Positions 1-42,655 of a DNA stretch of 42,655 nucleotides are shown here, piece by piece. Both the position numbers and the translations under genes were made by a program. Each line of letters begins with the position of its first letter. Within the stretch, counting starts at the first letter, position 1. The notes beneath the pieces are model-generated. The model saw nothing but the letters and a program-made list of their open reading frames with translations. It was not told where the DNA came from and did no database searches. The stretch comes from Candidatus Pacearchaeota archaeon (lineage in GTDB: Archaea > Nanobdellota > Nanobdellia > Pacearchaeales > GW2011-AR1), in the NCBI GenBank assembly GCA_016186375.1, contig JACPLS010000057.1, positions 1 to 42,655 of the forward strand, given 5' to 3'.

Positions 1-66
1 CCGCGCGGGAAGCTGGGGCTTTCAAGCCCCAGAGGACGTCACAATAACAATTTTTCTTATAATAAT

Positions 67-447
67 ATGGATAAGAAAACACTTTATAAAAAATGGTATT
101 TTAGATTGCTTCAAGTAATATTTTTAGTATTTTTTATATTCTTTATAATTGTAGGTATTCAGGGTATTTTTTACGAAGAGGGTGAGCCGTTTGTTGGAAT
201 CATCTTCGCAGGCATTTTAGCTATCGTGTACTGGCTAATCATGAGAAATAAAGGTTCAATTGGTGGTTTCGTTTTTGGTGTGATAGTTAGTCTTCTTTTA
301 TTATTTATAATATCTAAACTTAATCCTGGAGACGAAATAGCTGGAATAGTGATATTCACCCTATTATTGAGTGGATTATTTTTTGCATTTATAGGTTACT
401 TGATTCAAAATTATTTTGGGAAGAAGAATAAAAAATCAACTCATTAG
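67..447 (+). CDS. small integral membrane protein, function unknown
   Basis: 126-aa ORF with several long hydrophobic stretches (LLQVIFLVFFIFFIIVGI, GIIFAGILAIVYWLI, FVFGVIVSLLLLFII, IVIFTLLLSGLFFAFIGYLI). No recognisable family. Confidence 0.5.
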   Translation: MDKKTLYKKWYFRLLQVIFLVFFIFFIIVGIQGIFYEEGEPFVGIIFAGILAIVYWLIMRNKGSIGGFVFGVIVSLLLLFIISKLNPGDEIAGIVIFTLLLSGLFFAFIGYLIQNYFGKKNKKSTH

Positions 448-712
448 ATAATAGAAAATTTAGTGTCTATTTGTCTACACAAAGTGATATATTTTTTACC
501 TAGATTTTAATTACTTTTATCATACAGTAACTATAAAGGCAAATTCCTTGTTATCGTCGTGAAAGAGGTATTGACCTAAAAATATAAAGAATTTTTTATC
601 GTCGGTATTGGGAAAACAGCTTTATAGTTACATCATACAATTTGAAATAAATTAATAACTATAAAATGACACATATAAAAAGATTTAAATAGTTCAATTT
701 TTGTAAAATAAT

Positions 713-1099
713 ATGACTAACAATACAAGAATATCAACTTATGAATTGCAATGTCTGAATGGAGAATATGAAAAATTGTTAGAATGTTTAAAACATCACA
801 CTTTTTTTCAGGGAACATTAGAAAATGGAAGACCTTATTTTATAACTCCAAGTATTGATGCAAGAATTACTTTTGATGACCAAAGAGTAAGCAAATCTGA
901 AGATGGGAAAGATGTAGAGGGAAAAGTTTTAATGTATGTTGAAAGAACTTCAAGAAGAGAACCGGACTTTGTTAAATTTATTGTTAAAAGATTAGCTGGA
1001 AGAGATACCGGTAGTGGTGGATGGGGGAATCTGGCAGATATGATAGAATTATATTTGGGTAAAGATTATGGTGAGTTTAAAAGAAAGTATAATGTTTAG
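713..1099 (+). CDS. hypothetical soluble protein
   Basis: 128-aa ORF with non-repetitive composition and AT-rich TATA-like sequence upstream. No motif recognised. Confidence 0.4.
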   Translation: MTNNTRISTYELQCLNGEYEKLLECLKHHTFFQGTLENGRPYFITPSIDARITFDDQRVSKSEDGKDVEGKVLMYVERTSRREPDFVKFIVKRLAGRDTGSGGWGNLADMIELYLGKDYGEFKRKYNV

Positions 1100-1281
1100 C
1101 TGAGGTATTTTTATTTGCTAAAAAAGGTAAAAAATACAATACATTCATTTACACAAAGCAATTATATATTTTTTTACCAAACATTAAATGATTTTTTGAA
1201 TGACTGAAAAGTTAACTATATTTTATACAACTTCTATATTAATTATCCTTTTTACCTAATTTATCCGTCGATAAAACCTTT

Positions 1282-1680
1282 TCAAGTAAATTTAATTCTT
1301 TGAATTGCGATTTCCGCGCTTTCTGCAATTTCTGGCCTAGAATCCTTTAGATATTTTTGAATAAAAGGAATAAATTCTTTCTTTCCCAATGTGCCGAGAG
1401 CAAGCAATGCCTCATGAATAACAAAAATATTATTATCTGACTCAATAGCTTTTATCAAATAAGACCCAGCCAAAGCGGGATGTGCCGTCTCAACTAAAGA
1501 AAATGCACACTCATGTCTCACAATTGGAGATGGATCTGAAAGCATTGCTTTTGCTAATGCTTTAATTGATAAATCATCAATTTCTTTCTCTAAATGAAAT
1601 GCTGCTTGTATACGCTCTTCAGCACTTCATTTAATATCCAAAATAATCAATTTCCAGTCTTTATCTTCTAATTTCACCAT
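1282..1680 (-). pseudogene. HEAT-repeat protein resembling one half of deoxyhypusine hydroxylase, interrupted by an in-frame TGA at 1627-1629 (uninterrupted ORF 1282-1545)
   Basis: The frame from ATG 1680 to stop 1282 is 133 codons, and codon 18 is TGA. There are two His-Glu motifs in consecutive HEAT repeats (IVRHECAFSL and VIHEALLALG) with the His residues 33 positions apart. The SAEERIQAAFHL repeat lies between the TGA and the first downstream ATG. Confidence 0.55.
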
Positions 1681-1702
1681 ACACTTCAGCATAAAAAATA
1701 AA

Positions 1703-1816
1703 GAAGACAGCATCAGTGTTTCGCCTCTGTTGGGAGACTAACGCAACTGACATAATCTGCTTAGCTTCCGAGTTCGGAAAGGGATCGGGCGTTTCCAGAT
1801 TACTATGGCCGTCTTC
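1703..1816 (-). rRNA. 5S ribosomal RNA
   Basis: The minus strand reads GAAGACGGCCATAG...GGAAACGCCCGATCCCTTTCCGAACTCGGAAGCTAAGC...GCTGTCTTC. The terminal helix pairs GAAGACGGC with GCTGTCTTC, and the CCGAAC/GAAGCTAAG loop motifs are conserved. It is a GC-rich island in AT-rich DNA. The ends are approximate. Confidence 0.85.
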
Positions 1817-1866
1817 AATTCTATTGAAAAAGCAGAGTTTAAAAAGTTTTCTTATCTCTCTTTTTC

Positions 1867-2862
1867 ATGAATTCCAGTGCAGAATTAATAAACATCATAA
1901 AAATGTTTGCAAAAAAGAGAATTGCAGTTATCGGAGACCTGATGCTCGATAGCTATGTCTATGGAGCAATAAATAGGTTAAATCCGGAATCGGCTGCTCC
2001 TCTTATAACTCTTACAAATGAAAATCAAGACTTCCGGCTTGGAGGAGCAGGAAACACGGCAATGAATGCGTTGGCTTTAGGGGCAAAAGTTGACTTGTAT
2101 GGAGTTATTGGTAAAGACTTCAGGGGCAGAAAAATTGAAAAGATATGTAAAAAAACAGGAATTAACTTAACAAAATTATATGAAGGACAGACAATAGAAA
2201 AAAAGAGATTGATTGAAATAGCACACGGGCATTACCTTATGAGAGTTGACTCAGGAGAAACAAATCTAAGAGTAATAAGTCAAGAATCAGAGGAATTTTT
2301 TATTAAAAATCTAACGCAAAAATTAAATTTTTACGACGGTATAATTCTATCTGATTATAATAAACGTCTTTTCAAAGGCAAATTTGGTCAGAAGATAATT
2401 GATCTCTCAAACTTGCACAGAAAAATAACAGTAGTTGACCCAAAACCTATAAATGCAGAGAGATTCTTAAAAGCCAGTTTAGTTAGGCCGAACCTCTCTG
2501 AAGCTAAGGAAATTGTTGGAAAGAAAGACATTCCTTTGGTTTCTCTTGCAAAAGAATTAAAGAAAAAGATGCAAAGTAACTCAATTGTCATAACTCTTGG
2601 AAGTAAAGGTCTCGTATCATACGATAATAAATTTTTTCATTTTCCTGCAAATGTTAGGGAAGTTTCAGATGTTTCAGGAGCAGGTGATACTTTAGGTGTC
2701 ACTCTACTTTTAAGTCTTATTTCAGGAGCAAATCTTGTTCAATCTGCAAAGATAGCCAATTTTGCAGCTGGTATTGTTGTAGAAAAGCAAGGAACGTCCA
2801 CTTTAACAACAGAAGAACTTATTAATAGAATAAAATTTGAAAATATAACATGGAAACAATAA
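1867..2862 (+). CDS. hldA: pfkB-family sugar kinase, RfaE domain-I-like (D-glycero-beta-D-manno-heptose-7-phosphate kinase)
   Basis: The N-terminus IAVIGDLMLDSYVYGAINRLNPESAAPL matches the RfaE/HldE kinase signature. GGAGNTAMN and the C-terminal GAGDT anion-hole motif are present. It overlaps gmhA downstream. Confidence 0.7.
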   Translation: MNSSAELINIIKMFAKKRIAVIGDLMLDSYVYGAINRLNPESAAPLITLTNENQDFRLGGAGNTAMNALALGAKVDLYGVIGKDFRGRKIEKICKKTGINLTKLYEGQTIEKKRLIEIAHGHYLMRVDSGETNLRVISQESEEFFIKNLTQKLNFYDGIILSDYNKRLFKGKFGQKIIDLSNLHRKITVVDPKPINAERFLKASLVRPNLSEAKEIVGKKDIPLVSLAKELKKKMQSNSIVITLGSKGLVSYDNKFFHFPANVREVSDVSGAGDTLGVTLLLSLISGANLVQSAKIANFAAGIVVEKQGTSTLTTEELINRIKFENITWKQ

Positions 2863-3434
2863 TCACAAAAGACACAATAACAAGACATGTAGAAGACCTA
2901 AAAATTTTAGTTAATAAAACATCTGAGTTACATAAAGATACTATTATAAAAATCGCCGAATTAATTATTAATTCTTATAGGAATGATGGAAAAATAATTA
3001 TTTTTGGTAATGGTGGTTCTTATGCAGATTCATTACATTTTGCAGCCGAGTTAGAAGGCTGTTATAGAAATAAAAATCGTTCATCGTTAAAAGCTATGGT
3101 TCCATCTAATCCTTCAACTATAACAGCCATTAGCAATGACTTTTCTTATAAAGAAATTTTTCTTCGCTTTATTAAGGCTAATGCTGACAAGAGAGATATT
3201 GTTATTGCCCTAAGCACAAGTGGCAATTCTGAAAATGTTATCCTTGCTTTAGAAGAAGCTAAAAATCTTGGAGCAATTACAGTTGGGTTTACAGGAGAAA
3301 CAGGAGGAAAGATGAAGCTTTTCTGTGATATCTTATTTAATGTTCCGTCTCAAGACACTCCTCGTATACAGGAAATTCACCATTTCGCCTATCACGAAAT
3401 CTGTGAAATCGTCGAGAAAGAAATGTTTGGGTAA
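2850..3434 (+). CDS. gmhA: phosphoheptose isomerase (SIS domain)
   Basis: GNGGSYADSLHFAAEL, TAISNDFSYKEIF and ALSTSGNSENV are typical GmhA motifs. It overlaps the kinase gene by 13 nt. Confidence 0.8.
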   Translation: METIITKDTITRHVEDLKILVNKTSELHKDTIIKIAELIINSYRNDGKIIIFGNGGSYADSLHFAAELEGCYRNKNRSSLKAMVPSNPSTITAISNDFSYKEIFLRFIKANADKRDIVIALSTSGNSENVILALEEAKNLGAITVGFTGETGGKMKLFCDILFNVPSQDTPRIQEIHHFAYHEICEIVEKEMFG

Positions 3435-3597
3435 ATTGAACATAAATTCCCCAAATTCAAAAAAAGCCAAAGCTTTAAATCCCTATTTCTTATATAAAAT
3501 ACAAGCGGGGATGCCGGAGCGGTCAAACGGGCTACTAATATTAGTGACTATAAAGTTACAAGATAGTTTTATATTTTAATTTCAAAATTATATAAAA

Positions 3598-3975
3598 ATG
3601 TTTGTTAAAAGAAATGCTAATACTGCAGAATTAGTTGGATTAAGTTTCGGTGATGGCGGGTTAACACATCGAAGAAATAGTAAAAGGATGAAATTTCAAC
3701 TTAGAGGTGATTTAAGAGAAGAAAAAGAAAACTACGATAAAACTATTATCCCTCTATTTAATAAAGAAATAATGTTACCTATTTTTAAAAGAAAAGTAGG
3801 AATTGTATTTAGTATGAAGAAGAATTTCTATGGTTTATCTGTTGAAAGTACAAAGATTGAAAAATATCTCAATTATTTAGGTATTCCTAGTGGCGTTAAA
3901 ACAGAATTATATATACCACGATGGATAGAAAGAAATAGTCTTTTTAAAAAAATAATAAATATCACACACAAATAA
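3598..3975 (+). CDS. LAGLIDADG homing endonuclease, N-terminal half (first motif present)
   Basis: ELVGLSFGDGGL matches the LAGLIDADG motif as in I-DmoI-type archaeal enzymes (LLGLIIGDGGL, recalled). The ORF ends at TAA, 2 nt before the next ORF. Confidence 0.65.
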   Translation: MFVKRNANTAELVGLSFGDGGLTHRRNSKRMKFQLRGDLREEKENYDKTIIPLFNKEIMLPIFKRKVGIVFSMKKNFYGLSVESTKIEKYLNYLGIPSGVKTELYIPRWIERNSLFKKIINITHK

Positions 3976-3977
3976 AA

Positions 3978-4346
3978 ATGGGAATGACTTCTACATCAAA
4001 AATCTTGATTTCTGAAATATGTAGAATTTTAAAGTCTCTGAATTTTAAATTTAGAGTTAATAAAAGAAGATCTTATATTGGTAAAGACGGGATAAAACAT
4101 CAGAATTCTCATAATATTAGATTTGATGGAAGCATACAAGTTAATAAATGGTTTAAAGAAATAGGTTCAAATAGTCAAAAACATATTACCAAATATCTCG
4201 TTTGGAAGAAATTTGGTTTTTGTCCTCCAAGAACAAGATTAACAGACAGAAAGAAAATGCTTAAAAACGACCTTTCTCCTTATACTTACTATCTGCAGGA
4301 GTGCCAGAGTGGTCAAATGGAGCACGTTAAGGCCGTGCTGGCTTAG
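3978..4346 (+). pseudogene. LAGLIDADG homing endonuclease, C-terminal half lacking the second LAGLIDADG motif; reads into the nested tRNA
   Basis: SKILISEICRILKSLNFKFRV resembles the helix after motif 2 of double-motif enzymes. No second motif exists in any frame at 3925-3995. The last 17 codons are encoded by tRNA sequence from 4295 onward. Confidence 0.5.
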
Positions 4347-4378
4347 TGCCTTCCTAGGTTCGAATCCTAGCTTCTGCA
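4295..4378 (+). tRNA. complete class II tRNA, Leu-type; the anticodon reads AAG in my manual fold
   Basis: GCAGGAG TG CCA GAGTGGTCAAA TGG A GCACG TTAAGGC CGTGC T GGC TTAGT GCC TTC CTAGG TTCGAAT CCTAG CTTCTGC A. All four stems pair, with one G-U in the acceptor stem. The discriminator is A. Confidence 0.8.
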
Positions 4379-4435
4379 TGATCCCTCGTAGCTTAGTGCT
4401 TGCGGAGGTTCGAATCCTCTTCCCCGCATTATTCA

Positions 4436-4540
4436 TTTATAGACAATTCTGTTGATTGTTCCACGTTTAAACAGAATTGTCTAGACAGAGAATTCTGAAC
4501 AAAATGTAATCTAATTATCAGAATTCTCTGTATCATAAAG
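4436..4540 (+). repeat. hairpin element A, copy 1 (two tandem hairpins)
   Basis: Hairpin 1 pairs 4441-4453 with 4470-4482 (13 bp). Hairpin 2 pairs 4485-4498 with 4518-4531 (14 bp) and has a 19-nt loop, ACAAAATGTAATCTAATTA. It is homologous to 18815-18915. Confidence 0.6.
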
Positions 4541-4703
4541 TACTTCACTAACTTATTTGTAAATATATAGTATAAACGACAAGCCTTTTTTGCTTATTTT
4601 TTATCGTCGGAGAAAAAAAGGTTAGATATATCTAGGTTTTAGATAATTTTGATTATAGTAAAAATCACTTAACTTTTATTATCGAGAGGAATATTTTGTT
4701 ATT

Positions 4704-4822
4704 GTCAAGTACTCCGGAATAAATTCCGGAGCGTGAACGGAGTTCTTGAACACCTCGAAAATTGTGTTTGCTATCTCTCGAGTTAAAACTTGGAGTTTGC
4801 ACAAACACAATTTTCTTAGTAT
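4704..4822 (+). repeat. structured element B, copy 1 (candidate small ncRNA)
   Basis: It starts at GTCAAG and contains the hairpin CTCCGGA-ATAAAT-TCCGGAG. A 14-bp stem pairs 4757-4770 with 4802-4815 and encloses a small AAACT/AGTTT hairpin. It ends in TTTTCTTAGTAT. It is homologous to 40688-40857. Confidence 0.5.
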
Positions 4823-4891
4823 AAAGTTTATCATCTTATCTTCCACGACGATGCTTTATACTTACACTTTTTTTACCACATTATAAACTCT

Positions 4892-5632
4892 TCAGAATCC
4901 TCTAAAAATCTTCTTTTTTCTATAAAATTTAACAATTAAAACTGCTATGATTAATACAACTACTACAATTATTAAAATTAAAATAGTCTTTGAAACTCCA
5001 GTGCTTCCTGTACCACTTTCACCAGTTTCCCGTTCCCCTTCTTCACCACCAGCCCCTCTAGTATCAGATGCTCCTCCATTTCCTTTTCCAGCTTCTTTAC
5101 CGGGAGCTAAAGGAACATAAAGGGGAGTGATAATAAAGAGAGCAGTTTTCTTTAGAATATTAATTGATTTTAACCTAAGAGATAATTCATTTTTGCCATC
5201 ATCATCAAGGTCAATAAATTTCTCTTCACCTACTATCATTATTAATTTCTTTTCTGTGCTTCTTACAAGAACAGTCGCAGTAGTATCAGTAAGATTTAAA
5301 ACAGAAACACTATGATTTACATTCCCAAACGTAAACGATATATGCTCATCTCTTCCAATTTCTTGTTCTACAGGTGATGAGATTTCACCTATTGTTTTTA
5401 TTAGTTTTCCTACTCCTCCGCCTCCTCCAACGCCTCCAGCTCCACTTGAAGTGCTGCTGCTCGTTGTACCAGAACTACATCCACTAGAGCACGTGATTGT
5501 ACTCGAAGCAGAATCAGTCTTAGTTGCCACTCCTGCTGTCCCTGTAGCAGAAGCAGACACTGTAAATATGCAATCTCCTGTAGTTCCCATTGTTACTGTC
5601 CAACTTCTTGATTGTCTATCATTATGAGTCAT
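4892..5632 (-). CDS. surface protein with Gly/Ser/Thr linkers, a conserved beta-rich module and a C-terminal TM anchor; probably the frameshifted continuation of 5709-6098
   Basis: The C-terminus KTILILIIVVVVLIIAVLIVKFYRKKK is a membrane anchor. This frame stays open upstream to about 5763 without an ATG. The module at about 5108-5407 is homologous to the C-terminus of 11007-11834. Confidence 0.6.
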   Translation of the reverse strand: MTHNDRQSRSWTVTMGTTGDCIFTVSASATGTAGVATKTDSASSTITCSSGCSSGTTSSSTSSGAGGVGGGGGVGKLIKTIGEISSPVEQEIGRDEHISFTFGNVNHSVSVLNLTDTTATVLVRSTEKKLIMIVGEEKFIDLDDDGKNELSLRLKSINILKKTALFIITPLYVPLAPGKEAGKGNGGASDTRGAGGEEGERETGESGTGSTGVSKTILILIIVVVVLIIAVLIVKFYRKKKIFRGF

Positions 5633-5708
5633 CCCTGTTATGGTCTTTGTAGAGGCTTGATTTCCAATGGAACATCCTCCAGAACTAACAGCAAATGTTA
5701 AGGTAGCA

Positions 5709-6098
5709 TCAATATTTCCTCCTGCTGTAACTTCTGCTACTCCCTCCTGATTTCGTAGCTCTCAAACCTGAAAAGGTGACTTCTGTTGTCTGGCCAGGAT
5801 CAACACTTACACCTGATGCTTGTGCATATGTTGATTGTTCTAGCCAATTATTTGAATCAGCATAAAGTGTTGCGACACTAACTGATCCAGCAGCATCCCC
5901 ATTATTTATTATTTGCGCTGTACATGAGAAATCTCCATTTATTGAAACTTCAGTTGGTGTGCAAGAAAAACTATTTACTGCAAAAGAAGCAGCAGCATTT
6001 ACTAAAGGTAAGATAATAAAAACACTTAAGAATATAATTAATATATTTACAGCTATTTTATTCACTTTTTTCTTTGAGATTTTCAGATTATTGGTCAT
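5709..6098 (-). CDS. secreted protein with signal peptide and CARDB-like beta-sandwich; likely the N-terminal part of a frameshifted gene
   Basis: The signal/TM segment is IAVNILIIFLSVFIILPLVNAAAS. VDPGQTTEVTFSG is CARDB-like. Its start lies 4 nt from the stop of the giant gene. Confidence 0.55.
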   Translation of the reverse strand: MTNNLKISKKKVNKIAVNILIIFLSVFIILPLVNAAASFAVNSFSCTPTEVSINGDFSCTAQIINNGDAAGSVSVATLYADSNNWLEQSTYAQASGVSVDPGQTTEVTFSGLRATKSGGSSRSYSRRKY

Positions 6099-6101
6099 TT
6101 T

Positions 6102-9100
6102 TTATGTTCCTTTTGTAATATTAAATGCTACAACCTCACTTGCAGAGTTATAATCGCTGTCCCAGCAAGAGATCTGTACGCCGTAATTCTGTATACTCCA
6201 ATTGCTTACATTAAATGTATAACTATGTGATGTTCCTCCAGTTGTTAGACCAGTAGAGCCTGAAGAATAGAACCAGTTAGTTCCATTGCTTATTGTCCTA
6301 TAATTAGTGTTAATATATTCATAATAATACTTTGACCCATTATATGCAAAAGCTGATAGATTACATGCAGCTTTCTTTTGAGCAGTTAAACTACCATTAT
6401 TTGAGTTCTGGCTAATATTTCCACAACGCCAAGAATGGAAAGTATCATAGTTGAGTGCTTCAAGAGAACATTGGGCATTCTTTATTGTTGTTGCAGTAAA
6501 ACTGAATGTGTTATTTGAGATATTCTGAAAGTTTAAAGGAGTACTTATAGTAACATTAGGATTAGCAAAATCTTTAACTCTGACTCTTCCGTCTTTTATA
6601 GTTCCAGTTCCACCGCTTCCCGAAACAGTTGCTTTTATATAATAATCTCCCTTAGTCCATCCTCCACTTGGATTTTTCAAAGTCAATGTCGCATTACCAG
6701 AAGTAGTTTGAATCCCTCCGCCAACAATACCCCAAGTTGCGCTAGTATATGAAAGGCACCAATCACTATAACAGGTCCCTCCTGATAAAGCATACTGAAC
6801 ATTTGTTATATTAACATTAATCGCACTATAGTTAACATCTCTCACATAAACTCTGATTGTTATATTTTCATTAGTACCAAAGTCATACTTCCAATATCCA
6901 TTAGAATCTGAATTGCTAAAGTACCCGTTATAAGTTTCTCTTCCTTCAACATAAATACCACTCCAATCTTGAACTGTAGCATTACATTGTCCAGAAACAT
7001 TTGACCAGCAATTTCCAATATTAAATACAAAAGTCTCTTCTCCGTTAAACGTGTTATCCCATCTCCACTGATAAACCTTTGATAAATTGCCACTGGCCAC
7101 AGCTCCTGTAAGAGGATTTGAAACATTTGCTTGTACTGTGATTGGCACATTTGTAGTTTTTCCTGTCCCTCCTTGTACGCTCCCCCATCCAACACTAAAT
7201 GGAATAGACTTAAATGACAGCCATCCTTCTTGTGTTGCATTATCTGAATTATCTCTAACTTTAATATTAAGATAATGATATCCTCCCCAACTTCCTCCTC
7301 CCCAATCAGCGTTATTTGGGCACACAGTAATATTTTGTGACGCTGTAAAACTGCTATTAGTAAAGTTTGTGTAACTTGTTCTACTATTTGAACTCCCAGT
7401 CCAAATATTTTCATAAACCTCTAAAATTGAATAATTTCCAGTAAGTTGAACATTGGAATACCAATAAGGCTCAAAAATACTAATTGTTGAATTAACACAT
7501 TGATTATCTGGAATATTGTAAGTATTTGTTGATACAGAAACTCTGAATGGTTGAACACTAAACCAAACCCATCCTGATGAAGTTTCATTATTATTTTTTA
7601 ATGTTATTTCTCCCCAATAATATCCTGTTGGCCAGCTTCCATTTTTATAACTGATATTTACCAGAGCGCTCCCATTTATTTGTAAGTCTGTCCTATTTAC
7701 AATGCTTACATTAATATCTTCTGGATAATTAAATACTTTATTTTCAAAAGTTGATGAGTCCCATGCTCTTAGAACAGCATCATCTATTGTTGCATTTACA
7801 AAATCAGTTGCATTATAACTAGCTCCCCAACCCTTATAATTTCTTGTTACGGTTACATTATAATACATATTTTCTCTTGATTTAATATTTGTCTTCCAAT
7901 TACTTGATGCATTTTCATCTGATGGTCTAGTATCAACATAAAATGCAACTGTATTAAACCATGCATTTCCTGTGTCAGTACCATTCACATTTAATACAAC
8001 TGAATAATATCCAGTACCCCATGTGCCACTTGTAGTATTAATCTTCAATATATATGCGCTGTCGTTATTAATATTTGCATTCCAATACCATTTGCTAGAT
8101 GAGTTTACATATATTGTAGTTGCCGCATATTGGCTAGAATTTAATTCCTTGCAAGGCCATGTTCTACAATCACTTATTTTCTTTACTCCTATAGATACAT
8201 TTCCATTTATGTATTCTCCTCCCGCATAATTGTAATTATAATTTCCTGCTTGAGATATTTTTATATAAAGACTAATATTTTCTCTTGAGTTGAAATAATT
8301 CTTATAATTGCAAGTACTTGAAGAACATTCTATGGGAGTTCCATAAACATCCCATAATTTCACTCCAAACCATGCATATCCATAATCGCTGTCTCCATTT
8401 GAAGTTGTTCCTTGGATTACTGCCCTATAATATCCGTTCTTCCATTGCCCAGTTGGCATTGCTGAAACTGGAACATTTAATGAACCGCTTCCAGAAGTAA
8501 CACTTGCTGAACTTACATTTGAGACGTTAAATCCAGAATCAACTGGAGGCCATATCCAGTCTCCATCAGAACCCATATATTCTACTCTCTTTAATGTAAT
8601 TGTACCGCCCAATCCTCCACTGCTTCCCCACCATCCACTTCCAGCTTCATATAGCCTAACATTTAATGTGACATTACTAGAAGGACTATTTTGCCAATTT
8701 GAACTCCAACCATATAAATAAAATGCTCTTGCTTCAAATCTTCCATATGCAGAGTCCTCTGTTCCATCTTGTCCTATTACCTTAAATTTAACAATATTAT
8801 TGCCCCCCTCCCATTTTGATAATGGTTTCAAAGTGCAGCTATATCCTCCTGTGCTATCACTTGCCTGACATACAGAATCAGTTGAATTAATATTCTGAAG
8901 GCTACCCGTTTCTGAATTAGAGACTTCAACAATACTTAAAGTTGCATTATTTATAACTTGTTGAGTTCCTGTATTAACACTGCAAGCTGCTCCTTTTCCA
9001 TAAGAGCCTCCTCCAGTTGAGTTTCCTGAAGAGAAGTTTGAAACTGTTGCTCTTCCAAGAGGATTATTTGCCTGAATAATTTTAATTTCAAAATAAACAG

Positions 9101-10973
9101 TGTCTCCAGTCTTAAATTGCCATACATAATAATTACCGCTACCAACAGTCCCTGCAGTGTCTTTTGCAACTGTACAACTTTCGTAAGGTCGAACAATAAA
9201 TCTTGCCAAAGCTCCGACACTCTTATTATTTCCATATATAAATACGTCATAAACACCACCAAATTTAGGTACATCAAGTTTAAGCAATTGTGAAGTAATA
9301 TTAAACGCCCATTCATTCACTCCATTTGTTGCATTAACAACTGTAAAATTGTTAACTTTTGTATATGAAACTTCAGAACCATTCATAAATACTACACTAG
9401 AAATTTCAGCATCTGATAAATTAAATAGTGTGGAAGTTGCATTTGAAGCTTTCAAGCTTAAATAAACAAATTCATTTGTTCCAAAGAGCTCTTTCAACGA
9501 ACCTTCGCTGTTAGTTGATTGACCAGCCAAAACTCCATTTATTATATTAATGGTACGGCTCTGGGTTTGCGTAACTCCTTGGTGTGATAAAGAAACATCC
9601 AATTTAAATTTTCCTAAATTCAACGGTGAAGTTAAAGAAAATTCATAACATCCATTTTTTGAACAAGATGCATTCCAACTTACATTACCAATAGCATAAA
9701 TATCATTTAACTCATCTTTTAAGATAATTGAAAATGAAGATATATTAACATCATTTATTATAGTGCCATTAGACCTTAATTTTGGATATGCTTCAAATTT
9801 TAAAGTTTTATTAGGATAAGTACTATATTCATATTCAAATCCAGAGCCAACTTCTTTCTTATTAATAGATAATACCCAGTCTTTAACTTCAAATGACGAA
9901 GATAAAGTAATGTTTGAGCTTCCTGAAGAAACTGTAACTGAAACTAAATAAGTCTTATAATTAAATGTCAAAGAATCTACATCAAATGTAAATTTATTAG
10001 CAAATGAATTATTGCTGTTTAACGTCGTTGAACTAATAGCTTTGACAACATTTCCTTGAGAATCAGCAATATAACCTGAGAAAGTGTAAACATCGCTTGT
10101 AGACGCATTAGCAACACTAACCTCCACACTTGCTTTTTCTCCAAGTGCATAGACATTTTTAAGAGATTTTCCTAATTCATCTTTCATATAAACACTTGCT
10201 GAATATGGAACAACTAAGAACGAACTGAATGCACTGAAATTGTTCAATTCTATATAATACTTTCCAAGTGTTGTTGGTGCGGTAAAACTTCTTGAACATT
10301 TTCCATCGTTACCTGTTGTGCAGTTAAAGCTTGAGACAATTGACTTACTGGAATTTTGAACTGTTCCATTTACAGATACATTTGCAACAAATAATATTCT
10401 ATCATCAATAAGTTTTATTGCTTCAACCTCTGCTTTTACATTTTCAGATGCAAAATATTTTACTTTATCGGTGCTTATAGATAAAAGATCTAGTGATTTA
10501 TTTATTACCATTATTTTTATTTCTGAAAACCAGGTTATATTTCCAGGATCGGTGTATTCTGTTCTTAAAAAATAATCTCCTGCGCTTCCAGACGCTGAGA
10601 TTGTCTTCGCAGTAGGTCTAAATGTACTGTTTGAGTAAAAACTTCCATTAACATCTGTAGTAAAAGTATGATTAAAAATCATCCCTCTTGTAACATTTAT
10701 AATTGTGAAATTAACGCTACTAGCATTAACTGGTGCAGATGCTGAAACTAATGTCCCATTATTTGTATAATTTGCCTGATAAACAAATCCTTTAAAAGAA
10801 ATCATTTCATTAGTCATATAAACTGTACTAGGAGAAGTAAAATAAATATCTACTGTATAATTATTGGCGCTTACAAAAGATGCGCTAATAAAACTAAATA
10901 ATAATAAGAAAAATAATAGAAATATCTTTTTTAGTTTTTTGCTCATTCCTTTATACCTCTTTTCTTTATACAT
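6102..10973 (-). CDS. giant (1623 aa) secreted, sequon-rich surface protein built of many beta-sandwich-like modules; candidate S-layer or adhesion protein
   Basis: It is one uninterrupted ORF with the signal peptide KKIFLLFFLLLFSFISASFVSA. Composition is Asn/Ser/Thr/Gly/Tyr/Trp-rich with dozens of N-x-S/T sequons. Module ends recur, for example GYYWGEITL...WVWFSVQPF, GYYSVVLNV...AWFNTVAFYV and GYHYLNIKV...GWLSFKSIPF. Confidence 0.85.
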   Translation of the reverse strand: MYKEKRYKGMSKKLKKIFLLFFLLLFSFISASFVSANNYTVDIYFTSPSTVYMTNEMISFKGFVYQANYTNNGTLVSASAPVNASSVNFTIINVTRGMIFNHTFTTDVNGSFYSNSTFRPTAKTISASGSAGDYFLRTEYTDPGNITWFSEIKIMVINKSLDLLSISTDKVKYFASENVKAEVEAIKLIDDRILFVANVSVNGTVQNSSKSIVSSFNCTTGNDGKCSRSFTAPTTLGKYYIELNNFSAFSSFLVVPYSASVYMKDELGKSLKNVYALGEKASVEVSVANASTSDVYTFSGYIADSQGNVVKAISSTTLNSNNSFANKFTFDVDSLTFNYKTYLVSVTVSSGSSNITLSSSFEVKDWVLSINKKEVGSGFEYEYSTYPNKTLKFEAYPKLRSNGTIINDVNISSFSIILKDELNDIYAIGNVSWNASCSKNGCYEFSLTSPLNLGKFKLDVSLSHQGVTQTQSRTINIINGVLAGQSTNSEGSLKELFGTNEFVYLSLKASNATSTLFNLSDAEISSVVFMNGSEVSYTKVNNFTVVNATNGVNEWAFNITSQLLKLDVPKFGGVYDVFIYGNNKSVGALARFIVRPYESCTVAKDTAGTVGSGNYYVWQFKTGDTVYFEIKIIQANNPLGRATVSNFSSGNSTGGGSYGKGAACSVNTGTQQVINNATLSIVEVSNSETGSLQNINSTDSVCQASDSTGGYSCTLKPLSKWEGGNNIVKFKVIGQDGTEDSAYGRFEARAFYLYGWSSNWQNSPSSNVTLNVRLYEAGSGWWGSSGGLGGTITLKRVEYMGSDGDWIWPPVDSGFNVSNVSSASVTSGSGSLNVPVSAMPTGQWKNGYYRAVIQGTTSNGDSDYGYAWFGVKLWDVYGTPIECSSSTCNYKNYFNSRENISLYIKISQAGNYNYNYAGGEYINGNVSIGVKKISDCRTWPCKELNSSQYAATTIYVNSSSKWYWNANINNDSAYILKINTTSGTWGTGYYSVVLNVNGTDTGNAWFNTVAFYVDTRPSDENASSNWKTNIKSRENMYYNVTVTRNYKGWGASYNATDFVNATIDDAVLRAWDSSTFENKVFNYPEDINVSIVNRTDLQINGSALVNISYKNGSWPTGYYWGEITLKNNNETSSGWVWFSVQPFRVSVSTNTYNIPDNQCVNSTISIFEPYWYSNVQLTGNYSILEVYENIWTGSSNSRTSYTNFTNSSFTASQNITVCPNNADWGGGSWGGYHYLNIKVRDNSDNATQEGWLSFKSIPFSVGWGSVQGGTGKTTNVPITVQANVSNPLTGAVASGNLSKVYQWRWDNTFNGEETFVFNIGNCWSNVSGQCNATVQDWSGIYVEGRETYNGYFSNSDSNGYWKYDFGTNENITIRVYVRDVNYSAINVNITNVQYALSGGTCYSDWCLSYTSATWGIVGGGIQTTSGNATLTLKNPSGGWTKGDYYIKATVSGSGGTGTIKDGRVRVKDFANPNVTISTPLNFQNISNNTFSFTATTIKNAQCSLEALNYDTFHSWRCGNISQNSNNGSLTAQKKAACNLSAFAYNGSKYYYEYINTNYRTISNGTNWFYSSGSTGLTTGGTSHSYTFNVSNWSIQNYGVQISCWDSDYNSASEVVAFNITKGT

Positions 10974-11006
10974 TTTCTTTGTTTTTCTTATATATAAACC
11001 TTGTTA

Positions 11007-11834
11007 TCAAAATACAGTGATAAGTAATCTCGCTTTATTTGTCGTAAGGCTTATTGACTTTAATATCAATGATAAATCTTTTATTCCGTCATTATTGAAA
11101 TCAGTTCTTTTTTCTCCGCCAACTTCTAAAGAGAAAGATCCGCCATCTAATTCTGCGTTCATTAATGTTGATGAGAGTGAAGTGACTTTCAGGTTATGTT
11201 CATTGCCATTAATTAAAAAAATAATTTTTTCATTAATGGAGATTTCTTCAGTGTTTGCTGTATTAATATTTCCTATTGTTCTAGTTGTTTCAGTTGATGC
11301 AGTTGATGAACTTGATGTAGTTCCACTACCGCCGCCACTTCCACTATCTCCGCTTCCACCTCCACCAATAATCTTTGCATTTGCCTTAGAAGGCGTTATG
11401 CAGGAATTTGCATAGCAAATACTTTCTCCAGCGCAATTAATCCAGTTTCCTTGACTGCAAATTTGTTTCGTGTTAGAAGGATTGCATTCGTTTCCAAAAC
11501 ATTGGACAGGGATGCAAGCTCCATTTTGGCAAACACAATTTTCACCAACTGATAAATGTTTTATAGCCCTATTGTCTTCACAAACATAATCAACTGTCTC
11601 CGATCCTTCGCAGCTATCCGAATATATAATAGAAGATCCGTCACTTCCCTTTAAAGTTACTGTTCCTTGAGAGGAAAAAGAATCTGTTCCATCAGAATCT
11701 GTACAGATAACATTCTCAGAAATTACCTTTCCCGTTGGAGAATTAGAATTTTTTAAAACCAAAAAGACCAAAATTACCAAAATGGTAATTGCGAGAAATA
11801 TTATCAAACTCTTTTTTAAAGTTACATTTTCCAT
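11007..11834 (-). CDS. membrane-anchored Cys-rich surface protein, first gene of the surface operon
   Basis: It has an N-terminal TM segment (LIIFLAITILVILVFLVL), a Cys-rich segment, a GGGGSGDSGSGGGSG linker and a C-terminal module homologous to 5108-5407. Its stop is 33 nt upstream of the giant gene's start. Confidence 0.7.
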   Translation of the reverse strand: MENVTLKKSLIIFLAITILVILVFLVLKNSNSPTGKVISENVICTDSDGTDSFSSQGTVTLKGSDGSSIIYSDSCEGSETVDYVCEDNRAIKHLSVGENCVCQNGACIPVQCFGNECNPSNTKQICSQGNWINCAGESICYANSCITPSKANAKIIGGGGSGDSGSGGGSGTTSSSSTASTETTRTIGNINTANTEEISINEKIIFLINGNEHNLKVTSLSSTLMNAELDGGSFSLEVGGEKRTDFNNDGIKDLSLILKSISLTTNKARLLITVF

Positions 11835-11977
11835 TTTATATCTCTACAAAAACTTATACTTATAAGAATCCTATATATATAAATGCTTCGCTTTCCAACG
11901 ACGATGAAATATCTAATTAAATATGATTATATTTATAAACTTAAGAAACAAATAAAATTGAAGGACAATAAATAAAA

Positions 11978-13051
11978 ATGATTCAAGATACAAGTAAAGA
12001 TTTAACGGCAATATTTCAAGAAAGGTTGGAAAAAGATACTCTTGAGCTGTCGGCAATTGCAGCAGTTGATTTGTTTCAATTAATAAGTAGAGGAGAATAT
12101 GATTCTGAAAGTGGAAAAAATAAAGTTGAACACTATGCCAAAATACTTCCAAAACTTAGAGAGTTGTGCAGGACTTCAGGAGAAGATGTTGCAGGCAAAT
12201 TAGAGAAATTGCTTGTAGAAAAAAATTTCGGGACAAATGGCGAATTATCACGAGTTTTAGAATATGGAGAAATCAGACAATTAACTAATCCACAAATTAA
12301 TACAGAAAATAAGGATAGTGTTCCGGCTATTAAAAAAGAAGGCGAAAATGGACCATATCGTGGAATAACTCCTATTCTTCTAGATATGGGTGTTAGTTCA
12401 GGAATAGTAAACAAAGCTACTGCATATATTATAAAAGCAATTGAAGAAAATAAGAATGAATATCTGGAAAGAAATCATCGAGGTAAAGTTAGGCGAAAAT
12501 TCATTGATAATGAGACTACTCGAGCCATATTTAGAGGGCATATTGAAAAAGGAGGATTTCCATTGGGAGAAAAAGTAAAAAAAGATATAAAATATATTAG
12601 CTTAACTGCACTTATTTATGAGTTTAAAATACCCTTTTCAAAGAGATATGAAGTTGCCAATTATATTAGATCTTGCACTTCAAATGAAGAATACTTAAAG
12701 GGGCATTCAATTCCTTGGTCTCGTGGATTAAGATATGAGGATACATCAGAAACAAGAGATCACATAAAAAAGTTATTACAAGAAGGAAAAATTACCTCTG
12801 ATGAAAACCAGAAAAATGACTTTTCCAATCCAGATAGAAAAGATGATGAAGGAATTTTACAACAAGAAGATTTAGTGCCTTATTCTCCTTTAAAGATTGA
12901 ACAAAGAACTGGTATTTCTTTTGATTTTATAGAATCAAATGCACCTTCATTGCTTGAAGTAAAAAATTCTGGGCCAAATAAATCGAAATGCTATGACCCG
13001 AAAAATCTTCAGAAACTTGTTCAAGCATGGGAAAATAGACAAAAAACATGA
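11978..13051 (+). CDS. hypothetical 357-aa charged protein, translationally coupled to the sigma factor gene
   Basis: It is a clean ORF whose stop TGA overlaps the next ATG (ATGA at 13048-13051). There are three HTH-looking segments (GVSSGIVNKATAYIIKAI, FKIPFSKRYEVANYIRS, EQRTGISFDFIESN). No family recognised. Confidence 0.6.
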   Translation: MIQDTSKDLTAIFQERLEKDTLELSAIAAVDLFQLISRGEYDSESGKNKVEHYAKILPKLRELCRTSGEDVAGKLEKLLVEKNFGTNGELSRVLEYGEIRQLTNPQINTENKDSVPAIKKEGENGPYRGITPILLDMGVSSGIVNKATAYIIKAIEENKNEYLERNHRGKVRRKFIDNETTRAIFRGHIEKGGFPLGEKVKKDIKYISLTALIYEFKIPFSKRYEVANYIRSCTSNEEYLKGHSIPWSRGLRYEDTSETRDHIKKLLQEGKITSDENQKNDFSNPDRKDDEGILQQEDLVPYSPLKIEQRTGISFDFIESNAPSLLEVKNSGPNKSKCYDPKNLQKLVQAWENRQKT

Positions 13052-14547
13052 TAGAATATGATCTCTGCGATATAGCTGAACCATCAAGAACAGAACTTGA
13101 GAGTATTGATTATGAACGGGAAGGTAGAGATTATAGTGATAAGAAAAGACATCAATCTTTAGAAGATAATTCAATAGATAATAAATACGATAGTGATATT
13201 CAAGAAAATAAATTGTTTAATCATACCATTCTTACCCCTCAAGAAGAAAAAGATCTCTTTTACAATTTAAGGCAGGCTGTACAAAGTTACCGAGAACATG
13301 TTTCTCTTGTTAGTCTGGGTTCTTTAAGGCTTGCTCAAATAGCTGCAGAAGCATTAAAAAGAAAAAATTCTATGGAAATTCAGAGAAGATTTAGTTCTCC
13401 GGAAAGTGTAATTGATAGCATGTTTATTGCAGCAAGTGAAGTGAGTGAATTGTACCACGCAAATGTCGCACTACTTTCTGGAAACTCTGGAAGTGGATTG
13501 GGTCTACAAAGGATGATAGAAAGAAATGCACAAGAATCTCAAAAACATATACTTCCCTGGCAGCCAAGAATAAAAACACTCGATGAAAGGCTTGAAGGAG
13601 ATGTATACTACCTCGGCTTACTTCAATATAAAGCAGGATTTAAAAAATGGAAAAGAGAAAAAGAAGAGAGTAAAATGGGTAATGAAGAATTTCAGCAACG
13701 ATGCAAATTAATTATGCTCGATACTGGACTATTTCCAGAACAGCTCGCTGAAATTGTTGATGCTGCATCAGAATCTCAGGGAAAATATTATCAAACTAGG
13801 GAAGAAATTGCCAGCAAAAATCACAAACTTATAAAATCAATAGTTTTGAAATATCCGATATTAGACGGGACTTTTATTTCCCAACAAGATTTATTTCAAC
13901 GCGGATATATGGGATTGCTAACTGCAATTGAACATTTTGATATAGATAGAGGTTATAAACTCTTGACTTACGCCACTTGGTGGATTAGACAAGCAATATC
14001 AAGGGAGATATATAACACAAGAAAAGGGATATATATACCTATTCATGTACAGGAAAATTCAAGAAAGATAATAGGTATTATTAATGTACTAAGGCAAAGA
14101 TTAGGTTCAAATTATAAACCCTCACTTGAAGAACTTGCAGAATTATCTGGATTAAAGATTGATTCAGTAAAAAGTGCTTTAGCTTCCAGAAATAAAGTAT
14201 TATCATTTGATGCACCTTTAGATTCGGAAGGCGAGGCAACTTTTAATGATGTTCATTCTGATTCTCATTCTCCTAGTCCAGATAAAGAAGCAAATAAATC
14301 AGATATACAAAAGAGAGTCAAAGATTTACTAAATACCATTTCTGAACGAGAGCGTTTAGTTTTAGAAATGCGCTTTGGACTTACCGATGGAATTGTATAT
14401 ACTCTTGAAGAGATTGGAGAAAAATACAAAGTAACAAGAGAAAGAATTAGGCAAATTGAAGAAAAAGCACTAAAAAGACTCCGTCACCCTGGAAGACTTA
14501 AAACCTTAGGAATCTCACGAAAAGAACTACCTTTAATTTTTTCTTAA
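13048..14547 (+). CDS. rpoD: RNA polymerase sigma-70 family factor (RpoD/SigA-like, regions 1.2, 2, 3, 4)
   Basis: Region 2 is DLFQRGYMGLLTAIEHFDIDRGYKLLTYATWWIRQAISREI. Region 3 is IYIPIHVQENSRKIIGI. Region 4.2 is YTLEEIGEKYKVTRERIRQIEEKALKRLRHP. Region 1.2-like is LTPQEEKDLFYNL. Confidence 0.85.
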   Translation: MIEYDLCDIAEPSRTELESIDYEREGRDYSDKKRHQSLEDNSIDNKYDSDIQENKLFNHTILTPQEEKDLFYNLRQAVQSYREHVSLVSLGSLRLAQIAAEALKRKNSMEIQRRFSSPESVIDSMFIAASEVSELYHANVALLSGNSGSGLGLQRMIERNAQESQKHILPWQPRIKTLDERLEGDVYYLGLLQYKAGFKKWKREKEESKMGNEEFQQRCKLIMLDTGLFPEQLAEIVDAASESQGKYYQTREEIASKNHKLIKSIVLKYPILDGTFISQQDLFQRGYMGLLTAIEHFDIDRGYKLLTYATWWIRQAISREIYNTRKGIYIPIHVQENSRKIIGIINVLRQRLGSNYKPSLEELAELSGLKIDSVKSALASRNKVLSFDAPLDSEGEATFNDVHSDSHSPSPDKEANKSDIQKRVKDLLNTISERERLVLEMRFGLTDGIVYTLEEIGEKYKVTRERIRQIEEKALKRLRHPGRLKTLGISRKELPLIFS

Positions 14548-14601
14548 AAAAATGTAGAAAAACAACAATATTTAAAACCCTCTTTTATTATCAAGATTTG
14601 A

Positions 14602-14672
14602 GCGCGATTAGTTTAATGGCAGAATAGATGGTTTCCAACCATTTGACACGGGTTCGATTCCCGTATCGCGCA
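14602..14672 (+). tRNA. tRNA-Gly (anticodon UCC)
   Basis: The acceptor strands GCGCGAT and ATCGCGC pair. The anticodon arm is GATGG TTTCCAA CCATT. The T arm is CGGG TTCGATT CCCG. The discriminator is A. Confidence 0.85.
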
Positions 14673-15044
14673 TTTTCATAAAATTTAAAATTTGAGGAAT
14701 AATTCTCTCTTTCCTCTTATAAATCCATAACAATTAACAGTATATAACACGGCAAGAAGCTTACATTAAATATTCATAATGCAAATATTTGTAAACTATG
14801 TTGTAATATGATTATTATATTGCAAGAAATAAAGGAAATAATAACTTTACAAAAACGAGAAATAGATGTAAAACTTATAGATATATTTGACAATATATAT
14901 AGAATAAGAAAAACTGCTTATCTCTAAGTTATTATTTCGAATATTGAAGAGTTTATTTTAACCTATGATTATAATTCTTTCCAAAGAAAATACATTCAAT
15001 ACAAAATAATTAGATTTAAAAGTCCTGATTTGTGAATAAATAAC

Positions 15045-16031
15045 ATGGAAGAAGAACATAAGAAAAATAATCAACCTTCGCAACATCAGTCACAAAACAA
15101 ATCACAGGAACATCATCAGCATCAAAAGTCACCACATCAGACACAAAATAATGTTGATGGTAAAAATCTTTATGACAGAATATATAAATGGCTCTTGATT
15201 TTGCCAGCTATTTTGCTTATATTCTCGATTATATACTTAGTTCAGTTTAACAACAAAAATGGCGATATTATATTCAAAGATGTTTCTTTAACAGGTGGGA
15301 CAACAGTTACAGTGTTCGATGGAAATATAGAAATTGATAAAGTGAAAAATTCACTCAAAGCAGAATTTCCTGATTTAATTGCGAGGGGAATATCTGATAT
15401 TAGGACAGGGAAACAACTCGGTTTTGCATTGGAAACCAAAGCAGAACCTCAAGAAATCAAGACCGCACTAGAAAAATTTCTTAATTACAAATTAACCAAT
15501 GAAAATTCTTCAGTAGAATTTTCTGGATCAACGTTGTCACAAGGATTCTACAAACAATTAAGATTTGCTATTATCTTGGCCTTTGTTCTCATGGCTATAG
15601 TTGTTTTTGTAATTTTCAGAACTCCTGTCCCTAGTGGAGCAGTTATCTTATCCGCTTTCGCAGATATTATAATGAGTTTAGTAGTGATAAATATGAGTGG
15701 TATGCAAATATCTGGGGCAGGAATTGTAGCATTTCTTATGCTTATTGGATATTCAGTTGACACTGATATCCTATTAACAACAAGATTGTTAAGGAATAAG
15801 GAAGGAACAATCAATCAAAGAATTCTCGGAGCCCTCAAAACAGGGCTTACCATGACGCTTACTGCTATAGCAGCTGTTGCTGTATCATTAATTATTATCT
15901 ATTCGCTTTCTGATATTCTAAGGCAAATGTTTACAATTCTTCTTGTTGGATTAGGTTTTGATATCCTTAATACTTGGATTACTAATACAAGCATATTAAA
16001 ATGGTATATGGAGGCAAAGAATATAAGATGA
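15045..16031 (+). CDS. secF: protein-export membrane protein SecF with a His/Gln-rich N-terminal extension
   Basis: The C-terminal six-TM block is typical of SecF (LTMTLTAIAAVAVSLIII etc.). It precedes and overlaps secD, the archaeal secF-secD order. Confidence 0.75.
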   Translation: MEEEHKKNNQPSQHQSQNKSQEHHQHQKSPHQTQNNVDGKNLYDRIYKWLLILPAILLIFSIIYLVQFNNKNGDIIFKDVSLTGGTTVTVFDGNIEIDKVKNSLKAEFPDLIARGISDIRTGKQLGFALETKAEPQEIKTALEKFLNYKLTNENSSVEFSGSTLSQGFYKQLRFAIILAFVLMAIVVFVIFRTPVPSGAVILSAFADIIMSLVVINMSGMQISGAGIVAFLMLIGYSVDTDILLTTRLLRNKEGTINQRILGALKTGLTMTLTAIAAVAVSLIIIYSLSDILRQMFTILLVGLGFDILNTWITNTSILKWYMEAKNIR

Positions 16032-17536
16032 AATTAGGATGGAGAATCTGGCTTTTAATAATAGTGTTGTTATTATCTATATTAGCACTGCGCCCTTCAT
16101 TTGAGTCGGGAGTTATTGTAAAATCTGTCACAAAAAATTCCAGCGCTTTTAATGAAGGATTAAGGTCAGGAGAAATAATAAAATCTATTAACAATCAGAA
16201 AATAGAGAATAGGGAAGATTATGCAAGAATTATTGATGAAATTTTTATTGATAATCAAACAAAAAGAATTGATCTTGTTACTAAAAAAAATTCATACACT
16301 ATATATGCTGAAAATACATTTCCAATTTCTATTGATTCTGTACCAAGAACTAAATTAAAAACAGGACTTGATTTGAGAGGAGGAGCAAGAGCATTAGTCC
16401 AACCAGAAGCAAAAATTACACAAAGCCAATTAGATGATTTAATAGAAACAAGCAGAAATAGATTTAATGTTTATGGCCTTTCTGATATTAAGATTGCAGG
16501 AGTCAGTGATCTTACAGGAGACAAATACATGCTTATTGAAGTTGCTGGCGCAACACCAAATGACCTAGAAGAATTAATAGGCCAGCAAGGAAAGTTCGTG
16601 GCCAAAGTTGGAAATATATCTGTCTTTGAGGGAGGAAAGAAAGATATTAGCGATGTATGTAGAAATGACGCTAGCTGCGCCGGAATATCTCAATGCTCTC
16701 CTGACGGGGCGGGAGGTGAGTTTTGTAATTTCAGATTTACAATATATTTAAGCGAAGAGGCGGCTAAAAGACATGCGTCTATTACCAAAAACATAAGCGT
16801 TGATAACTCTGGTAGATATTTATCTGAAAAACTTTATTTATTTGTCGACGACCAGGAAGTTGATTCTCTTTTGATTAGCGTCGATCTAAGAGGCCAGGAA
16901 ACAACTCAAATATCTATACAAGGATCAGGAAATGGAAAAAATCAAGAAGAAGCGCTTAAAGATGCAAGAGAAAATATGAAAAAATTACAGACAATACTTC
17001 TTACCGGAAGCCTTCCCTATAAACTAAAAATTGTAAAATTGGATACAATCTCTCCTACACTTGGAAAAGAATTTACAAAGTCAATTTTACTTGCAGGACT
17101 TGCCTCAATCATTGTTGTAAGCCTCCTCATTTTCATAAGATACAGAAGAATTAAAGCTTCTCTGGCTCTACTTTTAACGTCATTTTCAGAATTACTTATT
17201 ATTCTCGGAGTTGCATCATTTATTAATTGGAATTTAGATTTACCCAGCATTGCTGGAATTTTGGCTACTATAGGAACTGGCGTTGATAGCCAAATAGTTA
17301 TCCTAGATGAAGCAAGAAAAGGAAGAACAATAAGTATAAAAGAGAGAATAAAAAGAGCTTTGTTCATTATCTTTAGTGCGTATGTAACTGCCCTTGCTTC
17401 ACTTATCCCATTATATTGGGCTGGGGCAGGATTATTCAAAGGCTTCGCAATTACAACTATTATTGGCATTACAGCAGGAGTTTTCATCTCCAGACCTGCG
17501 TTCGCAGAAATGATAAGAAAAATGGAAGAACATTGA
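16028..17536 (+). CDS. secD: protein-export membrane protein SecD
   Basis: It has the GLDLRGGARALVQPE signature, a large periplasmic-type domain and a C-terminal TM bundle. I prefer the ATG at 16028, which overlaps the secF stop (ATGA). The ORF-track start is 16001. Confidence 0.8.
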   Translation: MKLGWRIWLLIIVLLLSILALRPSFESGVIVKSVTKNSSAFNEGLRSGEIIKSINNQKIENREDYARIIDEIFIDNQTKRIDLVTKKNSYTIYAENTFPISIDSVPRTKLKTGLDLRGGARALVQPEAKITQSQLDDLIETSRNRFNVYGLSDIKIAGVSDLTGDKYMLIEVAGATPNDLEELIGQQGKFVAKVGNISVFEGGKKDISDVCRNDASCAGISQCSPDGAGGEFCNFRFTIYLSEEAAKRHASITKNISVDNSGRYLSEKLYLFVDDQEVDSLLISVDLRGQETTQISIQGSGNGKNQEEALKDARENMKKLQTILLTGSLPYKLKIVKLDTISPTLGKEFTKSILLAGLASIIVVSLLIFIRYRRIKASLALLLTSFSELLIILGVASFINWNLDLPSIAGILATIGTGVDSQIVILDEARKGRTISIKERIKRALFIIFSAYVTALASLIPLYWAGAGLFKGFAITTIIGITAGVFISRPAFAEMIRKMEEH

Positions 17537-17616
17537 TTTTAGGGCTATAAAAATAATCTTGAAATAAGATAAATCATCACCACAATATTTATTAAACTTT
17601 CTTTTTCTTTTTTTAT

Positions 17617-17946
17617 ATGTTATATGAAAAAACCTATTCCCCTGAATCTTCAAAAGGAAAAATTAAGACTCCATTTACTTTTTTCCCAACTGATGTATAT
17701 GTCTCGGATGAATCTTTTCAACTAGCTCTTAATATTATTAAAAATGAATACCGAGAAAATTGTATAGTTCATAGAGGGTTATCATCTGGTGAAAACAGAA
17801 TTTATTTAATAAATGGGGGAGTAGTTGAGGTTTTAGATGGAGGAAGAAAGAACTTAAGCGAAAAAGCCCTAAGATTAAAACATGAAAATAAAAATGGGTT
17901 AGAAAGGCTTGCTATACAATTTCAATTATTTTCTTCTTTTAACTGA
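17617..17946 (+). CDS. hypothetical protein
   Basis: 109-aa ORF, no motif recognised. Confidence 0.35.
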   Translation: MLYEKTYSPESSKGKIKTPFTFFPTDVYVSDESFQLALNIIKNEYRENCIVHRGLSSGENRIYLINGGVVEVLDGGRKNLSEKALRLKHENKNGLERLAIQFQLFSSFN

Positions 17947-17991
17947 AGAATAAAAGCTTAGGCTTAAAAACTTCCTTTTCTTTAAAAAAAG

Positions 17992-18429
17992 ATGTTACCA
18001 AGATGGCACATTTTGTTCGGCGCATTATTCACTTTTATTATTTGGCTCTATGCACCAGAAACTGCTATTCTAAATCTCGGATTAATTTTCTTTGCTTCAT
18101 TTATCATTGACCTTGATCATTATATTTGTGGAGCTATGAGAACTCATTCATTTCACTTTGGAAAAATATTTTATTATCACAATGAAATGGGAATAAAACA
18201 ACATAAAGAAAGAGAAAAAGGTATTAGAAAAAGAGGAGACTTTCATTTTTTCCACACAATAGAGTTTCATATCTTAATAGCGATCCTCTCTTTCTTTTCA
18301 ATCTCATTTTTCTATTTTTTTATCGGCATGGCTTTTCACTCTCTTCTTGATTTATTCTGGCTCTTGCGTCATGATTTTCTCTATCGCAGAGAATATTTTT
18401 TCTTTAATTGGCTTAGAAAAAGGGTATGA
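17992..18429 (+). CDS. membrane protein, possibly DUF457/YdjM-like membrane-bound metal-dependent hydrolase
   Basis: It has hydrophobic helices with conserved His residues and an IIDLDHY motif. The family assignment is recalled from memory. Confidence 0.4.
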   Translation: MLPRWHILFGALFTFIIWLYAPETAILNLGLIFFASFIIDLDHYICGAMRTHSFHFGKIFYYHNEMGIKQHKEREKGIRKRGDFHFFHTIEFHILIAILSFFSISFFYFFIGMAFHSLLDLFWLLRHDFLYRREYFFFNWLRKRV

Positions 18430-18525
18430 TTTTTATTTTTGTGTAAGGAATTATTAGACGTGAAGCCAGAACGAAAGATTTAGATATCTTGGATTCAATA
18501 TAAGGAATTAGGAGTAAATTTAATT

Positions 18526-18651
18526 ATGATAGAAATAAAGCCAGTTGGAGACGAATTAGATGATTTATTTAAAAATGCAAAGAATATAAAGCCAAAGCAT
18601 AAACTAAATGTTAAGCAAATGGAAGAATTAAATGATGGTCTGTTCAAATGA
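18526..18651 (+). CDS. 41-aa candidate antitoxin (VapB position)
   Basis: The small ORF MIEIKPVGDELDDLFKNAK... has a stop that overlaps the ATG of the PIN gene (ATGA at 18648-18651). It is below the ORF-track size cut-off. Confidence 0.35.
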   Translation: MIEIKPVGDELDDLFKNAKNIKPKHKLNVKQMEELNDGLFK

Positions 18652-19102
18652 GGTTTATTGATAGCAATATTCTTGCTTATGCATTTTATGAAAATGAAAA
18701 CAGAGAGAAATGTCAGAATTTTATAAAAGAAGGTGGAATAATTAACACAGTTAATCTAATAGAATCATTCAATTTGAGACAAATCAAGAATATGCTAGGA
18801 AATCAATAAAATCTTTATTATAGACAATTTGGTTGATTAAGTTACTTGTTTTTTTAATTTGTTTATTGGAGATTTAGGAACAAAATGTAACATAATTATC
18901 CTAAATCTCCATAAAATCAAATTTGAAAATTATAAATGTGGATGTTAATCTTGCTTTTGAAGCACTTATAAGATCAAAAAAATATGATAAATTAAAGTTT
19001 ATTGATTTAATACATTATATGACTGCTTTATTGAATAATTGTGATGAGATAATAAGTTTTGATACAGATTTTAACGGCTTAGAAATAAAACGTGTTTCTT
19101 AA
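18648..19102 (+). pseudogene. vapC: PIN-domain (VapC-like) toxin gene disrupted by hairpin element A
   Basis: The N-terminal part MRFIDSNILAYAF...NLIESFN runs 18648-18806 and stops at 18807-18809. The C-terminal part IINVDVNLAFEAL...FIDLIHYMTALL...IISFDTDF is in another frame, open from 18905 with its stop at 19100-19102. Together they give the PIN acidic residues. Confidence 0.6.
18815..18915 (+). repeat. hairpin element A, copy 2, inserted in vapC
   Basis: A 13-bp stem pairs 18867-18879 with 18899-18911 around a 19-nt loop, ACAAAATGTAACATAATTA. The left flank TTATAGACAATT..GTTGATT is shared with copy 1. The first hairpin is degenerate here. Confidence 0.6.
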
Positions 19103-19129
19103 TGATCTAAAAGTCATTAAATAAATGAA

Positions 19130-19420
19130 CTAGAAAAAACTCACCACTCCCTTCGCAAGTAAGAAAAAAGCGGGAATCCATAATAATACTATGGGTAAAG
19201 TTAAGAATATTGATAAAAATAGAAATAAAGCAGAAATTAAGTCAATAAAACTTAAAACATCTCCTCCGAGTAGAAAAAGGCTTTTTAAAAATAATAAAAC
19301 CCCGCAAAAAATCAAAAAAGCAACAGGAGGAACCATGCCAAAAACAAGCATTAAAAACACAAATGCAGAAGCTAAGTCAATAACTCCTAAAATACGGACT
19401 AAAACATTGTTTGCTGCCAT
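19130..19420 (-). CDS. small membrane protein (3 TM)
   Basis: 96-aa ORF, almost entirely hydrophobic helices. Confidence 0.5.
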   Translation of the reverse strand: MAANNVLVRILGVIDLASAFVFLMLVFGMVPPVAFLIFCGVLLFLKSLFLLGGDVLSFIDLISALFLFLSIFLTLPIVLLWIPAFFLLAKGVVSFF

Positions 19421-19606
19421 GATTTTACTCGATAATAATAATTAATAAGTATTGCGGTGTTTGATTTCAAGTTTAATCAGAATTTCAATAATTTATCTTT
19501 AACCCGAGAGTAATATTTAATAGGCAAATTTTATCTAGAACTTAATGAATGTTTAAGACTATTATAAAAAAACAACATTTAAAAATCAACCGCCACAGGA
19601 ATTAAT

Positions 19607-20587
19607 ATGGTAAATATGAGAAATTCAAATAAAAAAAATGGAAGATTACTTAGTATAGTAATTCCTCTCTATAACGAAGAAGAAAACGTATTACAGTTAT
19701 TTAAGGAAATAAGTTATAATTCCCGCGCGCTCGTAGTTCAAGGTCTCGTTACTGATTACGAAATAATCTTTATTAATGACGGAAGCAGAGATAATACACA
19801 AAAAAACCTAATTGAAGTTAAAAAAATATCAAAAAATAAAGTGAGAATTATTGAATTTAGGAAGAATTTCGGCCAAACAGCTGCATTAAAAGCAGGTTTT
19901 GTAGAATCGAAAGGGGATATTATTATTACAATGGACGGAGATTTGCAAAATGACCCTGCCGATATGAAAAATATCATTAAGAAACTTGATGAAGGATATG
20001 ATGTAGTTTCAGGATGGAGATGGCAAAGGCACGATCCAGCAAAAAAATTACTCGTTTCAAGAATTATGAATCGTATAAGAAGAAAACTGATAGGTGATAA
20101 ATTACACGATTATGGATGCTCCTTAAAAATATATAGAAGAGATTGCATAAAAGACCTACAATTATTTGGGGAATTACACAGGTACATTACAGCTTATTTA
20201 TTTATCAAAGGATACAAGATTGCCGAAATTAAGGTAAATCACCGTCCAAGAAAAGCAGGAATTACAAAATATAAAAATATTGGCAGAGGCATAAACGGGC
20301 TATTAGATCTCTTCTTCTTAAAATTTTGGGCTAGTTTCTCTGACAGACCATTACATTTCTTTGGAAGAATAGGCATTTACCAATGGGCCATTGCAATACT
20401 AATAACAATAGAACAAATTATCAAATTTATTTTTGTTGGAAAGTTAACCTTTGGTCCTTTTATGGCCCTAGCATTATTATTGGTAATCACCGGCCTTTTG
20501 TTCATTATCTTTGGATTTTTGTCAGAAATGATTACGAGAATTTATTTCAAAGATGAAACTACTTATTCTATTAAGGAGATTATATAA
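19607..20587 (+). CDS. family-2 glycosyltransferase, polyprenyl/dolichyl-phosphate sugar synthase-like (GtrB/DPM1-like) with C-terminal TM helices
   Basis: It has LSIVIPLYNEEENV, DGSRDNT and a DGDLQNDP (DxD) motif, plus two C-terminal TM helices. Confidence 0.8.
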   Translation: MVNMRNSNKKNGRLLSIVIPLYNEEENVLQLFKEISYNSRALVVQGLVTDYEIIFINDGSRDNTQKNLIEVKKISKNKVRIIEFRKNFGQTAALKAGFVESKGDIIITMDGDLQNDPADMKNIIKKLDEGYDVVSGWRWQRHDPAKKLLVSRIMNRIRRKLIGDKLHDYGCSLKIYRRDCIKDLQLFGELHRYITAYLFIKGYKIAEIKVNHRPRKAGITKYKNIGRGINGLLDLFFLKFWASFSDRPLHFFGRIGIYQWAIAILITIEQIIKFIFVGKLTFGPFMALALLLVITGLLFIIFGFLSEMITRIYFKDETTYSIKEII

Positions 20588-20693
20588 TCTATCCTATGAA
20601 AAAATAGAAATATAAAAAGGCTACATTTATAACATATTTAGAATAGAGAATTTTTAATTATGGTGCTTCTTATCAATAAACTAATCTAATCGT

Positions 20694-20966
20694 TTATAAT
20701 TCAAACCTTGGGCTATGGCTATTAAATCTAAGAGGTTCCAAAGTAATTGGAATTTGTGGGTTTTGGCTTTTAATATAATCTCTAACCAATCCATAAGCTT
20801 GGTCACTTAAATCTTGCTCTTGTAATTGGGGAATCCTTTGACTAGAGTATACTCTCGCTTCTACTCCATAATGTAGTTGTACCGCCTCAAGAAAAGAATC
20901 TCTGGAAACATTAAGCTTAGATAATCTTTTAATCAACTCATCTGTAGAAACAAATTTAACTCCCAT
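20694..20966 (-). CDS. hypothetical protein
   Basis: 90-aa ORF, no motif recognised. Confidence 0.35.
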   Translation of the reverse strand: MGVKFVSTDELIKRLSKLNVSRDSFLEAVQLHYGVEARVYSSQRIPQLQEQDLSDQAYGLVRDYIKSQNPQIPITLEPLRFNSHSPRFEL

Positions 20967-21096
20967 AATAAAATTAGATAATGGGAATATATAAAGATTA
21001 CTATTAATGAAAAATCTTTTTTCCTAATAAGACTAATCGACAGAAGAGTTTAAAAAGCAATTTTTCTAGGGATGTTAATAAAACAGGAAATACGAA

Positions 21097-21519
21097 ATGG
21101 GATTAATGAATGCTCGAAAAATGATGAAAAAACAGAGAAAATTTAAATGGAGTCAGCGCTCTTACAAAGTTAGGATGCTTGGGCTTAGAGAAAAAGCAGA
21201 TCCTTTAGAAGGAGCTTCACAGGCAAAAGGCATAGTTATTTCCAAGTTTCAAAAAGAAGCTAGGCAGCCAAATTCTGCAATGAGAAAATGCTGCAAAGTC
21301 CAGTTGATTAAGAATGGAATTCAGGTTGGTGCATTCATTCCAAGAAATTTGGCACAAAAATTCATTGATGAACATGATGAGGTATTGATAGAAAGAATTG
21401 GTGGGAGAATGGGAAGGTCAAAAGGAGATATTCCTGGAATTAGATTTCAAGTAATTAAAGTAAATGAACAACCCTTGCATTTATTAGTCAAGGGCAAGAT
21501 TGAAAAAGGAAGGAGATAA
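21097..21519 (+). CDS. rps12: 30S ribosomal protein uS12 (archaeal/eukaryal S23e type)
   Basis: It has [31 protein letters not shown] and [31 protein letters not shown]. Confidence 0.9.
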
Positions 21520-21520
21520 A

Positions 21521-21961
21521 ATGTCCGCACATGAAATTGCTCAATGGATAGAAGATAACTATGAGGACTATAAATCCTTGAGAAAGCTCAAAGCATGGCC
21601 CGTCTTTGCAAGAAGAAGATACCAAATATCTTTGGCTCGCGAAAAAGGATCAGTAGATAATAACATTGCCAAGTTATTAAAAGCTTCTTCCACAGTTGAA
21701 TTCCATGCCACATGCGGTGTTGAATTAGTTGACGAAGGATATTTTTCATTAGCACAAAAACAAATAAGAGAAGCTTTAATAAATTATGTTAAACTAGAAA
21801 AAAATTTATTAAGTCCAAAATATCCTGGAGATTTTAGCAGAAGATTTTTAGACACTTGTAAAAGATTTATAGAAGAAAGCGTAAGTCATTTCAACTTAGT
21901 AATGAATAGAAAATTATCTTCACTAAATTCAGGAATTGAAGGAAAAACTTATAGAGTATAA
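21521..21961 (+). CDS. hypothetical 146-aa protein inserted between rps12 and rps7
   Basis: The ATG lies 1 nt after the rps12 stop and is preceded by AGGAGA. The stop lies 1 nt before the rps7 ATG. No family recognised. Confidence 0.5.
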   Translation: MSAHEIAQWIEDNYEDYKSLRKLKAWPVFARRRYQISLAREKGSVDNNIAKLLKASSTVEFHATCGVELVDEGYFSLAQKQIREALINYVKLEKNLLSPKYPGDFSRRFLDTCKRFIEESVSHFNLVMNRKLSSLNSGIEGKTYRV

Positions 21962-21962
21962 A

Positions 21963-22589
21963 ATGACAACAGAAAACCGAGATATAAAGCCAATTGAAGA
22001 ATTTAAAGTATTCGACCAGTATGACGTCTCACAGATAGCTGTAAAAGATCCTGCTTTAAAGCCCCACATAAATTTAACTCCAAAATTGCTTATAAAATCT
22101 TTTGGAAGGAGGAAAGAAAAATTTTCAATAATGAAAGTAAATATCCTGGAAAGGCTGGCAAACCGACTAGCAGTTCCAGGTCATATTGGAAAAAAACACA
22201 AAATTATAACTTCATGGAGTTCTGGGAAATACAATAAAAATATGAAGATTATTATTAATGTACTTGCCTTGATAGAAAAAAATACGGGAAAAAATCCTAT
22301 CCAGGTTTTAGTTGATGCGATTGAAAATTGTTCTCCTAGAGATGAAATTACTGTGATTGAATCTGCAGGAGCTAGATATCCACAAGCTGTTGACTGTTCT
22401 CCTTCAAGAAGAGTCAATTTAGCAATACGCTGGCTTGTACAAGGAGCATATACAAAATCGTTTGGAAAGAAAAACAAAATGATAACTACATTAGCTAATG
22501 AAATAATCTTGGCCTCAAAAGGCAGCATGGACAGTTACTCTTTGGTCAAGAAAAATGAAGCTGAAAAACAAGCAGATGCTGCGAGATAA
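21963..22589 (+). CDS. rps7: 30S ribosomal protein uS7 (archaeal S5e type)
   Basis: It has NPIQVLVDAIENCSPRDE and ARYPQAVDCSPSRRVNLAIRWLV. I prefer the start at the ATG directly after the preceding stop. The ORF-track start is 21936. Confidence 0.85.
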   Translation: MTTENRDIKPIEEFKVFDQYDVSQIAVKDPALKPHINLTPKLLIKSFGRRKEKFSIMKVNILERLANRLAVPGHIGKKHKIITSWSSGKYNKNMKIIINVLALIEKNTGKNPIQVLVDAIENCSPRDEITVIESAGARYPQAVDCSPSRRVNLAIRWLVQGAYTKSFGKKNKMITTLANEIILASKGSMDSYSLVKKNEAEKQADAAR

Positions 22590-22780
22590 TATTTATAAAC
22601 ATATTAAATAGATTTCTATTTCAATTTCAGAGCACCTAGTAAAGCTTTAAAAAGCCTCTTTATTATTTCTCTTTATTCTCAATTTTTATTAATTAGAAAA
22701 TGAGATTTGACAGAAGATAAAATTGTTAAAAATAAACTTCATAAAAGTTTAACAAAGTAAAAATTATAATAAGGAATAAA

Positions 22781-24970
22781 ATGGTAGAAAAAGAATCAAG
22801 CATACAAAAAATAACAAGATTGACAGGAAAACAAGAAGGAATAAGAAATGTAGCAACTAGCGCGCATATTCATCATGGAAAAACAGCCTTCACAGATGTA
22901 TTACTAGCAGCTGCTGGATTAATGTCAGAAAAGGCAGCAGGTGATTTAGAAGAGGGCATGACAACATGGCAACATTCTGACGAACAGGAACGATTAATGA
23001 CTGTTGACTCTGCAAATGTTTCAATGGTGCATGATTTTCATGGGAAAGAATACCTAATTAACTTAATAGACACTCCAGGTCACGTTGATTTTGGAGGAAA
23101 TGTCACAAGAGCAATGATGGCTATTGACGGAACTTTTGTTCTTGTTTGTGCCGTCGAAGGAATTATGCCTCAAACTGAAACTGTATTAAAACAAGCTCTT
23201 CGAGAAAGAGTAAAGCCAGTCTTATTCATAAATAAAGTTGACAGGCTTATTAAAGAATTAAAGTTAACTCCTGAACAAATGCAAGCAAAATTTGTTAAGC
23301 TTATTGGTGAATTTAACAATTTAATTATGCAAATTGCAGAGCCAGAATACAAAGAAAAATGGAAAGTTAATGTTCAGGATGGAAGTGTTGCTTTTGGTTC
23401 TGCTAGGGAAAACTGGGCATTATCAATTCCATTTATGAAAAAGGGAGATATAAGTTTTAAAGATATTTATAAAATCTATGAATTGAGTGAAGAAGATAGA
23501 AAAAAATGGGTGTGGAAAAATGCCCCTCTTAATGAAGTTGTTCTTGATATGGCAGTAAAGCATCTGCCAAATCCTCTCGAAGCGCAAAAATATAGAATTC
23601 CTAAAATATGGAGGGGAGATATAGAAAGTACATTTGGCCAGGATTTATTAAAATGCAATAAAAGCGGTGAGGTAGCTTTTGTTATTACAAAAATTGTCAT
23701 TGACCCAAGAAGTGGAAAAGAAATTTCAGCAGGTAGACTATATTCAGGAACTATTGTAAACGGGTCTGAAGTTTACTCTAATATGAATAAGAAGAAATAT
23801 CGGCTTCAGCAAGTTCTCGTTTACAATGGAATAAAACCAGAACAAATGGAATCTGTTCCATCCGGTAATGTTTTGGCAATTTCAGGATTGAATTGTGATG
23901 TCGGAGACACAATTACTATAAATGAACAAACTCCTTTTGAAGAAATTAAGCATATTTTCCAACCAGTAATCACCAAATCAATAGAAGTACTAAGGTCTGC
24001 TGATTTACCAAAATTAATTGAAGTATTAAGAAAAGTCGCAAAAGAAGACCCTAGCATAAAAATAGAGATTAATGAAGAGACAGGAGAAAACCTTATGTCT
24101 GGCATGGGAGAATTACATCTTGAAATTATAGAAGGAAGAATAAAAACAGAAAAAGGCCTGGAAGTAAAAATGGGATCACCCATAGTAGTTTATAGAGAAA
24201 GTATTGCAAAAACAAGTCCTGAAGTTGAAGTCAGGACTCCAAATGGTCATAACATTTTTTTCTTTAGTATGGAGCCATTAGAAAACGAAGTCTATGATGC
24301 AATTGAGAGAGGTGAAATACCAGAAATGAGGCTAAAGAAGAAAGCTGAAGAAATGTGGAAAAAACTTTCTTCCCTCGGTATTAGCAATGAAGAAGCAAGG
24401 CAATATCAGGAAATTTATAAAGGCAATGTTTTCCAAGATCGAACTAGAGGTATTGTTCTGCTTCCAGAAGTAATAGAATCAATTATTGATGGATGGAGAT
24501 TAGTAGTCGACGGCGGGCCATTAGCAAAAGAGCCTTTGATGAAAACTAAATTAATATTACATGATGCCAAATTACATGTTGACCACATGCACAGAGGTCC
24601 TGCTCAAATTTATCCTGCAGTTAGGCTAGGTATGTTTGATTCTGTACGTAAAGGAGGAGCAATTGTGCTTGAACCTATTCAAACACATTTAATCGAAGTA
24701 CCTGTTGATTTTATGGGGGCTGTGACTTCTTTAATCGGGTCAAAACGAGGTGTATTAATAGACGTTCAACAAGAAGGTAATGACACTTTCATAAAAGCCA
24801 AGATTCCAGTTGCAGAAATGATTGGATGGAGTAATGACCTTCGCTCTTCAACGGAAGGAAGGGGTGTAAGCAGTTTAATGGACCAGGAATTCCAAAAGAT
24901 GCCCTTAGAATTACAGGCCGATGTTATAAGAAAGATCAGGCAGAGAAAAGGTCTGGCAGAAAATCAGTAA
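22781..24970 (+). CDS. fusA: translation elongation factor aEF-2
   Basis: The G-domain motifs AHIHHGKT, DTPGHVDF and NKVD are present, as is the diphthamide loop HVDHMHRGPAQ. Length is 729 aa. Confidence 0.95.
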   Translation: MVEKESSIQKITRLTGKQEGIRNVATSAHIHHGKTAFTDVLLAAAGLMSEKAAGDLEEGMTTWQHSDEQERLMTVDSANVSMVHDFHGKEYLINLIDTPGHVDFGGNVTRAMMAIDGTFVLVCAVEGIMPQTETVLKQALRERVKPVLFINKVDRLIKELKLTPEQMQAKFVKLIGEFNNLIMQIAEPEYKEKWKVNVQDGSVAFGSARENWALSIPFMKKGDISFKDIYKIYELSEEDRKKWVWKNAPLNEVVLDMAVKHLPNPLEAQKYRIPKIWRGDIESTFGQDLLKCNKSGEVAFVITKIVIDPRSGKEISAGRLYSGTIVNGSEVYSNMNKKKYRLQQVLVYNGIKPEQMESVPSGNVLAISGLNCDVGDTITINEQTPFEEIKHIFQPVITKSIEVLRSADLPKLIEVLRKVAKEDPSIKIEINEETGENLMSGMGELHLEIIEGRIKTEKGLEVKMGSPIVVYRESIAKTSPEVEVRTPNGHNIFFFSMEPLENEVYDAIERGEIPEMRLKKKAEEMWKKLSSLGISNEEARQYQEIYKGNVFQDRTRGIVLLPEVIESIIDGWRLVVDGGPLAKEPLMKTKLILHDAKLHVDHMHRGPAQIYPAVRLGMFDSVRKGGAIVLEPIQTHLIEVPVDFMGAVTSLIGSKRGVLIDVQQEGNDTFIKAKIPVAEMIGWSNDLRSSTEGRGVSSLMDQEFQKMPLELQADVIRKIRQRKGLAENQ

Positions 24971-25079
24971 TTTATCATTTTATAGGTCCTTCACAAAATG
25001 CTAATTTTAACATAGATAGATATATTTATATAGTAACATTATATTATATAAGTAATAAATTAGAACTCTTAGTAATAAA

Positions 25080-25700
25080 ATGGAACTAAATATATATAAA
25101 GAAACTGCTAAGTTGAGAATAATGGATAAGATATTCCAGTATCCGGATAAAGAATTCACTTTGAGCGAGTTGGCCAAAGAAGCTAAAGTAGCTAAGCAGA
25201 ATATGAAAAAAATTCTTAGTGAATTAAATAATGCAAAAATAATAGAAACTTCACGATTGGGAAAGAAAATATGGCAGATTAAAGGAAGGCAAGAGGAATG
25301 GAAATTTATAAGACATAAAATAGCTTATAACTTAAATTTTATCTATAAAAGTAATTTAATCAACGTCTTAGATGAGGTCTTTGACAGACCGAAAAGTATA
25401 ATATTATTCGGTAGTTTTAGATATGGCAAGGATATATCCATCTCAGATATTGATATTGCTATAGAAACTTCTCATGTCAATAAGTATTCAATAATTAAAT
25501 CAGAAGATAAAATATTCAATAATCGACAAAAAGAATTGCTGAAAAAAATTGAATACGAGATTGAGAGAAAATTTGAGTTCCATCTTTTCCCAAAAGTACG
25601 CTTGTCTGATAAAGAATTCAGAGAAACATTCATTAGCATACTAAACGGATTAATTATTTCTGGGTTCTTAGACATAAGAGATGAGACAAGAAAAAATTGA
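25080..25700 (+). CDS. wHTH plus minimal nucleotidyltransferase (MNT-type antitoxin/NTase)
   Basis: LFGSFRYGKDISISDIDIAI matches the GSxxxG...SDxD motif of the polymerase-beta NTase fold. An HTH-like region lies at the N-terminus. Confidence 0.7.
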   Translation: MELNIYKETAKLRIMDKIFQYPDKEFTLSELAKEAKVAKQNMKKILSELNNAKIIETSRLGKKIWQIKGRQEEWKFIRHKIAYNLNFIYKSNLINVLDEVFDRPKSIILFGSFRYGKDISISDIDIAIETSHVNKYSIIKSEDKIFNNRQKELLKKIEYEIERKFEFHLFPKVRLSDKEFRETFISILNGLIISGFLDIRDETRKN

Positions 25701-26127
25701 AAAATTACTCAAAGAAGGAAAATTAAGAATAAAAGAGAGGAACATAGCAGAAGCAAGAGCAATAATAAATATTGCTAAACTTAATGCCGAAGTAATGAAA
25801 GATCTAAATATCTCAGAAAAAAACTCAACAGTCATCTATAAAGAAATATACGACTCAATCAGACAGCTGGGAGATATTGTCTGGCTTCTTAAAGGATATG
25901 AAGTCCTTAGAGGACATGAAATAAGCCTTGAAATACTAAAAGAACTTGACATAAAAGAGAGGGCAAAACTGAATTTTCTAAATAGATTTGAAATGTTAAG
26001 GCACGATGCAAGCTATAGGGGCAAGATCGTATCTGTTGAGCATGCAAAAGAGATAGTTGATTTCTGGAATACTTGTTCTGGTGACATAATAAAAGAAATA
26101 GAAAAAGTGCTTATTGATAATCAGTGA
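25681..26127 (+). CDS. HEPN-domain protein (partner of MNT)
   Basis: It overlaps the MNT gene by 20 nt. RFEMLRHDASYRG fits the HEPN R-x(4-6)-H motif. Confidence 0.6.
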   Translation: MRQEKIEKLLKEGKLRIKERNIAEARAIINIAKLNAEVMKDLNISEKNSTVIYKEIYDSIRQLGDIVWLLKGYEVLRGHEISLEILKELDIKERAKLNFLNRFEMLRHDASYRGKIVSVEHAKEIVDFWNTCSGDIIKEIEKVLIDNQ

Positions 26128-26218
26128 CTTTTCCATCTGAATCATTAATTGGGGGTTTTGAAAAACCCTCTTTTTAATTTAATTTTTATATAGTAAAATA
26201 TCTTAAAAAATGCTTCTT

Positions 26219-26593
26219 CTAACCAGAATACCAACAATAAATAAATATTGTAATAATTATGATTAAAGCTGTAATAATTTGGCTATTGTCAGAATAAGGT
26301 AAATCAAAGATGTCAATTTTATTTTGCTCGTCAACAATAATATTTCAATACTTATCTCTCAAACCTATTTCATCCAGAACTTGGTCTTTAATTTCATTAG
26401 GAGCAATATAAGTCAAATAATCCTCAATATCAAATACATCGGCTTCATCTCTTTGATTCAGTCTGTAGTTGACTATTTCTGAAATAGAAAAAGAACTAAA
26501 TTTTTTTGTTAAATAAGATACTCTCTATCTAAGATTTCTTATTTCTATATCAATATCTTGAAATATCATTCCTTCATTATCTTCTTCCGCCAT
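26219..26593 (-). pseudogene. decayed gene for a C-terminally TM-anchored protein with two in-frame stops (TAG 26525-26527, TGA 26345-26347)
   Basis: Manual translation keeps one frame over 124 codons: MAEEDNEGMIFQDIDIEIRNLR*RVSYL...GLRDKY*NIIVDEQ...ITALIIIITIFIYCWYSG*. Confidence 0.5.
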
Positions 26594-26814
26594 ATCTTTT
26601 CCCCATATAATATCTGTCTAAGAGAATACTATCACCTATAAGAAGATCTTTGAAGTTAATAAATTCTTATATCTTATACTTTTTAAAGAATTTTCACGAT
26701 AAATTATAAATAATAACCACTATTATGAGTTAGTGTATACACACCAAATGTAGCCCAAGAAACATTTAAATATCGAGTATTATTAATCAGATTGTCTATA
26801 TTTAAAAGAAGGAG

Positions 26815-27081
26815 ATGATAAGAAAAATGGCAAAAATTGTTGGTTGGATAATTTTGATAATTGGCCTTATATTATTGGTAATCAGTTCTATTCCCCCAGT
26901 TAGGTCAGCTGTCTCTTTTATCCCGGCGCAAATTACAAATCTCTACCTTATGATTGCAGGGGCAATTTTAGCAATCTTAGGTGCAGTAATGGCATTTACA
27001 GGCACTGGCAGTCAGAAAGCTGCTGAAGTTCCTATTTATCACGGAAAAGACATCGTAGGCTTTAGACGAGTCGGGAAATAA
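26815..27081 (+). CDS. small membrane protein (2 TM)
   Basis: 88-aa ORF with two hydrophobic helices and GGAG upstream of the ATG. Confidence 0.5.
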   Translation: MIRKMAKIVGWIILIIGLILLVISSIPPVRSAVSFIPAQITNLYLMIAGAILAILGAVMAFTGTGSQKAAEVPIYHGKDIVGFRRVGK

Positions 27082-27133
27082 GTGTTAAACAGAGAAACTA
27101 TTACTCGAAAAAACTTAAAACAAAATTCTTCAC
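27046..27133 (+). repeat. direct repeat, left copy (pairs with 28666-28753)
   Basis: 88 bp with 7 mismatches to the right copy, at a constant offset of 1620 bp. Confidence 0.8.
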
Positions 27134-27862
27134 ATCTTTAAATTCTAACAAATCTCCAATTATGAAAGGCTCAAGTTCTGCTTTCCAAACATCTCTCTTT
27201 TCATTAACTTTTTTAACAAACTTACTTTTACTAAACTTTTCTTTATAATACTCAAGTTTATCATTTAACAAATTAAAATCTGGTTTTACTCCTTTTCTCA
27301 ATAAAAAATTTAAATCATACAAGTCTCTAGCATAATTTCTAGTTAAAATTGCCCTTATTTTTTCAACCAAAATTTCTTTTTCGTCCATTACACATAAACT
27401 GAAGCTTGGGATGTCTGGATAAAGCGATTCATATTTGCCAAAAAAAGGTTCAATAATAATACTAGATTTTATATTAATATCAATTCTTACACTTGCTAAA
27501 GAATTTTGATTACCATTAAATAATGGTCCCATTATTCTTAAAGTATTTAGGAAAGAATTGTATGCTTTCTTCTTTTCTTTAATCTCAACATCAACCCCAA
27601 ACGCTCTCAAATCAATAATAATTTCATTAAGTAATTTATCAATATCTAATTCTTTTTTTAAAGTAAAATCCAAATCTTCACTAAATCTATCAAGTTTGTA
27701 AAATTTAAATAGAGAAGTTCCACCTTTAAAAACAAGCTCATTTTTTGTCCTTTTAGAGATAGAAAGCAAAATCAAATCCAAAAGATAGTCCTTCTCTGCA
27801 TGCCCTAAATTTGTTATATGTTTTAATCTCGCAATATCTTTAATAGTCTCAATAGTTATCAT
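27101..27862 (-). CDS. abiEii: AbiEii/AbiGii-family nucleotidyltransferase toxin (DUF1814)
   Basis: FKGGTSLFKFYKLDRFSEDLDF matches the family signature KGGTAL...R.S.DLDF. Confidence 0.8.
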   Translation of the reverse strand: MITIETIKDIARLKHITNLGHAEKDYLLDLILLSISKRTKNELVFKGGTSLFKFYKLDRFSEDLDFTLKKELDIDKLLNEIIIDLRAFGVDVEIKEKKKAYNSFLNTLRIMGPLFNGNQNSLASVRIDINIKSSIIIEPFFGKYESLYPDIPSFSLCVMDEKEILVEKIRAILTRNYARDLYDLNFLLRKGVKPDFNLLNDKLEYYKEKFSKSKFVKKVNEKRDVWKAELEPFIIGDLLEFKDVKNFVLSFFE

Positions 27863-28556
27863 ATAATTTTGTATTAATTAAAAGCCTCCATTTTTTGTTT
27901 TTTTCTCCTTTTCTTCTCTTAATATTAAAATCAAGAGGTATATAATTATTATCAATAAGGTAGATTAATTCATCAGCATTTAAACCATTTATCTCTAACA
28001 GATATCCTAGCCTCTTAATTAGTGATTTGTTTTTTGTTTTAATAGCATATCTCTTTAACAAATCAACATCGTAATCCTTAGTCTTAACTGCTTTAAATAT
28101 TTCATCGAAAGAAATCCTTTTTATCAATAAAGCATCTATAATACTTTTCTCTTTTTCGGCAATAAAAATGTTGCTTCCCCTATAATTAAGTTTATTATAA
28201 CCCCAAAAGTCATGTATCTTAAAGAAAGATATATCTGTACCATAAAAATTTATTTTCTTTCTGCTTTTAGGAACAGCAATCATTATATTGTTAGGTAACT
28301 GCTCTGTAAAATTATAAATTCTAAACGCCGTAAGTGAAGTAATATATGATGGAACAGTGATAAGAGAAGAAAACACAATAGAATCATCAAATAAAGTATA
28401 TTTTCCTCTTTCAATTGAAAAAATCAATTTCTTCTTTTTTAGTCTATGTAAATATAATCTACAATAACTACAACTTCTCCCAGTTAATCTTACAAACTCA
28501 TTAAAAGTAAAAATTTTATACTTACCAATCTTCTTAAGCAATTCTATTGTATTCAT
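27849..28556 (-). CDS. abiEi: AbiEi-type antitoxin/transcriptional regulator (type IV TA)
   Basis: It sits upstream of abiEii and overlaps it by 14 nt. It has an N-terminal wHTH-like region, and its size (235 aa) is typical. Confidence 0.65.
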   Translation of the reverse strand: MNTIELLKKIGKYKIFTFNEFVRLTGRSCSYCRLYLHRLKKKKLIFSIERGKYTLFDDSIVFSSLITVPSYITSLTAFRIYNFTEQLPNNIMIAVPKSRKKINFYGTDISFFKIHDFWGYNKLNYRGSNIFIAEKEKSIIDALLIKRISFDEIFKAVKTKDYDVDLLKRYAIKTKNKSLIKRLGYLLEINGLNADELIYLIDNNYIPLDFNIKRRKGEKNKKWRLLINTKLYDNY

Positions 28557-28597
28557 ATTTCCATCTATAATTTAGAGTTTATAAATATTTCTATCTA

Positions 28598-28625
28598 TTA
28601 TAATTATCATTTTTGATAATTATAA
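28598..28625. promoter_or_regulatory. 12-bp perfect inverted repeat upstream of abiEi, candidate autoregulatory operator
   Basis: The sequence is TTATAATTATCA-TTTT-TGATAATTATAA, about 40-70 bp upstream of the abiEi start. Confidence 0.4.
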
Positions 28626-28665
28626 ACAACTATTTTATTACTTATTAATCCATACCTACTACTGC

Positions 28666-28753
28666 AAAGACATCGTAGGCTTCAGACGAGTCGGGAAATA
28701 TGTGTTAAATAGAAAAACCATTACTCGAAAAGACTTAAAACAAATTTCTTCAC
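28666..28753 (+). repeat. direct repeat, right copy
   Basis: See 27046-27133. Confidence 0.8.
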
Positions 28754-28819
28754 AACACTAAACTTTGGTAATTCTTCCATAACAAATGGATAAAATTCAG
28801 TATTCCGTATATCCTTCGC
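28721..28819 (-). pseudogene. 3-prime remnant of a second abiEii paralogue
   Basis: The minus frame gives AKDIRNTEFYPFVMEELPKFSVVKKFVLSLFE*. The intact gene's C-terminus is RDVWKAELEPFIIGDLLEFKDVKNFVLSFFE*. The frame is closed by a stop at 28820-28822. Confidence 0.6.
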
Positions 28820-28997
28820 TTATCGTAAACAAAGTTGTTAACAATGAACTACTTTTAAATAATTTCTCAAAGATTATTAATGAACAAGGAAAGGAATTAT
28901 TGTTTGGTTACACTTAAAATAAAATTTAAGTTACAGATGGAACTAATTATTTACTAGAAATAAACCTAAGAGAATATTGCAAAATAACTTACTTTTA

Positions 28998-29783
28998 TCA
29001 AGATAATTTGTGTTTCTCTTCTTCCAATCTCTTAATTTGTTTCATTATATCTTTCCTCATTCTATCTCCAGCATCTCCTGGAACATTCATCGCATTATTA
29101 TAATCGGTGTATAATTGGCCTAAATGTCTATTTATAGCTTGAACCGCTGTGGCATAATTGGCTTGTCTGTCAAAATATCTCTTAACATTTTTATCAAAGA
29201 AAAACATCAATATCCCCAGTCCTAAAGCTCCCCAATAAATAAAATTTGTAACTCCTGAAAGTTTATCTCTTTGGCTAAACCACAACACAGCCATTATTAA
29301 TACAAAAAGAAACCATAAAAATTTTCTTCCTCCGGCACTGCTAACTGTTTTTTCAACAAAAAAGAAATATAAAACAAAAACCAAGCCCGTTAAAACAGCA
29401 ACTCCCAAAACACCATAAGGTAATAAAATTCCCCTAACAAGATCACTTTCTGATAAAAATCTTATTGCGATTAAAGATACAACTAAAGAAATAATATTGA
29501 CGACTCCAGTTTGTTCTCCTAAAGCAGGTATTGCTTTAACTCCCAACCTTATTCCTAAGAAAAGTAAAATAAATACCAATATTTTTACAAATAGAAATTC
29601 GTCTGACTGATAAACTCCAAAAAGAGCACTAAAAACAGGGGTAGCTATATCTCCTACTCCTTGGACAATGCTCTCTGTAAAGTCTCGTGGATTAGCTAAA
29701 TCATATTGAGCAGACACTAAACCTATTAAATAAATGGTAAAAACAAAAGAAAATAATGATACAATGCCCTCCTTTTTCATCAT
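28998..29783 (-). CDS. multi-pass membrane protein with signal peptide and C-terminal coiled-coil tail; paralogue of 29866-30660
   Basis: It shares blocks with its neighbour (PVFSALFG / PVFEAILG and LIAIRFL / LIGIRFL) and the same architecture. Confidence 0.6.
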   Translation of the reverse strand: MMKKEGIVSLFSFVFTIYLIGLVSAQYDLANPRDFTESIVQGVGDIATPVFSALFGVYQSDEFLFVKILVFILLFLGIRLGVKAIPALGEQTGVVNIISLVVSLIAIRFLSESDLVRGILLPYGVLGVAVLTGLVFVLYFFFVEKTVSSAGGRKFLWFLFVLIMAVLWFSQRDKLSGVTNFIYWGALGLGILMFFFDKNVKRYFDRQANYATAVQAINRHLGQLYTDYNNAMNVPGDAGDRMRKDIMKQIKRLEEEKHKLS

Positions 29784-29865
29784 TTAATTTCCAATTACTC
29801 CTTCTTTATAAATATTTCGAGAGCAACTTAGAAATATTTATAAAGTCAATAATCCTAAAGTAAAG

Positions 29866-30660
29866 ATGAAAAAGAATAAGGCGAATTTAATTTTTTATTT
29901 TTTAAGCACAATATTTCTAATGATGTTATTCAGTAATGTTGTAATGGCTGATGTCCCAGAAGATATTGCAAAAGGCACAACTAGTTTTATTGAAGGGGTT
30001 AAAAGTTTCGGAGGCCCAGTTTTTGAAGCTATTTTAGGCTCATCAGAAACAGGAAATCAATTTGTAATTCAAATTCTAGCTTTTATTTTAGCGACATTAA
30101 TAGTTTATGGCATCTTAGATTCTGTTAATATTTTTGGAGGTAGAAGTGGACTTAACTTTGCTGTTGGAGCAATTGTTGCATTGATTGGTATCAGATTTCT
30201 TCCCTCAGGTCTTTTAGAAGCAATAGCTTTGCCTTCAAGTGCTTTAGTTGCAGCAATTGTTTTATTAGTACCATTCGTTATCGCTTTTTATATAATTGAA
30301 GTAAAAATGGAAAAGTATTCCATAGCGGGAAAATTAATTTGGATTGCTTTGGGAATTATAATCATTTTTCTCTGGTTTAATAACATGTATACTTCAAGTA
30401 ATCAGGGTTGGTTGGTTATTTACCCAATTATGGCTTTTGCTTGTTTCATAGTTCTCTGGAAACATGGCACAATACAAAAATGGATAGGGAAAGCAAAAAC
30501 AGATACATCACTCGAAAAAACTGGTAATATAGAGAGAGACAGAATAGTGGCTAAAATTAAAGACCTCCAAACTGCATTAGCTGGTGCAGAAAGTAATGAA
30601 GAGAGAATTAGATTAAACAGAGAGATAGTTGAACTAAGAAAAAACTTAGAAAGCATATAA
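29866..30660 (+). CDS. multi-pass membrane protein, paralogue of 28998-29783, divergently transcribed
   Basis: See the paralogue entry at 28998-29783. The C-terminal tail ERIRLNREIVELRKNLESI is charged and helical. Confidence 0.6.
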   Translation: MKKNKANLIFYFLSTIFLMMLFSNVVMADVPEDIAKGTTSFIEGVKSFGGPVFEAILGSSETGNQFVIQILAFILATLIVYGILDSVNIFGGRSGLNFAVGAIVALIGIRFLPSGLLEAIALPSSALVAAIVLLVPFVIAFYIIEVKMEKYSIAGKLIWIALGIIIIFLWFNNMYTSSNQGWLVIYPIMAFACFIVLWKHGTIQKWIGKAKTDTSLEKTGNIERDRIVAKIKDLQTALAGAESNEERIRLNREIVELRKNLESI

Positions 30661-30689
30661 TTTTTAAACTCTCCTTCATTATTCATTAA

Positions 30690-31367
30690 ATGAAAAAAAG
30701 ACTTATTTCAAATCTAGCTGTAATTATATTTATCACTATATTCTTATTTTCTTATCTTTCAAAAGCACAACTCGAAGATCAACTTGGAGAATTACAAGGA
30801 AATGTCGAAAAAGTCCAAGATGTTTCAGATAATCTGTCAACTTCTGATCAAAGAACTGAATACTTGAAACAAGAATGGACAAAAATACTAGAGAGAACAC
30901 AAGTGGGAAGATTTTTATTGGGTATAAGCAGCATTTTAAAGGCTCTAAGTCCGGCATTTAAATTTCTTATAGGTATTGAATTTTCTCTTTCATGGTTATT
31001 TTTTCTTTCTTTAGGTGTTTGGATAGCTATTGTTGTAATAATCTACAAAGCGGTAAAAGAACCATTTCAAATGAAAGGATGGATTTCTTTGGCAATTGCA
31101 ATAATTATACCTACGATTTCAGCACAGTTCGGTATGATTGTAAAAACAGTTTCCTTCTTTGTTCCTTTATTTAAAAATAAATGGATTATTTTAGGATCAA
31201 TATTAATTACAATAATTCTTCTTTATATTTACTCTTTATTCATGAAAACCATTGGAAAAAAAATAAAGGAAAAAACAAAAAGAGAAAATGAAGAGAGAAG
31301 AGAACAAAAAGCTGAAACTTTGGAAAAATTAGAAGATATTGAACTAAGATCAAGAGGAATAAAGTAA
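30690..31367 (+). CDS. membrane protein with signal peptide, an extracytoplasmic helical segment, TM bundle and Lys/Glu-rich tail
   Basis: 225-aa ORF, 29 nt after the previous gene. It has hydrophobic helices and a KEKTKRENEERREQKAETLEKLE tail. Confidence 0.55.
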   Translation: MKKRLISNLAVIIFITIFLFSYLSKAQLEDQLGELQGNVEKVQDVSDNLSTSDQRTEYLKQEWTKILERTQVGRFLLGISSILKALSPAFKFLIGIEFSLSWLFFLSLGVWIAIVVIIYKAVKEPFQMKGWISLAIAIIIPTISAQFGMIVKTVSFFVPLFKNKWIILGSILITIILLYIYSLFMKTIGKKIKEKTKRENEERREQKAETLEKLEDIELRSRGIK

Positions 31368-31408
31368 CAAATAACAACTTTTAAATACCCTAAAAAAGGC
31401 AAAATATT

Positions 31409-31786
31409 ATGAGTTTAGCAAAAAGATTAGGAATACTTGCGGCTGCAGTTATAGCTGGAGATATTGGTGCATATTATTTTGTAAAAACACATGATTCGCT
31501 TACAGAACAGAGTTTGGGAATTGCAACAGCCGTAAGTATCACGATGGGGGGAGCTTTAATTGCCGGAAGAATTATCAAAAACAATCATCCAACACAGCAA
31601 CTCCAGCAGCGTCAGCAAACTCAAACACCAAATACCCAAAATCCTCAATATCCTCCTGCTCCGCATCACAGAGACACAAATATTCACTTAGAAGACAACA
31701 GGCAAGTTCATATTTATAATATTTATCCTCCTAAAAATCCATCTCCCCCTCATCCACCAAGACCACGTCCTCCATTAACACCTTAA
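31409..31786 (+). CDS. small membrane-anchored protein with a Gln/Pro-rich tail
   Basis: It has two N-terminal hydrophobic segments, then QQLQQRQQTQTPNTQNPQYPP...PPKNPSPPHPPRPRPPLTP. Confidence 0.45.
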   Translation: MSLAKRLGILAAAVIAGDIGAYYFVKTHDSLTEQSLGIATAVSITMGGALIAGRIIKNNHPTQQLQQRQQTQTPNTQNPQYPPAPHHRDTNIHLEDNRQVHIYNIYPPKNPSPPHPPRPRPPLTP

Positions 31787-31827
31787 ACAAAATCAAATAA
31801 AAGAAATATGAATTATATTCTATTTTT

Positions 31828-33219
31828 TCAGTCTTTCAAGAACATATCGCTGTGATTTTCTAATAAAATCAAAAAAGCAGGAAGAGGAAATGTTCTTTTA
31901 TCAAAAGTTTTTTTTGTTATCAAATAACCGTCATTAAATTCTTTTAATGATCTATAATCATTGGAATTAATTTTTTCTCTATATTTTAATTCGAAAGCAA
32001 CCTTCCTGTAAATAAAATCAATTTCTTTAGTTTTTAATTTATTAGTCCAATAATAAATCCTATCTTTATAATCATAAATATTTGATTTGATTTTTCTGTA
32101 AATAATATTAATTAAATGAAAAAGTATAACTCCTTCAGATATTTTGTCCTTATTTCTTTCTAAATAGTTCTGGTAATTCTTAAAATTTCCTTCCAAGCCA
32201 TTAATCCATTTGTAACATGCTGAAAATATAAATGGGTCAGAAAAATAGATTTTCTTAGATTTTGAATAATCTGAAATTTTTTTATTGAAGTCCATTTTAT
32301 ATAAGAAATTAAAGACAAACATTTCTTCAAGTGCAATAACATATTTTGATATTGTATGATGTGAATCAATATCAGTTCCGGACTTTATAGACGACCATGA
32401 TAACTCGCTTACATAAGATTCCATAACCCTTCTCGCAATTTGCTTTGAAAAATCTTCACTTAACTCCCATTTAGCTAAATCTCCAATTATCCACTTAAGA
32501 TAAACGTCATAAGAAGCATCAGATATTTCTCTAGTCGAAAAAAATTCATTTATTATCTTAATAAAACCTCCAGTCATCAAATAGTTCTTATATTCATGAT
32601 TCAATGTCTTAAAATTTATTTTAAGTAAAGCAATATTCTTGTCAAAATTATTAGTCAATTTAATACTCTTTCCTATAGACTCTAAATATTGATTAAATGT
32701 TAAAGGCAACATGGTAAAATGTCTCTTACCTTCATCTCCCCTCCCCGGAAGTAGTTCAACACTTCTTTTAATATCAATAGAATGTGAACCTGATAATACA
32801 ATCGAACAGTTAACAAATTTTCCAGCATCATAAAGATGCTTTATTCCTCTCTGCCATTCACTCACATAAGGTATTTCATCTAGAAAGATATATTTCCTTC
32901 CCACTTTATCTGATAACTCCAAAAATAATTCAATTATTTCACTAAGTCCCACATAATCTTTAATATTGTCACAGGAATAAAAAAACACATTATTTGGATT
33001 ACTAAACTCTAATATATCCTTAATTTTTTGTTTTATCCAAGTTGTTTTACCAACCTGCCTTGGTCCTCTTAAACTATATATTCCTTCCTCCAAGTCAGAT
33101 ATTATATCATATTTCCACTTAAATTTCTGCTTCTCGAAATTAACAATATGCAAATCTTTATTAATTTGTTCTTTGTCTTCCCACCAAGGATTTGCTTCTT
33201 TTAGTTTTGAATTATCCAT
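31828..33219 (-). CDS. AAA-type ATPase of the archaeal AAA_14/DUF4143 family
   Basis: The Walker A motif is LRGPRQVGKTT and the Walker B-like motif is IFLDEIPY. The 463-aa size and C-terminal region are typical of DUF4143 proteins (recalled). Confidence 0.65.
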   Translation of the reverse strand: MDNSKLKEANPWWEDKEQINKDLHIVNFEKQKFKWKYDIISDLEEGIYSLRGPRQVGKTTWIKQKIKDILEFSNPNNVFFYSCDNIKDYVGLSEIIELFLELSDKVGRKYIFLDEIPYVSEWQRGIKHLYDAGKFVNCSIVLSGSHSIDIKRSVELLPGRGDEGKRHFTMLPLTFNQYLESIGKSIKLTNNFDKNIALLKINFKTLNHEYKNYLMTGGFIKIINEFFSTREISDASYDVYLKWIIGDLAKWELSEDFSKQIARRVMESYVSELSWSSIKSGTDIDSHHTISKYVIALEEMFVFNFLYKMDFNKKISDYSKSKKIYFSDPFIFSACYKWINGLEGNFKNYQNYLERNKDKISEGVILFHLINIIYRKIKSNIYDYKDRIYYWTNKLKTKEIDFIYRKVAFELKYREKINSNDYRSLKEFNDGYLITKKTFDKRTFPLPAFLILLENHSDMFLKD

Positions 33220-33255
33220 ATTTATCTTAATAATTTTCCCTATTTAAATCTTTGC

Positions 33256-33309
33256 TTTTTTGGCATTTTATTGCCAAAAAAGTCATAATTTTTGGCATTC
33301 TAATGCCGA
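33256..33309. promoter_or_regulatory. two tandem palindromes, TTGGCA-N6-TGCCAA and TTGGCA-N6-TGCCGA, upstream of the ATPase gene
   Basis: The sites are TTTTTTGGCATTTTATTGCCAAAAAA (33256-33280) and TTGGCATTCTAATGCCGA (33292-33309). The TGGCA half-sites start 32 bp apart. Confidence 0.35.
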
Positions 33310-33342
33310 TAATTCTTTAATATCATCGATAAGATATTTATA

Positions 33343-33594
33343 TCATTCTTTCCTCACTTTTATTCTCTCTTTTCTAAGTCTTTCAAGAACCTCTCTTCCT
33401 TCTTTAGTCTTTAAAAGATTTTTATAAAATTCTCTGATATTGAGAATCTGTGAGTTAATTAAAACATTTTGTTGCTTACTCCAAGTTAAATCATCAACAG
33501 TTTTCATATAATTCGCCCAAAATTTAACAAAGTTCTCACGTTCCTGAGCATTATCTCTTCCCGGTTTTAAAAACAATGTTCTTTCAATTTTCAT
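33343..33594 (-). CDS. small basic protein downstream of the NTase-fold gene
   Basis: 83-aa ORF, 3 nt after the stop of 33598-34173. Confidence 0.4.
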   Translation of the reverse strand: MKIERTLFLKPGRDNAQERENFVKFWANYMKTVDDLTWSKQQNVLINSQILNIREFYKNLLKTKEGREVLERLRKERIKVRKE

Positions 33595-33597
33595 AAT

Positions 33598-34173
33598 TTA
33601 TTTCCTCTTAAGTCTTATTAATTCTTTATATTTATTAACTTTTTCATTATCTATCTTACTTTTGAATAATTCCTCAATATGGAGTGCATCGGCAACATCT
33701 TTATCAGAGGACAGATAGTATCTTTTAAAAGCGATTTGCCGTTCTAGAGAAGAAATTTTTATTTCTCCAGTTTTTAATACAACAGACAAGTAATTATCAA
33801 ATGCCTCTTCATCTAATTCGTCTTTTGGATATTTAATCTCAAAATTTGGTGCATGAGTGTTTGTCTCTGCAAACCGAACTGCTAATCGATCTTCTAAATA
33901 ACTCAATATTTCATTCTCATTTTCAGTATTAATACACCAAAAATTATTTTGCATTAATTCATGGTAAAAACGAGAAAAAACTTCCTTTTTCAGAGGTTTA
34001 ATAAAAAGATCAATATCTTCTGTTGCCCTTGATCTTCCAAGAAGAATAGAAACATATCCGGATATTATAATATAATCTGTATATTTACATAATATTTTTA
34101 AAAACTTTAAAACAAAAAGGTCTAATTCGTTGGGTATTTTATCGGTAATGATTCTATTTCCTATTAATTCCAT
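33598..34173 (-). CDS. nucleotidyltransferase-fold protein (weak call)
   Basis: ISGYVSILLGRSRATEDIDLFI resembles the G-x(n)-[DE]x[DE] NTase motif. Confidence 0.35.
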   Translation of the reverse strand: MELIGNRIITDKIPNELDLFVLKFLKILCKYTDYIIISGYVSILLGRSRATEDIDLFIKPLKKEVFSRFYHELMQNNFWCINTENENEILSYLEDRLAVRFAETNTHAPNFEIKYPKDELDEEAFDNYLSVVLKTGEIKISSLERQIAFKRYYLSSDKDVADALHIEELFKSKIDNEKVNKYKELIRLKRK

Positions 34174-34257
34174 TAAATAAGATAATGATATGTATATAAA
34201 AACCCTCGTTACAATTATTGAATAATTAATTTGAAGTGTGGCAGAAGTCTTAGAAAT

Positions 34258-35265
34258 TCAAAACAACTTCTGCTGTGAGCCTTCTTTTTTAGATTCACGC
34301 AGTTTCAATATTTGGTTTTCCACCCTTTCCAAGGAAAATTCATGCCTATCAACCAGAATTTCCTTAATCTTGTTTTCATTTATTTTAGGAAATTCTATTT
34401 TTTCCTTTTTTACGTTCGGCTTTTTAAAAATTTCAAATACTTCTTGCCAATTAAAATCTAATCTCTCCTCAACATCCTTAAATATCTGAACAGGGAATTT
34501 CTTTTGTCTTACAAGAGCAAGAGCCTTTTTCGGCCCTATACCTTTAACTCCACCAGGATTAAAATCTGTCCCAACTAAAATTGCAAGGCAGATAAATTGA
34601 TCAGCATCTATTCCAAGATCATTCAATACCCTTTCATATTCAATTATCTCCGGAGCAATATAAACAAAACCACTTGGTGTTTTTCTTTTTCGCGATAATG
34701 TTAGGTTCTGAATAAGATATTTTCCTCCAACAACAAGTGCATCATAATCCTGACTTCCCACAGCAAAGGCCTCACCTTCCTTAACTAGATCAGAAGCCTG
34801 CATTTCCCCTTCTCCGGGAGCTTGAGTTACTGCAATCCCCATAGAAGTTAATAATTCCTTGCTTTCTTCTTTCATTTCTTCAGTTAATCTTGTAAAGCCT
34901 CTCGAATATTTATGCATAGAATCGATATCTTCATCTTCAACAGCTTGCATAAATTTCTCCTTCGCTAAATCTTTAGCTTCCTCTCTATTTTCTTGCGTTT
35001 TTCCCTTCAAAACATGATATTCTCCATCGAAAACATAAATTAATTTAAGGCCATCAGAAAGCAAAGCAATATTCCTATAAAAAAGTCCCGATAAATGGCT
35101 TGTTACCCTTTTCTTTGAATCCATCAAAGGTGTCCCATCTAGCTGCCTTATTGAACTTAAAAATTGATAAATCGCGTTAAAAGCATCAACAGCTATAATT
35201 TTCCCTTTTAAATCTTCAATATTAATTTCTTTTCTTGGAACAATCTCTCCTATCTGTAAACCCAT
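34258..35265 (-). CDS. fen: flap endonuclease 1
   Basis: It has the N-terminus MGLQIGEIVP...IAVDAFNAIYQFL, the LIYVFDG motif and the GVKGIGPKKAL helix-hairpin-helix motif. Confidence 0.9.
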   Translation of the reverse strand: MGLQIGEIVPRKEINIEDLKGKIIAVDAFNAIYQFLSSIRQLDGTPLMDSKKRVTSHLSGLFYRNIALLSDGLKLIYVFDGEYHVLKGKTQENREEAKDLAKEKFMQAVEDEDIDSMHKYSRGFTRLTEEMKEESKELLTSMGIAVTQAPGEGEMQASDLVKEGEAFAVGSQDYDALVVGGKYLIQNLTLSRKRKTPSGFVYIAPEIIEYERVLNDLGIDADQFICLAILVGTDFNPGGVKGIGPKKALALVRQKKFPVQIFKDVEERLDFNWQEVFEIFKKPNVKKEKIEFPKINENKIKEILVDRHEFSLERVENQILKLRESKKEGSQQKLF

Positions 35266-35299
35266 AATATATCAAAGAACAAGGAATATAAAAGTTTAT

Positions 35300-35839
35300 C
35301 TAAAGATGATCTAAAGAACTTGTTTTTTGCCTTTTATTGAAATCATCTATTTCAACTAAAACATCAGGACAATAAATATCAGCACTTCTTCTTATTTTCT
35401 GTTTAATCTGCATCCAATAATTCCACAATTCATTTTTCTTCATAGTGCTATAAGTTCTTACATCATATCCAGTTTCCTTTATTCTAGATAATCTTTTCTT
35501 TATTTCAGTCACTCCAATTTTTTCCCCTCTTTCTAATTCAGGAAATCTTCTAAGTGCTATTCTTGCTAATTCAGTATATCTATAAGCATAATCTCTATTT
35601 ACCAAACTTCTTCCTGTCAAGAATAAATCTCTATATCTCATTAATGGGGTTCCTGTAATATCTTTTTCATCAAAGTAACCCTTTTCTCCTGCGGTTTGAT
35701 AAAAAACTCTAGGATCTCCTATTCTTGCTAATTTATCAAAATCTTGCATTGTATCAGGAAAGAAAGAATTAATAAAACCATTAAGAAGGGTTTTAACTAA
35801 TCGATTTCTTAAAATTGTTTCTTGTGTATTTCCTTCCAT
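35300..35839 (-). CDS. hypothetical protein between fen and polB
   Basis: 179-aa ORF, no motif recognised. Confidence 0.4.
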   Translation of the reverse strand: MEGNTQETILRNRLVKTLLNGFINSFFPDTMQDFDKLARIGDPRVFYQTAGEKGYFDEKDITGTPLMRYRDLFLTGRSLVNRDYAYRYTELARIALRRFPELERGEKIGVTEIKKRLSRIKETGYDVRTYSTMKKNELWNYWMQIKQKIRRSADIYCPDVLVEIDDFNKRQKTSSLDHL

Positions 35840-35962
35840 ATGTAATAGAAAAAACCCCCATTTAAAAACCTTTCTATTTAACCACTTAAAAATGACAATT
35901 TGATATTAAAATATAAATTAGGCAATAGATAACTTATAAAACTCTCTCACCTTTATAATAAA

Positions 35963-38287
35963 ATGAAAGGGTACATTGTTGACGCATTGCATCAAATAAA
36001 TAATGGCAAAACAGAAATTCATCTCTTTGGCCGTTTGGAAAACGGACAATCTTTCTTTACCTCGCAAACAATTGAGCCATATTTCTTTATTAGATCATCA
36101 GACACTGGTAAAGTAAAAAAAATTCTTCAAAAATACAAATTTGAATCTGTACCTTTTACAAACTTTAAGGGTGATAAAGTTACAAAAATATCACATCCTC
36201 TAAATTCTGAATTAACAAAACTTGCACAAGCCTTGCACAAAACAACTGATACATATGAAGCAGATATAAAACCTGTCCAAAGATATCTTATTGACAATGA
36301 TATTCTAGGATCGATAGAAATTAAAGGTGAATCAGAATCCAGTGAGAAAATTGATCGTATTTTTAAAAATCCTGATATAAAGCCTTCAATTCTTAACCCT
36401 AAATTAAAAATTCTTTCAATTGATACAGAATCAAGCAAAAAATCTGGAAATTTGTATTGCATAGGCCTTTATTCAGAAAATTATAAAAAAAACTTTATAG
36501 TATCTAACAAGAAAGTAGATAATGCTATCTCTTGCAAATCTGAAGCAGAATGTCTTTTAAGATTTAGAGAAGAAATAAAAAAATTTGACCCCGATATTAT
36601 TACTGGATGGAATTTAATAGATTTTGATCTGGTCTTCCTGCGCAATCTCTTCAACAATAATAAAATTCCTTTTGACCTTGGCAGAACAAATGTTGAAGGA
36701 AAAATCCGTATTGAAGATAATTTCTTTAAATCCTCTTCAGCAGACTTTCAAGGGAGACAGGTCTTAGATGCCCTTAATTTGATTAAAGATCCTTTCATAA
36801 AAGAAGCCCCATCAATTAAAAACGCCCAGTTTGATACTTACACTCTTGAAGATGTATCACAATCTATTCTCGGTACTGGCAAATTAATTAAAGGAAAGAA
36901 AAGGCATGATGAAATTGAAATACTTTATGATACTGACCCTCAAAAAATAGTTGATTATAATCTCTTAGACTGTAAATTAGTTTACGACATTATTGAAAAA
37001 ACAAAAATTATTAATCTTGCAATAGAGCGCTCACAACTTACCGGTATGCCTCTGGATAAAATAACTGCATCTATTGCTGCATTCGATTCTTTATATATTA
37101 GAGAGGCTCGGAAGAGAGGTTTTGTGTCACCAACAACTCACTATGGCCAAAAGGAATCAAAAATCATAGGGGGATTTGTCCAAACCCCTATTCATGGAAT
37201 ATACCAAAATGTTCTTGTATTTGACTTTAAGTCTCTATATCCTTCAATAATAAAAACATTCAATATCGACCCCGCATCCTACCTAGGCAAAGATAAAGAA
37301 AAAGGTTCCATAGAATCACCAAATAAAGTTTATTTTAAAAACCAACAAGGAATTTTGCCAGATATTCTCCAAAAACTTCACGAAGCAAGAGAAACAGCAA
37401 AAAGAGAAAGCCGGGAATTGGCAAATTATTCAATAAAGATTATCCAAAATTCTTTTTACGGAGTCCTAGCATCACCAAATTGTAGATATTTTGATTTTGA
37501 CTTGGCTTCTTCTATTACTAATTTTGGTAGACAGATAATTCAATTAACTGCAAAAGAAATTGAAAAAAAAGGGTTTAAAGTTATTTATTCTGATACAGAT
37601 TCAAATTTCGTTAATACGAAACTTGAGAAAATTAATGCTCAAAAGTTAGGAAAAGAACTTCAGGATTACATAAATGAATTTTATCATAAATATGTAAAAG
37701 AAAACTATAATAGAAAATCTTTTCTTGAACTTGAATTTGAAAAACTCTATCTATCATTAATGTTCCCTCTTATGAGAGGAAAAGACTCTGATAAAGCAGC
37801 TAAAAAGCGTTATGCAGGCTTAATAGAGAAAAATGGTAAAGAAGAACTAGAAATTGTAGGACTTGAAGCCATAAGAGGAGATTGGACTGAAGCTGCCCAA
37901 GATTTTCAACGTGAAATCTTATTTAAATTATTTCATCACGAATCCCTAGATTTCCTCATAAAAAACTATATTAAAAGATTAAAAGAGGGAGAATTGGATG
38001 ATAAATTAATTTATAGAAAATCAATTAGGAAAGAACTTACAGAATACACAAAAACAACTCCCCCACATGTTAAAGCAGCAAGAAAATTGGAAAAACTTGA
38101 TTCCAATATTATACAATATTATTTAACAACAGACGGTCCAGAACCTATCCAAAATCTAAAGCATAAAATCGACTATGATCATTACATAGAAAAGCAAATC
38201 AAGCCTATTGCCAACCAAGTTCTCATTCTTTTAGGAAGAGACTTTGATTCTCTTATATCATCAACAAGGCAAAAAAAGCTTTTTTAA
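35963..38287 (+). CDS. polB: family-B DNA polymerase
   Basis: Exo I is ILSIDTES and Exo II is GWNLIDFDL. Pol motif A is DFKSLYPSII and motif C is YSDTDS. Confidence 0.9.
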   Translation: MKGYIVDALHQINNGKTEIHLFGRLENGQSFFTSQTIEPYFFIRSSDTGKVKKILQKYKFESVPFTNFKGDKVTKISHPLNSELTKLAQALHKTTDTYEADIKPVQRYLIDNDILGSIEIKGESESSEKIDRIFKNPDIKPSILNPKLKILSIDTESSKKSGNLYCIGLYSENYKKNFIVSNKKVDNAISCKSEAECLLRFREEIKKFDPDIITGWNLIDFDLVFLRNLFNNNKIPFDLGRTNVEGKIRIEDNFFKSSSADFQGRQVLDALNLIKDPFIKEAPSIKNAQFDTYTLEDVSQSILGTGKLIKGKKRHDEIEILYDTDPQKIVDYNLLDCKLVYDIIEKTKIINLAIERSQLTGMPLDKITASIAAFDSLYIREARKRGFVSPTTHYGQKESKIIGGFVQTPIHGIYQNVLVFDFKSLYPSIIKTFNIDPASYLGKDKEKGSIESPNKVYFKNQQGILPDILQKLHEARETAKRESRELANYSIKIIQNSFYGVLASPNCRYFDFDLASSITNFGRQIIQLTAKEIEKKGFKVIYSDTDSNFVNTKLEKINAQKLGKELQDYINEFYHKYVKENYNRKSFLELEFEKLYLSLMFPLMRGKDSDKAAKKRYAGLIEKNGKEELEIVGLEAIRGDWTEAAQDFQREILFKLFHHESLDFLIKNYIKRLKEGELDDKLIYRKSIRKELTEYTKTTPPHVKAARKLEKLDSNIIQYYLTTDGPEPIQNLKHKIDYDHYIEKQIKPIANQVLILLGRDFDSLISSTRQKKLF

Positions 38288-38356
38288 ATTTTCACTATTA
38301 AAAATAAGTAAATTTTCTACTATCAAACTTAAATAGTCCGCTGTGTTATTGATTAA

Positions 38357-38617
38357 ATGAGATCACAAATTGATTGTGGATTGTTTGAAGCTTATTGGAA
38401 CCCTATCACACAAGACTATTATTCCGTGACATTCAGATCACCAAACAGCGATATTACCTCTGTTACATTAACTACAAAATCAGGTGATAGAGAAACTACT
38501 TTCTGTCTATCTTACTCTGACTCAAATGACGAGATAGTATTAAGAAGATCTTCTTCCTCTCAATTCCCAGATGATAGAGATATCCCAGAAGCTTCAAGAT
38601 ACCTGGAAGAACTTTAA
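38357..38617 (+). CDS. hypothetical protein
   Basis: 86-aa ORF, no motif recognised. Confidence 0.3.
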   Translation: MRSQIDCGLFEAYWNPITQDYYSVTFRSPNSDITSVTLTTKSGDRETTFCLSYSDSNDEIVLRRSSSSQFPDDRDIPEASRYLEEL

Positions 38618-38763
38618 ACACACCAATAATTTTTATAGATAATTTTTCTAAAACACAAGTGATATTCTAGTGAAGACATTTATGCTCGCAAAATTAACAA
38701 AGCAAGTGGCATATATCTCTTATAAAATAAAAAAATAAATGCCTTATAAAAGGCAGAAAAAAA

Positions 38764-38877
38764 TCAATTTTCTAGAGATTCGAGGTCTTCGAAAAGACCA
38801 TCTACCTCATCAATACCTAGCTCGGACTCTTCCTGCTTTGGTATTTCATTTCCTTTTTTAACCTCTTTTCTTTCCAT
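38764..38877 (-). CDS. 37-aa acidic peptide (tentative)
   Basis: The peptide is MERKEVKKGNEIPKQEESELGIDEVDGLFEDLESLEN. On its own strand it is followed by a 6-bp hairpin (38740-38755) and a T-rich run. Confidence 0.25.
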   Translation of the reverse strand: MERKEVKKGNEIPKQEESELGIDEVDGLFEDLESLEN

Positions 38878-39139
38878 ATTAGGTTTTTTTTCAATATTCC
38901 TTAAGGTATTTAAAGCTTGCCTCTATACTTGTTATTACTTTATAATACTTAATTAATTAAAAAGTGGAAATTAACAAAAAAGCAAAATTTAAATAGGGTA
39001 AAATCAAGATAAATTAAGAAAGAAGTTTCACCTTCATATTCACGTCCATGCGGACAATTGCAATAAAAAATTTCTTTCTAAGAATAGTATATAGTGTATA
39101 AGTTAATTTGGAAGATAATTAAATTGAAATAGAATTAAA

Positions 39140-40309
39140 ATGGCAAAAATAAGTCCAGTATCAATAAAGTATATGATTCATGCCTCATTTAAAGCAGAAG
39201 GTCATCTTGAAAAACCTGATGTAATCGGAGCCATATTCGGGCAGACAGAAGGTTTATTGGGCTCAGAACTTGAAATGCGCGAACTACAAAAAGAAGGAAA
39301 AATTGGCCGTATTGAAGTAAGCCTGGAGGCAGTTGACGGTAAAACACTTGGAGACATAGAAGTTCCTACAGCCCTTGACAAGTCAGAAACTACAATTATT
39401 GCTGCGGCTTTGGAAACCATTGATAGAATAGGCCCAACTGAAGCACTAATCCAAATCACAAAAATCGAAGATGTCAGAGGAAGTAAAAGAGACTTTATAA
39501 TCAATAGGGCAAAAAAACTACTTGAATCCTTGGAAACAAAAGGAGAATTAGAAGAATTTACAAAAACACTAAAAGAAGAGAGCAGAGCTGAAAAAATTCA
39601 GGAATATGGAAATGAGAAACTTCCCGCTGGTGACTTGTCAGGAAATGAAGTAATTGTTGTAGAAGGTAGGGCAGACGTTGTAAATTTACTAAAAAACAGA
39701 GTTAATAATGTCATAGGTATGAACGGGACTAAATTACCTGCAGAAATTTCTAAGCTTGGTGAAAGCAAAGAGCTTGTACTATTTATCGACGGAGACAGGG
39801 GAGGAAAACTTATTGCTAAAAATGTTATTAGTAATGCTAAAATTGAGTGGGTTGCAGTTGCACCAGATGGCAAAGAAGTTGAAGAGCTAACAGGCAAAGA
39901 AATACTTATATCCTTAAGAAAAAGATTACCTGCAAAAGAATTTCTAAGCAGAATTGGAAATGTTAACGGATATAGTTTTAATGAAAAAGAAAAAGAAAGC
40001 TCTTCTAAAATTGATGAGCAATCAATGCCTGGTGATGTGAAAGAATCTTTAAGAAAGGTATATGAGAGTATAAAAGGAAGCAAAGATTCCTTGATCTTGG
40101 ATAAGAATAATGAAATTATCAGAAGAATTTCTTCAAAGGAGATTAATAGAGCTATTTTGGGAGCTGTAAAAGAAATATCAGCAGTAATAATAGATGGAAC
40201 AGCCACGAGTGGAATAATAAAATTATGTGATGAAAAAGGTATTAGTTACTTAGCAGCCTTAAATTTCACCTCCGTCCCTGATGCTAAAGTGAAATTGATT
40301 AGTTTGTAG
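39140..40309 (+). CDS. dnaG: archaeal DnaG-type TOPRIM protein
   Basis: It has the conserved archaeal DnaG N-terminus (IKYMIHASFKAEG...PDVIGAIFGQTEGLLG). The TOPRIM motifs are VIVVEGRADV and LFIDGDRGG. Confidence 0.85.
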   Translation: MAKISPVSIKYMIHASFKAEGHLEKPDVIGAIFGQTEGLLGSELEMRELQKEGKIGRIEVSLEAVDGKTLGDIEVPTALDKSETTIIAAALETIDRIGPTEALIQITKIEDVRGSKRDFIINRAKKLLESLETKGELEEFTKTLKEESRAEKIQEYGNEKLPAGDLSGNEVIVVEGRADVVNLLKNRVNNVIGMNGTKLPAEISKLGESKELVLFIDGDRGGKLIAKNVISNAKIEWVAVAPDGKEVEELTGKEILISLRKRLPAKEFLSRIGNVNGYSFNEKEKESSSKIDEQSMPGDVKESLRKVYESIKGSKDSLILDKNNEIIRRISSKEINRAILGAVKEISAVIIDGTATSGIIKLCDEKGISYLAALNFTSVPDAKVKLISL

Positions 40310-40335
40310 TTCTAGGAATTGGCTTTTATAATCTT

Positions 40336-40665
40336 CTAAAATCTTACTCCTTCTAACACATCTTCTTCTAATACCCACTTTAATCTCATAGAATCGCACC
40401 ATTTTTTAAGCATTAACTTAACTCCCATTATAGTTGGTGCTCCTCTTTTTAAATCATGATGGAGCTTATCTAGTAATTGCCCTCCAACCTCACTTCTTTG
40501 TTTTTGATAAACAACTTCTCCACTAAACCAATTAACTCCATCGTATCCTTCTTCAGTACGCCCAATTATTCTGCCTTCGAGATGTAAATTCTCTCCAGGA
40601 TTTCCATAAGGTATGTCAAATCTTTTTACTATAGCAAGAGGATTTTTCAAATAATCAATTTGCAT
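40336..40665 (-). CDS. hypothetical protein
   Basis: 109-aa ORF, no motif recognised. Confidence 0.35.
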   Translation of the reverse strand: MQIDYLKNPLAIVKRFDIPYGNPGENLHLEGRIIGRTEEGYDGVNWFSGEVVYQKQRSEVGGQLLDKLHHDLKRGAPTIMGVKLMLKKWCDSMRLKWVLEEDVLEGVRF

Positions 40666-40687
40666 AATAAAAATAGTAATTCAATGT

Positions 40688-40857
40688 GTCAAGAATTCCG
40701 GAGTAAATTCCAGAGCGTGAATGGAGTTCTTGAGCATGTCAGAAACAGAAGGTTTCTGAGCACCTCGAAACTCAAAGAGTTTCTCAGCCTCGAAAATTAT
40801 TTTTGCTTTCTCTCAAACTTAAGTAAGAAGTTTAAGCAAAAATAATTTTCTTAGTAT
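40688..40857 (+). repeat. structured element B, copy 2, with an internal expansion of about 55 nt (candidate small ncRNA)
   Basis: It has the same GTCAAG...TTCCGGAGTAAATTCC...GCGTGAATGGAGTTCTTGA 5-prime part as copy 1. A 15-bp stem pairs 40792-40806 with 40836-40850 around an AAACTT/AAGTTT hairpin. The tail is the same TTTTCTTAGTAT. Confidence 0.5.
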
Positions 40858-40917
40858 TTAAATCTTTTTTAAGAATTAATAATTACTTTTAATCAATAAC
40901 GAATAATAATAAATTAC

Positions 40918-41223
40918 TCAATCGTGTCTAGGCACACTTAAATTTCTAATATTACTGTCTGCAGTTCTTTCCACCAAATAAGCAAGTTCGGTAAATCCGG
41001 AAATCTCCAAATATTCTCTAACTTTAGAGATAATCAAGCGTCGATCATCTGGTAATGTTTCAGAATGACAGTCATGTTCGAAAGCTAATGCTATGTTAGA
41101 CATATGGACCGGCTCACCAACACCCCTTGAAATTTCAAACTGTAAAACCGAACGAGCTCTGGAACTTTTATAAGCACATGCAAAAAATTCATTGTTAGTA
41201 TTATCGTAATGTGTCATTTTCAA
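40918..41223 (-). CDS. hypothetical protein
   Basis: 101-aa ORF, no motif recognised. Confidence 0.35.
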   Translation of the reverse strand: MKMTHYDNTNNEFFACAYKSSRARSVLQFEISRGVGEPVHMSNIALAFEHDCHSETLPDDRRLIISKVREYLEISGFTELAYLVERTADSNIRNLSVPRHD

Positions 41224-41345
41224 TCTTTCACATCAATTTTCACAGCCTTTTAAACCTTCACATCTTTAAGTGCAAATCATATTATTTGTTATTTTCTAGG
41301 GAAGAACAATGCTTAAATAATAGTAAATCTTTAGATATTTATCAA

Positions 41346-41858
41346 ATGGAAACTCACGGGAGGCAAGCATTTACGATTTTGCAAAATCCAACATCTCTCT
41401 ATCGGGAATTTCTGGCAGAGCGTCAGGAAATTTTAGATCATAAGTGGATAGAATCCGAAAAAGCTGAACATGATATTGGTTTTGAGGGAGCGTTAACTGA
41501 TTGGATTGTTAAACACAAGGAAGGATGGCGCAGAAGAAGAAATTATCAAGGAATTTTAGAAGCAATTCAAAATCACGGAATTAAAATAATCGTATTATCA
41601 GGAAAGAATGTTTATGTTTTACCTCCACTTGAAGAGACCCATCACCATATTAGTAATTTACAAGAATTGTGCGGAGATTATATCCTTGAACAACAAAATA
41701 CTCTAAGAAAGTCTATTGTTCCCTTGGATCGTCCTGTTTTAGGAAAAATCTTTATTAGAGAATACAAAGAAGGAAATCATAATTATCGTCTCCATATTGA
41801 GGAAAGCTTAGAAATTACTGTTAATAGAAGCCAAGAAGGAATACTTAAAATTGTTTAA
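41346..41858 (+). CDS. hypothetical protein
   Basis: I prefer the start at ATG 41346 (METHGRQ...) because the ORF-track start 41211 overlaps the neighbouring gene. The segment ILDHKWIESEKAEHDIGFEGALTDWI looks like a conserved helical motif that I cannot name. Confidence 0.4.
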   Translation: METHGRQAFTILQNPTSLYREFLAERQEILDHKWIESEKAEHDIGFEGALTDWIVKHKEGWRRRRNYQGILEAIQNHGIKIIVLSGKNVYVLPPLEETHHHISNLQELCGDYILEQQNTLRKSIVPLDRPVLGKIFIREYKEGNHNYRLHIEESLEITVNRSQEGILKIV

Positions 41859-41994
41859 TTACTTCATTTTTTGTTAAACCTTCAATATAATTTGTAATAT
41901 ACAAGCCAAATCATCTACTCTATTTATTTTTTGTAAGATATCAAAAATAATTAATTATACTTTAATATTGTAATAGATATTTATACGAATATTA

Positions 41995-42655
41995 TTATTT
42001 TTTAGCTACATTATCCCATAGAAATTTGTGATAAGCCTTATAATTTTCAGAAAGCTCTTTGCTTTCTATAAGAAAAGCAAATAAAGTCTCTCCATAAAGA
42101 AATTGCACAACTTTATTTCCATATATGCAAATTACAACAGGGTTAGCACTAAATTCTTTTGGCAGAAAGCGAAGATGTTCAAATTGGAATTGTTTTATTT
42201 CCTTTTTCATTTCAATACGGTGCAAGTTAAACCAAACAATTTTCTTCGAAATCCTTCTTTTATTCCAATTATTGAAAAAATCTGGAAATCTCCGAGGAAC
42301 ATATCTTCCAGAGCCTATCCAATATGTTACTTTATAATTAAGAGTATCTTCCCATACTGCTTTTATTCCTTCAATACCTCGATAAACTTCTGCCTTAATA
42401 TCTGGTTTTTTGGATTCAAACCTAGATAATATATCCGGCATAATATCAGAGACTTTATTTTTTATATTATTTAAAATATCTTTCTTTTCCTCAATATAGC
42501 TTAAGATCTTTTTTGGATTTGAAAGATGAAATGTTCTTCTCTTATTCTCATCAATATATGTAACAAATCCACGTTCAATTAATTTGTTAAGGATGTCATA
42601 GATATTTCTTCTTTCAATTCCTGTTTTCTCATGTATTTTATTTGTTGAAGTTTTA
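41995..42655 (-). CDS. TrmB-family transcriptional regulator, 5-prime end beyond the window
   Basis: The frame stays open from 42441 to the window edge. That extension encodes a wHTH (IHEKTGIERRNIYDILNKLIERGFVTYIDENKRRTFHLSNP), followed by a TrmB-like C-terminal domain. Confidence 0.6.
   Translation of the reverse strand, partial: KTSTNKIHEKTGIERRNIYDILNKLIERGFVTYIDENKRRTFHLSNPKKILSYIEEKKDILNNIKNKVSDIMPDILSRFESKKPDIKAEVYRGIEGIKAVWEDTLNYKVTYWIGSGRYVPRRFPDFFNNWNKRRISKKIVWFNLHRIEMKKEIKQFQFEHLRFLPKEFSANPVVICIYGNKVVQFLYGETLFAFLIESKELSENYKAYHKFLWDNVAKK

Follow-up and report, generated by a model that had tools for sequence, protein, structure and literature searches.

Probable disruption of an archaeal tRNA-Leu gene by an endonuclease cassette bringing a replacement tRNA

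Results

The window, by which we mean the whole 42,655-nucleotide stretch of Candidatus Pacearchaeota archaeon DNA that was analysed (assembly GCA_016186375.1, contig JACPLS010000057.1), contains the two ends of one tRNA-Leu gene separated by an insert of about 850 bp, which lies within the anticodon arm of this resident tRNA-Leu(AAG) and has an endonuclease pseudogene as its sole coding sequence. The 5' relic (3505..3535, + strand) covers tRNA-Leu(AAG) positions 1 to ~30/31 and comprises the acceptor strand, the D arm, position 26 and what is left of the anticodon stem on its 5' side. An earlier note on this DNA, made from the letters alone, had recognised a 5' half in 3505-3531 (GCGGGGATGCCGGAGCGGTCAAACGGG), and this is borne out: the segment is acceptor strand, D arm and position 26, 27 of its 27 nucleotides match the start of the intact tRNA-Leu(AAG) genes at two other loci (L166 and L003), and the whole relic corresponds, base by base, to the 5' relic at a third (L002). 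The 3' relic (4386..4428, + strand), delimited by sequence reading, by L166 and L003 and by reconstruction, holds the last anticodon-stem bases (TCG), the variable arm, the T arm, the acceptor strand and A73. Its start is certain from 4389, the part that the same note had correctly assigned as a 3' half (4389-4428), and probable from 4384-4386; this half shares 93% identity with the 3' portion of the L003 tRNA. The acceptor strands (GCGGGGA/TCCCCGC) pair at 7/7 positions, again as previously stated, and tRNA positions ~31-37/40 are absent from the outer gene. When the outer halves were combined with the anticodon arm of L166 they were called as tRNA-Leu(AAG), whereas their direct join gave no call.

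Upstream of the 5' relic, a BRE/TATA-like box of the archaeal type (AAAGCTTTAAATCC) lies at 3470..3483 (+ strand), ~23-35 nt 5' of base 1 of the resident tRNA-Leu. L166 has CTTTATAAG at the same spacing to its intact tRNA, and the window box was presumably the promoter of the outer tRNA-Leu. Just 3' of the other relic, 4440..4531 forms two perfect 14-bp hairpins (4440-4453/4470-4483 and 4485-4498/4518-4531), which could possibly be the terminator of the old outer gene. The outer halves are likely inert today, with the inner tRNA alone functional.

The insert begins with a spacer (3536..3597, + strand) homologous to the spacers of L002, L085, L003 and L004. Its TATA-like box, TTTTATATTTT at 3567-3577, is situated 21-31 nt 5' of the endonuclease ATG and would drive the endonuclease gene. 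Two LAGLIDADG-derived ORFs had been reported here (3598-3975 and 3978-4346); both exist, and they are parts of a single gene. The N-terminal part (3598..3975, + strand) carries the first motif, LVGLSFGDGGL, and the C-terminal part (3978..4294, + strand) follows in another frame with a weak Pfam Hom_end match, the second ORF as listed extending to 4346, into the inner tRNA. Pfam is nearly blind to the single ORFs (no match for the first and only E=0.013 for the second), so a search with the concatenated protein was needed, and this matched intact proteins of 254-272 aa at E=4e-102. A 67-nt deletion at 3949/3950 has removed the second LAGLIDADG motif and shifted the frame. The endonuclease was thus rightly described as decayed: the window copy is a dead pseudogene of the LAGLIDADG_3 (PF14528) family.

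Abutting the pseudogene is a complete tRNA-Leu(AAG), the cargo tRNA (4295..4378, + strand; Rfam 48 bits), which ARAGORN calls at 4294-4379, in agreement with the nested tRNA of the earlier note. It is 81% and 90% identical to the two outer halves, which confirms that inner and outer copies are paralogous, and it is closest to the L002 tRNA (93% identity between the cargo tRNAs of the two loci), while the nearest matches of the outer halves are the L003 and L166 tRNAs. The cargo tRNA is presumed to be the working gene. A TATA-like box (AAAATGCTTAAAAAC) at 4254..4268 (+ strand), 27-41 nt 5' of its base 1, falls within the endonuclease codons K-M-L-K-N and is the same in the window and in L002, synonymous sites included. 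The right end of the cassette and the junction occupy 4379..4385 (+ strand), where TGATC (TAATC in L002) is followed by CC. No boundary (att-like) repeats were found around the insert, and the only long direct repeat is that between the inner and outer T arms.

The earlier note had failed to find an outer anticodon arm, a bulge-helix-bulge (BHB) motif or room for a group I core, and we fared no differently. ARAGORN with introns of up to 3 kb and relaxed thresholds returned the inner tRNA only. A scan of all junction combinations with relaxed BHB motifs (hBH/HBh' included), run with a script that recovered the true BHBs of L013 and L107, gave 9 candidates against ~20 in shuffled sequence, none of which yields a tRNA; the join made by the best of them (3552/4400) gives none either. 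The non-coding flanks of the ORF measure 62 nt and 0 nt, too little for a group I core, and over 3300-4700 no ribozyme or intron family appeared in Rfam at E<=10, the inner tRNA being the sole credible family. The pairing of GCTAC with GTAGC noted between the junctions does exist, but does not fit the register of the cloverleaf, in which pair 27-43 is C3532-G4388, and is best read as a coincidence. Splicing of the outer halves onto the inner anticodon arm through two introns was also considered; by eye, the junctions form none of the required central helices.

The earlier note had also suggested a comparison with the uninterrupted locus in relatives. The window and L166 share rfaE-gmhA (72% nucleotide identity over 1557 nt), and in L166 an intact tRNA-Leu(AAG) follows gmhA at the very spot of the insert, reading GCGGGGATGCCGGAGCGGTCAAACGGG-CGACG-TTAAGGC-CGTCG-TA up to the contig end. 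That contig stops inside the tRNA, and the empty site is visible to position 45 only. The locus is therefore polymorphic, filled in the window and empty in L166, with just one empty site found; among the other gmhA relatives, L167 has no tRNA after gmhA and L165 ends too early. The closest relative of the insert itself is L002: its alignment with the window starts at base 1 of the tRNA in the 5' relic and runs until 5 nt beyond the cargo tRNA, and the flanks are unrelated. The insert, its tRNA included, thus has a full-length homologue in a cassette whose genomic surroundings are unrelated. The window sequence from 552 to 3934, with the 5' junction, was also recovered at 100% identity in an independent Logan assembly (L001).

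Across the family, a same-strand tRNA is called directly after the endonuclease gene at 122 of 164 loci. The remainder, scanned with Rfam, mostly gave nothing at the gathering score, and two of them lie near 16S genes. Endonuclease clades or clusters map one to one onto the type of tRNA (Leu-AAG/GAG, Leu-CAA, Leu-UAA or Arg-UCG), and the linkage reaches down to ~30% protein identity with a precision of a few bases. In the Leu-AAG/GAG, Leu-CAA and Arg clades the TATA-like box of the tRNA is found within the last endonuclease codons and at an unchanged distance; in the Leu-UAA clade it is intergenic. Nineteen cassette tRNAs were compared and showed compensatory changes in 20 of 24 pairs; as judged from such comparisons, the cargo tRNAs of the family are clearly under structural selection. 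Distances between endonucleases correlate with those between tRNAs over positions 32-84 (rho +0.47, Mantel p=0.005), whereas rho is -0.11 for positions 1-31, where informative sites are few and two-state. The cassette is flanked by relics of its own tRNA type at L002, L085/86, L091, L133, L016 and L017 and also at L058, L139, L143, L146, L147 and L148; most cassettes have none, as for example L003 and L004, which follow rpoD.

The catalytic Asp is at least 90% conserved in both LAGLIDADG motifs (GDG and DTDG) among the homologues, whose PF14528 assignment comes from precomputed matches, and active enzymes would thus be expected to exist in the family. A broken endonuclease gene stands beside a good tRNA at L196, L197 and L199. 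A PDB sequence search with the intact homologue P0001 gave no match at E<=0.01, and viral contigs held distant relatives only (22-33% identity), with no sign of a viral vehicle. tRNA-linked endonuclease genes of this kind make up a family that is large and, apparently, undescribed.

Position 30/31 of tRNA-Leu recurs in three roles. It is where the relics end in the window, L002, L085 and L133; it is the site of mini-introns in L013, L197, L095, L093, L020 and L024; and in L107 it holds a 743-nt BHB intron of tRNA-Leu(UAA) with an intact endonuclease gene inside. L096 has two tRNA halves with an endonuclease gene between them and a 15-bp closing helix, and the scan found no BHB there. Judged solely from junctions and intron positions, the endonuclease target would lie near 30/31, and a cut inside tRNA-Leu positions ~28-40 is predicted.

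Discussion

These observations suggest that the resident tRNA-Leu(AAG) gene of a small DPANN-type archaeon was probably broken by a selfish endonuclease cassette that brought its own replacement tRNA. This had been one of the alternatives offered by the earlier note, and the empty site of L166 and the collinearity with L002 now support it. Because the outer halves lack an anticodon arm and a BHB, and because L166 is uninterrupted at the same spot, they are best explained as relics of the resident gene. As part of this explanation we also hold, with good confidence, that the cassette consists of a promoter-bearing spacer, a LAGLIDADG gene, an abutting tRNA-Leu(AAG) and ~5 bases.

The insert could have arisen as follows. 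An active ancestral endonuclease would have cut the tRNA-Leu DNA near position 30/31, and the break would have been repaired from a donor with the layout 5' relic, spacer, endonuclease gene and full tRNA. At the left end, the 5' part of the tRNA may have served as the homology arm; synthesis would then have run through the cassette, and the right end would have been joined non-homologously just past the cargo tRNA, which would explain why the 3' relic was left behind. Since the cassette presumably supplies a working tRNA-Leu, the disruption of an essential gene would be free of cost and splicing would not be needed. The endonuclease gene probably decayed afterwards, as expected once uncut targets run out. 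The locus also shows what is looked for in intronless homing, with an endonuclease gene outside any intron or intein and a presence/absence polymorphism; co-inheritance of neighbouring markers with the endonuclease gene may be read from it indirectly.

Several points count against this explanation. It seems to require a non-homologous join at the right junction. Positions 1-30, if carried by the insert, would be expected to follow the endonuclease tree and do not (rho -0.11), though with so few informative sites this test has little power. The anticodon loop of the cargo tRNA is the same as that of the target, and how the cargo might escape its own enzyme can only be guessed at, differences in the anticodon stem or mini-introns being two such guesses. 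Finally, most cassettes lack a relic, so that many copies may be long-standing residents passed on by vertical descent and not recent invaders.

The other alternative of the earlier note was a large or non-canonical intron or a multi-piece tRNA, in which the outer halves would be exons of a working tRNA with an endonuclease gene and a second tRNA inside. The complete pairing of the acceptor strands, the undecayed state of both relics, the intron-borne endonuclease gene at 30/31 in L107 and the helix-closed halves of L096 would all suit it. At this locus, however, it finds no support and is extremely improbable: there is neither an anticodon arm nor a BHB, the directly joined halves are not recognised as a tRNA, BHB-like motifs are no commoner than in shuffles, ARAGORN finds nothing when introns are allowed, the syntenic and uninterrupted L166 has the arm exactly at the insert position, and L002 has a 5' piece with no 3' piece. 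A chimeric assembly, in which two tRNA-Leu loci were fused into the nested structure, is likewise very improbable, given the independent Logan assembly across the 5' junction, the same 5' architecture in L002 from another sample and similar relics in many unrelated assemblies; these outweigh the facts that the data are metagenomic, that tRNA repeats can mis-join contigs and that L166 and L001 end near the region.

A purely local rearrangement, made up of a tandem duplication of tRNA-Leu, insertion of a free-standing endonuclease gene and deletions and involving no tRNA-bearing cassette, appears unlikely as well. It would predict a downstream relic nearly identical to the inner tRNA, as is in fact seen in L016 and L143. 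In the window, though, 10-19% of positions distinguish the inner from the outer sequences, and it is with L002 that the inner tRNA groups. The outer pieces stand on either side of the inner gene and form no tandem with it, and L002, although its genomic surroundings are different, has spacer, endonuclease gene, tRNA and 5 further bases in the same collinear arrangement. The great age of the linkage (~30% protein identity), its precision to within a few bases and the many copies in a conserved ribosomal-protein/rpoD context could instead mean that the LAGLIDADG family was domesticated, for example to act on the adjacent tRNA gene or its transcript, and that the relics are unrelated recombination accidents. 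We give this little credence in view of repeated pseudogenisation with the tRNA intact (window, L196, L197 and L199), the presence/absence at one locus (window against L166), the insertion of like into like seen in the relics, the classical mobile-intron position of L107 and the conservation of catalytic residues characteristic of active nucleases.

Returning to breakage by a cassette that carries a replacement, a broader proposal, for which we put the chances somewhat short of even, is that DPANN archaea harbour widespread "self-rescuing" LAGLIDADG homing elements. Each would be dedicated to a single essential tRNA gene (Leu-AAG/GAG, Leu-CAA, Leu-UAA or Arg-UCG) and would spread by cutting it and installing itself along with a complete replacement tRNA whose promoter lies in the last codons of the endonuclease. 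To our knowledge, homing endonucleases are thought to persist in essential genes only by means of self-splicing introns or inteins, or else between genes; the locus and its relatives point to another solution, which is to break the gene and bring a spare. If true, this would add to self-splicing introns and inteins a third harmless way for a homing endonuclease to reside in an essential gene. Intermediate forms (L107 and the mini-introns at 30/31) would connect it with BHB tRNA introns, and L096 possibly with the way split tRNAs originated. One tRNA site occurs in three states within the family, namely an endonuclease-bearing BHB intron, endonuclease-free mini-introns and an intron-free cassette, which makes ideas on the origin of archaeal tRNA introns, and on introns as protection against mobile elements, directly testable. 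The enzymes would form a natural set of nucleases with predictable tRNA-gene targets, and annotators should expect orphan tRNA halves beside such endonuclease genes.

A full-text literature search found no description of LAGLIDADG-tRNA cassettes, nor of endonuclease genes in archaeal tRNA introns; relationships to several known systems can nevertheless be drawn. The free-standing endonuclease SegB, encoded in a tRNA gene cluster of phage T4, targets a conserved motif of tRNA and, by "intronless homing", propagates its gene along with neighbouring tRNA genes (PMC2330249), and rearrangement and amplification of a tRNA region driven by a homing endonuclease is on record (PMC13096335). The window endonuclease gene resembles SegB in lying in neither intron nor intein. 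Unlike that GIY-YIG phage enzyme, it belongs to the LAGLIDADG family and to archaeal chromosomes, is joined without a gap to a single tRNA with the promoter box in coding sequence, and sits in an insert around which the target gene was left in pieces. LAGLIDADG genes are also found in archaeal BHB introns and group I introns of rRNA genes (PMC6125680, PMC2602781). With these the family shares Pfam LAGLIDADG_3, archaeal hosts including DPANN, a conserved structural RNA as target and, in L107, residence in an intron; the window insert differs in that it has no BHB or ribozyme and cannot be spliced, that a carried gene copy repairs the damage, and that the hosts are tRNA genes.

In the split and tri-split tRNAs of Nanoarchaeum equitans and Caldivirga maquilingensis, the pieces hold every position and complementary leaders form a BHB for trans-splicing. 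The separated 5' and 3' pieces of the window, with their matching acceptor strands, resemble these but have no anticodon loop and no such pairing, and a complete gene stands between them. Integrase-type elements that use tRNA genes as insertion sites bring along a duplicate of the tRNA end they displace. The insert is like them in its tRNA target, in a duplicate of the displaced part that keeps the gene working and in a partial tRNA copy at one end; it is unlike them in having no integrase or att repeats, in carrying a whole tRNA and in its size of only ~850 bp, and its presumed enzyme is a homing endonuclease that would act through break repair. Engineered Cas9 "home-and-rescue" or "cleave-and-rescue" drives in animals, finally, link a nuclease against an essential gene to a replacement copy of that gene. 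The same coupling of nuclease and replacement is found here, with the difference that resistance of the rescue copy is designed in the drives and presumed in the archaeal cassette, and the logic of such drives would seem to have evolved naturally.

Results

The sequence under study has a G+C content of about 31%, and the locus lies downstream of rfaE-like and gmhA genes. A BRE/TATA-like box, read from the sequence at 3470-3483, precedes the 5' part of a tRNA (3505-3531), whose acceptor strand, D arm and position 26 have textbook form, while a long variable arm, T arm, complementary acceptor strand and A73 stand at 4389-4428. Between these outer parts lies a complete tRNA-Leu(AAG) (4295-4378; ARAGORN and Rfam, 48 bits), the sole tRNA recognised by either program between 3505 and 4428. 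Sequence reading, ARAGORN and Rfam thus agree in every detail with the earlier note, which had described the two halves, the tRNA nested between them and the missing outer anticodon arm. Two perfect 14-bp hairpins lie immediately 3' of the outer gene (4440-4531); their arms resemble the interior of the endonuclease gene over 12-23 nt (3894-3916 with 4464-4486; 4099-4110 with 4517-4528), which may be chance in AT-rich DNA.

The two ORFs between the halves gave barely any Pfam signal separately; concatenated, they matched 90 proteins, of which the intact ones are LAGLIDADG_3 proteins of 254-272 aa (E down to 4e-102). Because the catalytic Asp of both LAGLIDADG motifs is kept in at least 90% of family members, the family looks like active nucleases. 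In the protein alignment the window copy is without 24 residues that include the second motif, and at the DNA level 67 nt are deleted at 3949/3950 compared with locus L002, which also shifts the frame. The ORFs, correctly taken earlier for decayed LAGLIDADG derivatives, are therefore one dead gene, a pseudogene. Decay also occurs elsewhere, through a nonsense codon in L196, a frameshift in L199 and an insertion of about 270 nt in L197 (~2436-2705), which has many short inverted repeats and looks like a small non-autonomous mobile element.

L002 comes from another sample and its flanking genes are unrelated to those of the window. The alignment between the two is continuous from base 1 of the 5' tRNA relic through the spacer and the endonuclease gene, intact in L002, to the tRNA, and ends 5 nt beyond it (TGATC in the window, TAATC in L002); the 3' relic is absent from L002. 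The inner tRNA and the cargo tRNA of L002 share 93% identity. Of the outer halves, the 5' one matches the tRNA of L003 at 100% and the 3' one at 93%, and the 5' half is identical to the tRNA of L166 as well. The inner gene thus came with the endonuclease gene, and the outer gene was the resident.

A comparison with relatives, as the earlier note had proposed, revealed an uninterrupted tRNA-Leu(AAG), seen to the contig end, in the syntenic L166. This contig, among the closest gmhA relatives (77-78% identity), has the rfaE-gmhA block in common with the window (72% nucleotide identity over 1557 nt), and about 100 nt past gmhA reads GCGGGGATGCCGGAGCGGTCAAACGGG CGACG TTAAGGC CGTCG TA before it ends. 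The first 27 nt of its tRNA are identical to 3505-3531, and its AAG anticodon arm is intact exactly where the window has the insert. When this arm was placed between the outer halves, ARAGORN called tRNA-Leu(AAG). Relative to L166 the break lies at about tRNA position 30/31 on the left and at 38-41 on the right, and the outer gene has lost roughly its anticodon loop. The left junction was confirmed by L001, an independent Logan contig corresponding to window 552-3934. L001 ends 15 nt short of the 67-nt deletion junction, and the end of L166 falls within its tRNA-Leu; these breaks could be due to a heterogeneous population, in which some alleles have the deletion, or the cassette, and others do not.

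Scans of genome and metagenome collections yielded 163 loci (164 with the window). A same-strand tRNA call starts about 0-260 nt from the endonuclease gene end in 122 of the 164, a count from intron-allowing ARAGORN, in which some isotype calls are wrong; in strict mode the picture was unchanged. By protein clustering, each endonuclease clade goes with one tRNA: Leu-AAG/GAG (gap 0-5 nt), Leu-CAA (1-4 nt), Leu-UAA (30-48 nt) or Arg-UCG (a few nt, or about 80 or 125 nt). One clade, cluster 9 (L066, L046, L040, L067, L053 and others), is without a tRNA call directly downstream, and within it only L040 shows a tRNA, intron-containing and about 100 nt away. Many Leu cassettes sit after rpoD in the S13-S4-S11-rpoD cluster, others in at least four other contexts.

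Many endonuclease ORFs run directly into the tRNA, which accounts for unusual C-terminal ends (AGMPERSNG and CQSGQM, for example). When the loci are aligned on tRNA base 1, a TATA-like box appears in every clade between about -35 and -26; in the Leu-AAG/GAG, Leu-CAA and Arg clades it consists of the endonuclease's own conserved codons ..K-[IM]-L-K.. (C-terminus; 4254-4268 in the window). This stretch would be dual-use, protein and predicted tRNA promoter, so that the spacing is fixed and tRNA expression would be tied to the 3' end of the endonuclease gene. Covariation marks the cargo tRNAs as real genes: in a set of 19, those beside dead endonuclease genes among them, compensatory changes are found at 20 of 24 base pairs. 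An A34 anticodon (AAG) occurs in cargo tRNA-Leu at about 20 loci (window 4295-4378, L002-L012, L085-L092, L196, L199), with a conserved (T/C)TAAGG loop and covarying stems; sister clades have GAG. Such a lineage in DPANN archaea is unusual, since archaea are said to read pyrimidine-ending codons with G34, not A34 (PMC8450103).

Each cargo tRNA was also locally aligned to its own flanks (control regions: 95th percentile score 20, 99th 28). In-register tRNA fragments recur beside cassettes, always like into like, as upstream 5' relics (L002, L085/86, L091, L133, L017, L019/L099, L058, L075, L139, L146, L147, L148) or downstream 3' relics (L016, L058, L143, L164). In the Arg locus L058, as in the window, relics enclose the cassette on both sides, and the two outer acceptor strands fit each other. 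For most cassettes there is no relic; these may be long-standing residents.

Discussion

The earlier note had offered two readings of this locus: a very large or non-canonical intron, or multi-piece tRNA, and a resident tRNA-Leu gene destroyed by a cassette that brought its own replacement. Against the former, every pair of possible splice points around both junctions was scanned for a BHB or its relaxed form, giving 9 matches versus about 20 in shuffled sequence and no tRNA from any; the same script recovered the real BHBs of L013 and L107. With introns as long as 3 kb permitted, ARAGORN found nothing beyond the inner tRNA, which with the scan upholds the noted lack of a BHB and an outer anticodon arm. 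Rfam found no ribozyme at the locus, and the halves joined directly are not a tRNA. We therefore reject the intron or multi-piece reading here. The empty site in L166 and the cassette homology with L002 support the destroyed resident gene with an imported replacement, a reading that the other loci generalise; we hold this relic-plus-cassette account of the window to be probable.

Introns do occur in related loci. In L107 (196-1076) a tRNA-Leu(UAA) has two, a 743-nt BHB intron at 30/31 (central helix 4/4 paired, closing helix 12 bp) that encloses an intact LAGLIDADG gene, and a canonical one of 54 nt at 37/38; with both removed in silico, ARAGORN calls tRNA-Leu(UAA). To our knowledge, no endonuclease gene has been described from an intron of an archaeal tRNA. 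Homologous BHB mini-introns of 22-28 nt, a hairpin followed by GCCAA/GGCCAA, lie at 30/31 of cassette-linked tRNA-Leu in L013, L197, L095, L093, L020 and L024, and may be what is left of endonuclease-bearing introns, or may shield the cargo tRNA from its own endonuclease. Position 30/31 is also where the 5' relics end in the window, L002, L085/86 and L133. Relic ends, mini-introns and the L107 intron are each taken to point independently to a homing site around 30/31. At L096 (2447-3292) a tRNA-Leu(GAG) is divided in its D loop and an endonuclease gene separates the two parts; no complete tRNA is nearby and no BHB was found. The first and last ORF codons form a 15-bp interrupted helix, and a TATA-like box precedes each tRNA part. 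The locus may hold a tRNA that is truly split, or a gene that is dead.

Starting from the observed anatomy, empty site, cassette homology, clade specificity, relics and decay, we propose a homing mechanism whose details we give an even chance. The enzyme would cut tRNA-Leu DNA near 30/31. In the L002-type layout the upstream relic would be the left homology arm and the 3' part of the cargo tRNA the right; repair would install spacer, endonuclease gene and tRNA, and the target's own 5' part would remain as a new relic. In the window the right end would have been joined just beyond the cargo tRNA instead, leaving a 3' relic too. The endonuclease gene would decay after fixation, as in the window, L196, L197 and L199. 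Anticodon-stem differences or mini-introns are possible sources of cargo tRNA self-immunity. Tracking of the endonuclease tree by tRNA positions 1-31 was not found in a poorly powered test.

In a literature search we met no account of LAGLIDADG-tRNA cassettes, of archaeal tRNA introns with an endonuclease gene, or of a gene whose broken ends enclose its replacement. We therefore class the locus with homing-endonuclease elements, as a variant, and see in it no novel type of intron or split gene. By protein family, the endonuclease stands nearest to the LAGLIDADG genes carried by introns of archaeal rRNA; Nawrocki et al. surveyed archaeal group I introns and found 39 of 39 in rRNA genes (PMC6125680). 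The closest working analogue of the tRNA-linked LAGLIDADG cassette is T4 SegB. This endonuclease is free-standing, lies in a tRNA cluster, recognises a motif in tRNA and takes adjoining tRNA genes along with it (PMC2330249).
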